Assembly (NCBI GenBank): GCA_018334675.1
Contig: JAGXLL010000006.1
Location: 43,356 to 107,355 of the forward strand
Length of the DNA: 64,000 bases
Source: Bacteroidales bacterium
GTDB taxonomy: Bacteria; Bacteroidota; Bacteroidia; Bacteroidales; UBA12077
Direction of reading: 5' to 3'
The translations under genes were made by a program, and so were the position numbers. Position 1 is the stretch's first letter. The number at the start of each line of letters is the position of its first letter. This document shows, in pieces, positions 1 to 64,000 of the stretch. Below the pieces are notes generated by a model. It worked only from the letters and a program-made list of their open reading frames with translations, did no database searches and was not told the DNA's origin.

Positions 1-1105
1 CAGCTTTGCCGGGTCCGTAGAGCACGTCGCTGTTTTGGATCATATCGATGGCTTCAGGTGTACAAGGCATGTTGGCGCCTTCTGAGATACACATGCAACC
101 ATTGCTGATGAGTTTTTCGGCATCTTCCTTGTCCAGCTCATTCTGGATGGCACAAGGCAGGGCAATGTCAACCTTCAGCTCCCAGGGCTTCTTGCCTTCA
201 TAGAACTGGGCGCTTTCAAATTCATAGGAGAAAGGCTTGACGATATCTTCGTTGGTGGCCCGCAACTCGAGCATGAAATCGATCTTCTCGCCGGAGATAC
301 CTTCGGGATCATAGATGTATCCGTCGGGACCGGATATGGCAACGACTCTGGCCCCCAGGTCGGTAGCTTTCTGGGCAGCGCCCCAGGCTACGTTACCAAA
401 GCCGGAGATGGCCACGGTTTTTCCTTCGAAAGATTCACCTTTGGTGGCCAGCATTTCCTTGGCAAAATATACATTGCCGAAGCCGGTTGCTTCAGGGCGT
501 ATCAGAGAACCGCCCCAGTTCAATCCTTTGCCGGTGAATACACCTGTGTTCTCTTTGGCCAGCTTCTTATACATGCCGTAGAGGTAACCGATCTCTTTGG
601 CTCCAACACCAATGTCACCGGCCGGTACGTCGGTCTCGGGACCAATCAGGCTCCAAAGCTCAGTCATGAAGGACTGGCAGAAACGCATGATCTCAGAATC
701 TGACTTACCCTTGGGGTTGAAGTCCGAACCACCTTTACCACCGCCCATGGGCAAAGTGGTGAGGGAGTTTTTGAAGATCTGCTCAAACCCCAAAAACTTT
801 AATGAACTCAGGTTGACGCTGGGGTGGAACCTCAGGCCGCCTTTGTAAGGGCCAATGGCGTTGTTGAATTGTACCCGGTAGGCCAGGTTGACATGGACAT
901 TTCCGCTGTCATCTACCCAGGGTACCTTAAAGGTAAGGATGCGGTCGGGCTCAATCAGTCTTTCAATGATGCCGGCACTTTCAAACTGGGGATTTTCATT
1001 GTATACATCCGCAATGGATTCAAGAACTTCGCGTACTGCCTGAAGATACTCCACCTCACCTGGGTGTTTCTTTTCAAGCTCGTTCATTAATTTATCTACA
1101 TTCAT
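1..1105 (-). CDS. gdhA: NADP-specific glutamate dehydrogenase, 3' end cut by the window edge
   Basis: Manual minus-strand translation from ATG at 1105-1103 gives MNVDKLMNELEKKHPGEVEYLQAV...PMGGGKGGSDFNPKGKSD...GFGNVAWGAAQKA. These are the classic Glu/Leu/Phe/Val dehydrogenase catalytic Lys-Gly motif and Rossmann GxGxxA. The frame stays open to position 1. Confidence 0.93.
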   Translation of the reverse strand, partial: MNVDKLMNELEKKHPGEVEYLQAVREVLESIADVYNENPQFESAGIIERLIEPDRILTFKVPWVDDSGNVHVNLAYRVQFNNAIGPYKGGLRFHPSVNLSSLKFLGFEQIFKNSLTTLPMGGGKGGSDFNPKGKSDSEIMRFCQSFMTELWSLIGPETDVPAGDIGVGAKEIGYLYGMYKKLAKENTGVFTGKGLNWGGSLIRPEATGFGNVYFAKEMLATKGESFEGKTVAISGFGNVAWGAAQKATDLGARVVAISGPDGYIYDPEGISGEKIDFMLELRATNEDIVKPFSYEFESAQFYEGKKPWELKVDIALPCAIQNELDKEDAEKLISNGCMCISEGANMPCTPEAIDMIQNSDVLYGPGKA

Positions 1106-1253
1106 GTGGATTAAGATTTAAGATGTGCATAACATGTTGTATAACACCCTGTGAATGAATTAATACTTCCAAAATAAATTGGAAAATATGATTTTCCCAA
1201 ATTTTTGTATGAATTTAAAACATGATTTTGCTCATGTTTGTTATGTGGCATAA

Positions 1254-4232
1254 TTAATTGTTATTCTGAGGTTTATAGACAGCTCCCTTGCTGTTTTTCC
1301 CATCGATTCGAGTTTTTAAGGGGTTTTCAAAGCAGATGTGCTTGATGTATTCATTCTCATAGGTGGGTTTGCAGGCATTGAGATAGTCCAGGTCGTAATA
1401 TCCTTCCTTCAGATAGGGGTTGATCGTGAAATATCCGATTCGGAAGGAGGTCAGATTCTGGAAGAAATGGGTGCCTTGACTGGGATCGATGCGGTAATTA
1501 TCCAGACCCGATTCAACGATCACGCGTGCCTGGGAGATGTAGGCCCATTTAACGGGTATACCCAGGCTTGGATCGGCGGTTCCCCATCTTCCGGGACCAA
1601 CCAGGATGTAGTTTTTGTCTTCCTTCTTGAATTGGTCATTCAGGTTGTACAGTTCATAGGCAATGTCCTTGCTTTTCAGGGAGGAGAAATTTTCGGGTTT
1701 CACATAGACAATGTCATAGATATCCTCGAGTTTGCCGTTGCCCAGGGCCGAATCGGAATAGATCAGTGTATCCTTCAGGTTCACCTCGGAAAGGTCGAAG
1801 TCGTTGTCTTCCTCATTATCGACGATGGGTCGTATCTGCAGGAAATTGAATATAATGGGTTCATCTCTGGGTATGTTCAGATTGACGGCAAATTCGATCT
1901 CTACGGGTGTTCCCATCTCGCGCTGGAAGCCTTCCAGCAGGTCCTGCAGGATGCTATCCAGTGGGATAACTCTGTGCTTGAGTACATTGGCAAAGGTGAT
2001 GATCTTCTTGCCTTTATAAATGGTTCCTTCCCGCAGCATATTGTTCTCCATGTCGTAGGTGGAAGCGGCATGCTTAAGGGAGTGGTCCTTTTCAGCCTCC
2101 TTGATCTTCAATCTAAGCAGGTTGACGCCTTCGTCGGTGGAAGGAACAAAATTCTCCGGGGTCAGGTCGAGGGCATAGAAGTATTTTTGTGTGTCCTTCA
2201 GGGCCATCTGGGGGGTAGAGAGTTGAATAACCTTGTTGGGGTGTTTGGGTGAGAAACGCAGGGCGACACCTCCGTCGACAATCTGCTTGCCGAGGCCAAA
2301 TGCAATGTTGGCAATGCCCTCGTTGGATTTTTCCGGTTCTACAGGATAGAAGTTGATGGAACGGGCTACTCCCGAGAGGGTAGGATAGAACTTGTCGCGA
2401 TAGTTGGAACCGCAGACCTCCTGGAGGATGATGCCCATCTTCTCCTCATCGATCACATTGGAGGTGGCTGACATGTAGGCCTTGCTGTTCTGATAGTATA
2501 CGGAGGCATATACGCTTTTGATGGCGTCGGAGAGCAGTTGGATCATCCGGGTATTGTCATCCACCCGCGGGACCATATAGGTGTTGTAGATTCCCGCAAA
2601 AGGCTGGTAGTGGGAGTCCTCCAGCTTAGAGGATGAACGTACAGCAATGGGATTCTTGATTACCGAAACAAATGCGTAAAGGTCCTGGTAAACGCGGCTG
2701 GGGAGGCGGGCATCCACGAAATGCTTCAGGATCTCTTCGTCGGAGCGGTCGGATAGGCCAATCTTATAGAGGTCATTGCCTTCCATGAACTCGTCGAAAA
2801 TATCTGTACTTAGCACGACCGTGCGGGGGATGGTAATGATAAGGTTGGGGTATTTGTCGAACAGCTGATTCTTTTTGATGATGGAGTTGGCAAAGGCCAG
2901 TCCCCTGGCTTTTCCCCCAATCGAGCCATCACCGATGCGGGAGAATATCAGGTATTCGTCGAAGCGATTCTTGTCGAACTTGGCGATGACTCCCCGGCCT
3001 TTGTTCATCCGGTAGCTGGAGATGGCTTTAAAGATGTAGCTGCGCACATCGTCTACGGAGTCGAAATCGCTTAGCTTCAGGTATTTGAAAAGCCGCCCGA
3101 TGGGGAAGATGGCTCTGGCATTGAGCCATTTGGAAAGATCGTTCCGGCTGGCATGATATTCCAGGGAGTCGTCCGGTATCTCCAATATCATCTGCTGCAG
3201 GGTTTGCAGGTCGCATGCCCTTCCAATGGGTTCCATGGTTTGGGGGTCACTGAAAACAAATTCCCCAAAGGCAAATTGATTGATGATATAATTCCTGAGC
3301 TCGATGGAGAGTGATTTAGAATATTTGTGCAGAAAGCCTGCATTGTGTTTTTTAGCCAGTTTTCTGTTTTCTTCATCCGATGATTGGAGCAGGAATGGTA
3401 TAAATTCATCGTGGCTGCGCACTTGCTCGCATAAGCGAATACCTGCATATTTATCGCGGACGCCGTTCCTCTTATATGCTATATCGGAAATCACCCCCAG
3501 CAGGTTGTGTTTGTATTTCTCGAACAGTTCAACGGCCTCTTCATAAGTGGTAGCCAGCAGGATCTTGGGTCTTCCTCGCATCCTCAGCATTCGCTGGTGT
3601 TCATTGAGGGCTTCCCTTACGTATTCCTTGGATTGCTTAAAGATGATCTTATAGATGTTGGGCAGATAGGAGGATATGTACCGGATGGAGTTCTCTACCA
3701 GCAGTATGGTCTGAACCCCCACCACTTCCACATCGTGTTCCACATTCATCCTGTCCTCGATCAGTTTGATGATGGCCAGCAACAGGTCGGCATTGCCCAG
3801 CCAGCAGAATACGTAATCGATGGCGCTTAAATCTTCATGCTGGATTCGCATGGATACTTCCCGGGAGAAGGGGGTAAGCACAACAATGGGAATGCCTGGA
3901 TAGCCCTTTTTAATATCATTGGCCAGGGAGAAAGTATCGTATGTGCCGATGGTGAGCATGGTGATCACCAGATCGATCTTATCGTTCCGGAGTTTCTCGA
4001 AGGCCTCTTCTGCTGAGTTGGCCATCACAAAGATGGGGGGATATCTCAAGTTAAGAGATACGTATTCATTGAAGATCTGCTCATCGATCCTTCCGTCCTC
4101 TTCCAGCATAAAGCTGTCATAGCTGCTGGCGATCAGCAACACTTTGTGGATGCGTTTTTGCATCAGCAGGTTGAAGGAGGTGTCGTTAAAATCGATCTTG
4201 AGCGAATCCTGATAGTTCTTAAAAAATGTCAT
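1254..4232 (-). CDS. Multidomain protein: pseudo-receiver, REC-like domain, PPDK_N (PEP/pyruvate-binding ATP-grasp) and a conserved C-terminal module; function unknown
   Basis: 992-aa ORF with ATG start. The first CheY-like fold lacks the acceptor Asp (IDLVITMLTIG). The second has one (LLGVISDIAY, LLQSS, HKYS). ATP-grasp signatures are GGKARGLAF, AVRSSSKLEDS and FAGIYNTY. The C-terminus reads ILVGPGRWGTADPSLGIPVKW...GTHFFQNLTS. I saw no TSH swivel motif and no PEP-utilising TIM barrel. Confidence 0.8.
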   Translation of the reverse strand: MTFFKNYQDSLKIDFNDTSFNLLMQKRIHKVLLIASSYDSFMLEEDGRIDEQIFNEYVSLNLRYPPIFVMANSAEEAFEKLRNDKIDLVITMLTIGTYDTFSLANDIKKGYPGIPIVVLTPFSREVSMRIQHEDLSAIDYVFCWLGNADLLLAIIKLIEDRMNVEHDVEVVGVQTILLVENSIRYISSYLPNIYKIIFKQSKEYVREALNEHQRMLRMRGRPKILLATTYEEAVELFEKYKHNLLGVISDIAYKRNGVRDKYAGIRLCEQVRSHDEFIPFLLQSSDEENRKLAKKHNAGFLHKYSKSLSIELRNYIINQFAFGEFVFSDPQTMEPIGRACDLQTLQQMILEIPDDSLEYHASRNDLSKWLNARAIFPIGRLFKYLKLSDFDSVDDVRSYIFKAISSYRMNKGRGVIAKFDKNRFDEYLIFSRIGDGSIGGKARGLAFANSIIKKNQLFDKYPNLIITIPRTVVLSTDIFDEFMEGNDLYKIGLSDRSDEEILKHFVDARLPSRVYQDLYAFVSVIKNPIAVRSSSKLEDSHYQPFAGIYNTYMVPRVDDNTRMIQLLSDAIKSVYASVYYQNSKAYMSATSNVIDEEKMGIILQEVCGSNYRDKFYPTLSGVARSINFYPVEPEKSNEGIANIAFGLGKQIVDGGVALRFSPKHPNKVIQLSTPQMALKDTQKYFYALDLTPENFVPSTDEGVNLLRLKIKEAEKDHSLKHAASTYDMENNMLREGTIYKGKKIITFANVLKHRVIPLDSILQDLLEGFQREMGTPVEIEFAVNLNIPRDEPIIFNFLQIRPIVDNEEDNDFDLSEVNLKDTLIYSDSALGNGKLEDIYDIVYVKPENFSSLKSKDIAYELYNLNDQFKKEDKNYILVGPGRWGTADPSLGIPVKWAYISQARVIVESGLDNYRIDPSQGTHFFQNLTSFRIGYFTINPYLKEGYYDLDYLNACKPTYENEYIKHICFENPLKTRIDGKNSKGAVYKPQNNN

Positions 4233-4288
4233 GTTGGTTTGGGTTTAATGGATGATGCGTTCATCTCAGTTCAAAGGTCCTGCGGCCA

Positions 4289-7200
4289 TCAGTGTTGTCC
4301 GTGGTCGGTGTGCTTTGCGTTTGTTTCCTTACCGTCGGCAATGATGGCCGACTTCATCTTTTTACCGTCCATCAATATGCTCAGGGGTCGGTCAAACTCT
4401 ATATGTTTGAAAAACCGGGTTTGTTCCACGAGCCTTTGATTTTCAAGCTTTTCCCAGGCGATTTGGTTCTTGCCCGTGGAGTTGGCAATAGAAAAATAGC
4501 CCACATTCATCGAGGTTAGGTTGTGGAAAAAGTGCGAACCCAGGGAGGCATCCAGGGGGTAGTCTTCCAGACCCACCTCAACAATCACCTTGGCATTGGA
4601 TATCTGTGACCATACTACCGGTATTCCGATGAACTTATCGCGCGTACCCCACCTTCCCGGTCCGATCAGCACATACTGTTTACCCTGCTCGTACATCTTC
4701 TCGTTGAGTTTTTCTATTTCATAGGTCATCTCCAGGGTATAATTGTTATCAAAATTATCGATATCGGTGAAGATCACATCTTTAATGGTGTCAATTCGGC
4801 CGTGGCCCATACTGCGTTCGGAAAAAAGAACCACATTTTCGGGTGACAGGGATTCCACGTTGATGTTGTTGTCCTCTTCACTGGCCACCATCGGCTTGAT
4901 CTGCAACAGGTAAAAGGAGGGGTTGCCTTTTGTGTCGCGGTTCAGGTCTACGGCCCATTCAATTTCCACTTCGGTACCCAGGGCCTCCTTGACGATGTCC
5001 AGTATTTTCTTTATGGTTTGGGCCAGTGGGATATAGTTGAATTTGAGGATGTTAGCAAAATTGATCACGCGGGGGCCATAAGCATCTACTCCGGGTACCA
5101 AACGGTCGTTGTCTGGCTCATACACGGAGGCGCAGTGTTTGAGGTTGCCGTGTTTTTCGGCTACATCGATATCGATTTTGACCATACCTGCGTTCTCCTC
5201 CTGGGCAAGGTCGATTTCCTTCTTATTCAGGTCCACAGCGAAGAGTTTCACCTGCGAAGTCTTCAACAGATCCTTGGTAGAGGCGACCTGCAATTGGGGA
5301 TAGGAGGGGGAAAACCGGTATGCCTGCTCTCCATCTACCACATACTGTCCCAGGCCAACAGCGGCCACGGCAAAACCCTCATCAGGCTTCATGTGAGCAA
5401 TGGGGTAATAGTTGTGTGACTGGGCGGTGCCGCTGATGTGGGGGTAATAGTAATGTTCATACTGGTTGCCTACCAACTCCTGGATGATCACGGCCATCTT
5501 TTCCTCTTCCACTTTATGGCCCACGGCCCTGAAATAGTTGCGTGCCTCATCGGAGTATATGGAGGCATATACCAGTTTGATGGCATCAGCCAGCTGTCTG
5601 TATCTTTTATTAAAATCGGGATGGTTGTTGGGGATCACATAGGTGTCGAACACCCCGGAAAAAGGTTGGGTGATGGAATCTTCAAAAAGGCTGGATGATC
5701 TTACTGCCAGGGGTTTGGTGATGTGCTTGAGGAAGATCTTGATCCGCTTTTGCAGCTCGAAGGAGAGTTCCGATTTGAGGAACCAGAGTTTGATCTTTTC
5801 ATAATCCTGTTCCTTAAAAACCCGTGCTCCAAGTTTGTTCTTCTCCAGAAAGATGTCGAATTCATCGGTGCCTACAATGGCAGTACGGGGGGTGCGCAGG
5901 TTGATTGAGGGCAGCAATTCGTTAAACTTGAAGTTGTATATCAGGGTATTGATAAATGCTACGCCGCGTCCCTTACCGCCCAGCGCACCGGGTGCCAGGC
6001 TTACGATGTTGTTTTCCTCAATAACGGCGTGCTCACTGAAATTGACGATCTTACCTTTTTCCTGCTCTTTGCGGTAGAGGTCCAGGATGTTGATCAGGAA
6101 GTTGCGCATCTGTTCGGCATTGTCAAAATCGCTGATTTTCAATGGGTTGATGATCTTGGCGATTTGTATTTCACCCCGGGCCATAAGCCAGAGGGAGAAC
6201 TGGTTCTTCACTGCATGGTAGACAAGAGAGTCGGAGGGTACGGTTTTCAGGTAGGACTCAAATTCATCCATGGATTTGGCCACGGCGATCTGCCGCCCCT
6301 GGTTGTCACGGTAGACGAAATGTCCGAATCCCAGGTGATAGTTGATGAAGCTTTTTAAATCCTGCAGCAGGGTTTCCGAATTTTTGTTGATGAAGTTGGA
6401 CCTGAGCTCATAGGTTCGCTCTGCATTGTCGGGGTTGGAGGACTGCAGGATGGTAGGCAGGTTGGGCAGGTTTTGCCTGGCGTATTGGATCAGGTCATAT
6501 CCGGCCTGCGAGTCGGGCTCTCCGTTGCGGGGAAATTTGATGTCGGAGATGAGAAAAAGGAAATAATCCTTGTATTTATTGAATATGTTCATGGCTTCTT
6601 CATAGGATGAAGCCAGGATGATCTTGGGCCGGGTTCTGAGCTTCAGTACCTTGTACAAATCATCGGTGTTCACGTCCTCGATCAGTCTTTTGGTTTGTTC
6701 GAGGATGATTTGGTAAAGCATGGGCAGGTAGCGGGAGTAATAGCGGATGGAGTCTTCTACCAGAAGGATGACACGTGTCAGGCCCACTTTGGTATCGTTT
6801 TCCAGGTTGACCCGGTCTTCCAGGAGTTTAACCATAGTGAAGAAAACCTTGGAATCGCCATTCCATACGAAAATATTATCGAATGAATGGATGTCGTTTT
6901 TCTCAGGATTGACGTATTCCAGGTCCGTGTTGTTATTGAGAAGAAGGAAAAGGGGAACGTAGGGATATTTCTTTTTCAGGGTTTTGCTGATGCCGAAGGG
7001 TTTTTTCTTATCGACGCCCATCATCAGGATGACCATATCGAAGTGTTTCTCTTCCATCTGACGCAATGCATCTTCCTCATTGGATACACCTGTAACCCTG
7101 GGCAGGGAAGTGAGGTTGAGCTGGTGGTATTCCCCCAGGATGTGGTCGGTAAAACGGCCTTCCTTCTCTATACTGAAAGCATCATATAGGTTGGCCACCA

Positions 7201-7789
7201 ACAGGATCTCCTTGACCTTAAAAGGCATCAGGTCGTGAAGGATGTCGCGGTCGGCATTGTAATTATTAATGAATTTTTGAAGGAGCTGCCTGCTGTTCAT
7301 GGTTTTCTGAGAGGGCTTTTCCCTGGAGAGCACCTCCTTTTTCTTTTCATCCTTGCCGATGATCTCTTTGGCTTTGCCGCTGTTGATGTAACCCACGATG
7401 ATGTTGGCCAGGTTCATTAACAGGTCCCGTTCTTCCTTGAGGAAGGGCCCCTCGTCGAGGGTGCTGAATTTCTTGGTGTAGAAGACCTCAATGGCCCCCT
7501 CCTTGTTCTCAATGGTATGGAATTTTTGTTTCTGGTACCATGGCGTCATCTTGAAATCGGCACTTCGATATTCCTTGCCGTCATAAATAATACGTGCAAC
7601 GGTGTATTCCGGGTATTGCCAACCCCGCGGTAGGTCTAGTGCGATCTTTTGCAGGGTTTCCTCAATCGACTTCTGTTCCTTGATGATTCGGCTGGTATTG
7701 TTGATGCAGGCCAGTTCCTTCAGGCGCTCTTTATTTTCAGCCAGCAGCTGCTGATAGTTTTCAGGTTTATTGTAGCGGTCGTCCTTCAT
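4289..7789 (-). CDS. Paralog of the preceding gene with an extra N-terminal GAF-like sensor domain, then pseudo-receiver, REC, PPDK_N ATP-grasp and C-terminal module
   Basis: The ORF opens at GTG 7816; the first ATG is at 7789 (MKDDRYNK). The N-terminus reads LKELACINNTSRII...WQYPEYTVARIIYDG...EGPFLKEERDLL, a sensor-domain pattern. REC residues are LLVEDS, LISDIKFP, ILQSS and INKNS. ATP-grasp signatures are GGKGRGVAF and AVRSSSLFEDS. The C-terminus VLIGPGRWGTRDKFIGIPVVW...GSHFFHNLTS is colinear with 1254-4232. Confidence 0.8.
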   Translation of the reverse strand: MKDDRYNKPENYQQLLAENKERLKELACINNTSRIIKEQKSIEETLQKIALDLPRGWQYPEYTVARIIYDGKEYRSADFKMTPWYQKQKFHTIENKEGAIEVFYTKKFSTLDEGPFLKEERDLLMNLANIIVGYINSGKAKEIIGKDEKKKEVLSREKPSQKTMNSRQLLQKFINNYNADRDILHDLMPFKVKEILLVANLYDAFSIEKEGRFTDHILGEYHQLNLTSLPRVTGVSNEEDALRQMEEKHFDMVILMMGVDKKKPFGISKTLKKKYPYVPLFLLLNNNTDLEYVNPEKNDIHSFDNIFVWNGDSKVFFTMVKLLEDRVNLENDTKVGLTRVILLVEDSIRYYSRYLPMLYQIILEQTKRLIEDVNTDDLYKVLKLRTRPKIILASSYEEAMNIFNKYKDYFLFLISDIKFPRNGEPDSQAGYDLIQYARQNLPNLPTILQSSNPDNAERTYELRSNFINKNSETLLQDLKSFINYHLGFGHFVYRDNQGRQIAVAKSMDEFESYLKTVPSDSLVYHAVKNQFSLWLMARGEIQIAKIINPLKISDFDNAEQMRNFLINILDLYRKEQEKGKIVNFSEHAVIEENNIVSLAPGALGGKGRGVAFINTLIYNFKFNELLPSINLRTPRTAIVGTDEFDIFLEKNKLGARVFKEQDYEKIKLWFLKSELSFELQKRIKIFLKHITKPLAVRSSSLFEDSITQPFSGVFDTYVIPNNHPDFNKRYRQLADAIKLVYASIYSDEARNYFRAVGHKVEEEKMAVIIQELVGNQYEHYYYPHISGTAQSHNYYPIAHMKPDEGFAVAAVGLGQYVVDGEQAYRFSPSYPQLQVASTKDLLKTSQVKLFAVDLNKKEIDLAQEENAGMVKIDIDVAEKHGNLKHCASVYEPDNDRLVPGVDAYGPRVINFANILKFNYIPLAQTIKKILDIVKEALGTEVEIEWAVDLNRDTKGNPSFYLLQIKPMVASEEDNNINVESLSPENVVLFSERSMGHGRIDTIKDVIFTDIDNFDNNYTLEMTYEIEKLNEKMYEQGKQYVLIGPGRWGTRDKFIGIPVVWSQISNAKVIVEVGLEDYPLDASLGSHFFHNLTSMNVGYFSIANSTGKNQIAWEKLENQRLVEQTRFFKHIEFDRPLSILMDGKKMKSAIIADGKETNAKHTDHGQH

Positions 7790-7907
7790 ATTGCTAGATT
7801 TAAGGGCTTTTATCACGAACCCCGAATACCACTGTTAAAACGATTGAATAAAATTAAAAGTTTTTTTGAAGGTAAAAAATAAACGGAGCGATACCTGTCG
7901 AAAACGC

Positions 7908-7940
7908 CTGAAATAAATAAGATCCCACTGTGGTGGGATC
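7908..7940 (-). terminator. Intrinsic terminator downstream of the ECF sigma operon
   Basis: GATCCCAC-tgtg-GTGGGATC (7921-7940) is a perfect 8-bp stem. On the minus strand it is followed by TTATTTATTTC. Confidence 0.5.
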
Positions 7941-8001
7941 ATAAGTTATTTGGCTTCGGATGCCGGGGTCAGACCTACCGGAATGGCACGAAACAGGCTG
8001 G

Positions 8002-8469
8002 CTATTGATCCTGCTCTTCCCCGCTGTTTTTAATTTTCTTCAGCAGATAGGCCTTAAACTGATAATCGGCCTTGTAGATCTTCATGACCTTTTCGATGGG
8101 CAGTATCTTTTTGAATTTTTCATGATATTCCTTCAGCAATTGGGCTTTTTGTACTTCCTGGCGAATATAATTGTCGGCCAGATTTTCCATTTCGCCAGGG
8201 GATAGATTTTTGTAATGTTCTGAATAATAGGACATTTTATTCTGGCGCTCCTCGATGATCGCATTTTTTTTCTTCCAGTAGGCGTTGTATATGGGCCAGA
8301 ACTTTTTAGCCTCATCCGGTGTAAGTCCGATTTTCTCCGTGAAAAAAGCGATCTTCTCGGAGGTCACATATTCATGGGCCGGTTGATCCTTTCCCTGAGA
8401 CCAAACCGTGAAGGGGCCTGTTAAGAGGAAGAAAACAAGTAAACAGGTTGTTTTACCTGGTAATTTCAT
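8002..8469 (-). CDS. Secreted helical protein, Spy/CpxP-like periplasmic protein, last gene of the ECF operon
   Basis: 155 aa with a signal peptide (MKLPGKTTCLLVFFLLTGPFTVWSQ). The body is Lys/Glu-rich and helical. It lies immediately downstream of the sigma and putative anti-sigma genes. Confidence 0.5.
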   Translation of the reverse strand: MKLPGKTTCLLVFFLLTGPFTVWSQGKDQPAHEYVTSEKIAFFTEKIGLTPDEAKKFWPIYNAYWKKKNAIIEERQNKMSYYSEHYKNLSPGEMENLADNYIRQEVQKAQLLKEYHEKFKKILPIEKVMKIYKADYQFKAYLLKKIKNSGEEQDQ

Positions 8470-8480
8470 ACAAATGCATA

Positions 8481-8936
8481 TTATTGGTTGTTCTTTCCCT
8501 TCCTGGAATCCTCTTCCAGTTCATTGATCAGCGTGGTATAATCGATGTCTTCATTGAGAAGATATTCGATGTATTGATCTGTTTGTTCACTATCCTGTTC
8601 TGCCTGAGTGGATTCCCCACCATTGATGTCCTCCATCAGTTCATTCTGATTATAATACTGGTCGTGGTATTCGGCTTCCGCAATATCTTCCTGTCGGTAG
8701 GGGTTTTTTCCTTCGGGCTGATCGATAACCTGGATGGCTAAATAGGCAATCAGGGCCACTCCGATGAACATAGCAGCAAGGGATATGGCCGGTTTGATCA
8801 ACTCTACCACGGATCGTTTTTGCTCTTTCTCCTGACATTGCTCCATGATCTGCTCCGGCAGGTCCTTGAAGTAGTTGCCGGGGACCTTAAAGGGTTGCTC
8901 CTTGCCGATATCTGATATTTTATGATGCTTTTGCAT
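8481..8936 (-). CDS. Single-pass membrane protein, putative anti-sigma factor
   Basis: The ORF opens at TTG 8972; the first ATG is at 8936. It has one TM segment (AISLAAMFIGVALIAYLAIQV) and an acidic C-terminal tail. Its position directly after the ECF sigma gene supports the call. Confidence 0.45.
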   Translation of the reverse strand: MQKHHKISDIGKEQPFKVPGNYFKDLPEQIMEQCQEKEQKRSVVELIKPAISLAAMFIGVALIAYLAIQVIDQPEGKNPYRQEDIAEAEYHDQYYNQNELMEDINGGESTQAEQDSEQTDQYIEYLLNEDIDYTTLINELEEDSRKGKNNQ

Positions 8937-8998
8937 AGCTTTTCCCCTGATTTTGATCTTGTTCTTTTGCAATTATGACGTATCAAGATCTGAATGGT

Positions 8999-9547
8999 TT
9001 AATTATCTTTCAGATACTTCTCAATCTTTTTCACTGCATGATGATAGGAGGCTTTTAGTGCTCCTACTGATGTATCGAGGATTTTAGACATGTCCTCATA
9101 TTTCAACTCATCAAAATATTTCATGTTGAACACCAGCCGCTGTTTTTCCGGCAGGGTAAGGATGGCCTTTTGCAGTTTGAGCTGTATTTGGTTACCGCTA
9201 AAATATTCATCGCTTTCCAGGGTGTTCATCAGATGGTGTTCCACATCCATGAACGGGATATAATGCCTTTTTTTCTTTTGTTTGAGAAAAGTCAGTGATT
9301 CGTTGGTAGCGATCCGGTAGAGCCAGGTATAGAGTTTGGAATCCTCTCTGAACTGATCCAGGCCTTTCCATACCTTAATGAAGGTATTTTGAAGGATATC
9401 ATCTGTATCCTCATGAGTGATCACGATCTTCCGGATATGCCAGTAAAGCCTTTCCTGATATTTCTTTATGATCTGTTTAAAGGCAAAGTTTTTGAAGTCA
9501 CTTTCCTTAAACATTTCAAGGAGCTCTTTATCGGAATAATCGTGCAT
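8999..9547 (-). CDS. RNA polymerase ECF-type sigma-70 factor
   Basis: 182 aa. Region 2 reads DILQNTFIKVWKGLDQF...YTWLYRIATNESL. Region 4 reads LPEKQRLVFNMKYFDELKYEDMSKILDTSVGALKASYHHAVKKI. Confidence 0.85.
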   Translation of the reverse strand: MHDYSDKELLEMFKESDFKNFAFKQIIKKYQERLYWHIRKIVITHEDTDDILQNTFIKVWKGLDQFREDSKLYTWLYRIATNESLTFLKQKKKRHYIPFMDVEHHLMNTLESDEYFSGNQIQLKLQKAILTLPEKQRLVFNMKYFDELKYEDMSKILDTSVGALKASYHHAVKKIEKYLKDN

Positions 9548-9606
9548 CTTATTTTTATTCCGGTTGGATTAATTGAACAGTACTTGCTTCATAATCATTG
9601 GGTTTC

Positions 9607-10995
9607 CTATAAAGTGATCGTTGTTGATGATCCTGATTGAATATGAAATGATTTTTTTATCGTGTACATACTTTTTTTCATCGATTTAGGCCTGAAAACG
9701 ATTTCATAGTTTCCGGGCTGCAAAATTAATGATTCCCTTTTCTTATCCGAATGAAAATTGTATATGCGGGTCAATTTACCTGAACGCTCTTTCTTGAACA
9801 GGCTGCCATACCCGTTGGATGGAAGCAAAACGTTGACGATTCCGGGTTTGGGTATTTCCACTGTGGTGGTGTGGTTTTGTTTTATTTCCACTTGCTTGAT
9901 ATAAGTTCTGGGCAGGGTTAGCACTTCCAGGTCATATTGTCCGGTCAGGTACTTTTGGGTTTCCCTGAACTTTTGTACATTCAGGGTTTTAGCCTTATCA
10001 TGGCGGCGCACCAGGAATTTCAGCTCCCGGTATTGGTTGGTACCGGGGCTGGTGAGTCTCAGCATCCCCTGGGGGGCATCCAGTCCTATGATGTTATGTT
10101 TCCCGGGCGAGAGAACAATGCTGTCTTTTTTGACCGGAGGGATGGTGTGTACCACCAGGTCATAAGAAATTAGGGGGTCGAGGGTGAGGGTATCGGGGTA
10201 GCCCTTATGATTGAGGGTATGCATATAATTGTAACGGGCTTTGCTGCTGAGGTGGTTGTAGAAGGTCATCGCTACATTGGTTTCAGTGGGCCTTCCCCGG
10301 GTATCCAGCAGGTTGACCTGAGCGGTCGTGGTGTTAAGGGCTTGTGTGATAACCACATCCAGGCTGTTTTTGAAACGGTTCTTGTTGGGAGCATTATGAA
10401 AATCGCCGGCACATTCAAATGATTCATGAAAGCTGGGATCCACCCCTATACCGATGATAAAAGGCTTCAGGATGATCCCTTCTTTCTCAAGCTCTTTGCT
10501 TACGGCACATGGGTCGCCATCACAGGCTTCCTTTCCGTCGGTGATCAGGATGATTACATTGCGGCAGTTATCGCCATCGGGGAAGTCTTTTCTGGCCCTG
10601 GCCAGAGACCGGGCAATGGGTGTGGTGCCCTTGGGCCTTATATACCGAAGGGTTTGTTTGATGCTGGATGCATTATTATCGGAAAAGGGCACTTCCAGGC
10701 GGGTATCGTTGCAGTTCTGCGGAGGTACTTCATGTTGGTGGCCATATACCCGCAGCGCCATCTGCAGGTGATCCTGTTGTTTAAGGCTGTCAACCAGGGG
10801 AATAAGATAATCGCGGGCCATGTGTATTTTCCGGCTGCCCTCCCAGGACCCCATCATACTCTGTGAACCGTCAAATATAAACAGGATCCTGGTCTCAGGG
10901 GTATGCGGGTTAGCCTTCTTTTTCTGACCCATCATTCCATGCGCCGTCAGCAGCAAAAATAAACCGGCATATGTGATGAACCTGAGATTTTTCAA
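9607..10995 (-). CDS. Secreted von Willebrand factor A (VWA) domain protein with a beta-rich C-terminal region
   Basis: 462 aa with a TTG start and a signal peptide. A MIDAS-like motif FIFDGSQSM is present, along with VIILITDGKEACDGDPC. Confidence 0.72.
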   Translation of the reverse strand: MKNLRFITYAGLFLLLTAHGMMGQKKKANPHTPETRILFIFDGSQSMMGSWEGSRKIHMARDYLIPLVDSLKQQDHLQMALRVYGHQHEVPPQNCNDTRLEVPFSDNNASSIKQTLRYIRPKGTTPIARSLARARKDFPDGDNCRNVIILITDGKEACDGDPCAVSKELEKEGIILKPFIIGIGVDPSFHESFECAGDFHNAPNKNRFKNSLDVVITQALNTTTAQVNLLDTRGRPTETNVAMTFYNHLSSKARYNYMHTLNHKGYPDTLTLDPLISYDLVVHTIPPVKKDSIVLSPGKHNIIGLDAPQGMLRLTSPGTNQYRELKFLVRRHDKAKTLNVQKFRETQKYLTGQYDLEVLTLPRTYIKQVEIKQNHTTTVEIPKPGIVNVLLPSNGYGSLFKKERSGKLTRIYNFHSDKKRESLILQPGNYEIVFRPKSMKKSMYTIKKSFHIQSGSSTTITL

Positions 10996-11014
10996 TGCCT
11001 TGGATTTTTAGTGG

Positions 11015-11410
11015 CTATTTTTTCTTGCGTCGTTCGTAATCTTCTTTTTTGATCAGCCCAATGATCAGCAATTCCGCACTGGAGGAATTGGTGGCAATGG
11101 GTATGTTGTTCATGTCGCAGGTGTCCAGCAATTGTTGTATGTCTTCATGGTGGGGCTGTGTAACCTGGGGATCCCGGAAGAATATCACAATATCAACCTC
11201 CTTCTGGTCGACCATTGTCTTAATCTCCCTATATCCTCCATATTTGCCCGGGCTCATATGACGCACCTCCAATCCTGCCGACTCCACGTACTCTGCCGTA
11301 CGCCCGGTGGCCACCAGGTTGATGTCCTGTATCCATTCATTCCTGTTGCGGAGAAAATCCACCATTTCCGGCTTCTTGGCATCATGGGCAACGATTACTA
11401 TATTCTTCAT
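11015..11410 (-). CDS. mgsA: Methylglyoxal synthase
   Basis: 131 aa. IVIVAHDAKKPEMVDF...LVATGRTAEYV...IVIFFRDPQVTQPHHEDIQQLLDTCDMNNIPIATN matches the MGS family pattern. Confidence 0.9.
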   Translation of the reverse strand: MKNIVIVAHDAKKPEMVDFLRNRNEWIQDINLVATGRTAEYVESAGLEVRHMSPGKYGGYREIKTMVDQKEVDIVIFFRDPQVTQPHHEDIQQLLDTCDMNNIPIATNSSSAELLIIGLIKKEDYERRKKK

Positions 11411-11766
11411 AAGCCACTTTTTTTAGGGTTATAACGATCTAACGAAATTATGATCTGAATGTTTAAATAGTCTCCAGGGGGCTCTTCCATCTGTTCCAGG
11501 GCTTTTTCAAGCTGTTCATCGCTGGGGGCAACCCCATACCATTTGTGGGTACCCATCGTGTAACCCACGCCCATTCGCATTTCTGTCTTCATTAGAATGA
11601 TTAACGGTCTCTTTTGGCCGGTATAATTTCTGATGCTCATCACCTGCCAGCCGCATGCTTCAAATTTAGCCTTCATATCGCCCCGGGTGAGTACTTCATC
11701 TACCCGACCATCGATCTGGTTGCCGTTGAGGCAATGCTTCTCAGTTTTTCCCGATGCGCCATGTTT
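11407..11766 (-). pseudogene. Remnant of the C-terminal ~110 codons of a transketolase N-terminal subunit
   Basis: The frame is open from the stop at 11767-11769. It reads ...NGNQIDGRVDEVLTRGDMKAKFEACGWQV...LMKTEMRMGVGYTMGTHKWYGVAPSDEQLEKALEQM. This matches N(G)xQIDG...F.A.GW...T.KG.GV.FME....WHG.AP, with the DGHD segment degraded. The upstream ~170 codons, including the TPP-binding region, are absent. Confidence 0.6.
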
Positions 11767-11962
11767 CTATGGGATTATAAATCAGCAATCATCGGGTTTG
11801 TTCAGGGGTGTAAAAATACGATTTTCATTGAATTACGAAAAACACAGCTGTTTTATTTTATGAAAATTTTTCAATAGGGATTTGTTGATAAATATGGTCT
11901 GAGGGTAAATAAAAAGATTTATTTTTGCACGTTTTGATCTGTATAAAAATCCAAGTTGATTC

Positions 11963-13060
11963 ATGGCTTTAAGATGTGGAATCGTAGGACTGCCAAACGT
12001 AGGAAAATCGACGCTTTTTAACAGCCTTTCTCGGGCCAGGGCCGAATCGGCCAATTATCCATTTTGTACCATTGAACCTAATGTAGGCATCATCCCGGTG
12101 CCTGACACGAGACTTGATAACATAGCCCGACTGGCCAGGCCCGAAAAGGTGACCCCCACTGCCATTGAGTTTGTAGATATAGCCGGTTTGGTCAAGGGAG
12201 CCAGCAGAGGGGAGGGTTTGGGCAACCAGTTTTTGTCCAATATCAGGCAAACCGATGCCATCATACATATATTGCGTTGTTTTGAGGATGAAAATGTGGC
12301 CCATGTCGATGCTCATGTGGATCCGGTACGTGATAAGGAGGTGGTTGATGCTGAGCTGCAATTGAAGGATCTGGAGACCATCGAGAACCGGATGGAGAAA
12401 GTGGATAAGCAGGCCAAATCGGGTGATAAAGAGGCCCGGAGACTTTTGCAGGTGCTCAGCCGATACCGGGAGCATCTCTCGCAGGGACAGCCGGCTCACA
12501 GCCTGGAGCTGGAAAAGGAAGACAGGCGTATGGTACAGGATCTGCAATTGCTCACCGATAAACCCATTCTTTATGTCTGCAATGTCGATGAACAATCGAC
12601 TGCTGGGAGCAATGAGCATGTGGAGCATGTAAAACAGGCGGTGGCTGATGAAGATGCCGAAGTAGTAGTTATAGCAGCCTCTATTGAAGCTGAGATAGCT
12701 GAGCTGGATGATGAGGCCGAACAACAGATGTTTCTCCGGGAGATGGGCCTGAAGGAGTCCGGCCTGAGCCGGTTGATACGTAAAGCCTATAAACTGCTGC
12801 ATCTGGAAACTTTCTTCACCACCGGACCTAAAGAGGTGCGGGCCTGGACCGTGAAAAAGGGAACCAAAGCCCCTCAGGCAGGGGGTATTATCCATTCTGA
12901 TTTTGAAAGGGGGTTTATTAAGGCCGAAGTGATCAAATACGATGATTTTTTCCATTATGGTTCAGAGGCTGCCTGCCGGGAAGCCGGCAAGATACACCTG
13001 GAGGGGAAAGATTATGTGGTCCGGGATGGAGACATCATTTATTTTAAGTTTAATGTGTAA
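11963..13060 (+). CDS. ychF: Ribosome-binding ATPase YchF
   Basis: 365 aa with GIVGLPNVGKSTLFN (P-loop), DIAGLVKGAS and a C-terminal TGS-like RAWTVKKGTKAPQAGGIIHSDFERGFI. Confidence 0.93.
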   Translation: MALRCGIVGLPNVGKSTLFNSLSRARAESANYPFCTIEPNVGIIPVPDTRLDNIARLARPEKVTPTAIEFVDIAGLVKGASRGEGLGNQFLSNIRQTDAIIHILRCFEDENVAHVDAHVDPVRDKEVVDAELQLKDLETIENRMEKVDKQAKSGDKEARRLLQVLSRYREHLSQGQPAHSLELEKEDRRMVQDLQLLTDKPILYVCNVDEQSTAGSNEHVEHVKQAVADEDAEVVVIAASIEAEIAELDDEAEQQMFLREMGLKESGLSRLIRKAYKLLHLETFFTTGPKEVRAWTVKKGTKAPQAGGIIHSDFERGFIKAEVIKYDDFFHYGSEAACREAGKIHLEGKDYVVRDGDIIYFKFNV

Positions 13061-13081
13061 TTTTATGGCCAGGGAGGTAAT

Positions 13082-14758
13082 ATGATGGGTTTTGTAACTT
13101 TCAGAAGGATCAGGCCACTGGTCTTGTTTCTTATGCTGATGACAGTTGGTGTGGTTCAGCTTTGGGCCTTCAGTTCCGGGGGCGATAAAAAGCCGCGGCT
13201 GGTGGTTCGGGTGGTGGTAGAACAGATGCGTTATGAGATGTTGTTGCGTTATTGGGATCGTTTTGGAGCGGATGGCTTCAAAAAACTGATAGATGGGGGC
13301 GTAGTATGCCGAAACACCCGCATTGGTTATGCCCAGCCCGACCGGTCATCGGGATTCGCCACCCTGGCTACGGGCTCGTATCCTTCTATGCATGGTATAG
13401 TGGCCGATGGCTGGTATGACCGGCTTTCCTCGCAGGAAAAGCTCGCCACCGGACATCCGGCATACCAGGGTGTGGGCGGGGAACAGGACAACGGTCATTA
13501 TGCCCCGCATAACCTGATGACTTCTACCACGGGCGACGAGTTGAAAATGATCGACCCCCACTCTAAAGTATTTAGCCTGGGCATGCATCCCGCCTCAGCC
13601 GTGCTGGGAGCTGGTAAGATGGCCGACGGTGCTTTCTGGATGGACGACCCTACAGCCAACTGGATGACCAACACCTACTACATGGACAGCCTGCCCCAGT
13701 GGACGAGCGCTTTTAACGCCAAGAACCTGGAAGATATCTATATGGAACGCAGATGGGAACTTTTGTTGTCCGAGTCCACCTATCGGGCAAGCACAGCAGA
13801 TGGGGATGACTCCGAAGAAGGCTTTATGCTCCTCTATCGCAATGAGTTCCCCTATAACCTGCAAACCCTCAGAAGAAAAGCCCGGGGATATAAATACTTG
13901 AAGTTTACGCCCTTTGGTAATACCTACACCAAAGATTTTGCCCTGGCCTTGATTGCCAATGAAAAACTTGGCGAGGATGAGCATACCGATCTGATCAATA
14001 TTGCTTTTTCGGCTCCGGCATATGTGAATGAGCTATTTGGCCCGCGCTCAGTGGAGATGGAAGACCTGTACATTCGGCTGGACAGGGAAATCGGCCATCT
14101 GCTCACATTCCTCGAGGAGCGTTTTTCCAAAGACCGCGTGCTGGTCGTGATGACGTCCGACCGGGGTGCTGCCGATTCCTATGAATATAGAAGCAGGCAG
14201 AGGCTTGCCGCCAGCGAGTTTCGTCCCAGCCAGGGACTGACCCTGCTCAGAAGTTATTTGAACGTAGTCTATGAACCGGCTGATTGGGTGACCAACTATT
14301 CCCACCGGCAGATTTATCTGGATCACGGGTTGATCGATCAAAAAGGCTATGAAATCAATGATTTTCAGGAAACGGTGGCCCGTTTTATGGTGAAGAAATC
14401 GGGGGTGTCCTATGCGGTTAAGTCTTCAACCATTCAAAACAGCTCTTATTCCGAGGGGATGATGAAGATGGTTCAAAACAACTTTCATCCGGCACGCTCA
14501 GGTGATATTTTCCTTGTACTGGCTCCCGGTATTGTTGAGATGCCAAACCGCTCGGGTTCCATCTACAGCTACGACACCCATATACCTATGATATGGTGGG
14601 GCAACGGGTTCCCGGAAGGAACCATAAACAATGAGGTGAACCTGAGGGATGTAGCCCCCACCATCAGTTATTTGCTGAATATTCCCTATCCCGATGCCAG
14701 CTTCAGCAAACCGATCTTACCGCTGATAGAGCAGGAACGGATAGGTTTTCAAAGATAA
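13082..14758 (+). CDS. Alkaline phosphatase superfamily protein (nucleotide pyrophosphatase/phosphodiesterase-like), secreted
   Basis: 558 aa with an N-terminal signal/TM. Motifs include GFATLATGSYPSMHGIV and VMTSDRG....SYDTHIPMIWWG, typical of the type I phosphodiesterase/AlkP fold. Confidence 0.68.
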   Translation: MMGFVTFRRIRPLVLFLMLMTVGVVQLWAFSSGGDKKPRLVVRVVVEQMRYEMLLRYWDRFGADGFKKLIDGGVVCRNTRIGYAQPDRSSGFATLATGSYPSMHGIVADGWYDRLSSQEKLATGHPAYQGVGGEQDNGHYAPHNLMTSTTGDELKMIDPHSKVFSLGMHPASAVLGAGKMADGAFWMDDPTANWMTNTYYMDSLPQWTSAFNAKNLEDIYMERRWELLLSESTYRASTADGDDSEEGFMLLYRNEFPYNLQTLRRKARGYKYLKFTPFGNTYTKDFALALIANEKLGEDEHTDLINIAFSAPAYVNELFGPRSVEMEDLYIRLDREIGHLLTFLEERFSKDRVLVVMTSDRGAADSYEYRSRQRLAASEFRPSQGLTLLRSYLNVVYEPADWVTNYSHRQIYLDHGLIDQKGYEINDFQETVARFMVKKSGVSYAVKSSTIQNSSYSEGMMKMVQNNFHPARSGDIFLVLAPGIVEMPNRSGSIYSYDTHIPMIWWGNGFPEGTINNEVNLRDVAPTISYLLNIPYPDASFSKPILPLIEQERIGFQR

Positions 14759-14768
14759 AGATGAGCTT

Positions 14769-15086
14769 ATGTCTTGGTTTTACCTGATTATTGCCGGAAT
14801 TTTTGAAATCGCCTGGGCCATGGGCATGAAATTCACCGGTGGATTCTCCCGTTTGTGGCCTACCCTGGGAGTATTGGTCGTTATGGGATTGAGTGTATAT
14901 TTTCTCTCGCTCGCAGTAAGAACCCTGCCGGTGGGTACTGCCTATGCTGTATGGACAGGCATTGGCATTGCAGGCACCTCCATTCTGGGAATGGTGTGGT
15001 TCAATGAACCGGTGAGCCTGGTCCGTGTGCTGTTGATCTTCCTGATATTGGCATCGGCGGTTGGATTGAAGCTCCTTCCCCAATGA
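14769..15086 (+). CDS. sugE: SMR-family small multidrug/guanidinium exporter
   Basis: 105 aa with 4 TM segments. MSWFYLIIAGIFEIAWAMGMK carries the conserved membrane Glu, and AYAVWTGIG is present. Confidence 0.85.
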   Translation: MSWFYLIIAGIFEIAWAMGMKFTGGFSRLWPTLGVLVVMGLSVYFLSLAVRTLPVGTAYAVWTGIGIAGTSILGMVWFNEPVSLVRVLLIFLILASAVGLKLLPQ

Positions 15087-15232
15087 TTGTTTTCGGTTTT
15101 ACCCACAGCCCGGCAAAACAACGCATTGAGCCTGTTGCATCCCCTCTTTTTACAGCCGGTCTTGCCAGCCGGTTGTTGTAGTTAAGAAAATTTTGGGCTT
15201 GATTTAATTGTTAGAGTTTTATCCTGTATTAT

Positions 15233-15537
15233 TCATACGCTTATCTTTTATTTAATGATTTGGCCGTATGGAACCTGCATGAAATAATCATGTCCTTGTT
15301 GTGTAAGTTCTTGGATGCAGGTTTCATACGGTTATCTTTTTATTAATATATTGGCCGTATGGAACTTCCATGATAACCATGTCTTTTTGTGTTAAGGTAT
15401 CATGAAAGTTTCATAAGATTATATTTTATTTAATATTTTGGCCTTATGTAACTTACCATGACAAAATAATCATCTCCTTTTGTGATGTTAATAATTATTT
15501 TGTCATGGACGTTTCATTTGTTTATAAATATTTTTCC
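15233..15537. repeat. Tandem array of three ~87-103 bp hairpin-forming units plus a partial fourth
   Basis: Units are 15233-15323, 15324-15410 and 15411-15513, with a partial unit at 15514-15537. Hairpins are 15264-15331, 15355-15419 and 15442-15520. See findings for detail. Confidence 0.8.
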
Positions 15538-15701
15538 ATTTTTTATGAATAATGCAGGTTATGAGGTATTGTAATTTATACACAACGATGTGGCTGTTCG
15601 GAATCCCCCTGCAGGAGGGCCGGTTATAAGTCAGAAAATTTCACCGGTTAATTTATATAAAAAAGATCGGAGAACATTAAGCATGGTATCGATTAATGTT
15701 A

Positions 15702-15709
15702 TACATTTG
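15702..15709 (+). promoter_or_regulatory. Candidate Bacteroidota -7 box (TAnnTTTG) for the RRM gene
   Basis: TACATTTG is an exact match to TAnnTTTG about 130 nt upstream of the ATG. I found no clear -33 TTTG. Confidence 0.3.
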
Positions 15710-15838
15710 TAAGAAATTAAGGAATAGATGTTTGGCCCAATTTAGTGTGTCCCCGCGGAGGGGGCCTTCTTTATTGCGACTTGCAGCAATTTCCTTATTA
15801 ATCATTATGTATTATTACTTTTCTAAATTTTTTTTATC

Positions 15839-16090
15839 ATGAACATTTATGTAGGAAACCTGGACTATAGTCTACAGGAAAGTGAATTAGAAGAAATCTT
15901 CCAAGCTTATGGAGAGGTTGCATCTGTCAAGATTATTAAGGACAAGTATACCGGCAAGGCAAAGGGCTTTGGTTTCATTGAGATGCCGGATGACGGGGAA
16001 GCCAACACTGCTATACAGGAGCTCAACGGCAAAGAGGTGAATGGAAGGCAGATGAAGGTGAACCAAGCCAGGCCGCGAAGGGAGGCCTAA
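15839..16090 (+). CDS. RRM-type RNA-binding protein
   Basis: 83 aa with RNP2 NIYVGNL and RNP1 KGFGFIEM; a single RRM fold with a short basic tail. Confidence 0.9.
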   Translation: MNIYVGNLDYSLQESELEEIFQAYGEVASVKIIKDKYTGKAKGFGFIEMPDDGEANTAIQELNGKEVNGRQMKVNQARPRREA

Positions 16091-16162
16091 TTCTCTTAAT
16101 GCGAACCGGGTCCCTGTATTTCGGGACTGCACCGTGACAACATCTACTTTTGAAGATATTTA

Positions 16163-16196
16163 CCGGCATCCATTGATGGCATGCCGGTTTTCTTTT
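16163..16196 (+). terminator. Intrinsic terminator between the convergent RRM and tonB genes
   Basis: CCGGCATCCAT-tg-ATGGCATGCCGG (16163-16187) is followed by TTTTCTTTTATT. Confidence 0.55.
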
Positions 16197-17076
16197 ATTG
16201 CAGGCGGAAGTAATAAGTTATGGTACCTTTTTGATAGGCCGGTGCATCGGGTTTGGGGTCGAACCTGGCATTAAGGGCGGCTTTCCGGGCAGCGCGCAGG
16301 AGTTTGTCGTTCAGGGTGGTCGAGCCCTTCATGCCGGCTTCGGCTTTCTTAACATTGCCCTGTTTGTCGACTGTAATTTCGACAACTACTTTGCCTTCCA
16401 CCTGATATTGATATTCAGGTTTGGGCAGTGACTCGGGGTTTCTTCCTTCCAGGGTGAAGTCGATACCTCCCATGCCTCTGCTGTCAACATTGGCATGGTT
16501 GTCGGAATAGGGAGTGCCGCTTTCTCTTCCCTGGTTGCCTTCGCCCTGGGTCTCGCCTTCGGACTCCCCTGATTGCTCTTTGCTTTTCCCGGAGTAAAGA
16601 GCCTGCTCGTTGACCTGGCGTTCAGGTTCCTGTTCTTCTTCCTGTGTGTCCTGCTGCTCCTTTTCCTGGTTTTGTTCTGTGGTCTGCTGTTTTGTGTCTT
16701 CCTGCTCTTGCGGGCGCTCATCTTCATTCTGACTGGTTTCCTGAGTTTTCTCTTCCACCGCCGGTGCCTCCTCAAAATCCTGTGTCTGCACCTGTTCTTC
16801 CGTTTCTTTCGGAGCCTCCTGCTGGGAAGTCTCGGGCGGGCTTTGCCGGGGCTGGGTTTGTTCCTGAGGCTGGCTTCTCTGCTGTTGAACCGCCTGCCTC
16901 AACTCTGTACTACCAGCTGCATCAGGAACATTGCCGAAATTGATCATAATACCTTGCTCGGCTGGAAGAGGCAGAGGAGTGGAAAAGCCTAAAAATATGA
17001 ACAACAAGGCGATCACCCCATGAAAAATCAGGGTTCCGATAATGCCATTTTTATGTTCCTTGATGAAACGAAGCAT
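16195..17076 (-). CDS. tonB: Energy transducer TonB with a long Gln/Glu/Thr-rich linker
   Basis: 293 aa with an N-terminal TM (GIIGTLIFHGVIALLFIFLGF), a ~150-aa acidic low-complexity linker and a C-terminal TonB_C-like domain (GKVVVEITVDKQGNV...ARFDPKPDAP..QKGTITYYFRLQ). Confidence 0.8.
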   Translation of the reverse strand: MLRFIKEHKNGIIGTLIFHGVIALLFIFLGFSTPLPLPAEQGIMINFGNVPDAAGSTELRQAVQQQRSQPQEQTQPRQSPPETSQQEAPKETEEQVQTQDFEEAPAVEEKTQETSQNEDERPQEQEDTKQQTTEQNQEKEQQDTQEEEQEPERQVNEQALYSGKSKEQSGESEGETQGEGNQGRESGTPYSDNHANVDSRGMGGIDFTLEGRNPESLPKPEYQYQVEGKVVVEITVDKQGNVKKAEAGMKGSTTLNDKLLRAARKAALNARFDPKPDAPAYQKGTITYYFRLQ

Positions 17077-17097
17077 AGCTTTAATTGCCTTTGTTAT

Positions 17098-17496
17098 CTA
17101 TTCCGCCGTGGTGGCCAGTATCAGTTTCCACTCATTCCGGTTGGCAATATTCATGACCTTGACAACCTCATCGATGGGTACCCTTCGATCGGCATTCAGG
17201 CTGATGGTGGGTTCTTCCACATTTTTCTGCCTGAATGTTTCCCTTAAAACGTATTCGACCTGTGAATATTTTACTGGTTTGGAATTCACATAATAGTTTA
17301 ACTCACTGGTAATCGATACGTTAGCCACCGGCGAGGCGGCCGTTTGGCTGGAGCTTTTGGGCAAAAGCAGCTTCAGGGCGTTGGGGTTGATCAGAGTGGA
17401 AGTGACCATGAAAAAAATAAGCAACAGAAAAACAATATCTGTCATCCCCGACATACTGAAGCTCGTACTGATCTTACTTCTTGGTTTCAGGTCCAT
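17098..17496 (-). CDS. exbD: Biopolymer transporter ExbD/TolR
   Basis: 132 aa. SMSGMTDIVFLLLIFFMVTSTL and ISLNADRRVPIDEVVKVMNI match the ExbD pattern. Confidence 0.85.
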   Translation of the reverse strand: MDLKPRSKISTSFSMSGMTDIVFLLLIFFMVTSTLINPNALKLLLPKSSSQTAASPVANVSITSELNYYVNSKPVKYSQVEYVLRETFRQKNVEEPTISLNADRRVPIDEVVKVMNIANRNEWKLILATTAE

Positions 17497-17511
17497 GATG
17501 GCTGGTTTTAA

Positions 17512-18222
17512 TTATTCCACGGGTTCATTCAGCAGGTCCATAAACTCGGTGGTGTTGGCCTCGAGCTGGTATACCACTTTTTCCACTTTGGTGACCAGCA
17601 CATTGTAGGCCAGGTAAGATATGATCCCTACCATCAGTCCGGCTACAGTGGTAACCATGGCCGTGTAGATGCCACTGGAGAGCAGGGTAATGTCGATATT
17701 GCTTCCTGCATTGGCCATATCGTAGAAAGCACGGATCATTCCCATAACAGTTCCCAGAAACCCCATCATGGGAGCTGCTCCGGCAGCGGTAGCCAGGGTG
17801 GGCAGACCCTTTTCCAGCTTGGAGATCTCCAGTTTGCCCACGTTTTCAATGGCGGCATTGATATCATTCAGGGGCCTGCCGATGCGCTGGATGCCCTTTT
17901 CTATCATGCGGGCTACCGGATTATCGATGGTCTGGCAGAGTGTCAGGGCTGAATCTACTTTGTCGTCGTGTATATAGTCCTTGATCTTGTTCATGAAGTT
18001 GATGTCCGTTTTAGAGGCTCGGGTAATAGCGAAATAGCGCTCGACAAAGATGTAGATGGCCAGAACCGAGAGGATTAGGATGGGCAGCATGATCCAACCT
18101 CCCTTAAGGGCGAGTTCCCAAAAGGAAAGGGTCAGTTCGCCGGGGGCTTCTCCCTGGGCTGCCGTAGAGAGGGTATCTTGTACCTGGGTTTGCAAGAATG
18201 TCAGTGGAATCATAAACGTCAC
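17512..18222 (-). CDS. exbB: MotA/TolQ/ExbB proton channel protein
   Basis: 236 aa, starting at GTG 18222 or ATG 18213. GGWIMLPILILSVLAIYIF and LATAAGAAPMMGFLGTVMGMI match the family pattern. Confidence 0.85.
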   Translation of the reverse strand: MTFMIPLTFLQTQVQDTLSTAAQGEAPGELTLSFWELALKGGWIMLPILILSVLAIYIFVERYFAITRASKTDINFMNKIKDYIHDDKVDSALTLCQTIDNPVARMIEKGIQRIGRPLNDINAAIENVGKLEISKLEKGLPTLATAAGAAPMMGFLGTVMGMIRAFYDMANAGSNIDITLLSSGIYTAMVTTVAGLMVGIISYLAYNVLVTKVEKVVYQLEANTTEFMDLLNEPVE

Positions 18223-18251
18223 TTTTTTGTTTTAGCAGCAAAAATAATAAA

Positions 18252-21200
18252 CTATTCCTTGTTCGCTTGTTCTTTTTTCTTTTTGGATGATAAATCCCTG
18301 GCAATATTTCGGAGCAGTTCTTTGAAGCTGTTGAATTCTTGCCGGTAGAACAGACCTGCACCCTGGATATATCGCGTCTCTTCATAGATAAGCCGGTCGC
18401 TGTTGCGGTTAAAAAATTTCAGCCGCAGCTTGCCGTTGGGGGTCAGCTTCCAGTCAACCCTGAAATCGCCCACCAGCTCACTGGCCTTCTGATATTTGCC
18501 CGATGTGCCGACGTTGCCATTGATGATCAGCCGGTTGTTGAGCAATTGGGTGGATAGAGCCACTTCCATTTGGTCCTTGGATATCTCATCCCCTGGCTGA
18601 TAATTCACTCCGATATCCCAATTGTTGGATATTTGCGAGAGCCAATGACTCAGTTGGTTCGAGAGCAGTTCGCTGGTGGTGAAGGCCATTCCGGTAGCTC
18701 CCATGTCCAGGGCTTCCGATTGCCCTGCCAGATACTGTTGCGAGGGCATGAAAGTGTTGAGGACCAGCAGGGAAAGGAATTGCTTGTTCAGCTCCTCCTC
18801 GGTATTGATGGCGCTTTGAAGCCTTGCCCGGGTGCTTTCGTCTGCGGTAGGCAGGTTGATGTCAAACTGGATGTTGGGATTATCAAGTTTCTCGGTGAGC
18901 TGGATCTTGCATTCCACCGGTATTCTTTTGTTGTAGAAGCTGGTGGTGTCCATGAACAGGTTGTTCAGTGCGGTTCTTAGGTTGTATACAGCCGTGATAT
19001 TGATGTCGGCATCCTGGGGTTTGCCGTTCCAAATGATCTGGCTGCCCTGTTGGATTTCAAATTCCTTGTTGATCACATTCTTCAGGGAGAACATATAATC
19101 TCCCTCCTCAATGGTATAATTGCCGTAGATTCGAAAGTCACCGCTGTTGTCCACTTCCATGTTGAGGTTGCCCCTCCCGCTGGCCTCGATGATATCGCGC
19201 AGCTCTGGATCGAATATCAGTCTGGTTTTTGCCTGAGGGGTCACTTCCAGGTCGATGTTCATGCTCAGGCCGGAGAGGTTGGGCCGGTAGGTCTCCTGAT
19301 TTTTGGTCGGTTGCGACTGTTGCCGGGAATTGCCTACAAAAGTAATGAAACGTGTTTTCTGGCTTCTTCCCCGGTCTCCCACTGGAAGATTGATCCGAGT
19401 GTCATCTTCGGTACTCAGGGAGGCATCTATGTTCAAGTCTTTGGTTTGTGTATTGCCCTCGATATTCACCAGCCCGCTTGCAAAAGCATCCCCGTAATAA
19501 ATGCTGTTTTCAAGTCCGGTGGTATTCAGGGCACGGAGCTCACTGGCATCGATGATGAAGGTATAGTCGATGTTTTTCATGCTGTGAAAGCGGATCCTTC
19601 CGTCCACATTTGCGGTCTGCCCCTTGTTGTCGGTTACCTCCACTTCATTGAAAAGCAGCGTATTGTCGGATACATCCAGTATGTGCGTTAAATGGTATTC
19701 GGTTTGAAGGTAATCGATGGTGAAGGAGGTTTTCTGCGCGGATAAACGCCCGTTGAAAACCGGATAACGGGTGGTGCCTGTAATATCCAGGTGTCCGCTG
19801 ACGGCCCCGTTAAAGTCGGAGAAGGCTTTTTGCAGTATGGGATTCAAAGCCGCCATTCTCAGTTTGTCCAGGTTCAGGTCAAATTGAATGCTTTGGTCCT
19901 TGGGCTTGTAGTTGCCTGCCAGATCAATGGTTTTTAAGGTACCTCTCTTGCTTTCCAGGTTCAGGGCAATGGTTGTATCCTGATTGCTCCAGTGGCTTTT
20001 TATTCGGGTTTGGCCAATCTTCTGGTGATTGACCGAGAGGGTGTCTATCATCAGGTTCGAACGGAAGGAGGGTTCTTTATAGAGGTTCGAAAGCGTGGCG
20101 CTTCCGTGGAGCGACCCGTTAAATATCAAGTGGCCTTTAGGGAACAGGATGTTGGCATAATCCAGTGATATGTCGGAGAAGTTCATCTCGAGGGTATCGG
20201 TGGGATTTTTGGTGATGCGCCCGTCAACATAGATGCGCTGCTGCTTGTGGTAAAAGCTTAGGTTGTTGAAATTGAAGCTACTGGAGTCAATGATGACGGA
20301 ACTTTGCGATAGATGCCAGGTTTCATTGTTGAGGTTTACCTCCCCTGGCAAAAGAAAAATATGGGTTTTCAGATTCCCCGTATATTGGTTGCGATCCAGT
20401 TCGATCAGGGAGATCAGTTCGCCTTTCAGGGTGTACTGGCCAGGTTGATCCCATTGCACCAGGAGCTTGGATTTGTTTTCCCCGGTGAGTGATTGCAGCC
20501 GGAACTGATGAAAATACTCGGTGGGCTTTTCCGACAAGGTACTGACCTGGTCAAAATCGATGTTCAGGGCGAAGATGGTGTCCTGAGAACGACTGTCCAG
20601 GCTGATATTTTCGAAGTTCCAATCTTTAAACTCAAGGTTTTTGCTTTGAGCGGTCAGATGAAACGATTTGGTCTCACCTCCCTGGTAGTCCAGTTTTACC
20701 TTGCTGCTGTCGGCCACTTTTAAACTGGGAAGGAATAGTTTGGTGATGGGAGCGGTATGGTTCAGGTCGATGGCTAGTTCAAAGTCGTTTTGATAGGGGA
20801 CCGAAGCGGTGTCCCTGGGGCCCCGTATAAAAACGGGCAGATAGGAAAAGGCAAGGTTCTTGAGTGACTGGTAAACAGTGGTGGATCTGTATTTGCCCAC
20901 GAGTTTGGCTTCCAGGTAATCGGAAGCCAGGGAGACCCTGTGGGTGTCCTGTCTGTGGAGGGCATCAATTTTCAGGTTGTCGAATCGCAGGATTTTCTCG
21001 TTCCTAACCAGCTTGCCCTGGCTCAGGCGGATGGTTCCACTGGCATTATCGAGGCTGTTTCCTTTGAATTTTGAGATCAGGTTCAGGGAAAGATTGGCCG
21101 ATGTATCTTTCGGGGAGAGATTCAGTTTGTGAAGTTTGGCCTTCGCCAGTTCTGCCTGGAAGTCAAAGACCGGTACATCTCCCGAAAAATCGATGCCACC

Positions 21201-22721
21201 CTGAAAGTCTAATTGGACGTTGGGATCCTCGACAGAGAGTGAGCCATCATATTTCCTGTCGGTGAGCAGTCCGTCCAGCCGGATGTTTTCGTAATTATAC
21301 CGGTTGATCTCCAGCTTTTTGATGTTGCCATCGGTTTGGGCCCGGAAACCCTCTTTCAGGATGGAGCCTTTTACTTGCATGTCCATGCTGAATTTTCCGA
21401 AGTTTTCTTCGTTTTCCAGCAGTCCGCCAATATCGAAGTCCCGTGTTTTCAGGTTCCCGTTCATTGCCAGGCCCTCCATTTGCCGTGGCTGGATCAACAA
21501 GTCGGTGGATATCTCCCCCAGGTTGGTGTTCATGGTACCATAAGCCACAAAATCATCGATAAACCCGGTGAAGTTGCCTTCATATCTTATGCGCCCCAGG
21601 TTGCTGAAGGCATCGGGCAGGCTGATCTTTTTGTTTTCCGGGAGAAAACGGTTGATGACCTTCAGATCCTGCATGCCGGTATAGAAATGGTTCATGTCAA
21701 TATACATGAAGGTTCTGGAAATATCCGGTAAGCCGTCCAGCGAGAAGTCCGTTAAGAGCTCAGTCTTCGAGCCGAGCCCCAGATGCACCTGATCACCCTT
21801 CAGGTTATTGATTCTACCCCGGATATGGCCCGAAATGGTGAATTGTTTGTCCGGAGCTTTACGGAAGATCTGTGAAAAACAGGCCAGGTCATTGAATGCT
21901 ATCCGGGAGGGATTGATGGAGATATCAAAACGAAGTTTGTTGAAAGGAGGTTTAAAACCTGCGTACTGATGGTGCGTGATCCGGATCGAGTCGGTCTTGA
22001 AGCTGGTGGAGGGGGTCAGCACCGAAAAGTTTCTGAGATCAATGAATTTTTGGTTCAGTTTCAAACCGGTGGTCAGGTTTTTTACCGTCAGCCCCGAGAG
22101 TTCGTCAAAGGAGAGTTTTTTTATGTTCATCTTTACCCGGCCGCTGTCTGCATTGAGCCCCTCAATAATCAGATCCAGGTTATTGATCCACAGGTGGTTC
22201 GGGTCTACCACGGGGGTGGCATCGGGCTTATGATTGGTATGGTAGGTGAGGGTGGAATTGCTGATGCGTATGTTTTGGGAGCGGATATGCATCCGGGGTT
22301 TGGTCGTATCTTTTCTTTTCAGGGCCTGGAGCAGAAAATGGATGTTGATGTTTTTGGATGTGTCGTTATATAATTTGATGCGGGCATCTTCAAGGGCCAG
22401 CTCCTCAAAGAACAACTCCCGGTTTTTTAGGCTCAGATAATTGAGATTGCCGGTGATGCGCTTCGAATAGATGAGGCTGTCGCCTTTTTGGTCTTGTACA
22501 TAAACATCCTCCAGGACAACCTTGTTAAAAAGTGTGTAGTAGGCGGATTTAACCTTTATTTGGGCATTGAGACGGGTGGAGAATTTTTCAGACAGTACAT
22601 CAACCAGATAATTTTGTACGTCCTGATTCTTTAACAGAAAAAAACCGATGGTCGGCAAAAATAGGCTCACCAAAAACAATAACACCAGTATTTTGTAAAT
22701 TTTTTTGATAGTTTTGCTCAT
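18252..22721 (-). CDS. tamB: Translocation and assembly module protein TamB (AsmA-like)
   Basis: 1489 aa with an N-terminal anchor (ILVLLFLVSLFLPTIGFFLL), a long beta-rich body and a DUF490-like C-terminus (LNNRLIINGNVG...DFRVDWKLTPNGKLRLKFFNR). Confidence 0.8.
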   Translation of the reverse strand: MSKTIKKIYKILVLLFLVSLFLPTIGFFLLKNQDVQNYLVDVLSEKFSTRLNAQIKVKSAYYTLFNKVVLEDVYVQDQKGDSLIYSKRITGNLNYLSLKNRELFFEELALEDARIKLYNDTSKNINIHFLLQALKRKDTTKPRMHIRSQNIRISNSTLTYHTNHKPDATPVVDPNHLWINNLDLIIEGLNADSGRVKMNIKKLSFDELSGLTVKNLTTGLKLNQKFIDLRNFSVLTPSTSFKTDSIRITHHQYAGFKPPFNKLRFDISINPSRIAFNDLACFSQIFRKAPDKQFTISGHIRGRINNLKGDQVHLGLGSKTELLTDFSLDGLPDISRTFMYIDMNHFYTGMQDLKVINRFLPENKKISLPDAFSNLGRIRYEGNFTGFIDDFVAYGTMNTNLGEISTDLLIQPRQMEGLAMNGNLKTRDFDIGGLLENEENFGKFSMDMQVKGSILKEGFRAQTDGNIKKLEINRYNYENIRLDGLLTDRKYDGSLSVEDPNVQLDFQGGIDFSGDVPVFDFQAELAKAKLHKLNLSPKDTSANLSLNLISKFKGNSLDNASGTIRLSQGKLVRNEKILRFDNLKIDALHRQDTHRVSLASDYLEAKLVGKYRSTTVYQSLKNLAFSYLPVFIRGPRDTASVPYQNDFELAIDLNHTAPITKLFLPSLKVADSSKVKLDYQGGETKSFHLTAQSKNLEFKDWNFENISLDSRSQDTIFALNIDFDQVSTLSEKPTEYFHQFRLQSLTGENKSKLLVQWDQPGQYTLKGELISLIELDRNQYTGNLKTHIFLLPGEVNLNNETWHLSQSSVIIDSSSFNFNNLSFYHKQQRIYVDGRITKNPTDTLEMNFSDISLDYANILFPKGHLIFNGSLHGSATLSNLYKEPSFRSNLMIDTLSVNHQKIGQTRIKSHWSNQDTTIALNLESKRGTLKTIDLAGNYKPKDQSIQFDLNLDKLRMAALNPILQKAFSDFNGAVSGHLDITGTTRYPVFNGRLSAQKTSFTIDYLQTEYHLTHILDVSDNTLLFNEVEVTDNKGQTANVDGRIRFHSMKNIDYTFIIDASELRALNTTGLENSIYYGDAFASGLVNIEGNTQTKDLNIDASLSTEDDTRINLPVGDRGRSQKTRFITFVGNSRQQSQPTKNQETYRPNLSGLSMNIDLEVTPQAKTRLIFDPELRDIIEASGRGNLNMEVDNSGDFRIYGNYTIEEGDYMFSLKNVINKEFEIQQGSQIIWNGKPQDADINITAVYNLRTALNNLFMDTTSFYNKRIPVECKIQLTEKLDNPNIQFDINLPTADESTRARLQSAINTEEELNKQFLSLLVLNTFMPSQQYLAGQSEALDMGATGMAFTTSELLSNQLSHWLSQISNNWDIGVNYQPGDEISKDQMEVALSTQLLNNRLIINGNVGTSGKYQKASELVGDFRVDWKLTPNGKLRLKFFNRNSDRLIYEETRYIQGAGLFYRQEFNSFKELLRNIARDLSSKKKKEQANKE

Positions 22722-22799
22722 TTATATAATATACAATACTAGACAAACGCAAAGAAACAAAAAATAGTCTTAATTATAAATACATAAACCATACCATAG

Positions 22800-23822
22800 A
22801 TGGCAGTTACCATATTGGGCATAGAATCTTCCTGCGATGATACCTCCGCAGCCATCCTGCGCGATGGGCATCTGTATTCCAATGTCATATCCGGCCAGGA
22901 TGTGCACCGGAACTATGGGGGTGTGGTGCCGGAGCTGGCATCCCGGGCTCATCAGCAACATATCATCCCGGTAGTGGATCAGGCATTCCAACAAGCGGGT
23001 ATTTTAAAAGAAGAAATCGATGCGGTGGCGTTCACACAGGGGCCTGGTTTGCTGGGATCTCTGATGGTAGGGTCATCCTTTGCCAAATCCTTTTCCCTTT
23101 CACAGGCAATACCCTTGATAGGTGTGAACCACCTGCAGGCACATATTCTGGCCCATTTTATAAAAGACCCCGAAAAACAGGGCCGCGACACGCCCCGTTT
23201 TCCTTTTCTTTGCCTGTTGGTTAGCGGAGGACATACCCAGCTCACTGTAGTCAGAGACCATCTGGATATGGAGATCATCGGTGAAACCATTGATGATGCT
23301 GCCGGCGAAGCTTTTGACAAGTGTGGTAAGATTATGGATCTGCCTTATCCGGCCGGCCCCATCATCGACAAGAAAGCCCAGTTGGGCAATCCGCACGCAT
23401 TCGAATTTACCCGTCCTAAAATTGAGGAGCTGAATTATAGCTTCAGCGGACTCAAGACAGCCTTCCTTTACTTCCTTCGCGATCAGGTCAAACAGGACAA
23501 GGATTTTATCAGCAATAACTTCAATGATCTGTGTGCTTCCCTCCAGTATACCATTATTGATATCCTGATGGACAAGCTGATCCAGGCTGCCCAGCAGACA
23601 GGAATCCGGGAAGTTGGCATAGCCGGTGGTGTATCCGCAAATTCCGGATTGAAGGACGCCATTCATCAGGCAGCTCAAAAACACAACTGGAAGGTGCATA
23701 TCCCGCGCTTTGAATACACTATGGACAATGCTGCCATGATCGCCATGACCGGGTATTATAAATATCTGAATGAAGATTTTTCCGGAATAGACGTTGTGCC
23801 TCAGGCGCGATTTAAATATTGA
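22800..23822 (+). CDS. tsaD: tRNA N6-adenosine threonylcarbamoyltransferase
   Basis: 340 aa with ILGIESSCDDTSAAI, GVVPELASRAH, GVNHLQAHI and VSGGHTQL. Confidence 0.93.
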   Translation: MAVTILGIESSCDDTSAAILRDGHLYSNVISGQDVHRNYGGVVPELASRAHQQHIIPVVDQAFQQAGILKEEIDAVAFTQGPGLLGSLMVGSSFAKSFSLSQAIPLIGVNHLQAHILAHFIKDPEKQGRDTPRFPFLCLLVSGGHTQLTVVRDHLDMEIIGETIDDAAGEAFDKCGKIMDLPYPAGPIIDKKAQLGNPHAFEFTRPKIEELNYSFSGLKTAFLYFLRDQVKQDKDFISNNFNDLCASLQYTIIDILMDKLIQAAQQTGIREVGIAGGVSANSGLKDAIHQAAQKHNWKVHIPRFEYTMDNAAMIAMTGYYKYLNEDFSGIDVVPQARFKY

Positions 23823-24006
23823 TCCGATTTTTTTGATGGGCCTTTTCCGGATGATCCTCCTTTTCCCTCTTCATTTCCGCTTTTTTTGTAGGTGTTGCAG
23901 AGCATATCATCATTTTGTAAACCATAACAAAAGTCATTTGTAACCCCCTTTAAGAGTAATATTATTGCACTTTATTTTATCATGCAACAATAAAGGAGAA
24001 AGAGAT

Positions 24007-24399
24007 ATGAAATCGAAATCATTATTACTGGAGGGTTATCAATCCGTTATAGATAATGGACGCAATCATTCTATTGTGACAGATCTGCCAAATGGTGCCA
24101 ATGTGGGTGCCAGTGCCCTGGAATTAACCGTGATGAGCCTGGCTGGCTGCATTTCTACTATATTTAAGACCACTGCTGAAAAGATGCGGTTGAATGCAGA
24201 ACGTGTGGAAGTGAATATGGATGCCGAGAAAGGTTCGGATACCATTAGCAAAGTACGCTACCATGTAAGGGTAAAATCCGATTCTTCCAGGGAACAGCTG
24301 CAGAAGTGCCTGGATCTTACTCTGAAAAATTGCCCGGTAGGGGTGCTTTTCGAAAAGGCAGGCGTTGAGATCGAAGGCGAACTGGAAAAAATTCAATAA
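24007..24399 (+). CDS. OsmC/Ohr family protein
   Basis: I chose ATG 24007 because it is preceded by AAAGGAGAAAGAG. The paired Cys motifs are LAGCISTIF and LKNCPVG. Confidence 0.78.
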   Translation: MKSKSLLLEGYQSVIDNGRNHSIVTDLPNGANVGASALELTVMSLAGCISTIFKTTAEKMRLNAERVEVNMDAEKGSDTISKVRYHVRVKSDSSREQLQKCLDLTLKNCPVGVLFEKAGVEIEGELEKIQ

Positions 24400-24421
24400 T
24401 TTTTGCTATTGCCAGCTTCCC

Positions 24422-24462
24422 CAACCCCAATCCCGCCCGGGCGGGACTGGGGTTGTTTATTT
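24422..24462 (+). terminator. Intrinsic terminator after the OsmC gene
   Basis: CAACCCCAATCCCGCCC/GGGCGGGACTGGGGTTG forms a long GC-rich stem followed by TTTATTT. Confidence 0.65.
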
Positions 24463-24545
24463 AAACGGGTAGTATCGGATATGTGTTTGAAAATTCTATC
24501 TTTGCCCTGAAGAATCAAAAGGATCATTTTAAGAGGATCATACAT

Positions 24546-25931
24546 ATGGCCAAACAAAAACCTACCATACCGAAAGGAACCAGGGACTTTCCACCCTCAG
24601 TGATGGTCAAGCGGAAATATATTTTCGATACCATTGAAGAGGCCTTCTGTAAGTATGCCTATCAACCGCTGGAAACTCCTTCCATGGAGAACCTGTCCAC
24701 ATTGATGGGAAAGTACGGGGAAGAAGGCGATCAGTTGCTTTTCAGAATACTCGATTCAGGGGATTTTCTCAGGGGAAAGGCATCCGAAATAGTAAAGGAT
24801 CAGTGGAACAAAGGGAGTGCATCGATCAGTGCCGCTTTGAGGAATCAGATCGCCGAAAAAGGCTTACGTTATGACCTGACGGTTCCTTTTGCACGTTTTG
24901 TGGTTCAGCACCGCAACGAATTGACCTTTCCATTCAAACGTTATCAGATCCAGCCGGTATGGCGGGCTGATAAGCCACAGAAGGGGCGATACCGGGAGTT
25001 TTATCAGTGTGATGGGGATGTGATCGGCACCGATTCCCTGCTCAATGAAGTCGAACTGATTCAGATCATCGATGAGGTTTTTACCCGGTTGGGGCTGGAT
25101 GTGACCATCAAGATCAACAACCGGAAGATACTCAAAGGCTTGGCCGAGCATATCGAACAACCTGACAAGTTTATGGATCTGACCATGTCCATTGATAAGC
25201 TGGATAAGATGGGTCATGAAGGAGTGAAACAGGAGATGCAGCAAAGAGGCATCACCCCGGAGGCGGTGGAGAAGATCACACCCTTTTTGTTTTTGGAAGG
25301 CAGCAACAGTGAAAAACTGGAGAGCCTGCGCAGGATGATGTTTCAGGAAGAAGGTGGGAAAGGTATAGAAGAGAGCCAGGAGATCCTGGAATATGCTGAT
25401 GTTTTGAAGCTTAACAACGTCCTGGAGTTTGATCCCAAACTGGCCCGCGGACTGGATTACTATACGGGTACCATTTTTGAGGTCCAGACCAATGAGATGG
25501 AGATGGGCAGCATATGCGGGGGAGGACGTTACGATGATCTCACCGGTGTTTTCGGGCTGAAGGATGTATCCGGGGTGGGCATATCCTTTGGTGCGGAGCG
25601 GATCTTTGATGTCATGGAAAGGCTCGCTCGGTTTCCCAAACGCATGCAGCCATCAGCCCGGATCATGTTTGTAAATTTTGGCAGGAAGGAGGCGCGCAAA
25701 GCCTTGGAGGTGCTGCAGGCGCTTCGCCAGGCGAGCATTGAATCGGAGATATACCCCGATGCCGCCAAAATGAAAAAACAAATGAGTTACGCCAATAACA
25801 AATCCATAGCTTATGTAGGTATGATAGGTGAAGACGAAATAGATAAGGGGGTGATCACGGTAAAGAACATGGAGACCGGCGAGCAGAAGCAGGTGGATCT
25901 GGAGGAGCTGAAAGCACTTTTGAGCGGGTAA
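24546..25931 (+). CDS. hisS: Histidine--tRNA ligase
   Basis: Start MAKQKPTIPKGTRDF at ATG 24546. Class II motifs include FKRYQIQPVWRADKPQKGRYREFYQCD and GGGRYDDL. Confidence 0.93.
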   Translation: MAKQKPTIPKGTRDFPPSVMVKRKYIFDTIEEAFCKYAYQPLETPSMENLSTLMGKYGEEGDQLLFRILDSGDFLRGKASEIVKDQWNKGSASISAALRNQIAEKGLRYDLTVPFARFVVQHRNELTFPFKRYQIQPVWRADKPQKGRYREFYQCDGDVIGTDSLLNEVELIQIIDEVFTRLGLDVTIKINNRKILKGLAEHIEQPDKFMDLTMSIDKLDKMGHEGVKQEMQQRGITPEAVEKITPFLFLEGSNSEKLESLRRMMFQEEGGKGIEESQEILEYADVLKLNNVLEFDPKLARGLDYYTGTIFEVQTNEMEMGSICGGGRYDDLTGVFGLKDVSGVGISFGAERIFDVMERLARFPKRMQPSARIMFVNFGRKEARKALEVLQALRQASIESEIYPDAAKMKKQMSYANNKSIAYVGMIGEDEIDKGVITVKNMETGEQKQVDLEELKALLSG

Positions 25932-26056
25932 GGTTCATGCCTGATTCAACCCGCCACAATCTATATCATGAGGACCACGGATTAGGACCTTTTGCCGGAT
26001 TTCCGGTCTCGGTTATTTTTTCGGGTATCTGATGAGCTTCAAAATTTGGCCCTATT

Positions 26057-27559
26057 ATGGAAACAAAGCATTATATATCTACCAGCGAGCTTTCCTTCGA
26101 CCGGGTTCGTGAGATACTGGAAGGGGAGTATGAGCTGGAGCTATCGCAGGAAGCGCAGGATCGGATTGTCTATTGCCGGAATTATTTGAATGACAAGCTA
26201 AAGCAATCCGAGAATCCGATTTACGGTATCAATACGGGGTTTGGAAGCTTATGCAACCGTTCTATCTCTTCGGAAGATCTGGGTAAGCTGCAGGAGAACC
26301 TTGTCAAGTCTCATGCCTGTGGCACAGGCAAGGAGATTTCCTCTACCATTGTTCGTTTGATGATGCTTCTGAAGATACAGGCGCTTTCCTATGGCCATTC
26401 AGGTGTTCAGCTATCCACTGTTCAGCGGTTGGTAGATTTTTTCAATGCGGGTATTGTCCCGGTTGTATATGAATATGGTTCGCTTGGTGCATCAGGCGAT
26501 CTGGCCCCTCTGGCACATATGTCCCTGCCCCTGATCGGTGAAGGACAAGTGTGGTATAAAGGAGAAAAACGCCATTCAGGCGAGGTGCTGCAGGAGTTGG
26601 GATGGAAGCCTGTGCGCCTGATGTCGAAGGAAGGACTGGCCCTGTTAAATGGGACCCAGTTCATGAGTGCTTTTGCCGCCTGGTCGGTGATACAGACCCG
26701 CCGCCTGGCACGCCTGGCCGATATGGTGGCCGCATTGTCGCTGGATGCTTTTGACGGCCGCATAGAGCCCTTCCATGATGCGGTTAACCGCATTCGCAAG
26801 CAGGAAGGACAGATAGAGACTGCCAGGCAAATCAGGAATATTCTTAAGGACAGCGAAATGATACAGCGGAGCAAGAACCATGTGCAGGATCCCTATTCCT
26901 TCCGGTGTGTGCCCCAGGTACATGGAGCCACGCGTGATACCATTCAATATGCCGAAGGAGTTATTCTCCGGGAGATAAATGCTGTCACCGATAATCCAAC
27001 CATTCTGCCCGGGGAAGACATGATTATCTCGGCCGGCAACTTCCATGGCCAACCCCTGGCCTTGGCTATGGATTATATGAGCATTGCCCTCTCTGAACTT
27101 GGCAACATATCCGAACGTAGAACCTATCAGCTTCTCTCGGGCAAAAGAGGATTGCCTTCTTTCCTTATTGCTAATCCCGGACTGAATTCCGGATTTATGA
27201 TCCCCCAATATGCTTCGGCCTCCATGGTGAGCCGTAACAAACAGCTGGCTGCTCCTGCTTCGGTTGATTCTATAGAGTCTTCCCAGGGTCAGGAAGACCA
27301 TGTGAGCATGGGAGCCAATTCAGCTACCAAACTCTATGAGGTGGTGCTCAACCTGGAGCGCATCCTCGCCATCGAGCTTTTTAATGCCGCACAGGCCCTG
27401 GAGTTTAGAAGGCCTGCTAAAACCTCTCCTTATCTTGAGCAGTGGATATCGCAGTACAGGCATCGCGTGCCATTTATCAGGAATGACCGGGTCATGTACG
27501 AACACATCAACGAAACCATCGCTTTTCTCAGGCAAGTGGATGGGCAGAGCCTGAAGTAA
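26057..27559 (+). CDS. hutH: Histidine ammonia-lyase
   Basis: 500 aa with the MIO-forming GSLGASGDLAPLAH. The selectivity-switch region NLVKSHACGTG carries Ser-His as in HAL, not His-Leu (TAL) or Phe-Leu (PAL). Confidence 0.86.
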   Translation: METKHYISTSELSFDRVREILEGEYELELSQEAQDRIVYCRNYLNDKLKQSENPIYGINTGFGSLCNRSISSEDLGKLQENLVKSHACGTGKEISSTIVRLMMLLKIQALSYGHSGVQLSTVQRLVDFFNAGIVPVVYEYGSLGASGDLAPLAHMSLPLIGEGQVWYKGEKRHSGEVLQELGWKPVRLMSKEGLALLNGTQFMSAFAAWSVIQTRRLARLADMVAALSLDAFDGRIEPFHDAVNRIRKQEGQIETARQIRNILKDSEMIQRSKNHVQDPYSFRCVPQVHGATRDTIQYAEGVILREINAVTDNPTILPGEDMIISAGNFHGQPLALAMDYMSIALSELGNISERRTYQLLSGKRGLPSFLIANPGLNSGFMIPQYASASMVSRNKQLAAPASVDSIESSQGQEDHVSMGANSATKLYEVVLNLERILAIELFNAAQALEFRRPAKTSPYLEQWISQYRHRVPFIRNDRVMYEHINETIAFLRQVDGQSLK

Positions 27560-27591
27560 AAGTTTGCAGGCAATGATCCCGGATGCACTAT

Positions 27592-28848
27592 TCAGATCCG
27601 GGGTACATTCTTCCTCATGCTGTCCAGTCCTTGTTTTAGCCCCTCCTTGAGTCCTTTGACGGTTTTCCGGTGCAGCTCGATCAGGTGGTGGCCGTTTTTC
27701 TTGCCGGGCACCTGATAGATCTCATCAATCAAATTCCTGTATTTATCGTATATTACATCTCTTTTGAGCTTCTGGGTGAAAGACAGCTCACCGGTATCGG
27801 GGCTCCACTCCTCACACACCAGGCGAAACCGCTGGATCTTTTCCGTATCTCCCAACTCCTGGTTGTATTTGTTCACCTCCTTCTGATAACGGGCAATGAC
27901 ATCGGGATGGCTCACCAACTCTTTGTTATCCCGGTACCTCAATCCCAGCCGTACGGCCCAGAAAAAAATCACTTTTTTTATATAAGGCAGATTTTTGCCT
28001 TTGCCCAGGATGGTATCGTAAACCTTTTCCAGCAGTCTGGGCACCGTATTGAAGATATGGGGCTTCACATCTTTCAGGTCCCGGCTGATGGAGCCCAGGC
28101 TCTCGGCATAGTAGATGCTGATGCCTTTGTACTGCATGCGGTAATTCATCATGCGCTCATAAACATGGCAAAGAGGAAGGAAACTGAGGGCTCTGTGTTG
28201 GTAGCCGAGCTTGTGCGCTTTGGAAGTGCTCACCAGGTTGCTCACCAGATTCCGGTGGGACAGCATAACCCCCCTTGGGATCACCGGTGGTGCCTGAAGT
28301 ATATATCAAAGTAACCATCTCGTCCGGATCAATGCTGCTGCGTATTTCCCTTACCTGCTGGCGGTAGGTGCCCTCATGGTTGCGCCCCGCTTCAATAATC
28401 TCTACCCAGCTGCGTGTACCCTCCACCTCATCAAAGGAAAAGATATCCCGAATCTTCCGGCTTTTCCTGATTATGGGGCGCACCTTGTTATATATGTTTT
28501 TATTGCTGATGATAACACCTTTGACCTCTGAATGGTTCAGGATATAACGATAGTCTTCCTGGCTGATAGTAGGATAAATGGGAACATGCACGATGCCTGC
28601 CTGTGCCATGCCCATATCTACGAAGTTCCATTCCGGGCGATTGTTGGCTATGGTGGCGATCTTATCGCCCTTCTTATATCCCATGCTTAAAAGCCCGTAG
28701 CTTACATAATCAGCATACTGGGCATACTCAGGCGTGCTGTAGGTGACCCACTTTCCATTTTGTTTTCCGGCGAGTATATCTTCTTTGGGGGGCTCTCGAT
28801 TGAGTCGTTCGAGGATGTCAAATGTTCTGCTTACCGCAATATGAGCTC
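27592..28848 (-). pseudogene. Decayed long-chain acyl-CoA (AMP-forming) ligase
   Basis: The N-terminal conserved region (RTFDILERL...) has no in-frame ATG/GTG/TTG before 28684. There is a +1 shift in a 6-C run (28269-28274) right after TSGTTGDPKG. The central ~170-180 codons, including the GYGLTE core, are missing: RLGLRY joins directly to the C-terminal ELVSHPDV...GELSFTQKLKR. Confidence 0.75.
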
Positions 28849-29046
28849 TTTAATGGGGTTATCAAAGCAAATATATAAATTTTTTTAATAACTCTTTGTC
28901 GCCTGTCCAGCCCCAGGTAAAAGCCGTTTCATTTATTGTTGAATTTCTTGATCTTTTACAGTATATTCAACAAATCCCTGCTGTGTGATGTTTGAATGCC
29001 TTGGAAAATATACTATAAACTACGTCTAGCCTTAAACCCACATGCT

Positions 29047-29970
29047 ATGAAAAAAACTGTTATTGCTTTATTGCTCATCCTAGCCGTACAGGCCTCCGGT
29101 GTCTCAGGACAATCCTTCGAAGGCAGACTAAAAGATGATGCCCGCTCAGGTGTGGCGGATAAGCCAGCATACCGGATATTTACCTCCGGGGGGAAGATGG
29201 TGGATTATCAACAAATGCAGGCGACCCTGAATCAAAAGGATATAGTTTTTTTCGGAGAGCTGCACAACAATCCCATCGCCCATTGGCTTCAGCTCGAATT
29301 AACCGTCGACCTGCACCGCAAACAAGGAGATAATATGGTGCTCGGTGCCGAGATGTTTGAAGCAGATGATCAGCTGATCCTCAATGAATACCTGAATGGC
29401 ACGATCCGTGAAAAGAACTTCAAAGAAGAGGCCGGGTTATGGAGCAACTATAAAACCGATTACCGGCCGTTGGTGGAGTACGCCCGTGAAAACGCATTGC
29501 CCTTTATTGCAACCAATATACCCCGCAGGTATGCTTCGTTAGTGGCGCAAAGTGGCTTTGAAGGCCTGGAGGATCTTACCGAATTGGCCAGGGAATATAT
29601 TGCTCCCTTACCCATTCCATATGATCCCGATCTTCCCGGATATAAGAATATGTTGAAGATGAAACATATGCCGGGGATGGAGCGACAGGCCGGGAACTTA
29701 CCCAAGGCTCAGGCCATCAAGGATGCTACCATGGCCCACTTCATTCTGGAAAACTGGGAAGAAGACGGGTTGTTTTTGCACTACAACGGTACCTATCATT
29801 CCAACAACAAAGAGGGCATTGTTTGGTATATCCGTCAGTATGCCGAAGGATTGCAGGTTGGCACAATCGCCACTGTCCGGCAGGATCAGCTGGATAAACT
29901 CTCAGACAGGAATCAGGGTGTGGCCGATTTTATCCTGGTGGTGACGGGGAATATGACGAAGACGCACTGA
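29047..29970 (+). CDS. ChaN/Tiki-superfamily (haem-binding uptake-like) secreted protein
   Basis: Start MKKTVIALLLILAV (signal peptide) at ATG 29047. IVFFGELHNNPIAHWLQLEL is typical of the ChaN/DUF399 fold. Confidence 0.62.
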   Translation: MKKTVIALLLILAVQASGVSGQSFEGRLKDDARSGVADKPAYRIFTSGGKMVDYQQMQATLNQKDIVFFGELHNNPIAHWLQLELTVDLHRKQGDNMVLGAEMFEADDQLILNEYLNGTIREKNFKEEAGLWSNYKTDYRPLVEYARENALPFIATNIPRRYASLVAQSGFEGLEDLTELAREYIAPLPIPYDPDLPGYKNMLKMKHMPGMERQAGNLPKAQAIKDATMAHFILENWEEDGLFLHYNGTYHSNNKEGIVWYIRQYAEGLQVGTIATVRQDQLDKLSDRNQGVADFILVVTGNMTKTH

Positions 29971-29984
29971 AGAGATGATTGAAT

Positions 29985-30188
29985 GAGGCTGAGGCGAAGG
30001 CTAAGGCTAAGAAGGAGGGAAGATTTTTAACTCATGAATTGTTCAATTGACCTTTTAACCTGAAACCTTCCAACATTCTAACTTTCCAACCTTCCGACAA
30101 TTTAACAAATTCAACAATTCAGAAAAAATTTAACAATTTTCCTTCTTCTCTTCTATTCAAGTATTTACGCATTCACGCATTCACGCAT
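29985..30188. repeat. Mosaic low-complexity repeat block (RAGGCK x4, AACNTTCY x4, AACAAWTC words, ACGCATTC x2.6)
   Basis: Read directly: 29985-30011 GAGGCTGAGGCGAAGGCTAAGGCTAAG; 30058-30120 AACCTGAA ACCTTCC AACATTCT AACTTTCC AACCTTCCG ACAATTT AACAAATTC AACAATTC; 30167-30188 ACGCATTCACGCATTCACGCAT. Confidence 0.65.
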
Positions 30189-30199
30189 TTTCCTTCGCC

Positions 30200-32833
30200 T
30201 TAGCCTTTAATCTTCTCCAACACCATCTTCCTTCCCTTCTCCAGGGCGGCTCCCAGCCCATCGGTATTCTTTCCGCCCGCAGTGGCGAAGAAGGGTTGAC
30301 CTCCGCCGCCGCCTTTGATCTCCGTGGCGGCTTCGCGGATGATCTCGTTGGCATCCAAATTCTTATCCTTGACCAGGTTTTCCGAGATCATCAGTGATAG
30401 ATTCGCCTTACCTTTGATATTAGCGCCCAGCAGCAGCACCAGGTTATCCACCTCGTTTTTCATTTGGAAGGCCATGTCCTTCATGGCTCCTGCCGAATCG
30501 ATGTCGATGATCGAGGCGATGTAGTTGATCCCGTCGATGGGTTCGCTGTGGTTGAGCAGATCCTGCTTCAGGTTGTTGACCTTGTCCTGGAGCAGCTTTT
30601 CAATTTGTTTGTTCAGTTTTGTATTGTCCTGTATGAGTTTATCTATACTATCAGGCAAATTGGAAGGATTGTTCATCAGGCTGCGCACTTGTTCCAGAGC
30701 CCGGAGGTTTTTCCTTACGTATTCCTCTGCCTTGTCGGCCGTAACAGCCTCTATCCTTCGAATGCCTGCCGATACGGCTGACTCGGATGTGATTTTGAAC
30801 AACCCGATCTGGCCGGTGGCCTCGACGTGTGTTCCGCCACAGAGTTCCGTTATGTCTCCAAATTGTATCACCCGCACCCGATCGCCATATTTTTCACCGA
30901 AAAGCGCCGTGGCCCCCATCTTTTTGGCTTCCTCGAAGGGAACATTTCTTTTCTCCTGGCGGGGGAAGTTTCTTCGAATGTAGTAATTGACGATCTTCTC
31001 AACCTTCTCCAATTCCGCTCTGGTGATCTTCTGAAAGTGCGAAAAGTCAAACCTCAGATAATCCGGATGGACCAGTGAGCCTTTCTGTTCAACGTGACTG
31101 CCCAGTACCTCTTTCAGGGCATGGTGCAGCAGGTGTGTACCTGTGTGGTTGTTCGCTGTTTTTCTTCTTTCTTCACTGCTGACTACAGCCCGGAAAGTTA
31201 CTGATGGATCGGAAGGCAGCGATTTGGAGTAGTGTACGGTTTGATTGTGCTCTTTTCTGGTATCGAGGATGGGGGTTTTTTCTCCCTGATATTCAATGTA
31301 ACCGGTGTCGCCTACCTGTCCGCCCGACTCGGCGTAGAAGGGTGTATGGTTGAATATCAGTTGATACATTTCTTTACCCTTTGATTTGATTTTTCTGTAT
31401 TTGGTGATCTGAACCTCCGTGTCGAGGGTATCGTAACCGATGAACGGTTCCTGCTCCTGGTCGGCCAGGGTATACCAGTCGCCGGCTTCTATTTTAGTAG
31501 CCTGACGTGAACGGTTTTTTTGGGCTTGCAGTTGCTGATCGAAGCCTTCTTTGTCAACCTCCAGATCCCGTTCTTTCAGAATAAGCTCGGTCAGGTCCAG
31601 GGGAAATCCATAGGTGTCGTAGAGCTCGAAAGCTGTTTTGCCATCCACTTGTTTCTCTCCGGCAGCCAGTGTTTTAGCGATTACCCCATCCAGCAGCTTG
31701 ATGCCGGTATCCAATGTTTTCAGGAAGGCCTGCTCTTCTTCCCGGATTACTTTTTCGATCAGCTCCCGCTGGGATTTCAACTCGGGGTAAGCTTCCCCCA
31801 TCACCTCGATTAGCGTGGGAAGAAGCCGGTAGATGAATGGCTCTTTAAAGTTCAGGTAAGTGTAGCCGTAACGTACGGCCCGCCGGAGGATACGACGGAT
31901 AACATATCCGGCCTTGTTGTTGGAAGGCAATTGGCCGTCGGCAATGGAAAAGCTGATGGCACGCAGGTGATCGGCCACTACCCGCATGGCTACATCCCTC
32001 ATGGGTTCTTCCCCGTATTTTTTTCCTGCCAGAGCCGATAACTCCTGTATGATGGGCTGGAAGATATCCGTTTCATAGTTGGATGCCTGGTCCTGCATCA
32101 CCAGACAGAGCCTTTCAAATCCCATTCCTGTATCCACATGTTTCTCGGGAAGCGATTCCAGCTGACCGTTGGCCTTGCTGTTGAACTGGATGAATACCAG
32201 GTTCCATAACTCGATGACCATGGGGTGATCCTGGTTGACCAGCTCCCGGCCCGGTAACTTTTTGCGTTCCTGCTCATTCCTCAGGTCGATGTGTATCTCC
32301 GAACAGGGACCACAGGGTCCTGTATCCCCCATTTCCCAGAAGTTATCCTTACGCGAACCATAAAGGATCCTTTCTTCAGGGAGATGGTTCTTCCAATGCG
32401 AGCGGGACGCTTCGTCGGCATCCAGTCCGTTGTTCGCGTCGCCCTCAAAAACAGTGGCGTAAAGGCGGTGATGAGATATGCCCAGAACGTCTACCAGGAA
32501 TTCATAGGCCCAGGCGATGGCTTCTTCTTTGAAGTAGTCTCCAAATGACCAGTTGCCCAACATTTCAAACATGGTATGGTGATAAGTGTCGTGGCCAACT
32601 TCCTCCAGATCATTATGCTTTCCTGATACCCGCATGCATTTCTGAGAATCAACCACTCTCTTGTTTTTCGGATTCTCGTTGCCCAGGAATATATCTTTGA
32701 ATTGATTCATACCTGCATTGATGAACATAAGGGTGGGATCATCCTTTACCACCATAGGAGCGGATGAAACAATCTGATGATTTTTCTCGTAGAAGAAATT
32801 CAAGAACGCCTCTCTGATTTCTTTTGACTTCAT
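30200..32833 (-). CDS. alaS: Alanine--tRNA ligase
   Basis: 877 aa with FINAGMNQFKD, CIRVSGKHNDLEEVG-type motifs, the editing-domain HTGTHLLHHAL...CGGTHV and a DHHA1 C-terminus. Confidence 0.95.
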   Translation of the reverse strand: MKSKEIREAFLNFFYEKNHQIVSSAPMVVKDDPTLMFINAGMNQFKDIFLGNENPKNKRVVDSQKCMRVSGKHNDLEEVGHDTYHHTMFEMLGNWSFGDYFKEEAIAWAYEFLVDVLGISHHRLYATVFEGDANNGLDADEASRSHWKNHLPEERILYGSRKDNFWEMGDTGPCGPCSEIHIDLRNEQERKKLPGRELVNQDHPMVIELWNLVFIQFNSKANGQLESLPEKHVDTGMGFERLCLVMQDQASNYETDIFQPIIQELSALAGKKYGEEPMRDVAMRVVADHLRAISFSIADGQLPSNNKAGYVIRRILRRAVRYGYTYLNFKEPFIYRLLPTLIEVMGEAYPELKSQRELIEKVIREEEQAFLKTLDTGIKLLDGVIAKTLAAGEKQVDGKTAFELYDTYGFPLDLTELILKERDLEVDKEGFDQQLQAQKNRSRQATKIEAGDWYTLADQEQEPFIGYDTLDTEVQITKYRKIKSKGKEMYQLIFNHTPFYAESGGQVGDTGYIEYQGEKTPILDTRKEHNQTVHYSKSLPSDPSVTFRAVVSSEERRKTANNHTGTHLLHHALKEVLGSHVEQKGSLVHPDYLRFDFSHFQKITRAELEKVEKIVNYYIRRNFPRQEKRNVPFEEAKKMGATALFGEKYGDRVRVIQFGDITELCGGTHVEATGQIGLFKITSESAVSAGIRRIEAVTADKAEEYVRKNLRALEQVRSLMNNPSNLPDSIDKLIQDNTKLNKQIEKLLQDKVNNLKQDLLNHSEPIDGINYIASIIDIDSAGAMKDMAFQMKNEVDNLVLLLGANIKGKANLSLMISENLVKDKNLDANEIIREAATEIKGGGGGQPFFATAGGKNTDGLGAALEKGRKMVLEKIKG

Positions 32834-32974
32834 AAATCACTATTTTAAAAAATTTTATGGTGTCTTAATTGATATATTTTGTAAAGCTATTTTTGCGAAA
32901 ATATTTTGTAAAATTAAATAAATCGTTTAGATTTGCTACACAAGCACAATTATCTGTTGTAAATTACCCGAGAT

Positions 32975-33946
32975 ATGGCAAAAATAAAATATCGTTTCGA
33001 CCCCCACACACTTACATATAAAAAAATTAACCGCACCTCCCGAAAGAACATGCTCCAGGCGCTTGTTTTCTTTTCTATATCTATACTGATGGCTGTAGCC
33101 TTTCATCTATTTTTTACTTCCCATCTTGCCACTCCCAAAGAACAGCGTCTTCAAGAGAAAAATGAATCTTTGCAGTTCAAATATAAAATGCTCGAAAGAA
33201 AGATCAGCCACGTCAATGAAACACTGAATAAGATCGAGCAGAGGGATGACAATCTGTACCGACCCATCTTTGAACTCGAACAGATTCCCAATCAGTTCCG
33301 GGAAGCAGGAGTGGGTGGTGTCAACCGCTATGATGAGTTGAAGAAATATTCGCAGTCGGAAAACATCATTTCGGTGGCCAAGAAGTTGGATAAGGTTAAG
33401 AAAAAGCTTTATGTGCAATCGAAGTCGTTCGATGCCATCAAGAAGGAAGCCAGGGACAAAGAGTCCATGATCGCACATATCCCAGCCATACAGCCCATTG
33501 CCATTAAGGATTTTAGAAGGATCAGCGATTATTTTGGCAGGAGGCGGGACCCTTTTACCGGTAAGATCCGCATGCATCGGGGAATGGATTTTACAGGTCC
33601 TGTAGGCACTGATATTTATGCTACGGGTGATGGTGTGGTAGTCAAGGCTGACTATTCTGCCTATGGATATGGCAAGGAGGTGGTGATCGATCATGGCTAT
33701 GGCTATAAGACCATTTACGCTCATCTGCATGAAATTACAGTGGAACCGGGCGAGCAGGTGAGCCGGGGTGAAGTGATCGGCACCCTGGGAAATACCGGCC
33801 GTTCAACCGGCCCCCATTTGCATTATGAAGTGCGTAAAGGCCGGCGGGCCGTGGATCCCTTCAACTACTATTTCAACGATATTACTGCAGAACAGTATGA
33901 AAAGATGATTGCCGAGTCGGCAAAAAGCAGAAAACCCATGGACTAG
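32975..33946 (+). CDS. M23 family metallopeptidase (membrane-anchored, coiled-coil linker)
   Basis: 323 aa with HRGMDF, a GDG loop, VVIDHGYGYKTIYAHL and GNTGRSTGPHLHYEV. Confidence 0.85.
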   Translation: MAKIKYRFDPHTLTYKKINRTSRKNMLQALVFFSISILMAVAFHLFFTSHLATPKEQRLQEKNESLQFKYKMLERKISHVNETLNKIEQRDDNLYRPIFELEQIPNQFREAGVGGVNRYDELKKYSQSENIISVAKKLDKVKKKLYVQSKSFDAIKKEARDKESMIAHIPAIQPIAIKDFRRISDYFGRRRDPFTGKIRMHRGMDFTGPVGTDIYATGDGVVVKADYSAYGYGKEVVIDHGYGYKTIYAHLHEITVEPGEQVSRGEVIGTLGNTGRSTGPHLHYEVRKGRRAVDPFNYYFNDITAEQYEKMIAESAKSRKPMD

Positions 33947-33949
33947 CCT

Positions 33950-34921
33950 ATGGCAATGTACAAATACAAATACAATCCACGTACGGTAAAGTATGAAAAG
34001 GTGAAGCTTACCTGGAAGGATAAGCTTCTCCGTTTTTTAACTTATTTTGCCGCCACGCTGGTACTGGGTCTTTTGTATAACCTGGTTTTCACCGCTTTCT
34101 TTGATACCCCCAAGGAAAAAGAGTTAATACGGGAGAACAATCAGCTGGAGCTCCAGTATGAGATATTGAACAAGAAGTTTGATTTGGTGGATAAGACCCT
34201 CAACGACCTGCAAAGGCGGGATAACAATATTTACCGGGTGATCTTTGAAACGGAGCCGATCCCTTCTTCCGTCAGGAAAGCGGGTTTTGGTGGCTCTGAA
34301 AGATACGATGAGCTCAGTGGGCTGGAGGATTCCGAGTTGGTGATCAAAACCGCCAGCCGACTCGACAATCTTTCCAAGCAACTCTACATCCAGTCCAAAT
34401 CCTATGATGAGATCATCAACAAGGCGGAGAGCAAAGAAGAGATGCTTGCCTCTATTCCGGCTATACAGCCGGTCTCCAACAAGGATTTGACGCGCACTGC
34501 CTCCGGCTACGGATGGCGGATCCATCCCATATACAAGATCAAGAAATTGCACGAAGGCATGGATTTTACGGCACCCACCGGCACAGAAGTCTATGCTACG
34601 GGAGATGGTGTGGTGGAAACCGTTAAGAGCTCCTATCGGGGTTACGGCAAAAGGGTTGTGATCGACCATGGTTTCGGATACAAAACCCGGTATGCACATT
34701 TGAACAGCTTCAACGTAAGACGTGGCCAGGAGGTTAAACGGGGAGATGTGATCGGCTATGTTGGCAATTCGGGCCTTTCCACTGCACCCCACCTTCATTA
34801 TGAAGTGGAAAATGGCAACGAAAAAGTGAATCCCATTCATTACTATTTCAATGACCTTTCGCCCGAGCAATATGAGAAGATGATATTTATTTCTAGCAAC
34901 AGCGGACAATCCTTCGATTAA
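33950..34921 (+). CDS. M23 family metallopeptidase, tandem paralog of the preceding gene
   Basis: 323 aa, colinear with 32975-33946 (HEGMDF, VVIDHGFGYKTRYAHL, GNSGLSTAPHLHYEV). The gap between the two genes is 3 nt. Confidence 0.85.
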   Translation: MAMYKYKYNPRTVKYEKVKLTWKDKLLRFLTYFAATLVLGLLYNLVFTAFFDTPKEKELIRENNQLELQYEILNKKFDLVDKTLNDLQRRDNNIYRVIFETEPIPSSVRKAGFGGSERYDELSGLEDSELVIKTASRLDNLSKQLYIQSKSYDEIINKAESKEEMLASIPAIQPVSNKDLTRTASGYGWRIHPIYKIKKLHEGMDFTAPTGTEVYATGDGVVETVKSSYRGYGKRVVIDHGFGYKTRYAHLNSFNVRRGQEVKRGDVIGYVGNSGLSTAPHLHYEVENGNEKVNPIHYYFNDLSPEQYEKMIFISSNSGQSFD

Positions 34922-34925
34922 AAAT

Positions 34926-36446
34926 ATGGATCATTCTGGTAAGGCTTCACTGCGAATCATATTGCTGTTAGCCCCTGTGATATGGGGGTTTTTTATGTCT
35001 GCCACTCCCGGTGAGCCTTCCGGTTCATTCCCGGAGCATGGAGTGGGCGAGGATACGGTTGATTATGATAGCCTTACGGTAGAGCTCCTGATTCCTACCT
35101 TTTTGGGAAATAAACAACGCAACTACTATGGCCAGCAGCCTCCCGCATCCCTGGAAGTGAAGTGGCGCAAATATCTTGGCAAAGGGAAGACCGTTATTTC
35201 CCGTAAGATAGGTGAAAAAGAGTGGGAGGGAGCCGGATGGACCGGTCAGCCCTTATTGGTAGAAGAGGATAGTACCCTGTATCTCATCCAGGGGGCTTAC
35301 GACCATCACCTCAGGAAAATAAGGGCCTCCGATGGCAAGACCATCTGGAAATATGCCTTCGATGATGTGATCAAGGGCACCGGAACACTGTGGTATAAGC
35401 CTGATTACCCGGAACCGGAAAACAGGCTGGTCATCCTGCAGGGCAGCCGTCTGGGAGTCGGTAATTACGTCGACAGCGATTATATCCCCAGCTATCGCGC
35501 CATCTCATACTTCACCGGAGAAGAGCTGTGGAGGCTGAATGTGAAGTGGACCCACAGCTATAGCCGCGATGTGGATGGCTCTGCACTTATGCTCAGAGAT
35601 ACCGCATACCTGGGCCTTGAAAATTCGCTGTTCACGGTTTTCAATCCCGACTATAAAGCCGCGAGCCGCAGGCAGGGCATGCTGCAACCCGAGATATACC
35701 AGGAACACCGGCTGTATGAGATGTCGGATGTGAAGGACCACGATTACAATGTGGTTACCGAATCATCCCCTTCCCTGTTAGACAAGAAGATATATGTTGC
35801 CTCCGGATCGGGCCATGTTTATGGCTATAATCTGAAGGAAGACCGCCTCGACTGGGATTTTTTCATCGGCTCCGACATGGACGGCTCTGCCGTGGTTACC
35901 GCCGACAGCAATTTGATGGTATCCGTCGAAAAACAATATATCGACGGCCGCGGGGGCATCTTTAAGCTCGACCCCTCACGCTCACCCGACGAAGCCGTGG
36001 TTTGGTATTATCCGGTGCCGGATGCAGAATTGCTTTCCTGGAAAGGGGGCGTCATCGGATCGGTGGGCATCAACGACAGTTATGCCCAAGCCGGTGATGA
36101 CAAACTGGCTGCATTCCTGGGTATTGACGGTTACCTCTACGTGGTGAACCATCAGCAGCAAGTGCCCGGGAAAACGGTTTTCGGCCCCGACAGCCTTAGC
36201 CGGTATCCTATCCCCAGGCTGGTCTATAAGAGTAAAGTAGGACCTTCTATCTCTACACCGGTGTTTTTTGAAGACAAACTCCTGGTGGCCGGTTATTCAG
36301 GATTGTTTCTGTTTGAATACGATCAGGATAATCAATTTACCCTGAAGGACAAGTTCTCAGCTCCGTTCGAGGCAACACCGGTCGCATACAATGGCTGCAT
36401 ATATGTGGCCTCCAGGAACGGTTATTTATACTGTTTTTCACAATAA
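34926..36446 (+). CDS. PQQ-like (BamB-like) beta-propeller repeat protein, N-terminally anchored
   Basis: 506 aa with repeated G.V.G...DG..YA-type blades (ASGSGHVYGYN, GIDGYLYVVN, ASRNGYLYCF). It lies 4 nt after the second M23 gene. Confidence 0.62.
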   Translation: MDHSGKASLRIILLLAPVIWGFFMSATPGEPSGSFPEHGVGEDTVDYDSLTVELLIPTFLGNKQRNYYGQQPPASLEVKWRKYLGKGKTVISRKIGEKEWEGAGWTGQPLLVEEDSTLYLIQGAYDHHLRKIRASDGKTIWKYAFDDVIKGTGTLWYKPDYPEPENRLVILQGSRLGVGNYVDSDYIPSYRAISYFTGEELWRLNVKWTHSYSRDVDGSALMLRDTAYLGLENSLFTVFNPDYKAASRRQGMLQPEIYQEHRLYEMSDVKDHDYNVVTESSPSLLDKKIYVASGSGHVYGYNLKEDRLDWDFFIGSDMDGSAVVTADSNLMVSVEKQYIDGRGGIFKLDPSRSPDEAVVWYYPVPDAELLSWKGGVIGSVGINDSYAQAGDDKLAAFLGIDGYLYVVNHQQQVPGKTVFGPDSLSRYPIPRLVYKSKVGPSISTPVFFEDKLLVAGYSGLFLFEYDQDNQFTLKDKFSAPFEATPVAYNGCIYVASRNGYLYCFSQ

Positions 36447-36490
36447 ACCTCAGGTAAAGTCAAAGTGGATCATCCCAAATTCTCGCTATT

Positions 36491-36835
36491 ATGCCCTATA
36501 AAGAAAAAAAGATAGAAAAACTGTATTACAGCATTGGAGAGGTAGCCGAGATGTTCGGCGTTAATACTTCCCTGATCCGTTATTGGGAAAAAGAGTTTGA
36601 TATCATCAAGCCTAAGAAGAACAAAAAGGGCAACCGCTATTTTACCAAGGAGGATATTGAGAATTTTCATATCATCTATTACCTGGTCAAAGACCTGGGC
36701 ATGACCCTGAAAGGAGCCCAGAAAAAACTTAAGGAAAACCGGGAGGGAACCATCTACACTTTTAAGATCGTGGAATCCCTGAAAGACATCCGCTCCATGC
36801 TGCTGGAGATCCGGGAAGACCTGGACAAATCCTGA
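36491..36835 (+). CDS. MerR family transcriptional regulator
   Basis: 114 aa. The HTH reads YSIGEVAEMFGVNTSLIRYWEKEF...KGNRYFTKEDI. Confidence 0.8.
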   Translation: MPYKEKKIEKLYYSIGEVAEMFGVNTSLIRYWEKEFDIIKPKKNKKGNRYFTKEDIENFHIIYYLVKDLGMTLKGAQKKLKENREGTIYTFKIVESLKDIRSMLLEIREDLDKS

Positions 36836-36883
36836 TCCGTGCTCCGGAAACTTTCTCCCCGACTACATTGTATTACAAAAAAA

Positions 36884-37984
36884 ATGGTTATGTATATTCA
36901 AGAATTGGTGGACTTCTTAAATACCAATATACCCCTTGACATTCAGGAAGAATACGACAATTCCGGCTTGCTGGTGGGCGATACCCGCCAGCAACTCAAA
37001 GGTGTCCTTATATCTGTGGATGCCACCGAGGAAGTGATCGATGAGGCCATCGGCAAAGAGGCCAATTTTGTTCTGACACATCATCCGGTCATCTTCTCCG
37101 GTTTGAAAAACATCACAGGCAAAAATTATGTGGAACGCACGGTTATCAAGGCCATACGCAACAACATAGCCATCTATGCGGCTCATACCAGCCTCGATAA
37201 CCTGAAGGACGGCATCAACTTTAAGATGGCTGATAAACTGGGTCTGAAAAATCAGACCATTTTGAAGCCCGCAAAAAATCAGCTTCTGAAGCTGGTGTTT
37301 TTTGTCCCCCGCGATCATGCCGATGCTGTGCGTAAGGCGGTTTTTGATACCGGAGCTGGCATCGTGGGCGATTATGAAGGATGCAGCTATAACCTCGATG
37401 GCAAGGGCTCATTCCGACCCGGCGAAGGCACCGATCCCTATGTCGGACAAATAGGTCAGATGCACTTTGAGGAGGAAACACGGGTGGAGACCTGGCTGCC
37501 CCGGCATAAAACCGGTCAGGTACTGAAGGCCATGAACCAGGCCCATCCCTACGAAGAAGTGGCCTATGACCTGTATCCGCTCCTGAATAGCGACAAGGAA
37601 ACCGGTGCGGGGGTGATTGGTGAACTGGACGAAGAGGTACCGGAAAAAGAGTTTTTGGATCAATTGAAACAAACATTCAACGTTCCCATCATCAGACATA
37701 CTAAACTGCTGTATTCATTCGTTAAACGCATTGCTTTATGCGGTGGCAGCGGAAGCTTTCTGCTGGAAGATGCCATTGCACAAGAAGCCGATGCTTTTGT
37801 CTCCGCCGATTTTAAATATCACAGATTTTTTGATGCCGAAGACAAGATCCTGATTGCTGACATGGGTCACTATGAAAGTGAAGCGGTGGCAAAAGATTTT
37901 TTTTATGAATTACTTAGAGAAAAATTTCATAATTTTGCGGTCCATTTATCTGAAATCAATACAAATCCCATAAATTATTTTTAA
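36884..37984 (+). CDS. Nif3-like dinuclear metal centre protein (GTP cyclohydrolase I type 2 family)
   Basis: The ORF opens at 36839, but ATG 36884 or 36890 (MYIQELVDFLN) fits the family N-terminus better. Motifs include YDNSGLLVGD, THHPVIF, AAHTSLD and FVSADFKYH. Confidence 0.83.
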   Translation: MVMYIQELVDFLNTNIPLDIQEEYDNSGLLVGDTRQQLKGVLISVDATEEVIDEAIGKEANFVLTHHPVIFSGLKNITGKNYVERTVIKAIRNNIAIYAAHTSLDNLKDGINFKMADKLGLKNQTILKPAKNQLLKLVFFVPRDHADAVRKAVFDTGAGIVGDYEGCSYNLDGKGSFRPGEGTDPYVGQIGQMHFEEETRVETWLPRHKTGQVLKAMNQAHPYEEVAYDLYPLLNSDKETGAGVIGELDEEVPEKEFLDQLKQTFNVPIIRHTKLLYSFVKRIALCGGSGSFLLEDAIAQEADAFVSADFKYHRFFDAEDKILIADMGHYESEAVAKDFFYELLREKFHNFAVHLSEINTNPINYF

Positions 37985-37985
37985 T

Positions 37986-38795
37986 ATGGCAGCCACAAAA
38001 AGTCAAAGATCTGAGACAACAGAATATAGCGTTGAAGATAAACTAAAGGCCCTTTACGAACTTCAAACCGTCGATTCCGCCATTGATAACATCAAAAGGC
38101 TGCGGGGAGAGCTTCCGCTGGAAGTCCAGGACCTGGAAGATGAGATTGCCGGTCTGGAAACCCGGTTGCAGAACTATGAGAAAGAGGTGAAGGAACTGGA
38201 GGATACCATCAGCAAGAAAGAGAATGAGATCAAGGAATCGGAAATGCTGATCGAGAAATATAAGAAACAGCAGAATAACGTCAGGAACAACCGGGAATAT
38301 GAGGCTCTTTCCAAGGAGATCGAATTTCAGACCCTGGAGATTGAACTCAGACAGAAACATATAAAAGAACACAAAGATAAGATCGAGAAGCTCAACAAGA
38401 ACGTCGAAGAATCCAAAAAGGAGCTGGATGAGCGAAAAGAAGATCTGAAGAATAAGAAAGAAGAGTTGGATTCAATCATAGACGAGACCAAAAAGGATGA
38501 AGAGAATCTGAATAACCGTTCTGAGGAGATCCGGCAGATCGTTGAACCCAGGCTACTGAACGCCTATAAAAGGATCCGCGACAATGCCCGAAACGGACTG
38601 GCTGTGGTGACCGTGGAGCGTGATGCCTGCGGCGGTTGCTTCAACAAGATCCCACCCCAGCGTCAGCTGGATATCCGCTCGCGCAAGAAGATTATCGTTT
38701 GTGAATATTGCGGCAGGATACTGGTAGACCCTGAAATGGCCGGGGAGATCTCTGAAAAAACCAAGAATACACAGCAGGGAACACAACTTTCTTAA
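37986..38795 (+). CDS. Coiled-coil C4 zinc-ribbon protein (DUF164 type), usual Nif3 partner
   Basis: 269 aa with a long heptad-rich body. The C-terminal pairs CGGC...CEYC form a zinc ribbon. Confidence 0.75.
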   Translation: MAATKSQRSETTEYSVEDKLKALYELQTVDSAIDNIKRLRGELPLEVQDLEDEIAGLETRLQNYEKEVKELEDTISKKENEIKESEMLIEKYKKQQNNVRNNREYEALSKEIEFQTLEIELRQKHIKEHKDKIEKLNKNVEESKKELDERKEDLKNKKEELDSIIDETKKDEENLNNRSEEIRQIVEPRLLNAYKRIRDNARNGLAVVTVERDACGGCFNKIPPQRQLDIRSRKKIIVCEYCGRILVDPEMAGEISEKTKNTQQGTQLS

Positions 38796-38821
38796 AACAA
38801 GATTGATGAAGACACAAAAAA

Positions 38822-38858
38822 AGAGGCGGCCTCATGCAGACCGCCTCTTTTTTCTTTT
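38822..38858 (+). terminator. Intrinsic terminator
   Basis: AGAGGCGG-cctcatgcaga-CCGCCTCT is followed by TTTTTTCTTTT. Confidence 0.7.
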
Positions 38859-38870
38859 GGGTCGTGGGAT

Positions 38871-38990
38871 GGATTGTTAAATTGTCCAATTGTTGGATTG
38901 TTGAATAAGGCTAAGGCTAAGGCTGAGGCTAAGGCTAAGAAAGAAGAACGTTTTAACCTTCGAACCTGATATTTGAACCTGAAAATAGTC
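38871..38990. repeat. Second copy of the mosaic low-complexity repeat (GGATTGTT words, RAGGCT x5, TTTTAACC/GAACCTGA words)
   Basis: 38871-38906 reads GGATTGTTAAATTGTCCAATTGTTGGATTGTTGAAT. 38907-38939 is (A/G)AGGCT x5 plus AAG. 38951-38985 reads TTTTAACCTTCGAACCTGATATTTGAACCTGAAAA. Confidence 0.65.
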
Positions 38991-39545
38991 TTATTTCGCA
39001 ACTTTAACCTTGTAGCTGACCTCAAACTTGCCCTTGGCGATGGCATTGAGCTTGTTACGAAGCATGCGTTTCTTCAGCGGTGCCACCTTGTCAGTAAACA
39101 AAACGCCTTGCAGGTGATCATACTCGTGCTGTATGATCCTGGCTGCAATGCCTACATATTCTTCTTCATGCTGATTGAAGTGGCGGTCGTAATAACGGAT
39201 CCTGACTTTTTCCGGACGCACAATCTCCTCCCTCAGGTTGGGAATGCTCAAACAACCCTCTTCATAAGTCTTATCGTCGCCATGGCGCTCAAGGATCTCC
39301 GGATTGACGAAGGTGACCTTGAGATCCTTTAACGACGGGTCATCCTCTGCCAGGGGCGTTCCGTCGATAACAAAAATACGCACGGATTTCCCTACCTGGG
39401 GGGAGGCCAGACCGATGCCATCGGATTTGTACATGGTATCCCACAGGTTATCAATGAATTCCTCAAGTCCTTCTTCGTTTTGTTCTACCGGCCGGGCTAC
39501 TTTTCTGAGTACCGGTGAACCGTATACATATATGGGCAATGTCAT
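38991..39545 (-). CDS. def: Peptide deformylase
   Basis: 184 aa with GIGLASPQVG, EGCLSIP and QHEYDHLQG. Confidence 0.93.
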   Translation of the reverse strand: MTLPIYVYGSPVLRKVARPVEQNEEGLEEFIDNLWDTMYKSDGIGLASPQVGKSVRIFVIDGTPLAEDDPSLKDLKVTFVNPEILERHGDDKTYEEGCLSIPNLREEIVRPEKVRIRYYDRHFNQHEEEYVGIAARIIQHEYDHLQGVLFTDKVAPLKKRMLRNKLNAIAKGKFEVSYKVKVAK

Positions 39546-39550
39546 GGTGA

Positions 39551-39967
39551 TTAGATGTTTTTGCGTTCCAAAAATGATTGTAATATGATCGTGGCAGAAA
39601 TCCGGTCTACGTGGGACTTATTTTGCCTTTGCTTTTTTTTCATCCCACCCTGTATCATGGTATCCAATGCCATTTTTGATGTAAATCTTTCGTCCTCCAG
39701 TTCTACAGGTATCTCAGGGAATTGTTTCCGGAGTTTTTTCAGGAAGGGCCGGATGTATTCCACCGCCTCCGAGGCGGTGTTGTCCATTTGTTTGGGATAG
39801 CCTACAACGATCGACTCCACGTTTTCTTTGGCAAAATAATCGGCCAGATATTTCATGAGATCTTTTGGATGAACTGTATCCAAGGCGTTTGCGATCATCT
39901 TCATGGGATCGGTTACTGCCAGCCCTACCCGTTTTCTTCCGTAATCAATGGCTAAAATTCTTCCCAA
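39551..39967 (-). CDS. ruvX: Putative pre-16S rRNA nuclease / Holliday junction resolvase-like YqgF
   Basis: 138 aa with a TTG start. Motifs include RILAIDYGRKRVGLAVTD and DERFTS. Confidence 0.86.
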   Translation of the reverse strand: MGRILAIDYGRKRVGLAVTDPMKMIANALDTVHPKDLMKYLADYFAKENVESIVVGYPKQMDNTASEAVEYIRPFLKKLRKQFPEIPVELEDERFTSKMALDTMIQGGMKKKQRQNKSHVDRISATIILQSFLERKNI

Positions 39968-40383
39968 AATGACTTGTGTTTATTTAAACAAATTATAAAT
40001 TACAAAAGTAATGAAAATCTTGCAACGATGTTTAGGACATAGCCCAAAACATTTCTGGATATGGGTGGTCTTTAATGATCTGACCATACGGCTCTTGCTG
40101 TATCTTCAACGGATTATTTTGCCGGAAAATTGCAGGACTGTGGGCCTCATTTGAAATCGATGATCTAAATAACATTGTTATAGGCATCGAAGATGAGCAA
40201 GATGCCATCTGGCAAACGAGCTTTCCCGGTAATCCGTTTCAGGGTTTCATTAAACTGAAAGGGAGCCGGGGCGGATTGAGTCATGGAAAAGTCCCTTCGG
40301 CAGTGTGAACTGCATCAGGTTCAAAGGGTATGATCTCATCCCGTGGTTGGGCACCCCCCGTTTGAGTACTTCAAAGATATAAG

Positions 40384-40415
40384 AATAAAAAAAGCCGGTG
40401 ACAAACACCGGCTCT
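40384..40415 (-). terminator. Intrinsic terminator after the thioredoxin gene (palindromic, could act in both directions)
   Basis: On the minus strand AGCCGGTG-tttgt-CACCGGCT is followed by TTTTTTTATT. Confidence 0.65.
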
Positions 40416-40439
40416 TTTTATGATGAGGTAAACGATTTT

Positions 40440-40802
40440 TTAATTGTCTTCTACTTTCAATACATCTTTGATGGCTTTTTCGAGGGTTTCCCTGGGCAGA
40501 GCACCCTGGGCCATCTGTGGCTGCTCATCCTGGGGGATGAACAGAATAGACGGAATGCTTCTGATGCCAAACATGGCAGCCAACTCCTGCTGATCCTCCG
40601 TATCTATCTTAAAGACATCCAGTTTTCCTTCATATTCCTGGGCAAGTTCTTCCAGGATAGGGGATACGATCTTACAGGGCTGGCACCAGTCAGCATAAAA
40701 ATCGATGATGGCCGGTTTATCTCCCTCAAATTTCCATTCCTGATTTTGCTCGAAATTGAAAACTTTTTCTTTAAATGTTTCTTTTGTCAAATGTTCAACC
40801 AT
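40440..40802 (-). CDS. Thioredoxin with a WCQPC active site
   Basis: 120 aa. IIDFYADWCQPCK has Gln where canonical WCGPC has Gly. FGIRSIPSILF is also present. Confidence 0.86.
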   Translation of the reverse strand: MVEHLTKETFKEKVFNFEQNQEWKFEGDKPAIIDFYADWCQPCKIVSPILEELAQEYEGKLDVFKIDTEDQQELAAMFGIRSIPSILFIPQDEQPQMAQGALPRETLEKAIKDVLKVEDN

Positions 40803-41330
40803 TACTTCTTGATTTTATTATTAGTATTTAATGAATTAACAATACTGCTTCTTAAAAGTTCGATGCAAACTTTGCAAACCCCATACCAAAAAATTTGTTG
40901 GCGTATTCTTTTAGGTTTTTTTCAGCGCATAGCGCTGCGAGTGCTATTGTAAGCGCCAGGCCAGGATTATTTGCAACGCTTAGCTCAGCGCCCGTTGGTC
41001 TAAGCGATATCCTATGATATTCTAAGCGATCGGTTTATAAAAAAAACGCTACAGCATCGGGATTATTTTTTTTTATTTCCTGATGATGTTAACAATACTC
41101 CCGGGTGTCAGCGTGTTATGATCCCCCATAAGAAGCATTGATGCCTTGAACATTTTTTTAGAAGGGTTTGTTGATCACGCGGGGAAGCCTTGTGACTTTG
41201 ATGAAAACCTTAAATGGATAGGGGTTTGTCGATTTTTGAAAAAAAATAATTTATTTTGCCTCAGGTTTCAATAACGGGAGCCGAGGTGCAATTTTGACAT
41301 GCAAGCATAAACAAATTGTCATATTTAGAT

Positions 41331-42743
41331 ATGAAGAAACGTCTTGGTCATCCTATATTTCAGGTGGTATCGGATATCATCGAGGAGCAGGGGTTAACCG
41401 CCTTTGCCATAGGAGGATATGTACGTGATCTTTTATTGAAAAGACCTTCCAAAGATATAGATGTTGTGGTGCTGGGCAGCGGGATTGAGTTGGCCCGCCA
41501 AGTAGCCGACCGGCTGGGCATTCAGAATGTAAGTGTTTTCAAGAACTATGGTACGGCCATGCTTCAGTACCGGGATGTGGAAGTGGAATTTGTCGGAGCG
41601 CGCCGGGAGTCGTATCGCTATGATAGCCGAAAACCGGTGGTGGAAGACGGAACCCTGGAAGATGATCAAAAGAGGCGTGATTTTACAGTAAATGCCCTGG
41701 CAATATCCCTGAACCGTGACACCTATGGAGAGTTGGTGGATCCCTTTAACGGTTTGAAGGATCTGAAAGGGAAGACGCTCCGCACTCCGTTGGATCCGGA
41801 GCGCACATTTTCTGATGATCCCCTCAGGATGATGCGGGCCATACGCTTTGCCACCCAGCTTGACTTCGCTATTGGAGAAAAGACCCACCGGGGCATCGAA
41901 AACAACGCCTCCCGCATCAAAATTGTCTCGAATGAGAGGATCATGGAGGAGATGCACAAGATCCTGGCTTCTCCCCAACCTTCGGTAGGATTGCAACTGC
42001 TGGAGCAGTCAGGACTGTTGCGTCACTTCTTCCCTGAGCTTGCCGAGCTGAAAGGGGTAGAGGTAAAAGAGGGGCTGAGCCATAAGGATAATTTTTTGCA
42101 TACCCTGAAAGTCCTGGACAATGTCAGCAAGATGAGCGACAAGCTTTGGCTCAGGTGGGCTGCACTTTTACACGATATAGGCAAGCCCCTGACCAGGCGT
42201 TTTTCCGGGGAACAGGGCTGGACCTTTCACGGGCATGATTATGTTGGATATAGGATGATACCGCGTATTTTCCGTCGACTCAAGCTGCCGATGAATGAAA
42301 AGATGAAGTATGTGCAGAAGCTGGTATTGCTTCATCTCAGACCCATTGCCCTGGTGGATGCCCAGGTGACTGATTCGGCTGTACGGCGTTTGCTATATGA
42401 TGCCGGTGATGATGTGGAAGATTTGATGTTGTTGTGTGAGGCCGATATCACCTCCAAGAATGAAAAGCGCATTCAACGCTACCTGAGTAATTTCAAGCAG
42501 GTGCGACGCAAGATGAGGGAGATAGAGGAGAAGGACCGGGTTCGTAATTTTCAGCCCCCCATTACTGGCGAAGTGATCATGCATACCTTTGGCCTTAAGC
42601 CCAGCCGGGAAGTCGGAGTCATCAAGGATGCCATCAAGGAAGCCATCCTTGACGGGGTGATCGCCAACGATTATGATGAGGCATATCGATATATGCTGAA
42701 GAAAGGGGAGGAACTCGGGCTAAAGCCGGCGGAAGGGGAGTGA
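41331..42743 (+). CDS. cca: CCA-adding tRNA nucleotidyltransferase / poly(A) polymerase family protein with an HD domain
   Basis: The ORF opens at TTG 41316; I preferred ATG 41331. Motifs include [38 protein letters not shown] and HD-type LLHDIGKP. Confidence 0.85.
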
Positions 42744-42749
42744 TGCACA

Positions 42750-43850
42750 CTATTTCATTTCCAGATCGAGGATAACGGGCAGGTGATCGCTGAACCCCCC
42801 GGAATATTTATATCCGGTATAGGTCCGGAAGGGTTTGATGCCTGGATAATGATCATCCTCAATAAGCAGGAAACCGGGGGCAAATATACGGGCCATACTC
42901 GTTGATGTGTATAATCCCTGTTGCGTTTTTCCGTACGATTCGTTGCATTTTGTCCCTGGCAGCAGCAAATTGCCTGACACAATGATTTGATCCAGTAATT
43001 GCCAGTGTGCTCTGTATTTTTGCGTCCCGATCGGTAGCGATCTCCAGCTGAAAGAGAGGTTGTAAAGCCTTTCTTTATCCGGGGTGCCTTCAAGCTTTAG
43101 GGCATTGAGGTGCTTGGTGAGGCATTCGGCACCGGGTGGGTCATTGAAGTCACCTGCGGCAACAATTCTGGCATCGGGTTCGGTGCAGTATATGGAGTCG
43201 ATATGTTTTTTCAGTATGACTGCCGCCCGGTTTCTTTTGGCCTGTGTCTTAAGGGCCCCCTGCCATTTGGAAGGCCAATGGTTGAAAAATACATGCAGGG
43301 TATCCCGTCGTTTTATAAGGCCCTTGATATAGAGGATGTCGCGTGTAGAAAGGGACCCACCTTCCATCCGGACGGGGATGTACCGGTGAGAGATCACTTC
43401 CAAGCGTCCGGGGTGATATATGGCGGCAACATCCATGCCGCGCGGATCAGGGCTGTTTTTATGCAGGGTGCGGTAGGGGTGTTTGGACAGGGGTGTATGG
43501 TGGATCAGATCCTTCAGGACCCGGTGGTGTTCGACCTCGCAAACGCCTATCAAGTCGGGTAACTCCCAGCCACCTGTGGCCACGATCACCTTGTAGAGTC
43601 CCCGGATCTTTGTCCAGTAGCGGTAGGGCGTCCAGCCTCTTGCTCCATCGGGCAGAAAGGTGTCGTCCCCCGGATAGGGATCGTCGATCGTGTCGAAGGC
43701 ATTTTCCAGGTTGTAAAAGACAAGGCGAAATCGTTTGTCACCATCTTCCGGTTTGGCGATGGCTGACTCCTGGCCGGGAGCTGTGAGGCTTATGGCACCT
43801 GTCAGGCAGACTGTCAGCCAAAAAGTCAGGAATCCTTTTCTCATGTTCAT
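42750..43850 (-). CDS. Secreted endonuclease/exonuclease/phosphatase (EEP) family protein
   Basis: 366 aa with a signal peptide. Motifs include FYNLENAF, VCEVE, GDFND and a C-terminal SDHLPV. Confidence 0.75.
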   Translation of the reverse strand: MNMRKGFLTFWLTVCLTGAISLTAPGQESAIAKPEDGDKRFRLVFYNLENAFDTIDDPYPGDDTFLPDGARGWTPYRYWTKIRGLYKVIVATGGWELPDLIGVCEVEHHRVLKDLIHHTPLSKHPYRTLHKNSPDPRGMDVAAIYHPGRLEVISHRYIPVRMEGGSLSTRDILYIKGLIKRRDTLHVFFNHWPSKWQGALKTQAKRNRAAVILKKHIDSIYCTEPDARIVAAGDFNDPPGAECLTKHLNALKLEGTPDKERLYNLSFSWRSLPIGTQKYRAHWQLLDQIIVSGNLLLPGTKCNESYGKTQQGLYTSTSMARIFAPGFLLIEDDHYPGIKPFRTYTGYKYSGGFSDHLPVILDLEMK

Positions 43851-45283
43851 TCTTCCCTTGAACCGGTGCCCGGGATGTACTCGAAAGCTCCCAGGTCAGG
43901 CGCCTCGTCGGCAGTCCGGCTGTTATTGATGATGTCGGTAGGAAAGGCGTTGCCCGTTGCTATCTCGCCCTGATCGATGGCGGGAGAGAGGGTGTCGAGT
44001 CTGAAGTTGTCTTCCGGGATAGAGACAAATAAAGGGTCTTTGTTGACCAGCAGGTTTTCTGTTTTCCCTGCCGGCAGTGGATCTTCAGGATTGTTGCGGA
44101 TCAGGCAGTGGCTGAAGAAGTAATTGGATGGTCCGGCGGGCTGAAAATCGAATCCGATTTCCTTGATTCTGTTTCCGTAGATGATGCAGTTGGTGAAGCG
44201 GGCCTTCTCCAGACCCCGGATCTGAGTGTTTTCACTGGAATCCAGGTAATAGTTGTTGAGGAACACCGAAGGGGTATTGCGGGTGCTGCCGGACCAATAA
44301 TTGGCGAAGGTACAATGGTAGAACTCGTAGGAGCCACCCAGGGTAAGGGCCAGGGTATGGGCAGCGCAATCGGCAACGATGGTGTTGTCGGCCTTGATGG
44401 TGCTGCCCCGGGCCAGTATACCGGCATAGGTCATATGCATGATGCGTGAGTGGGAGAGCCGCAAAGTAGGTTGTTGGGTGGAGGCCAATGTGTCGACCTG
44501 CAGCCCGATGATGGCATTTTTAATGGTTGTATGGCGGATGCGGTTGTCTGTGCTTCCGGCCATCAGCCAGATACCATCCCATTGACCGGGTATATCGCTG
44601 TAATCCTTCTCGAGCCGGTCGCCCTGAAAAACCACGGGGTCCTCTATGGTCCCTTCCGAGAGAAGTGTTCCGGCTACATAAAACCGGGAGTTTTTGTGGA
44701 AATGGACCTGTGTACCCGCCTCCACGGTAAGCGTGCTGCCGGTGTCGACCAGGGCTGAATTGTAGATCAGATAAGGCTTGTCGGAGGTCCAGGTTTGTGT
44801 ACCCAGCACTTCCCCGCGGATCAGGTGCACATCCTGACCCCATGATATCAGCTTGACATCCTGCTTCCGGCTTTCACGGGTGAAGACCACCGAATCCTTC
44901 ACTACCATGGGTTGATTGACTTGGGTTGGATCGATGGTTACCTCGACAAATATGAAAAGGCTGTCCCGGGCATCTAGTTCTATATCCTGTACACGATGAC
45001 TCTGAAGGCCATTGATGTTTAACCGGTAATCGGAATCCTTGCCCCCGGCCAGTTCGATCGAGGAGATGCGAATTTTTTTGTCATGGGGGTTCTCTACGGT
45101 AAAGCGTTTGGTGGTGGAGCCAATGGTGGTAAAAACCGTATCAAATAATACGGTGTCGGTGGAAAAGCTCAGCCGGGCCTCAGGATCATCCACAAATCTT
45201 TCCTCTTCGCAGGATAACAGGCCTGCAAAAAGGATGGTGACAAAAAGCCAGAATATGCCATGTGCCCAATTTCTCACTACCAA
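43847..45283 (-). CDS. Lipoprotein with right-handed parallel beta-helix-like repeats
   Basis: 478 aa with a TTG start and a lipobox (LLSC). Repeated short beta-strand motifs (TIKNAIIG, RFTNCIIYGN, FSHCLIRNN) are present. It overlaps the EEP gene by 4 nt. Confidence 0.52.
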   Translation of the reverse strand: MVVRNWAHGIFWLFVTILFAGLLSCEEERFVDDPEARLSFSTDTVLFDTVFTTIGSTTKRFTVENPHDKKIRISSIELAGGKDSDYRLNINGLQSHRVQDIELDARDSLFIFVEVTIDPTQVNQPMVVKDSVVFTRESRKQDVKLISWGQDVHLIRGEVLGTQTWTSDKPYLIYNSALVDTGSTLTVEAGTQVHFHKNSRFYVAGTLLSEGTIEDPVVFQGDRLEKDYSDIPGQWDGIWLMAGSTDNRIRHTTIKNAIIGLQVDTLASTQQPTLRLSHSRIMHMTYAGILARGSTIKADNTIVADCAAHTLALTLGGSYEFYHCTFANYWSGSTRNTPSVFLNNYYLDSSENTQIRGLEKARFTNCIIYGNRIKEIGFDFQPAGPSNYFFSHCLIRNNPEDPLPAGKTENLLVNKDPLFVSIPEDNFRLDTLSPAIDQGEIATGNAFPTDIINNSRTADEAPDLGAFEYIPGTGSREE

Positions 45284-45355
45284 ATTTTCAGATGTTTTAT
45301 CAAAGATAACGAAAAAACAGGTGATGCATTTCGGACTAGGGGGAAATTTTGAGGC

Positions 45356-45393
45356 ATTAAAAAAGGGACTTCCTATGAAGCCCCCTTTTTTTT
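45356..45393 (-). terminator. Intrinsic terminator downstream of the two small membrane ORFs
   Basis: The minus strand reads CAAAAAAAAGGGGGCTTC-atag-GAAGTCCCTTTTTTAAT, a stem with one mismatch flanked by A and T runs. Confidence 0.55.
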
Positions 45394-45438
45394 GATGGTG
45401 CCGGTGGTTTATTGCCCAGGAGTGCTGTTCTTCTGGAT

Positions 45439-45543
45439 GTTAACTTAGCAACAGTGAGATTGCTGAAACCACCAACAGAACCATCAATACGTTTTTAAAG
45501 GTGTTTGCCTGTATTTTCTTATTCTTTGAAAATTTTTCATCCA
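45439..45543 (-). CDS. Candidate 34-aa single-TM protein (manual ORF)
   Basis: MDEKFSKNKKIQANTFKNVLMVLLVVSAISLLLS. Its ATG overlaps the stop of the upstream small ORF (AATGGATGA). It is below the ORF-track cutoff. Confidence 0.3.
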
Positions 45544-45658
45544 TTTGCGGTCAGATAAGCCACTGCCTCCTGAAAACCCACCCCGGTTTGCACAATGAAA
45601 ACCAGGCCGATGCCTGCTGTCAATATGATCAGTTGAAGGGAGTCCACCGCCGTTTGCA
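45536..45658 (-). CDS. Candidate 40-aa single-TM protein (manual ORF)
   Basis: MQTAVDSLQLIILTAGIGLVFIVQTGVGFQEAVAYLTANG. An exact TAAGTTTG (-7 box, 45670-45677 minus) lies 11 nt upstream of the ATG. Confidence 0.35.
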
Positions 45659-45770
45659 TTATTTTATTTGCAAACTTAAAATTACTGCAAAATATGATTT
45701 ATCCACTTTGAAAAACTTAATGAAATTGCTATTTTTACTTTAGAAATTTAAATATTTATAAATAATATCT

Positions 45771-46220
45771 ATGAAAAATAAGCTAATTGATCATTATAAC
45801 CGGAAAATTTTGCTGGAATTACAATACGACGGAAGAATCTCCTATACGGAGCTGGGGAAGAAAGTGGGACTGACGGGCCCTGCTGTCAAGGAAAGGGTTC
45901 ACAAGCTTGAGGAGGCCGGTGTGATTAAAGGATACCGGGTAAGATTGGATCTTTCTAAGGTCGGATATACGATGACGGCCATCATCAATTTCAAAATGAA
46001 TCCGGGTAGCATTAAAAGGTTCATTGATGAATTGGCAAAGATCCCGGAGGTTATTGAAGTCAACCGGATCACCGGGGGCGACAACATGATCATTAAGGTA
46101 GCTCTGAAAGAGACACGGCATCTGGAGAAACTGATCAACCGCTTCATAGAGTATGGCGTTCCCACCACCTCCATCGTGTTGTCCACTCCTATACAGGACA
46201 AGGTGATGGATCCTGTATAA
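45771..46220 (+). CDS. Lrp/AsnC family transcriptional regulator
   Basis: 149 aa with HTH_AsnC (ILLELQYDGRISYTELGKKVGLTGPAVKERVHKLEEAGVI) and an RAM domain. Confidence 0.9.
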   Translation: MKNKLIDHYNRKILLELQYDGRISYTELGKKVGLTGPAVKERVHKLEEAGVIKGYRVRLDLSKVGYTMTAIINFKMNPGSIKRFIDELAKIPEVIEVNRITGGDNMIIKVALKETRHLEKLINRFIEYGVPTTSIVLSTPIQDKVMDPV

Positions 46221-46853
46221 TACACTCACGAAATACAATCACAAAGGAACCGGAAGGGTTAGAGATAATGAAGAGTCATTCGATGACCGGAACGTGTTTT
46301 TCTTTTTTCCAGTTGGCGCTTTGGATCATTTCTCCTAAGTGGCTCATAGTGTATCTTCTTTATGGCTTTGTTGACTGTTTAAGAGGTTTCTTACCAAAGT
46401 TTTACAAAATAAACCGGTCAGGAAAGTCTCTCTAGGTGACACCTTTCGAGTCCCCTTAATTTGAAATGGATTTAAATAAAATCAGCAAGAGGCGAAGGTT
46501 TGTCTCGCGATTCATTCGTCTTTCACTGCGGCAGCCGGGTGGGTATTGGCATGGTGATCAAATTGGCAGGGATCGCCCATCTCAGGTAGTGTTTCGTAGA
46601 GAGGGTGACCCCTTGCTTGAGGAGTTGCCCAGGACCTTTTACTTGCCAACTTTATTATACACAAATTTATCTTCTGGAAGTCAATGGTTGGGATAAGGTT
46701 CTGTGATTTTTATATCTGCTGATCAGTACTTTGAATACTGGCATATCCTGTTTCGATAGAATGGAATCATCTTTGAAATGAAAAGAAGATCAAGTATCTT
46801 GAACGGAAGATGGAATATCTTTTTACGTTATATATAATAAAGGTAATTGTTTC

Positions 46854-47963
46854 ATGAAGCCTTGTTCCCATAAGGATATGCTTTCCTCCCGCCGCCGATT
46901 TCTCAAACAGGCGGGTACGCTGTTGGTCTTTTTCCCCATAGGCCAGTGGTTTTCCTGTTTTTTGGGCAGAAACCGGGAAGGAGGCTTTCTCATTCATAAT
47001 CCAGGTATGATGGCATCAAGAAAATCTAAACCGACACAGGCTTCTTCTTTCACCCCTGGATATCTTCGCCTGCACCAATCAGGAGAACTGAAGCGCAGGG
47101 GAGAGATCCTTTGGCAGATGATGGACATTTGCCGGCTTTGTCCCCGGGAGTGTGAAACCAGAAGGCTGAAGGGCCAGAAAGGAGACTGTGGTTCCACCTC
47201 CCAGTTGGAGGTTTCATCTTTTCATCCCCATTTTGGGGAGGAGGAGCCGCTGGTAGGCTCAGGCGGGTCGGGCACCATTTTCCTGACCCACTGCAGCCTT
47301 CGTTGCGTTTATTGCATCAATTGGCAGATCAGTATGGGTGGGGAAGGGCATGGCCGAAGCATCGATGAGCTGGCTCAGATGATGCTGCGTTTGCAGCAGA
47401 TGGGATGCAAAAACATCAATGTGGTGACCCCCACGCATTACAGCCCCCATATTGTTCTGGCCCTGGACAAGGCTGCGGAAAGGGGTCTGCGCATTCCGCT
47501 GGTTTATAATACCAGTGGCTATGAGCAGTTGGAGGTATTGCGCTTGCTGGACGGTGTGGTGGACATTTATTTGCCGGATTTTAAGTATTTTGATGGAGCC
47601 ATGGCTCATAAATATTCCTGTGAAGCCCGGGATTATCCTGAAAGGGCCAGGACTGCACTAAAGGAGATGCACCGGCAGGTAGGAGTAGCCAACCCTGCAG
47701 AAGACGGGATCATGTACCGGGGGTTGATGATCCGCCATCTGATATTGCCCAATGGCATTAGTGGCACAGAACAGGTGGTCCATTGGGTGGCTGAAAACCT
47801 GAGTAAAGATACCTGGTTTCACTTGATGGCCCAATACACCCCTTCTTATCAAGCGCATCAATACATAGAGTTATCCAGGCGCATTACCCGGGCGGAACAT
47901 CAAGGTGCCATAGAACAAGCCCGGGAGGCCGGTCTCACCAATTTGCATGTACAGGATGGCTGA
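46854..47963 (+). CDS. Radical SAM protein of the PflX-like (COG1313) type with an N-terminal twin-arginine signal-like extension
   Basis: 369 aa. SSRRRFLKQAGTLLVFFP matches the Tat consensus. An auxiliary Cys cluster reads CRLCPRECETRRLKGQKGDC. HFGEEEPLVGSGGSGTIFLTHCSLRCVYCINWQIS carries CX3CX2C. Confidence 0.8.
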   Translation: MKPCSHKDMLSSRRRFLKQAGTLLVFFPIGQWFSCFLGRNREGGFLIHNPGMMASRKSKPTQASSFTPGYLRLHQSGELKRRGEILWQMMDICRLCPRECETRRLKGQKGDCGSTSQLEVSSFHPHFGEEEPLVGSGGSGTIFLTHCSLRCVYCINWQISMGGEGHGRSIDELAQMMLRLQQMGCKNINVVTPTHYSPHIVLALDKAAERGLRIPLVYNTSGYEQLEVLRLLDGVVDIYLPDFKYFDGAMAHKYSCEARDYPERARTALKEMHRQVGVANPAEDGIMYRGLMIRHLILPNGISGTEQVVHWVAENLSKDTWFHLMAQYTPSYQAHQYIELSRRITRAEHQGAIEQAREAGLTNLHVQDG

Positions 47964-48064
47964 AGCACCAGGGTTGATTAAATGTCTGCAGTCGTTGATT
48001 AAGTTGGGAAATTCCTTGATCAAGGAGCATCCTTTAGAGGCATCTCTTTATAACTTTTACGCAT

Positions 48065-48295
48065 ATGCCCCGTAAAGTGAATTATAGAATTTATTGCCCA
48101 AACGATTATATGGTGAAAACATACAAGATTTACGCAACAGGTCTTTCAGAGCTGGAAATGAAACTGAATCATTTCTTTGAGCTTTATCCCAATATGGATA
48201 TTCTGTCCATTAATTCGTCAAGGAGTATAACCAGTATCGATTTTGCCCTTGGCGTATGCCGTAAGCAGATTCTATTCTCCATCATGTATGACTAA
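48065..48295 (+). CDS. Orphan AT-rich 76-aa ORF, hypothetical
   Basis: This is a 76-codon open frame in ~35% GC DNA with no recognisable motif. Its stop lies 8 nt from the stop of the convergent cytochrome c gene. Confidence 0.3.
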   Translation: MPRKVNYRIYCPNDYMVKTYKIYATGLSELEMKLNHFFELYPNMDILSINSSRSITSIDFALGVCRKQILFSIMYD

Positions 48296-48303
48296 ATCTT
48301 TTT

Positions 48304-48777
48304 TTACCGGAAACCGTTACGTACGTACATCATGATGTACTTGCGATGGTCGGGTTTGACGATTCTTTCCATGACCGGTTCGTGGCCTGGACCTTTGAAT
48401 ATGACTTCGTAGAGCTTGGTTTGGTTTTTTTGCCGGATGCTGTCGGCGTGGAGGTTAGCCGGTTTGGGCACATAGCTTTGCCCCACCGGTCCGTGGCCAT
48501 ATCCCTGTTTGCCATGACAAAAGACACAATAGTAGTTGTAGTAGGTTCGGGCCTGTTTCATGTTTTTCTGATTAGCGGGAGGGAGCTGCATTTCGGAGGG
48601 ACGAATCTCCTCCTTGCCAAAAGCTACGGCATCCTTGGGTGGTTGATTCAATTCGGCTTCATAAGCCTCCAGGGAAGGGTGGTGTCTCATGCGCGGGCCG
48701 GAAAACAGCAGCGCGCCGATGATGCCTATCACGATTAATCCTAATAAAACGGCGGGTATGAGGATCTTTTTATTCAT
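48304..48777 (-). CDS. Membrane-anchored monohaem cytochrome c (ActE-like), last gene of the respiratory operon
   Basis: 157 aa with an N-terminal TM and a single CVFCHG haem motif followed by GYGHGPVG. Confidence 0.7.
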   Translation of the reverse strand: MNKKILIPAVLLGLIVIGIIGALLFSGPRMRHHPSLEAYEAELNQPPKDAVAFGKEEIRPSEMQLPPANQKNMKQARTYYNYYCVFCHGKQGYGHGPVGQSYVPKPANLHADSIRQKNQTKLYEVIFKGPGHEPVMERIVKPDHRKYIMMYVRNGFR

Positions 48778-49078
48778 TTTCCATGGATTTTTGATTGGAC
48801 TGAGAGGCGCGGACTTCCTCTATGGAGATCCCTTCTGGCAGAGGCTCCAACATATATCCTTCGGGCGTATCCGAATGTCTTTCCGTTGAATAAACAGATT
48901 TGGCCGGGGTGAAGGGTAGTGTGCCATAGTCCCATTCCCTGGGCACATCCTTGATGATCGACATCATAAACATGGCCCAGCCGATCAGGCCTCCCGAGAG
49001 AAGCAATACAAAGAGCCAGCTTCCCAGGGTGCTCCATTCTCTGTGTTCTTCGTAGTCGTGTCCTTCGTAGTCGCTCAT
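48770..49078 (-). CDS. Single-TM membrane protein of unknown function in the oxidase operon
   Basis: 102 aa with an acidic N-terminus and a TM segment (LGSWLFVLLLSGGLIGWAMFMMSII). It overlaps the downstream gene by 8 nt. Confidence 0.5.
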   Translation of the reverse strand: MSDYEGHDYEEHREWSTLGSWLFVLLLSGGLIGWAMFMMSIIKDVPREWDYGTLPFTPAKSVYSTERHSDTPEGYMLEPLPEGISIEEVRASQSNQKSMENE

Positions 49079-49079
49079 C

Positions 49080-49340
49080 TTACCAGTTTTTGGGATTATT
49101 AAACATAACCAGGGTATAGAGGATCATAAAAACGACCACCACCAGGATGATCATTTTGATCGACCAGGGTATGGCCTGGTTGGCCGACATATAATTGGTT
49201 TCATAGGTGTCGGGATCATCCTCTTTTGTTTTGCGGGGGCGCCAGAAATCTATAAAATATAATATGAAGTACAGAACGGCTGCAGCCCCACCGAATAAGC
49301 TGATGATCACCCATTGATGTTTAAGCAGGTCTTGAAACAT
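49080..49340 (-). CDS. Two-TM membrane protein of unknown function in the oxidase operon
   Basis: The start is ATG 49340 (MFQDLLKHQW...) or ATG 49373. TM1 is VIISLFGGAAAVLYFILYFI; TM2 is IKMIILVVVVFMILYTLV. Confidence 0.5.
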   Translation of the reverse strand: MFQDLLKHQWVIISLFGGAAAVLYFILYFIDFWRPRKTKEDDPDTYETNYMSANQAIPWSIKMIILVVVVFMILYTLVMFNNPKNW

Positions 49341-49518
49341 GGTCCTTGTCTTTTTGATTGTTTGATGGTTCATCTATTTCCAGGGGAAGTCTGGAGGCAC
49401 GCGGCTGTTTGGTAAACTGTCCGGTGCGGTTAGCCCAGATGATCACCCCGATCACGATAAGAAACACCACCGAGAGATAAACGATCCATAGTCGGGCAAA
49501 AATATCCACTGCGCTCAT
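49321..49518 (-). CDS. Small single-TM protein, CcoQ-like by size and position
   Basis: 65 aa. ARLWIVYLSVVFLIVIGVIIWA is followed by a polar tail. Its start overlaps the ccoO-like stop by 4 nt. Confidence 0.45.
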   Translation of the reverse strand: MSAVDIFARLWIVYLSVVFLIVIGVIIWANRTGQFTKQPRASRLPLEIDEPSNNQKDKDHVSRPA

Positions 49519-50552
49519 TTGCTAACCTCCTCTTTATTTTTGTTTTCTTCCATCCTGGCATCCTGTTCACTTTGCACTTCGGGATCTTCCAGGTAAGGAT
49601 TTTCCCAATCAGGTTCGTAGGAAGCATCGATGCCTTTGGGTTCGATATTGGCATCACTGTACCCCACAAACCATGCGGCCACGAAATTGGACACATCCCA
49701 TATTTTTTCTGATTCCAGTTGCCGTTTAAAATAGGGCATGGCGGTACCGGTGATCCCGTTCATGATCTGGTAGTAAAAGATGCCCCCGATGTACTTGTCC
49801 TCTGCCAGGTTCCTTTTCAGAGTGGTAAAGTTCAACGGCGGAGGATCCATGTACTCAGCGGCTTTTCCCATTCCATCACCCACCGGTCCATGGCAGTTCA
49901 GGCAGAAATTCTCATAGATGTTCTCCCCGCGTTTAAGGGCAGGCTCGGTGGCCGGATAGGGATTGGGCATGTTGCGCCACTCTTTGGGCACCTGTTGGTG
50001 CAGCCAGGTGATGTTGGAGTCGGGGCCGGCTTCATAAGCAGCTATGGCCTTTTTCTTCCATTTCTCCTGCCTGGCCATTCTTTTGTCGGCATCTGCCCAG
50101 CCCAGATGCTGCATATAGGCAGTGAGCTGTTCTATCTTCTCTTTACCCAGGAACTCCCAGGAGGGCATCAGGGAAAGGGGGTTGGTATAGCGCGGGTTGA
50201 TGAAATGGGCCATGTGCCAGTCGTCGGGATGCTCTCCCCCTTCCTGGGAGAGGTCGGGTCCGGTACGTTCGGTACCCAGGATGGCCGGCTGCATCTGATA
50301 ATAATCGCCCATCCTGGCAATTCTCTCCGCTCCCTTTCCCCAGTCAATCGTTCGAACAAACAGCGAATGACAGTAATGGCATCCGTTGTTGACATAAAGC
50401 TGATGGCCCGCTTTTGCTTTTTCATTCATAGGGGTCCATATATCTGAAGGTTCATCTTCCATGGATATCCAGGGGAAAATCACCATCAGGGAGATAGAAG
50501 CAGCCCAAACCAGGATGCTTCCTATGATGAATATTTTGGGGGTCATTTTCAT
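49515..50552 (-). CDS. ccoO: cbb3-type oxidase subunit II (CcoO/FixO-like) fused to a second class I cytochrome c domain
   Basis: N-terminal TM. NNGCHYCHSLFVR...LGTERTGPDLSQEGGEHPDDWHMAHFINP...SLMPSW matches the FixO pattern. A second haem motif CLNCHG is followed by ...TAMPYF. Candidate starts are ATG 50552 or 50546 and TTG 50561. Confidence 0.85.
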   Translation of the reverse strand: MKMTPKIFIIGSILVWAASISLMVIFPWISMEDEPSDIWTPMNEKAKAGHQLYVNNGCHYCHSLFVRTIDWGKGAERIARMGDYYQMQPAILGTERTGPDLSQEGGEHPDDWHMAHFINPRYTNPLSLMPSWEFLGKEKIEQLTAYMQHLGWADADKRMARQEKWKKKAIAAYEAGPDSNITWLHQQVPKEWRNMPNPYPATEPALKRGENIYENFCLNCHGPVGDGMGKAAEYMDPPPLNFTTLKRNLAEDKYIGGIFYYQIMNGITGTAMPYFKRQLESEKIWDVSNFVAAWFVGYSDANIEPKGIDASYEPDWENPYLEDPEVQSEQDARMEENKNKEEVSK

Positions 50553-50564
50553 ACGGCACAATCT

Positions 50565-51938
50565 TTAGTGTTGTTCCACAGAGTCAACAGGTTGTCCTTT
50601 TCTTATGGTCATGATCACATTATAGAGCCCAATCAGGGATCCGGTGATGATGAACAGGCCCAGGGCAGCCCTCAATACCATATAGGCATTGAGTTGTGGC
50701 AGTACCCGGTATATCACCTCACCGTTATACCAGGCTTCGCCTTGTATGAGCCCGGCAATGGTTAATACGATAAAGAACCCGGTCAATCCAGCCATGACCA
50801 GTCCAAATTGAATCTGAACCAACTTTTGAGAATAGAGTTTTTTTCGGGTGATCATAGGCAGCATATGCCAAAGCCCACCTATGGCTATAAATCCTGAGAA
50901 CCCCAGTATGGCGATGTGCGCATGGCCCACCGTCCAGTTGTTAAAGTGGGTGATCACTTGCAAATCCGGCAACGACTGAAGGGAGCCTTGTGCCCCGGTG
51001 ATCAGGTACCAGAACAGGCCCAGGGCGATCCATTTGCCGGCCGGATCCCCCAGTACTTTGCCACCTCGGCCCCGCCAGGTCATCCACAGGTTGACGATCA
51101 CAATGATCACCGGCAGGAACATAAACAAGGAATCGACCACCGAGATCATCTTCAGCCAGTTGGGCATGGGGGCCTGCAGGATGTGGTGGCCGCCGATATG
51201 GGAATAGAAGACCACCAGGGTCCAGAATCCCAGTATGGAGAGGGTGTGGCTGTATAAGGGGGTTCGGGTGATCCTGGGGATGACAAAATAGGCGATACCT
51301 ATGGCCATGGGGGTCAACAGAAGCCCGGGCAACACGTGGCCCCAGAACCAGTGAAAAATTGAATCCAGTATACCAGGTAGGGCTCCGCTGGGAGGGTTCC
51401 ACATGACATTGCCCAGGAAGTAGCTTCCTCCTACCCACAGGAAGGTCGCAGTGAAATACCATACGGACACATACAGCAGATTTTCCTTGCGTCGCAAGAT
51501 GGTCATCACCAGGTTGATGGCCAGGGTCAGGACAGCCAGAACCAGTGAGATATCAAATATCCAGAGATATTCGGTATATTCCCGGCCTTGTGACATGCCC
51601 ATGGAGAAGGTCAGGGGACCGCTGAGCACGGTCAGGGTCCAGAAGAAAAAACTCAGCCAGCCCAGCTGCTCAGACCATATAGGTCGTTTGAGCAGAGCGG
51701 GCGTGTAGTACATGCCCAGGCCAATGGAAAGACTGCCTACAAAACCATATAACACCGTGTTCACATGAACGGCCCGTGTCCTGCCGAAAACCAGTGCCGG
51801 TATGTTGTCGAAGAATTCAGGCGATACCAGATGGATGGCCGAGAACAGACCATAGATGGTTCCGATCACAAACCATACCGATCCGGCTATGATAAAAGCA
51901 AGCGCTGCACTGTGGGGTTTTTTGGTGAATGCAAACAT
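50565..51938 (-). CDS. ccoN: Haem-copper oxidase subunit I, C-family (cbb3 CcoN-like)
   Basis: 457 aa with about 12 TM segments. Diagnostic residues are RAVHVN (helix II His), WFWGH (helix VI CuB His), YSHIGGHH (Tyr six residues before the His-His pair, as in C-family oxidases) and VGHAHIAILG (helix X HxH). Confidence 0.86.
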   Translation of the reverse strand: MFAFTKKPHSAALAFIIAGSVWFVIGTIYGLFSAIHLVSPEFFDNIPALVFGRTRAVHVNTVLYGFVGSLSIGLGMYYTPALLKRPIWSEQLGWLSFFFWTLTVLSGPLTFSMGMSQGREYTEYLWIFDISLVLAVLTLAINLVMTILRRKENLLYVSVWYFTATFLWVGGSYFLGNVMWNPPSGALPGILDSIFHWFWGHVLPGLLLTPMAIGIAYFVIPRITRTPLYSHTLSILGFWTLVVFYSHIGGHHILQAPMPNWLKMISVVDSLFMFLPVIIVIVNLWMTWRGRGGKVLGDPAGKWIALGLFWYLITGAQGSLQSLPDLQVITHFNNWTVGHAHIAILGFSGFIAIGGLWHMLPMITRKKLYSQKLVQIQFGLVMAGLTGFFIVLTIAGLIQGEAWYNGEVIYRVLPQLNAYMVLRAALGLFIITGSLIGLYNVIMTIRKGQPVDSVEQH

Positions 51939-51947
51939 ATCTTTTTC

Positions 51948-52478
51948 TTAACGATGACAGGTAAAACAATCGATGCTGGCTTTCTTTTCCTTATGGCAAT
52001 CGATGCAGAAGCCCATGTTCAATTCGTGGACCCGGCTCACCCGGTCCATGGCCTGAACATTGCCATGGCACTCCCCGCAATCGATTTTTCTGTAAGTATG
52101 CAGAGAGTGGTTGAAGAAGACAAAATCAGGTACCTCATTGATCTTCTCCCAATAGATGGGGTCGTTGTTGTTGTAGTGGGCACGGAGCTTTTGAATTTCC
52201 GGATGGTGGACAATAATATTTTCATGGCAGAGCATGCAGGTCTCCACCGGGGGAACACCGGCCCGGGATGTTTGAATGGCCCCTTCATGGCAAACCACAC
52301 AGCTGATATTCTTGTTTTCCACATGAACCCTGTGACTGAAAGGAATGGGTTGTTCCTTCCCGATCTTACCCTCATAGAAATTGTGAAACATCCAGGTACC
52401 GATGGCCAGCAAGGCCAGCATCACCACCATCAGGATTTTTGTGACAGGTCGTTTGGCGATATCGAGCACGTTTTTCAT
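51948..52478 (-). CDS. actA: Membrane-anchored pentahaem cytochrome c (ActA-like)
   Basis: 176 aa with an N-terminal TM and five CxxCH motifs: CVVCH, CMLCH, CGECH, CIDCH and CFTCH. Confidence 0.8.
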   Translation of the reverse strand: MKNVLDIAKRPVTKILMVVMLALLAIGTWMFHNFYEGKIGKEQPIPFSHRVHVENKNISCVVCHEGAIQTSRAGVPPVETCMLCHENIIVHHPEIQKLRAHYNNNDPIYWEKINEVPDFVFFNHSLHTYRKIDCGECHGNVQAMDRVSRVHELNMGFCIDCHKEKKASIDCFTCHR

Positions 52479-53548
52479 GTTTGTATCTTGTCAGGTTCCA
52501 CCAATTTTGGAATCTTGCGCAGGGCAAGGGTGATTGCGGTGATCATAAGGGCCAGAAAACCCAGGGTTGGCGCTATTTCCGGCCAACCGTATATGACCTG
52601 CTCTTTCTCATGCACAGCATCCACCAGCCACCAACGTTCGATCCACATACCCACCAGTATCATGGTCGTTACGATCCCCAGGAAGGCTGGATTGCGCTTC
52701 GACCAACCGCTAACCAGCAGCAGTATGGGACCCAGGTAAACCATTCCCAGGAGCAGATAGCTGATGCTCACCCACGCAAGGTTGTAGCGGGGGATGACGA
52801 AGCTTGTCATATGAGGCTGGTTCTCATACCAGCTGGGCAGCAGATGGCTGAACATCAGGTAAGTGGTTAGCAGGCAAAAGGCGAATACCAGTTTGCCGAT
52901 GGTGCGCAGAATTTTGGTGTTGGGCTTCCCGGATATGATGGAGATGAAAGCCCAGGCTGCTGCACCTATGTATAAACCGCTGACGAAATAGTAGCTGCCA
53001 ACCACCATGCTCTTCCAATGCAGGTCGAGGGGCATAATCAAGTCAAAACCCACCAGTGAGAAGGTCAGGGCATAGATGAATACCAGCCAGCCGCCATAGA
53101 CATGTTTTTTTGCGCTGCGCCTGTTCTTAAGAAAAAGCCAGGCCAGAAACCAGAATAGCAGTTGCATGATCAGGTTCCGGGCAAACAGAAAGATATTGTT
53201 CAGCCACCCCGCATGATGCGCTTCGGGTTCGAGCCAGGGAACCCAGTTTTCCGATCCGGCCCATAGAACCATCAAAGCCAGCAGGGAAGGTACGGAGAAT
53301 GAGAATCCTGCCCAGCAAACTTTCTCAAGCGAGCCCATCCAGTCACCTCCCGCGGTGACGATGATCGCAGGCCAAACCACCAGTCCCGCAGCAAGCGAAG
53401 TGAAGAAAAGATAGTTGATCAGGAAGGCGCGCCATACCCTGGGTGCCTGATCGCCTCCCAGCTGTAGGGCCCAGAAGATGATCATGATGATGGCGATCAC
53501 AGCTGTGATCCCCGTGATGATGCCTGTTTGTTTATTGTTGTGGGTCAT
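52475..53548 (-). CDS. actF: Polytopic membrane protein, ActF-like (NrfD-related) ACIII subunit
   Basis: I preferred ATG 53548 (MTHNNKQTG...); the ORF opens at TTG 53644. It has about 10 TM segments. RVWRAFLINYLFFTSLAAGLVVW resembles the ActF N-terminal pattern. Confidence 0.62.
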   Translation of the reverse strand: MTHNNKQTGIITGITAVIAIIMIIFWALQLGGDQAPRVWRAFLINYLFFTSLAAGLVVWPAIIVTAGGDWMGSLEKVCWAGFSFSVPSLLALMVLWAGSENWVPWLEPEAHHAGWLNNIFLFARNLIMQLLFWFLAWLFLKNRRSAKKHVYGGWLVFIYALTFSLVGFDLIMPLDLHWKSMVVGSYYFVSGLYIGAAAWAFISIISGKPNTKILRTIGKLVFAFCLLTTYLMFSHLLPSWYENQPHMTSFVIPRYNLAWVSISYLLLGMVYLGPILLLVSGWSKRNPAFLGIVTTMILVGMWIERWWLVDAVHEKEQVIYGWPEIAPTLGFLALMITAITLALRKIPKLVEPDKIQT

Positions 53549-55436
53549 GTTCTTCTTCGGGTTCAAAAGGTTTGATGATGTTTTGTATATCTTCTTCCTC
53601 CCCGGGATCATAACCCACCAGCAGTCCGTATTTATCCACGCCAAAGCTGGGGTGGTACCAGGGATGAAGCTTTTTTTTGTATAAACCGGTATAATACATC
53701 ACCGAGATGAAATTGGCCAGGGCGGCAAAAAGGATCATCAGCTCAAACATGACCAGGGTGTAGGGCAACAGCGAGTCAGGTGCTTTTCCTCCCAGGAAAA
53801 TGTCATAGATGCCGGCTGTGCCAATGGTCAGGAAGAAACCTGCCACCAGGCCGGCCAGGGCTCCGGCCAGGGTCCAGTAACCAACGGGACTCTTTCCGGT
53901 ACCCAGGTGCTTTTCCACTTCATTGAGCTTGGTGGGCGAGAAGGTTTCCATGTTCCTGTGTCCCGCCTCGCACATTTGCTTGACACAATGGGTTAGAGTC
54001 TGTTCCGAGGAGAAGACAAACAGCTTCTTACGCATGCCTTTCCATAGCTCCGGCTCCCTTCGTGTGCCCAGGCATTCATCCCGGTCGGGTATCTTGCCAA
54101 TCAGCAGGGATTCCTTATACTCGGCCAGGGGTATGACGGGCAGAAAACGGGAAAAACCGATGAAAAACAGGAAGAAGAAGGCAAACATGCCTATGGTCAC
54201 GGCCATCTCTACCCAGGAAGGTTGATAGGATCCCCAGTTGTGGGGCAGGAAATCATGTGCCTGGGCGCTTACTACAATGAAGTAGCGTTCAAACCACATG
54301 CCGATGTTGATCAGGATGCCGGCTACAAAGAGCCATTTGATGCTGCGCCGTACCCATTTGAAAAAGAACGTCAGGGGTACGGCCACATTAAAAGCCACCA
54401 TCATCCAGTACATCCACCCCATCTCTCCAAACATCCTCCATTGGGTGAATTGTATATGCAACTCGCTGCCGCTGTATAGTTCAATAAGCGGCTCGATGAT
54501 ATAAGTATAGGCGATGATCAGGGTAGTGACCAGGATGGTTTTGGCGATCATCTCCAGGTGCCAGTCGGTGATGACCTGCTTGAGATTAAACCACGCGCGC
54601 ATGGGCACCAACAGGATCAAAGCCATAGACAACCCGGAATGGATGGCCCCGGCAACGAAGTAAGGCGGGAAGATCGAGGAGTGCCAGCCCGGCAGGATGC
54701 TGTTGGCAAAGTCCCATGAAACGATTGAATGAACAGATACAACCAGGGGAGTGGCCAGGGCGGCAAAAAGCAGGTAAGAGCGGTTGTAGTGGCGCCATTC
54801 ACTGAGGGTTCCGGTCCATCCAGCGGAGAGCACGCTGAAGAGCCTGGTGCGCCAGAAACTTTTGCCGTATTGACTCTTAAAACGGTCCCGGGCGGCAGCG
54901 GCATCCGGAATCAGCCCGAAATAGAAAAACAGCACGCTTACAGTAAGATAGGTCAATACGGCGATCACATCACCCACCAGCGGGCTCATGAAGTTGGGGA
55001 ACAGGTCCCGCTGATTGGGATAGGGAAGGATGTAATAGAATACCCATACCCGCCCCAGGTGGATCAGCGGGAAAAGCCCGGCGGTCATCACGGCGAACAC
55101 CGTCATGGCTTCTGTGGCCCGGGATACGGCATCCCTCCACCTGGAATGCGCCAGGTATAACACGGCAGAAATCAGGGTGCCTGAATGGGCTATACCCACC
55201 CAAAAAATAAAATTGGTGATGTACGTGCCCCAGCCAACGGGATGATTGATGCCTGTGGATCCTAAACCCACCTCGGTCTGATAGGTCCAGGCAGCTATGC
55301 CGGCACCGGCGATCAGAAGCAACACCCCCAGGATCATGAAATATCGTCGACCCGGCATTTTTAACAGATCCAGTATCAGGGTGTTCACCCCTTCGAAAGA
55401 CAACTCTTTTTTGTGTGGACTATTCACGGGTATCAA
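53532..55436 (-). CDS. actC: NrfD/PsrC-type membrane subunit (ActC) fused to a DUF3341/ActD-like C-terminal domain
   Basis: 634 aa. The TTG start overlaps the actB stop (TTGA). NHPVGWGTYITNFIFWVGIAHSG matches the NrfD pattern. The C-terminal ~165 aa (FSPTKLNEVEKHL...WTLAGALAGLVAG...GGKAPDSLLPYTLVMFELMILFAA) fits ActD. Confidence 0.78.
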   Translation of the reverse strand: MIPVNSPHKKELSFEGVNTLILDLLKMPGRRYFMILGVLLLIAGAGIAAWTYQTEVGLGSTGINHPVGWGTYITNFIFWVGIAHSGTLISAVLYLAHSRWRDAVSRATEAMTVFAVMTAGLFPLIHLGRVWVFYYILPYPNQRDLFPNFMSPLVGDVIAVLTYLTVSVLFFYFGLIPDAAAARDRFKSQYGKSFWRTRLFSVLSAGWTGTLSEWRHYNRSYLLFAALATPLVVSVHSIVSWDFANSILPGWHSSIFPPYFVAGAIHSGLSMALILLVPMRAWFNLKQVITDWHLEMIAKTILVTTLIIAYTYIIEPLIELYSGSELHIQFTQWRMFGEMGWMYWMMVAFNVAVPLTFFFKWVRRSIKWLFVAGILINIGMWFERYFIVVSAQAHDFLPHNWGSYQPSWVEMAVTIGMFAFFFLFFIGFSRFLPVIPLAEYKESLLIGKIPDRDECLGTRREPELWKGMRKKLFVFSSEQTLTHCVKQMCEAGHRNMETFSPTKLNEVEKHLGTGKSPVGYWTLAGALAGLVAGFFLTIGTAGIYDIFLGGKAPDSLLPYTLVMFELMILFAALANFISVMYYTGLYKKKLHPWYHPSFGVDKYGLLVGYDPGEEEDIQNIIKPFEPEEEHDPQQ

Positions 55437-58288
55437 GTTTTTATTCTTATTTTCTTTAAATAGATCACAGCGGGTTTGGTATTGAGCTCGCCCAGCAGCT
55501 GATACCTTCTTCTGTCTTCGTAAAGCTGGCGAACACGCGAATTCTTGTCATGCAAATCCCCAAAAACGATGGCATCTGTAGGACAGGTCTGTACACAGGC
55601 CGGCTGTATTTCCTGGTCCCGGATCGCCCGGTTTTCTTTTTTGGCCGTTTGCTGCACACTCCTGATCCGCTGAACGCAGAAGGTGCATTTTTCCATTACC
55701 CCATGATCTCTGACGGTTACGTCGGGATTGAGCTGCAGATTGGTGGGGAATTCATGCTCATGGCGCACCCAGTTGAACCGGCGTACCTTGTAGGGACAGT
55801 TGTTGGAGCAGTAACGTGTTCCAATACAGCGGTTGTAAACTTGGGCGTTGAGCCCTTCTTCGGTATGCACGGCAGCAAAAACCGGACATACCGGTTCGCA
55901 GGGAGCATTGTCACAGTGCTGGCAGGGAACAGGAAGGAACCCGGTGCGTTGTTCATCCAGCTTATAAGGGGTCACCTTGAGCCAGCTCATCTCCCGGCCT
56001 TCTTCCAGGTTTTTGCGGCCTACGGTGATGATGTTGTTTTCAGCATAGCAGGCAGCCTCACAAGCCTTGCAACCAATACATTTCTGAAGGTCGATCACCA
56101 TCGCCCACCGGTGGTCCTTATGCTCGTGGGGCTCATACATGTCGTGTTTCTTATCGTAGCCCCTGGGCAATGGCCAGTTGATCTGATCTTTATGGGCGGT
56201 TCCACCGGTAAGCTTTTCCAGGTCCACATGCCTGAGCAGTTCCCGTTCATGCTGATCATCTGTTGGTTGTAGATATAGTGGGGTATCTGTTTGACCGGTT
56301 TTCTCAACGTTCACGCGAAACCCTTTGCCCGGATCCTCCATAAGGGCAAAGGCATTGATGCCCGTGCCTTTGGCATTTTCCCCCATGGCCCGGTGGCCCT
56401 GGCCGGCATACATGGCAATGGTGTTGGGATCGGTGTCGCTGGTGAGGCGAACCGGTACTTCCAGGGTTTGTCCCCCTGCTGAAACCCGGATGCGTTCACC
56501 ATCCCCAATGCCCATTTCCTTTGCCTTCCGGCTGTTCATCTCAGCCCAGCTTTGCCAGACAATGTTGGTGATGGGATGAGGAATCTCCTGCAGCCAGGTT
56601 CGGTTGGCAAGCCTGCCATCATAAAGGAAAAGCGATGGATAAAGCATGAAATGGAAGCTTTCATCCGACAATTTATAACGGATGGCTGATGGATCGGGTT
56701 TCACAGGTTGCATCGCGGGGTGATCCTTTCTGAAGCTCGCCCGGATGCAGGCCGACTGCAAAGCTTTGTCGTAGAACTGTTTGGTCTGGTCGGCTGCCAG
56801 GCTTTTTCCTCCGCGCTTCAGCGCCCCGTTGTTTTTCAGTGACCAGTCCTGCCAGTAGGTTCTTACCCGGTCCTTATAGGAAATCGAAGGAGACTCATGG
56901 GTCAGCTCCATGAGAATTTCCCCGGCTGAGCGGGTGTCGAACACCGGAGCCATCGTGGGTTGCATCAACGAAAGGGTACCTCTCCAGGGCTCGTAGTCCC
57001 CCCATTCTTCCAGGGGATAGTTCGAGGGCAGCACCCAGTCGGCCAGCTCAGCCGTCTCATTCATCATGGTACCTATATAGATCACCTGGCCGGCTTGCCG
57101 GATGTATTCTTCCAGACCCGGCTCGGTAAATACCGGGTTGGTATTGTGTATGACCAGGATGTCATCGCTGGTCAGCGAGTGGAAGAATTCATGTGCCTCT
57201 TTCTTTGGAGCGGTAAAGCTTAAGGCATGATATTGCGCGAAGTCAATTCTATTCTGATTGCCCAGCAGTTCGTTGAGCAATGCGCCAGCTTTGGCTGCTT
57301 CCACTGCCTGGGGTGAGTTGTCTGAGGGAGAACCGGCCAGGATAAAGGGATCCCTGGCTTGCAGGATGTGGTCGGTCAAAGCATTCAGGGTGGCCTCGTC
57401 CAGTCCGGTGTTTCCCTGAACCGCCGGAATACGGTCTTGGTAGCGGCTGTCTTGTATCGCTCCTCTTTCCTTCAGTCGATTTGCAAGGGTATATAGTATA
57501 AGTGCTTCGCTACCCGGCTCAATGCGGATATACCGGTCGGCATTGGCTGCCGACAGGGTGCGGGTGGCTCCAAGATATATATACTTACCTATTTTATTGT
57601 TTTTCAGAGAATGAAAATCCCCGAAACTCCTTGCATATTCCACCGGTGCCAGCCAGGTCTCCAGGAAATCGGTGTTGAAGCTCACGATTAAATCACATCC
57701 TTCCAGGTCGTACCGGGGTATGCGGTCTTGATTGTAAAGCTGCTGATGGGCCTTGCGAATGGCCTCATAATTAAAGGCTTCATAATAAACCGGTGCGCGA
57801 CCGCCGAATTTTTTTGTGAAAGACTCCAGGGTCCTGGCCATGGAGCCAGTCTGTATATCGGAAACAACTGATGGCCTCGCCTGATTCAGTCCCTCGCGAA
57901 TGGCATCCAATGCCTCCTGCCAGTTGCTTTCGCGGTGTGTGCCGTCTTCCTGGCGGTTCAACACTTTAGTGAGCCTCTCCGGATCATATTGACCCTGTAC
58001 GGATGATTGACCGCGGATACAAAGCTTACCCCGGTTGAGGGGATGAAATGGATTGCCTTCGGCCTTGGTGACCCTGCCGTCGCGGTGCCACATCAGCATC
58101 CCGCATCCGGCCGGACATTCCCTGCAGGTGGTGGCAAAAAAGGCCCACTCACCCGGTTTGGGATATTTGGGTGGGTTGACATAGGGAATGAGCTTCTCTA
58201 CAAATTGCCTAGCAGGCTTGAACATAACGGCTGCTCCTGAGCCGCCCGTAATCCATAAAAAAGCCCTTCTTGAAATGTTTCCTAGCAT
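55433..58288 (-). CDS. actB: Tat-exported molybdopterin-oxidoreductase-like domain fused to a 4Fe-4S dicluster domain (ActB-like)
   Basis: 951 aa with Tat motif ISRRAFLWITGGSGAA. An N-terminal CX2CX3CXnC motif reads CRECPAGCGM...LCIRG. C-terminal ferredoxin motifs are CIGCKACEAAC, CQHCDNAPCEPVCP, CIGTRYCSNNCP and CVQTCP. Confidence 0.85.
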   Translation of the reverse strand: MLGNISRRAFLWITGGSGAAVMFKPARQFVEKLIPYVNPPKYPKPGEWAFFATTCRECPAGCGMLMWHRDGRVTKAEGNPFHPLNRGKLCIRGQSSVQGQYDPERLTKVLNRQEDGTHRESNWQEALDAIREGLNQARPSVVSDIQTGSMARTLESFTKKFGGRAPVYYEAFNYEAIRKAHQQLYNQDRIPRYDLEGCDLIVSFNTDFLETWLAPVEYARSFGDFHSLKNNKIGKYIYLGATRTLSAANADRYIRIEPGSEALILYTLANRLKERGAIQDSRYQDRIPAVQGNTGLDEATLNALTDHILQARDPFILAGSPSDNSPQAVEAAKAGALLNELLGNQNRIDFAQYHALSFTAPKKEAHEFFHSLTSDDILVIHNTNPVFTEPGLEEYIRQAGQVIYIGTMMNETAELADWVLPSNYPLEEWGDYEPWRGTLSLMQPTMAPVFDTRSAGEILMELTHESPSISYKDRVRTYWQDWSLKNNGALKRGGKSLAADQTKQFYDKALQSACIRASFRKDHPAMQPVKPDPSAIRYKLSDESFHFMLYPSLFLYDGRLANRTWLQEIPHPITNIVWQSWAEMNSRKAKEMGIGDGERIRVSAGGQTLEVPVRLTSDTDPNTIAMYAGQGHRAMGENAKGTGINAFALMEDPGKGFRVNVEKTGQTDTPLYLQPTDDQHERELLRHVDLEKLTGGTAHKDQINWPLPRGYDKKHDMYEPHEHKDHRWAMVIDLQKCIGCKACEAACYAENNIITVGRKNLEEGREMSWLKVTPYKLDEQRTGFLPVPCQHCDNAPCEPVCPVFAAVHTEEGLNAQVYNRCIGTRYCSNNCPYKVRRFNWVRHEHEFPTNLQLNPDVTVRDHGVMEKCTFCVQRIRSVQQTAKKENRAIRDQEIQPACVQTCPTDAIVFGDLHDKNSRVRQLYEDRRRYQLLGELNTKPAVIYLKKIRIKT

Positions 58289-58372
58289 GTCGTCGGGGTT
58301 GTCATGGTTTTATGTTTTTTATATGCTGAATGCCGGTAGTGTTGTGGATTATAATAAGTTATACCAATATAT

Positions 58373-58380
58373 CAAAAATA
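58373..58380 (-). promoter_or_regulatory. Candidate -7 box (TAnnTTTG) for the ACIII-oxidase operon
   Basis: The minus strand reads TATTTTTG about 85 nt upstream of the actB ATG. I saw no well-spaced -33 element. Confidence 0.25.
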
Positions 58381-58832
58381 TTAAGTGCGGTCAACCTTAT
58401 TTTTCCTTTTGGAGCTGGATGCGGACCTATGGGTCTGCATCCATTTATTTGATAATGACATTGTTATTGTGTTTATTAAAAATGAGAATAAATAGTGGAG
58501 TTGGTAGGGGATTTGGAAAAGTAGGGTGTATGTTACCCAAATACGAGTCAAGATGAGTTTGCAGGTTGAACCGCTGTTTTGTGGAGTTTATCTATAGAGG
58601 GACATACCATACCCCTTAGCATGGACTTCGATTTTTTTTTAGGGGCATTTAAACTCCTGTTGTTATTTGGCATTCATATTAAGTGGGTTTTATGATTTTA
58701 TAGATCATGATAATTGAAGTCTATTCAATTTGGATTTTTTGGAACGCTGGGTTTTAAGAATGCTCTTATTAATCGCTCTCAGGATTTATTCGGAAGAAAC
58801 ATCCTTACATTCGAATCATTAAATACTCTATT

Positions 58833-61145
58833 ATGAAGAAACATCTTTCAATATTTGCCATGGCTTTATGCTTACTTATCATGGCAGTTTCCATGGGGCA
58901 GGCTCATGAAGAAAAAGATAAGAAGTTAACCGTTCAGGATTATGCCCGGGCTCAGGGCATGATGGCCGATTCGCTGAATGAGCTGATCCTCCGACGAATC
59001 AACAGCAGCGGCTGGACCGGGAGCAACCATTTCTGGTATAATACAAATACGCTCCGGGGGCATCAGTTTTTGGTGGTGGATCCCCAGGAGAAAACCAAGA
59101 AACCCTTGTTTGATCATGCCAGGCTCGCCAGAGCCTTGTCTGAGAAGGAGAGTAAGGAGATAGAACCTTTCAACCTGCCTTTCCAACGCCTCCAATTCTC
59201 GGAGGATGGAAACAGGATATTTTTCAGTCAATACAGCTACAACCTGGAAACGGGTCAATTAAAGAGGAGGGAAGAAAGGGGCAAACGTCCACGAGCTTTT
59301 GGAGCCGCCAGCATCTCTCCCGATGAAAAGAAAGAGTTGTTCATACGGGATCACAACTTGTGGCTCAAAAGGACCGGTTCAGAAGAAGAAAAGCAACTCA
59401 CCGAAAAAGGGAAAAAAGATTTTGGCTATGCCACCAACAATGCAGGATGGATAAAGAGCGATGAGCCGGTGGTGCTTTGGTCGCCCAACTCTGAGAAGAT
59501 TGCTACTTTCCGTCAGGATGCCCGGGAAGTGAAAGACATGTACCTGACCACCACCAATGTTGGTCATCCTGAGCTGGAGGCATGGAACTATCCATTGCCC
59601 GGAGACGAGCACATATTCCGGCTGCACCGGGTAATCATCCAGCTGAATCCGCTGAAGGTGGTGCCCTTAAAGATGGAGCCGGATGCCCAGCGCTCTTCCA
59701 TAACCGACCATGTGGCCGACTGGGATGGCTCCCTGCTGGATGCTCAATGGAGTGCCGATGGCTCCAGGCTGGCTTTTGTCTCCACATCCAGGGATTATAA
59801 GAAGGTGACCCTGCGGGTGGCCGATGCCCGGACCGGCGAAGTACGGGATGTTTTGACGGAGACGGTTCCGACCTTCTTTGAATCGGGCTTTTCTGAACCC
59901 AACTGGCGGGTCTTCTTCGAGAAAAATGAGGTGTTGTGGTTCTCCAAGCGGGACAACTGGGGGCACCTGTACCTCTATGACCTTAAAACCGGGAAGATGA
60001 AGCGCCAGATCACCAGGGGCAACTGGAATGTGAAACGCATCGTGGAGATCGACCACGAAAGAGAGTTGATCTATTTTGTCGGTTCCTGCCGGGAACCAGG
60101 AAACCCCTATCATGAGTATCTTTACAGGATCTCCATGGATGGGGGTGGACTGGAATGCCTGACACCGGAGAGCGGCCACCACGAGCTCAGCTTTTCTCCC
60201 AGCGGCAAGTACTTTGTGGATACCTGGTCGTCGGTGGAAGAACCTGCTGTCACAGTCTTGCGGGAAAAGGACGGAGGGATCATCAAAAAGCTGGAAGAAG
60301 AGGATATTTCAAGGCTTCAGGAGAGTGGCTGGCAGAAACCCGAATTGATCCAGGCCAGGGCGGGGGACGGTCAAACCGAGCTGTACGGCATCTTATATAA
60401 GCCCACCGATTTTGACCCAAACAAAAAGTATCCCATCATCAACCAGATCTATCCCGGTCCGCAAAGCGGCAGCGTGCGGAGTTTTAGCTTCAGGGCCGTC
60501 AGCAGCCGCCAGGCCTTGGCTGAGCTGGGCTTCGTGGTGGTGGCTGTCAACGGCATGGGCACGCCCGGGCGATCTAAGTCTTTTCACGATGCCTATTATG
60601 GTAATATGGGCGACAACACCCTTCCGGATCAGATCACCGTGATGAAACAATTGGCCGACAGGCATCCCTGGATCGATATTGACCGGGCAGGGATATATGG
60701 TCATTCCGGAGGCGGTTTTGCATCAGCCGACGCCATATTAAGGTATCCCGATTTCTTCAAGGTGGCCGTCTCCCAGTCCGGCAACCACGACAACCGCAAC
60801 TACGAAGCCCCCTGGGGCGAGAAATGGCACGGCATGCTGAAGCGTTATGGCCGGGACAGCACCAGCTATGACAGCCAGGCCAACCAGCTGCTGGCGGAGA
60901 ATCTCGAAGGACATCTGCTGCTGGCCCATGGTATGATGGACGACAATGTGCCGCCCTACAATACCCTGCTGGTGGTGCAGGAGCTGATCAAAGCCAACAA
61001 GGATTTCGACCTGATCCTGTTCCCCGGCAGCCGACATGGCTACCGCTACAACGATTACATGACACGCCGCCGCTGGGATTACTTCGTTCGGCACCTGATG
61101 GGAGCTGAGCCGCCCAAAGAATATGATTTCTCGGGTGAGAAATGA
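58833..61145 (+). CDS. S9 family serine peptidase, dipeptidyl-peptidase IV-like (beta-propeller plus alpha/beta hydrolase)
   Basis: 770 aa with a signal peptide. The DPPIV_N-like propeller carries WSPNSEKIA and WSADGSRLAF. The catalytic motif is GIYGHSGGGF, with later D and H residues (GMMDDNV, GSRHGY). Confidence 0.86.
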   Translation: MKKHLSIFAMALCLLIMAVSMGQAHEEKDKKLTVQDYARAQGMMADSLNELILRRINSSGWTGSNHFWYNTNTLRGHQFLVVDPQEKTKKPLFDHARLARALSEKESKEIEPFNLPFQRLQFSEDGNRIFFSQYSYNLETGQLKRREERGKRPRAFGAASISPDEKKELFIRDHNLWLKRTGSEEEKQLTEKGKKDFGYATNNAGWIKSDEPVVLWSPNSEKIATFRQDAREVKDMYLTTTNVGHPELEAWNYPLPGDEHIFRLHRVIIQLNPLKVVPLKMEPDAQRSSITDHVADWDGSLLDAQWSADGSRLAFVSTSRDYKKVTLRVADARTGEVRDVLTETVPTFFESGFSEPNWRVFFEKNEVLWFSKRDNWGHLYLYDLKTGKMKRQITRGNWNVKRIVEIDHERELIYFVGSCREPGNPYHEYLYRISMDGGGLECLTPESGHHELSFSPSGKYFVDTWSSVEEPAVTVLREKDGGIIKKLEEEDISRLQESGWQKPELIQARAGDGQTELYGILYKPTDFDPNKKYPIINQIYPGPQSGSVRSFSFRAVSSRQALAELGFVVVAVNGMGTPGRSKSFHDAYYGNMGDNTLPDQITVMKQLADRHPWIDIDRAGIYGHSGGGFASADAILRYPDFFKVAVSQSGNHDNRNYEAPWGEKWHGMLKRYGRDSTSYDSQANQLLAENLEGHLLLAHGMMDDNVPPYNTLLVVQELIKANKDFDLILFPGSRHGYRYNDYMTRRRWDYFVRHLMGAEPPKEYDFSGEK

Positions 61146-61283
61146 TATATCCAACACCTCCCTCCATTTTTCACGAGGTGGCTCAAGATGAGCCTCATGT
61201 GGAAGGTGAGGGATGGGTATTTTTGGGATTAGAATCCAAAAACCCTTAAAGCCCCTTTCTTATTTTTTTTTAAGGCATGGCTG

Positions 61284-62165
61284 TTAGGTTGAGAACTTTA
61301 TTTTTTCACGGCTGATAAATTCTTTTAATCTATGGGGATCTTGGCCGGTAATTTCCTGGACAGTATTTGTAAGGCGGGCAGCATTGTTTGAAAAACGGGG
61401 CAGATAATGCAGCATGATCATCACAAAAATCATGTTTTTGCTGATTCCCTGCCTTCTTTTAGCCCTGTAAAACTTCAATAAGTTGGGGCTTTCGTAGATA
61501 ATTTCTCTGCCCAGCTGCACCGATAATTCTTCCGCCACTTTTTCAAATCCACAAAATTCAGTACCCGTCATTTCATAGGACCGGTTTTTATGTTGTTCAA
61601 AATCATTCAGTATATGAGCCCCGACAGAACCAATATCTCTGGCATCGATCCAGTTGAATTTAAGCTTGCCGGCCGGGATAAATATTTTGTTTTCATGCTT
61701 GATTTCGGGCAATAAGGTGGTGGTAATATTTTGCATAAAATATCCTGGCCTGAGAAAAGCATATTCAAGATCCTTCTCCTGGATCAGCTTTTCCATTTTA
61801 TGATGGGGTATGATTTTTTGATTTTCTACACCCTGAACCGACAAAAAAACGATTTTTTGTATTCCCGCTTTTTTCATCTCTTCAATAAAAGGAGCAAAAA
61901 TTTTTGAAATATTGGCCAGATGGGGCGGACGAAGCAGAAATACAACATCAATGCCCTTTAATGCTCCTTCAAAAGTCTTCTTTCTGGTAAAGTCAAGATA
62001 CCTGAAAGTAAGATTGTCAAAACCGGAAAGTTTTTGTTTGGCCTTTTCAATATTATGATTACCGGCAACGATTTGGTGAGGGGTCTTGATTTCTGCCAGC
62101 CCCCTTATTAATTCATATCCTATATTGCCTGCGGCACCCGTGATAAGTATTCGTTTTTGCTCCAT
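61284..62165 (-). CDS. NmrA-like / atypical SDR NAD(P)-binding protein
   Basis: 293 aa. ILITGAAGNIGYEL is a Rossmann motif, and the fold pattern is NmrA-like. Confidence 0.78.
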   Translation of the reverse strand: MEQKRILITGAAGNIGYELIRGLAEIKTPHQIVAGNHNIEKAKQKLSGFDNLTFRYLDFTRKKTFEGALKGIDVVFLLRPPHLANISKIFAPFIEEMKKAGIQKIVFLSVQGVENQKIIPHHKMEKLIQEKDLEYAFLRPGYFMQNITTTLLPEIKHENKIFIPAGKLKFNWIDARDIGSVGAHILNDFEQHKNRSYEMTGTEFCGFEKVAEELSVQLGREIIYESPNLLKFYRAKRRQGISKNMIFVMIMLHYLPRFSNNAARLTNTVQEITGQDPHRLKEFISREKIKFST

Positions 62166-62548
62166 TTTTGTAAAAGTTTAATCCAAACCATATAACAGAA
62201 TTCTTTAATTTTACTTTTTATGGTCTACCTCACCGCCGCTTGATTTACCGATGCGGATCTTACCGGGATCTCCGTAAAAATCAATATCATGTACTGGATC
62301 TTATTTTTTCACTGAATAATCAGGCAAAATGTATTGCTTGATCAATTTACAATAGATCAAAAGTGAGAATAAAATCGTAATTTTTTGTGATTTTTTGCCG
62401 TGAACTTCTACTATAGGTTAAGAGATGAAAAAATTAGCCGAACCAATTTAATATGAAACCCGCATGAACAGTCCTGTACAACGAGGATAGGATATAGCAT
62501 GCGGGTTCTATGAGGCCAGTGGAATAAATACATGAAATACCGATCTAA

Positions 62549-63055
62549 ATGGAGCCTGACCTGAGAGAAGAATTCATACAAATGATCACCCGTTACCAGG
62601 GGATTTTGCATAAAGTATGCCTGATCTACTTTCACAATGAAACAGACAGAAAGGACAACTTTCAGGAGATCCTCTATCAATTGTGGAAAGCCTATCCGGA
62701 TTTACAGAAAAAGGGCAGCATGGGTTCATGGATCTACAAAATAGCGATCAATACATCCATTGTCAAAATTCGCAAGGATTCCAGGTATGTTCATTCCCCG
62801 GTGTTCCCGGAAATACCCGATTCTTCTGATTTCCTGGGGCAGTATGCCTGGAATGAAAATGTAAGACTTCTGATATCAGCCATTCAATCTTTAAATGATA
62901 TGGATAAGTCCCTTATGTTCCTCTACCTGGAGGAAAAGAGCTACCAGGAAATAGCTGATATCACAGGGATTTCTGTTTCCAATGTGGGAACCAAAATCAA
63001 CCGCATCAAATCACAGTTAAAAACCACTTTAAAAACATTGAATCATGGAGAATAA
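62549..63055 (+). CDS. RNA polymerase ECF-type sigma-70 factor
   Basis: 168 aa. Region 2 reads FQEILYQLWKAYPDL...WIYKIAINTSI. Region 4 reads MDKSLMFLYLEEKSYQEIADITGISVSNVGTKINRIKSQL. Confidence 0.8.
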   Translation: MEPDLREEFIQMITRYQGILHKVCLIYFHNETDRKDNFQEILYQLWKAYPDLQKKGSMGSWIYKIAINTSIVKIRKDSRYVHSPVFPEIPDSSDFLGQYAWNENVRLLISAIQSLNDMDKSLMFLYLEEKSYQEIADITGISVSNVGTKINRIKSQLKTTLKTLNHGE

Positions 63056-63653
63056 CGAGTTTAAGAACATATGGGTGGAGGTCGATGGTATGTTGACCCC
63101 CAAAAGCCCGGATGAACTGAGAAATATCTTAAGCACGAAAGCCAAAATGATTGTGAAAAGGTATGGCGCTGCCACCTTGGGTTCAATCATTTTATGTGCT
63201 GCGGTCGTGGCCTTTTCCATTACAGGGATTATTAAATACGCTTCAGATGCCTATTACGTGACCAATAACGTTTTACTTTCCCTGGTTGCGATGGTATATC
63301 TTGTTTACTATCTGATCCTGAAAAGAAAGCTGTCTTATTCAGACAGTGTCAAGTTGCCGGTACGGGATTCTATTCAGAAGGCCTGGTATGTATTGTCCGG
63401 GGCGATGAAAGTAAGGCTTGAAATGATACTTGCCCCTTTCCTGGGATTGTTTTTGATGCTTGCCATTCATCGATACTTTGAATCCAATGATTTGCTTTCC
63501 TTATTGCAGGATGAAGAAACCATGTGGGGTTTACTCTTTGGTATAACAGCAGCCGCCTTTGCCGGGATATTTATATTCAGAGAGATACGGAAATACTTTA
63601 ACAACCAGTTACAGATACTGCATCACTACATGGATCAGCTGAAGTCTTTATAA
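63045..63653 (+). CDS. Polytopic membrane protein, possible cognate anti-sigma partner
   Basis: 202 aa with about 4 TM segments. It overlaps the sigma gene by 11 nt. Confidence 0.45.
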   Translation: MENNEFKNIWVEVDGMLTPKSPDELRNILSTKAKMIVKRYGAATLGSIILCAAVVAFSITGIIKYASDAYYVTNNVLLSLVAMVYLVYYLILKRKLSYSDSVKLPVRDSIQKAWYVLSGAMKVRLEMILAPFLGLFLMLAIHRYFESNDLLSLLQDEETMWGLLFGITAAAFAGIFIFREIRKYFNNQLQILHHYMDQLKSL

Positions 63654-64000
63654 TACGCCCCATTGCCGCAACCGGCAAACGGAGGTGTTGAAACTCCACC
63701 TTGCTGGACTCTATTCCCGAAGAATCAATAATAAAGACCGATTGGTTTATTCTATGGATGCACAGGTAGTTACAGTCTGTGTATTGAGTGCCTGGTCGCA
63801 TTATGGCAATAAATAAGCGCATATCACCCTATGGCTCGAATTCCAGGCAAAAAGCATTGTGGTTAATGAGTTTTTGTTGAATGTAGTGCAAGGGCAGGTT
63901 AGGTCGCTGAGATTCTGGTATTGCTGGTAAATTTCGTTCTGATTGCAGATACATTCAAAAGCTTTTCCCTTTTCTCGGGAGTAAGCCTAATATCTTTATT

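Follow-up and report, generated by a model that had tools for sequence, protein, structure and literature searches.

Folded single-stranded DNA is the form in which Xer-dependent elements integrate, and integron attC sites, which also build CALIN arrays, are recombination sites defined by hairpin structure. Modular intergenic repeats with variable tandem units that can fold are known as BOX elements in Streptococcus pneumoniae and as MIRUs in Mycobacterium; the MIRUs lie directly against the start and stop codons of flanking genes or overlap with them. REP sequences, with their BIME and REPIN arrangements, are abundant extragenic hairpins thought to be moved in trans by a single HUH enzyme, RAYT; REPs are 20-40 nt long, GC-rich, carry a GTAG motif, form inverted pairs and lie mostly 3′ of genes. 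In the IS605 family TTCAT and TTTAT serve as transposon-adjacent motifs, and gene-less derivatives called PATEs exist (PMC10055086). The locus described here is an array of hairpins upstream of an RRM gene in a 64,000-nt stretch of Bacteroidales DNA (the window, whose numbering is used throughout). The array consists of non-autonomous mobile DNA that was inserted recently and is polymorphic between strains; it is no RNA device of the RRM gene. We are highly confident that its unit is a dispersed mobile repeat unrelated to that gene. A literature search for a described family with a TTTCAT target or this behaviour found none.

The array consists of three units of ~90 nt arranged head-to-tail and a partial fourth (15232-15517, the partial copy reaching 15558), an architecture already recognized in an earlier note on this DNA. 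Tandem Repeats Finder reports 15232-15461 with a period of 87, 2.6 copies, 79% matches and a score of 263, a repeat search of the window finds four copies in register at spacings of 91, 87 and 103 nt, and a profile search places units at 15232-15327 (E = 2e-25), 15323-15414 (9e-17) and 15410-15516 (8e-14). The inserted block as a whole measures 336 nt (15223-15558, + strand, with 26-32% GC over 200-nt intervals) and is bordered by two copies of TTAT (15219-15222 and 15559-15562), a tetranucleotide that is single in the empty site. The left inverted terminus CCTGTATTATTCATA (15223-15237, + strand) includes TTCAT (15232-15236) ahead of unit 1. All units of the array lie on the + strand. Unit 1 (15237-15327, 91 nt) is composed of an AT-rich spacer and the hairpin ATGGAAC-CTGCAT...ATGCAG-GTTTCAT with its final TTTCAT; unit 2 (15328-15414, 87 nt) has the stem CTTCCATGATA/TATCATGAAAG, and unit 3 (15415-15517, 103 nt) belongs to a subfamily with a long AT-rich stem, CCATGACAAAATAAT/ATTATTTTGTCATGG. 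The partial unit 4 (15518-15558) retains the spacer start and the 3′ arm only and contains the right inverted terminus TATGAATAATGCAGG (15544-15558). Hairpins 1 (15264-15331) and 2 (15355-15419) span the unit 1/2 and unit 2/3 junctions, the 3′ base GTTTCAT-ACGG of hairpin 1 taking the first 4 nt of unit 2, and hairpin 3 (15442-15520) has a degraded base. The repeat search finds inverted repeats at these places (15264-15287/15308-15331, 15358-15375/15398-15415 and 15456-15473/15491-15508), where the earlier note had drawn the three hairpins, and the inner stems which it quoted as different yet complementary are indeed present and complementary. Folding of the + strand yields −32.1, −18.7 and −22.0 kcal/mol for the three hairpins (z = −5.9, −2.6 and −5.2 against shuffles), each of which is followed by a T-rich run.

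The entire block is missing in four contigs of the same species (L001-L004) that are 97.3-97.9% identical to the window. The breakpoint is clean (15222/15559): the window and L001 align to 15222 and resume at 15559, sharing 4 nt (TTAT, L001 2721-2724). The filled site is also present in L005, which is 99.8% identical. A second comparison came through the RRM orthologs, megablast having found no further filled/empty pairs among the fetched loci. Here, L266 is filled with exactly one 95-nt unit, inserted after the CAT of a DUF3179 start codon and having TTTCAT(A) on both sides, and the corresponding sites of L267, L269 and L276 are empty. Synteny between L011 and L027 provided no usable empty site. 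The 6-mers at the flank and at the end differ in ~40% of units (ATTCAT vs TTTCAT, for example) and therefore a duplication would be ≤5 bp, or the end motif belongs to the element. The junction data fit both a transposon-adjacent motif plus an element-encoded end motif without duplication, and a true target duplication of 4-7 bp.

Our census of Bacteroidota MAGs and metagenomes comprises 258 units in 182 arrays at ~150 loci. Arrays were defined as units chained on one strand within 120 nt, hence head-to-tail, and are single in 119 cases, double in 51, triple in 11 and quadruple in one. At least 115 pattern matches occur in genomes; the matches that blastn or nhmmer confirmed as real units come mostly from two MAGs, and four further ones contribute one locus each. 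At least 120 loci come from JGI metagenomes. No true units were present in IMG/VR viral contigs, and carriage by phages or plasmids was rejected on these grounds. Unit 1 is 86-96% identical to dispersed single copies on other contigs, the subfamily of unit 3 recurs elsewhere at 90-94% identity (in L041, L102 and L236, for example), and locus L019 contains 3′-arm-only remnants resembling the partial unit 4. Many copies of the family are truncated. The window itself harbours a solitary diverged unit on the − strand (62453-62537; ATAGAAC-CCGCATG...CATGCGG-GTTTCAT; nhmmer E = 7e-7). The ATGAAA flanking this unit starts 17 nt ahead of a gene for an ECF sigma factor (62549-63055; Sigma70_r2 and r4_2 domains), and the contigs that could be compared at this site all came from the same strain.

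Throughout the family a unit of ~95 nt is made up of an AT-rich spacer followed by a hairpin with the fixed base 5′-ATGGAAC/GTTTCAT-3′ and a variable, complementary upper stem. Upper stems vary between subfamilies while complementarity is kept, including two-sided compensatory changes at three stem positions, and the stem covariation score of 0.139 compares with 0.059 in shuffles, none of 500 shuffles reaching 0.139. The conserved base and co-varying stems which the earlier note had seen in the array thus extend to the whole family. Of 20 aligned hairpins, 19 have a G·T pair in the base, and because of this pair one strand folds better: the + strand gives the more stable fold in 43 of 48 unique hairpins, and this strand is antisense to the flanked genes. 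The loop contains the conserved motif CAT.TCCTTGTTGTG. In addition, A[C/A]G after TTTCAT co-varies with C[G/T]T before ATGGAAC (93 concordant and 12 discordant cases; Fisher 2e-14, uncorrected for phylogeny), in counts that are dominated by few subfamilies and therefore have few independent events behind them. Single dispersed units run from ACGGTTAT... to ...GCAGGTTTCAT without inverted ends; terminal inverted repeats were found on none of them, the two inverted ends occurring only on the composite block of the window. At the left unit end the only pairing, TTTCATACGG/CCGTATGGAA, measures 10 bp and bridges the AT-rich spacer, and the strong hairpin is single, at the right end. No ORF is conserved in the units, where loop length differs by 1 nt among family members, and none is found in the spacers (35-85 nt). 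This agrees with the lack of a shared ORF reported in the earlier note and excludes decayed coding sequence. A short ORF on the gene-sense strand (an uORF or a peptide) is likewise excluded, since the 1-nt differences in loop length and early stops in other subfamilies break any frame. A promoter and terminator scan gave no informative matches, the sigma-70 model not being applicable to Bacteroidota.

To their left, 77 of 113 arrays have the 6-mer TTTCAT, 16 have ATTCAT and four have CTTCAT. The orientation of the element is fixed relative to this motif, and the base that precedes TTTCAT is not conserved. In 66 of the 113 arrays (58%) an ORF of at least 80 codons starts at the flanking CAT, compared to a background of 58 start-like sites among all 483 ATGAAA sites in element loci (12%). 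In these 58%, TTTCAT reads on the opposite strand as the ATGAAA with which genes such as those for MetRS, a CysK-like protein and HisB begin; the genes are functionally unrelated to each other. Eight flanking ORFs were tested for Pfam domains. The domain starts between residues 1 and 8 in all but one of them, where it starts at residue 19, so that the flanking ATGs are true start codons.

We propose that one strand of the mobile repeat folds into the hairpin and that the element inserts as a single-strand hairpin at TTTCAT. The CGT-ATGGAAC segment could act as an internal guide, pairing with the junction TTTCAT-ACG at the left flank or at an end-to-end joint, and a trans-acting enzyme would recognize the structure and cut and join after TTTCAT. 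Since units are found directly 3′ of TTTCAT and also have TTTCAT as their last bases, every insertion renews the target, which leads to head-to-tail stacking. The insertion sites that are tolerated would mostly be start codons, TTTCAT being the complement of ATGAAA (Met-Lys). An inserted unit would then separate promoter and ATG and be antisense to the gene, with its A-rich end replacing the gene leader. A mobile repeat combined with a single-strand hairpin mechanism is the explanation that we moderately favour. To dispersal, insertion polymorphism, the target motif, strand asymmetry and stem covariation, all of which are observed, it adds a single-strand mechanism and an enzyme class that we infer; taken separately, single-strand, hairpin-guided insertion has a little less than an even chance of being correct.

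A search for HUH transposases in the element-bearing Bacteroidota loci (~1.1 Mb), by tblastn with IS608 TnpA, IS200 TnpA and an E. coli RAYT as queries, detected none. Clustering of 1343 ORFs returned only housekeeping paralogs (ABC ATPases, response regulators and SDRs), and neither a recurrent ORF nor a transposase was found beside the arrays. The possibility that the units are right ends of TnpB/IscB elements was rejected because no recurrent ORF in the same orientation lies upstream of the arrays. In its furthest form, which is doubtful, our proposal would make the units an undescribed class of single-hairpin, TIR-less mobile elements homing to ATGAAA start codons, where the A-rich end replaces the leader and the displaced ATG is sequestered in the hairpin. 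Such elements might be moved by an unrecognized single-strand-specific enzyme, or might be portable leader modules co-opted by the host to tune the translation of dozens of genes in these SD-independent Bacteroidota.

Several of the same observations would also be expected from site-specific recombination of an attC-like or Xer-dependent type, in which a circular or folded unit recombines at the TTTCAT core via a tyrosine recombinase, regenerating the core on both sides. This would produce same-orientation arrays of modules with the spacer types A, B and C as cargo. Indeed, an identical 6-bp core is found at both junctions, modules with 35-nt spacers occur mixed with ~80-nt ones in the same array and orientation, the base of the hairpin contains an AAC/GTT core with one strand folding better, and the stem across the junction becomes complete only when units are in tandem or circular. 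The target variant TTTTAT of the window insertion moreover pairs with the end variant GGTTAT. However, the attC consensus RYYYAAC/GTTRRRY is on reading matched only in its AAC/GTT core (4 of 7 positions), the crossover cannot be between the G and TT since the base before TTTCAT varies, the modules are devoid of ORFs, and none of the multi-copy ORF families beside the arrays resembled a recombinase in a screen not designed to detect one. Recombination of this kind thus appears rather unlikely.

A classical cut-and-paste MITE is what the window insertion, considered on its own, brings to mind. A DDE transposase would recognize the 15-nt termini of the 336-nt block and produce the 4-bp TTAT duplication, the units would be an internal minisatellite, and an IS with CCTGYATTATTCATA ends would be expected. 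The inverted termini (15223-15237/15544-15558) match at 14 of 15 positions in the repeat search and form an outer 15-bp stem if the whole insert is folded as ssDNA, TTAT is present on both sides, and a MITE with an internal minisatellite is known from Porphyromonas gingivalis, also a member of the Bacteroidota (PMC4596501). The units are also small, non-coding, multi-copy, dispersed and strain-polymorphic, as MITEs are. Yet among the sampled loci these termini are unique to the window insertion, for which reason they were rejected as the hallmark of a MITE family. The dispersed entity is the single unit lacking terminal inverted repeats, and the L266 insertion corresponds to exactly one unit with TTTCAT on both sides. 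The termini furthermore resemble the 5′ arm of the unit itself in both orientations, which suggests a split or nested hairpin. The window insertion is atypical in its target, TTTTAT, and in its ends: at its beginning CCTGTATTAT precedes the first TTCAT, its last bases are GGTTAT, and both 15-nt inverted termini and the TTAT duplication are present. In this it resembles a classical TIR+TSD event or a nested rearrangement more closely. As an account of the block, a cut-and-paste MITE is quite unlikely.

A structured RNA kept by the host for regulation could take the form of leader modules acting in cis, of genes for small RNAs, or of sites or decoys that bind the RRM protein. It would be consistent with the covariation of the stem, the conserved loop motif and the conserved G·T pair, with the location of units in the 5′ leaders of many genes, and with their presence upstream of the RRM gene in three lineages. 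The earlier note had placed the array 5′ of an RRM gene, correctly so (15839-16090; RRM_1, E = 1.7e-23), and had envisaged a partner RNA, a decoy or an autoregulatory leader. This proposal did not hold. Same-species strains without the array encode an identical RRM protein (on contigs 97-98% identical), and none of a first set of 34 other element-bearing Bacteroidota loci has an RRM gene. Similarly, the suggestion that homologous arrays might be syntenic with RRM genes found little in its favour, as only two of nine RRM ortholog groups have an upstream unit. Together with the window these make three RRM-upstream insertions in three lineages, at three positions, of three unit types and differing in copy number; one of the two ortholog-group units is docked on the start codon of the neighbouring DUF3179 gene. 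The SMR-RRM gap is only 116 nt in one ortholog group. We are therefore confident that there is no consistent link between the hairpin units and the RRM gene. The earlier note had set its RNA reading against a dispersed MITE-like unit unrelated to RRM genes, and it is the latter that we find. More generally, an RNA function is difficult to reconcile with presence or absence of the array in near-identical strains, the unrelated functions of the flanked genes, the many truncated copies and the fact that the better-folding strand is antisense to these genes. In addition, no conserved Bacteroidota −7 box (TAnnTTTG) was seen on reading the spacers. Rfam, which the earlier note had recommended, returned nothing relevant at gathering thresholds on the whole window or with E up to 10 on 15000-16200, where chance microRNA matches scored far below the gathering scores. 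The only real Rfam match in the window is a TPP riboswitch located elsewhere than the array. A regulatory RNA is thus very unlikely as the origin of the array, and an additional role of the units at the RNA level may nevertheless exist. A hairpin recognised by a protein is still a fair way to describe the unit.

Local tandem duplication by slippage of an intergenic hairpin, or decay of a coding sequence, in either case without mobility, is hardly credible: the head-to-tail neighbours are 75-79% identical, but units 1 and 3 are closer to copies on other contigs (86-96% and ~94%), dispersed copies number in the hundreds and no reading frame is conserved.

It follows from the mobile nature of the repeat that covarying hairpins beside a gene may be selfish DNA and not a riboregulator, a question which one empty-site comparison decides. 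The target TTTCAT coincides with the commonest start-codon context, and essential genes, metG for example, must be transcribed and translated through one to three units. If the base of the stem does act as an internal guide for the cut site, the unit would be about the smallest self-contained substrate for hairpin-guided DNA transposition. The identity of the enzyme would decide between a stripped-down relative of IS200/IS605 and a family of another kind. Strains might be told apart by the elements they carry, which are also probable causes of contig breaks when metagenomes with these Bacteroidota are assembled.

Among the described systems, BOX and MIRU elements are unrelated in sequence and host; in BOX, which PMC3049150 treats together with RUP, the end modules A and C are distinct, MIRUs lie inside operons and contain short in-frame ORFs, and neither is tied to a TTTCAT target. 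Compared to REPs and REPINs, the units are longer (~95 nt), AT-rich, arranged head-to-tail and located 5′ of genes. The P. gingivalis MITE (PMC4596501) is likewise a non-autonomous Bacteroidota element with tandem repeats, but it is a true TIR-bounded MITE, whereas here the repeat unit itself is dispersed. The units share with attC sites, CALIN arrays and Xer-dependent elements the definition of a site by a hairpin, a conserved AAC/GTT base with a variable upper stem, the preference for one strand, and same-orientation modular arrays in which a site is whole only at the joint with its neighbour. In contrast, the attC consensus is unmatched, ATGGAAC/GTTTCAT sharing only the AAC/GTT core, there are no cassette ORFs, no integrase was noticed among the ORF families beside the arrays, and hundreds of dispersed 6-mers take the place of one attI or dif site. 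The proposed hairpin-guided insertion is comparable both to attC integration and to the 'peel-and-paste' transposition of IS200/IS605. In canonical members of the latter family there are two subterminal hairpins, and cleavage takes place outside their stems, while the units have one hairpin with TTTCAT within the stem. PATEs, the gene-less IS200/IS605 derivatives moved in trans by the Y1 HUH transposase TnpA, are likewise small, non-coding and without terminal inverted repeats, and their autonomous partner is often absent nearby; here, no TnpA was found in ~1.1 Mb of element loci. They insert 3′ of a fixed penta- or hexanucleotide, as the units do (TTTCAT, ATTCAT or CTTCAT in 97 of 113 left flanks), and rely on one strand forming a hairpin, next to which lies a guide-like segment complementary to the cut site. 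The units differ from PATEs in having one hairpin rather than two and the end motif inside the stem, and in that this motif equals the target, which leads to head-to-tail arrays, most copies being found at start codons.

The tandem hairpin units that the earlier note had read upstream of the gene for an 83-aa RRM_1 protein (15839-16090) were confirmed by Tandem Repeats Finder, a repeat search and folding. Tandem Repeats Finder reported a period of 87, 2.6 copies and 79% matches at 15232-15461, and the repeat search of the window gave four in-register copies spaced by 91, 87 and 103 nt, together with inverted-repeat pairs matching the three hairpins proposed at 15264-15331, 15355-15419 and 15442-15520. 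Folded as RNA, the + strand hairpins reach −32.1, −18.7 and −22.0 kcal/mol, with z-scores against dinucleotide shuffles of −5.9, −2.6 and −5.2 in the same order. The array region matched no Rfam family; among curated RNAs the window has just a TPP riboswitch, at 40275-40368 on the − strand (59.7 bits, gathering score 54.3).

The units are dispersed. A 17-nt degenerate unit pattern matched dozens of separate contigs from two GTDB MAGs, 'uncultured Bacteroidetes bacterium SRR6193124_bin.32' and 'bin.34', and genuine units also occur in four further Bacteroidales or Bacteroidetes MAGs. Pattern matches in unrelated taxa, for which blastn and nhmmer found nothing beyond the pattern, are best read as chance. 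A hairpin-specific pattern retrieved at least 120 loci in a few JGI metagenomes and had no match in viral contigs. The profile census of all Bacteroidota loci counted 258 units, which form 182 arrays (119 of one unit, 51 of two, 11 of three and 1 of four), an array being same-strand profile matches chained at up to 120 nt and head-to-tail because the chaining is on one strand. Unit 1 of the window shares 86-96% identity with single copies elsewhere and unit 3 about 94% with the dispersed subfamily to which it belongs; adjacent units of the window are only 75-79% alike. A diverged solitary unit of the same repeat family at 62453-62537 (−) is the second occurrence in the window. Contig L005, which carries the array locus, begins inside unit 3, and ends of three other loci (L071, L041 and L034) also fall within units; the hairpin repeats probably break short-read assemblies of these genomes. 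Locus L034 also contains, at 2970-3249, an internal tandem repeat of about 62 nt (95% identity) that has no relation to the hairpin units.

A representative single copy has the sequence xxTTTCAT/ACGGTTATCTTTTATTTAATAATTTGGCCGT ATGGAAC CTGCATG..loop..ATGCAG GTTTCAT/xx (slashes mark junctions); single units have no terminal inverted repeats and no ORF, their loop length varies by 1 nt among copies, and early stops occur in other subfamilies. When 20 different short-stem hairpins drawn from all subfamilies are aligned, the 14-bp stem shows 92% pairing, which falls to 23-48% in slid registers. Two-sided compensatory changes occur at three stem positions (C-G with U-A; U-A with C-G; G-C, C-G, A-U and U-A), and the covariation score of 0.139, compared with 0.059 for shuffled alignments, was reached by none of 500 shuffles. 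The long-stem subfamilies keep complementarity through many sequence differences. A G·T pair in the base formed by ATGGAAC and GTTTCAT is present in 19 of 20 hairpins, and the better-folding strand corresponds to the window + strand in 43 of 48 unique hairpins (mean folding energy −19.6 vs −15.2 kcal/mol). Co-variation also links the three nucleotides that follow the flanking TTTCAT, A(C/A)G, to the three that precede ATGGAAC, C(G/T)T, the 64 C:G and 29 A:T combinations against 12 discordant ones giving a Fisher value of 2e-14 that ignores phylogeny and reflects few independent events; rarer combinations are GTG:CAC, GCG:CGC and ATG:CAT. This co-variation implies pairing of CGT-ATGGAAC with the junction TTTCAT/ACG; the full stem so formed is confined to the left flank, tandem arrays or a circular joint. 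The hairpins seen in the earlier note to span unit boundaries correspond to this full junction stem of tandem units, and the structural part of that reading was right, as the stem covaries across the hairpin family. Head-to-tail stacking is self-regenerating, and in some bin.32 arrays window-type units with the 35-nt spacer stand together with modules of two longer spacer types (B and C, about 80 nt), all in a single orientation (L053 4814-5182, L115 284-614 and L055 73-299, all −); the longer spacers begin alike with ATAACTTAATTAACAGTTTGTA, and a hairpin built in the same way closes each of these modules.

The units are also polymorphic. The RRM protein is encoded with exactly the same sequence on other metagenome contigs, four of which, from a microbial-mat project (L001-L004), are 97.3-97.9% identical to the window on both flanks, with an alignment that stops at 15222 and resumes at 15559. 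Their empty site reads gttagagTTTTAT/gaggcag and the filled site of the window gttagagTTTTAT/CCTGTATTATTCATACGC...AATAATGCAGG TTAT/gaggtat; the window therefore holds an extra block of 336 nt (15223-15558), with TTAT at both sides and 15-nt inverted termini, which extends the gap between the SMR and RRM genes from 412 to 752 nt. L005, 99.8% identical to the window, is filled. A second, unbiased pair confirms the insertion pattern: L266 carries exactly one 95-nt unit directly after the CAT of a DUF3179 start codon (GCCGTTTTTCAT/ACGATT...GCAGGTTTCAT/AGC), and the site is empty in L269 and L276 (GCCGTTTTTCATAATTCC) and in L267 (GTTTCTCATAGCTCC). The window insertion is atypical, with target TTTTAT, end GGTTAT and a 10-nt leader, CCTGTATTAT, ahead of the first TTCAT. 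Its inverted termini are similar, in both orientations, to the 5′ arm of the unit itself. The insertion may be a copy that is nested or rearranged, or a block moved by another route.

The target is TTTCAT, which fixes the orientation of the units: the left-flank hexamer of the 113 evaluable arrays is TTTCAT in 77, ATTCAT in 16 and CTTCAT in 4. In 66 of the 113 (58%) this flank CAT reads, on the opposite strand, as the ATG that opens an ORF of 80 codons or more, compared with a baseline of 58 start-like sites among 483 ATGAAA sites in these loci (12%). Eight flanking ORFs were checked against Pfam: a CysK-like PALP enzyme, MetRS, HisB, an FtsX/MacB permease, saccharopine dehydrogenase, Rex, a ParA/4Fe-4S protein and a P-II protein. 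The domain starts at residues 1-8 in seven of them and at residue 19 in the permease, and the flanked ATGs are therefore true start codons of unrelated genes. The ATGAAA beside the solitary unit lies 17 nt ahead of the first codon of an ECF sigma-factor gene (62549-63055), and this unit hence does not sit exactly on the start codon. The bias requires no special targeting. By a back-of-envelope estimate, ATGAAA start codons make up ~15-20% of the TTTCAT sites that such a genome would contain, and intragenic insertions would be purged by selection. Read in gene sense, the unit closes with ...AAATAAAAGATAACCGT ahead of the ATG, an A-rich leader of the type that serves SD-independent initiation in Bacteroidota. 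The displaced upstream ATGAAAC is paired within the stem and no U-tract lies behind the gene-sense hairpin, which could explain why units are tolerated before genes such as metG. The junction motif may be a true target duplication or an element-encoded end motif.

The suggestion that the hairpins serve as an RNA partner, decoy or autoregulatory leader of the RRM gene found no support, the same protein being encoded without the array in L001-L004. None of a first set of 34 other element-bearing Bacteroidota loci has an RRM gene, and of nine RRM ortholog groups scanned for units (85-93% amino-acid identity, same TonB/ExbD neighbours) seven have no upstream unit, one of these with an SMR-RRM gap of only 116 nt. 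In group P0002 a single contig, L266, carries a unit; it docks on the start codon of the adjacent DUF3179 gene, at a distance of 454 nt from the RRM gene, and the site is empty in L267. In group P0013, the lineage of L180, a unit of another hairpin type lies 297 nt upstream of the RRM gene. Counting the window, units of different types have inserted three times independently, each time at a different position. Two of nine exceeds the few percent expected per intergenic region on a roughly estimated baseline, an excess that is not significant, and the long AT-rich spacer upstream of the RRM gene may simply tolerate insertions. The 190 nt before the gene (15649-15838) are about 75% identical to L180 5106-5289, a distant relative, and sequence upstream of 15649 is not alignable with L180; a conserved leader or promoter region that belongs to the RRM gene itself, and not to the repeats, may lie here. 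A GC-rich hairpin (GTCCCCGCGGAGGGGGC) followed by a T-run at 15749-15775 (+) lies some 65 nt before the start codon of the RRM gene and is nearly identical in the array-less L001. Within the RRM leader it could act as a terminator or attenuator, and it would then stop transcripts from the array. On the other side of the gene, a TonB_C-domain protein (16195-17076, −) has a long low-complexity middle rich in E, Q and T; its gene is kept beside the RRM gene in all ortholog loci, with ExbD and MotA/ExbB. In several relatives (L180 3385-3771, L266-L282) the SMR gene has the opposite orientation and is separated from the RRM gene by a DUF3179 gene, so the upstream neighbourhood has been rearranged between lineages. 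Elsewhere in the window, two adjacent paralogous genes (32975-33943 and 33950-34918, +) share about 66% DNA identity over 333 nt and have a homolog in L138.

We infer that one DNA strand of the unit would fold, that the conserved stem base would guide the cut site, and that a trans-acting, structure-specific enzyme would cut and join after TTTCAT. No mobilising enzyme was found in the element-bearing Bacteroidota loci. The main alternative is hairpin recombination of an attC-like or Xer-like type, for which the 6 bp would be the core. Cutting and joining guided by a folded strand would be comparable to the mode of action of IS200/IS605 elements, whose transposon-adjacent motifs include TTCAT and TTTAT and which have gene-less derivatives, the palindrome-associated transposable elements (PATEs; PMC10055086). 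The array is a small non-autonomous hairpin repeat, a known kind of element, and is unusual among these in its docking at start codons and its single hairpin.
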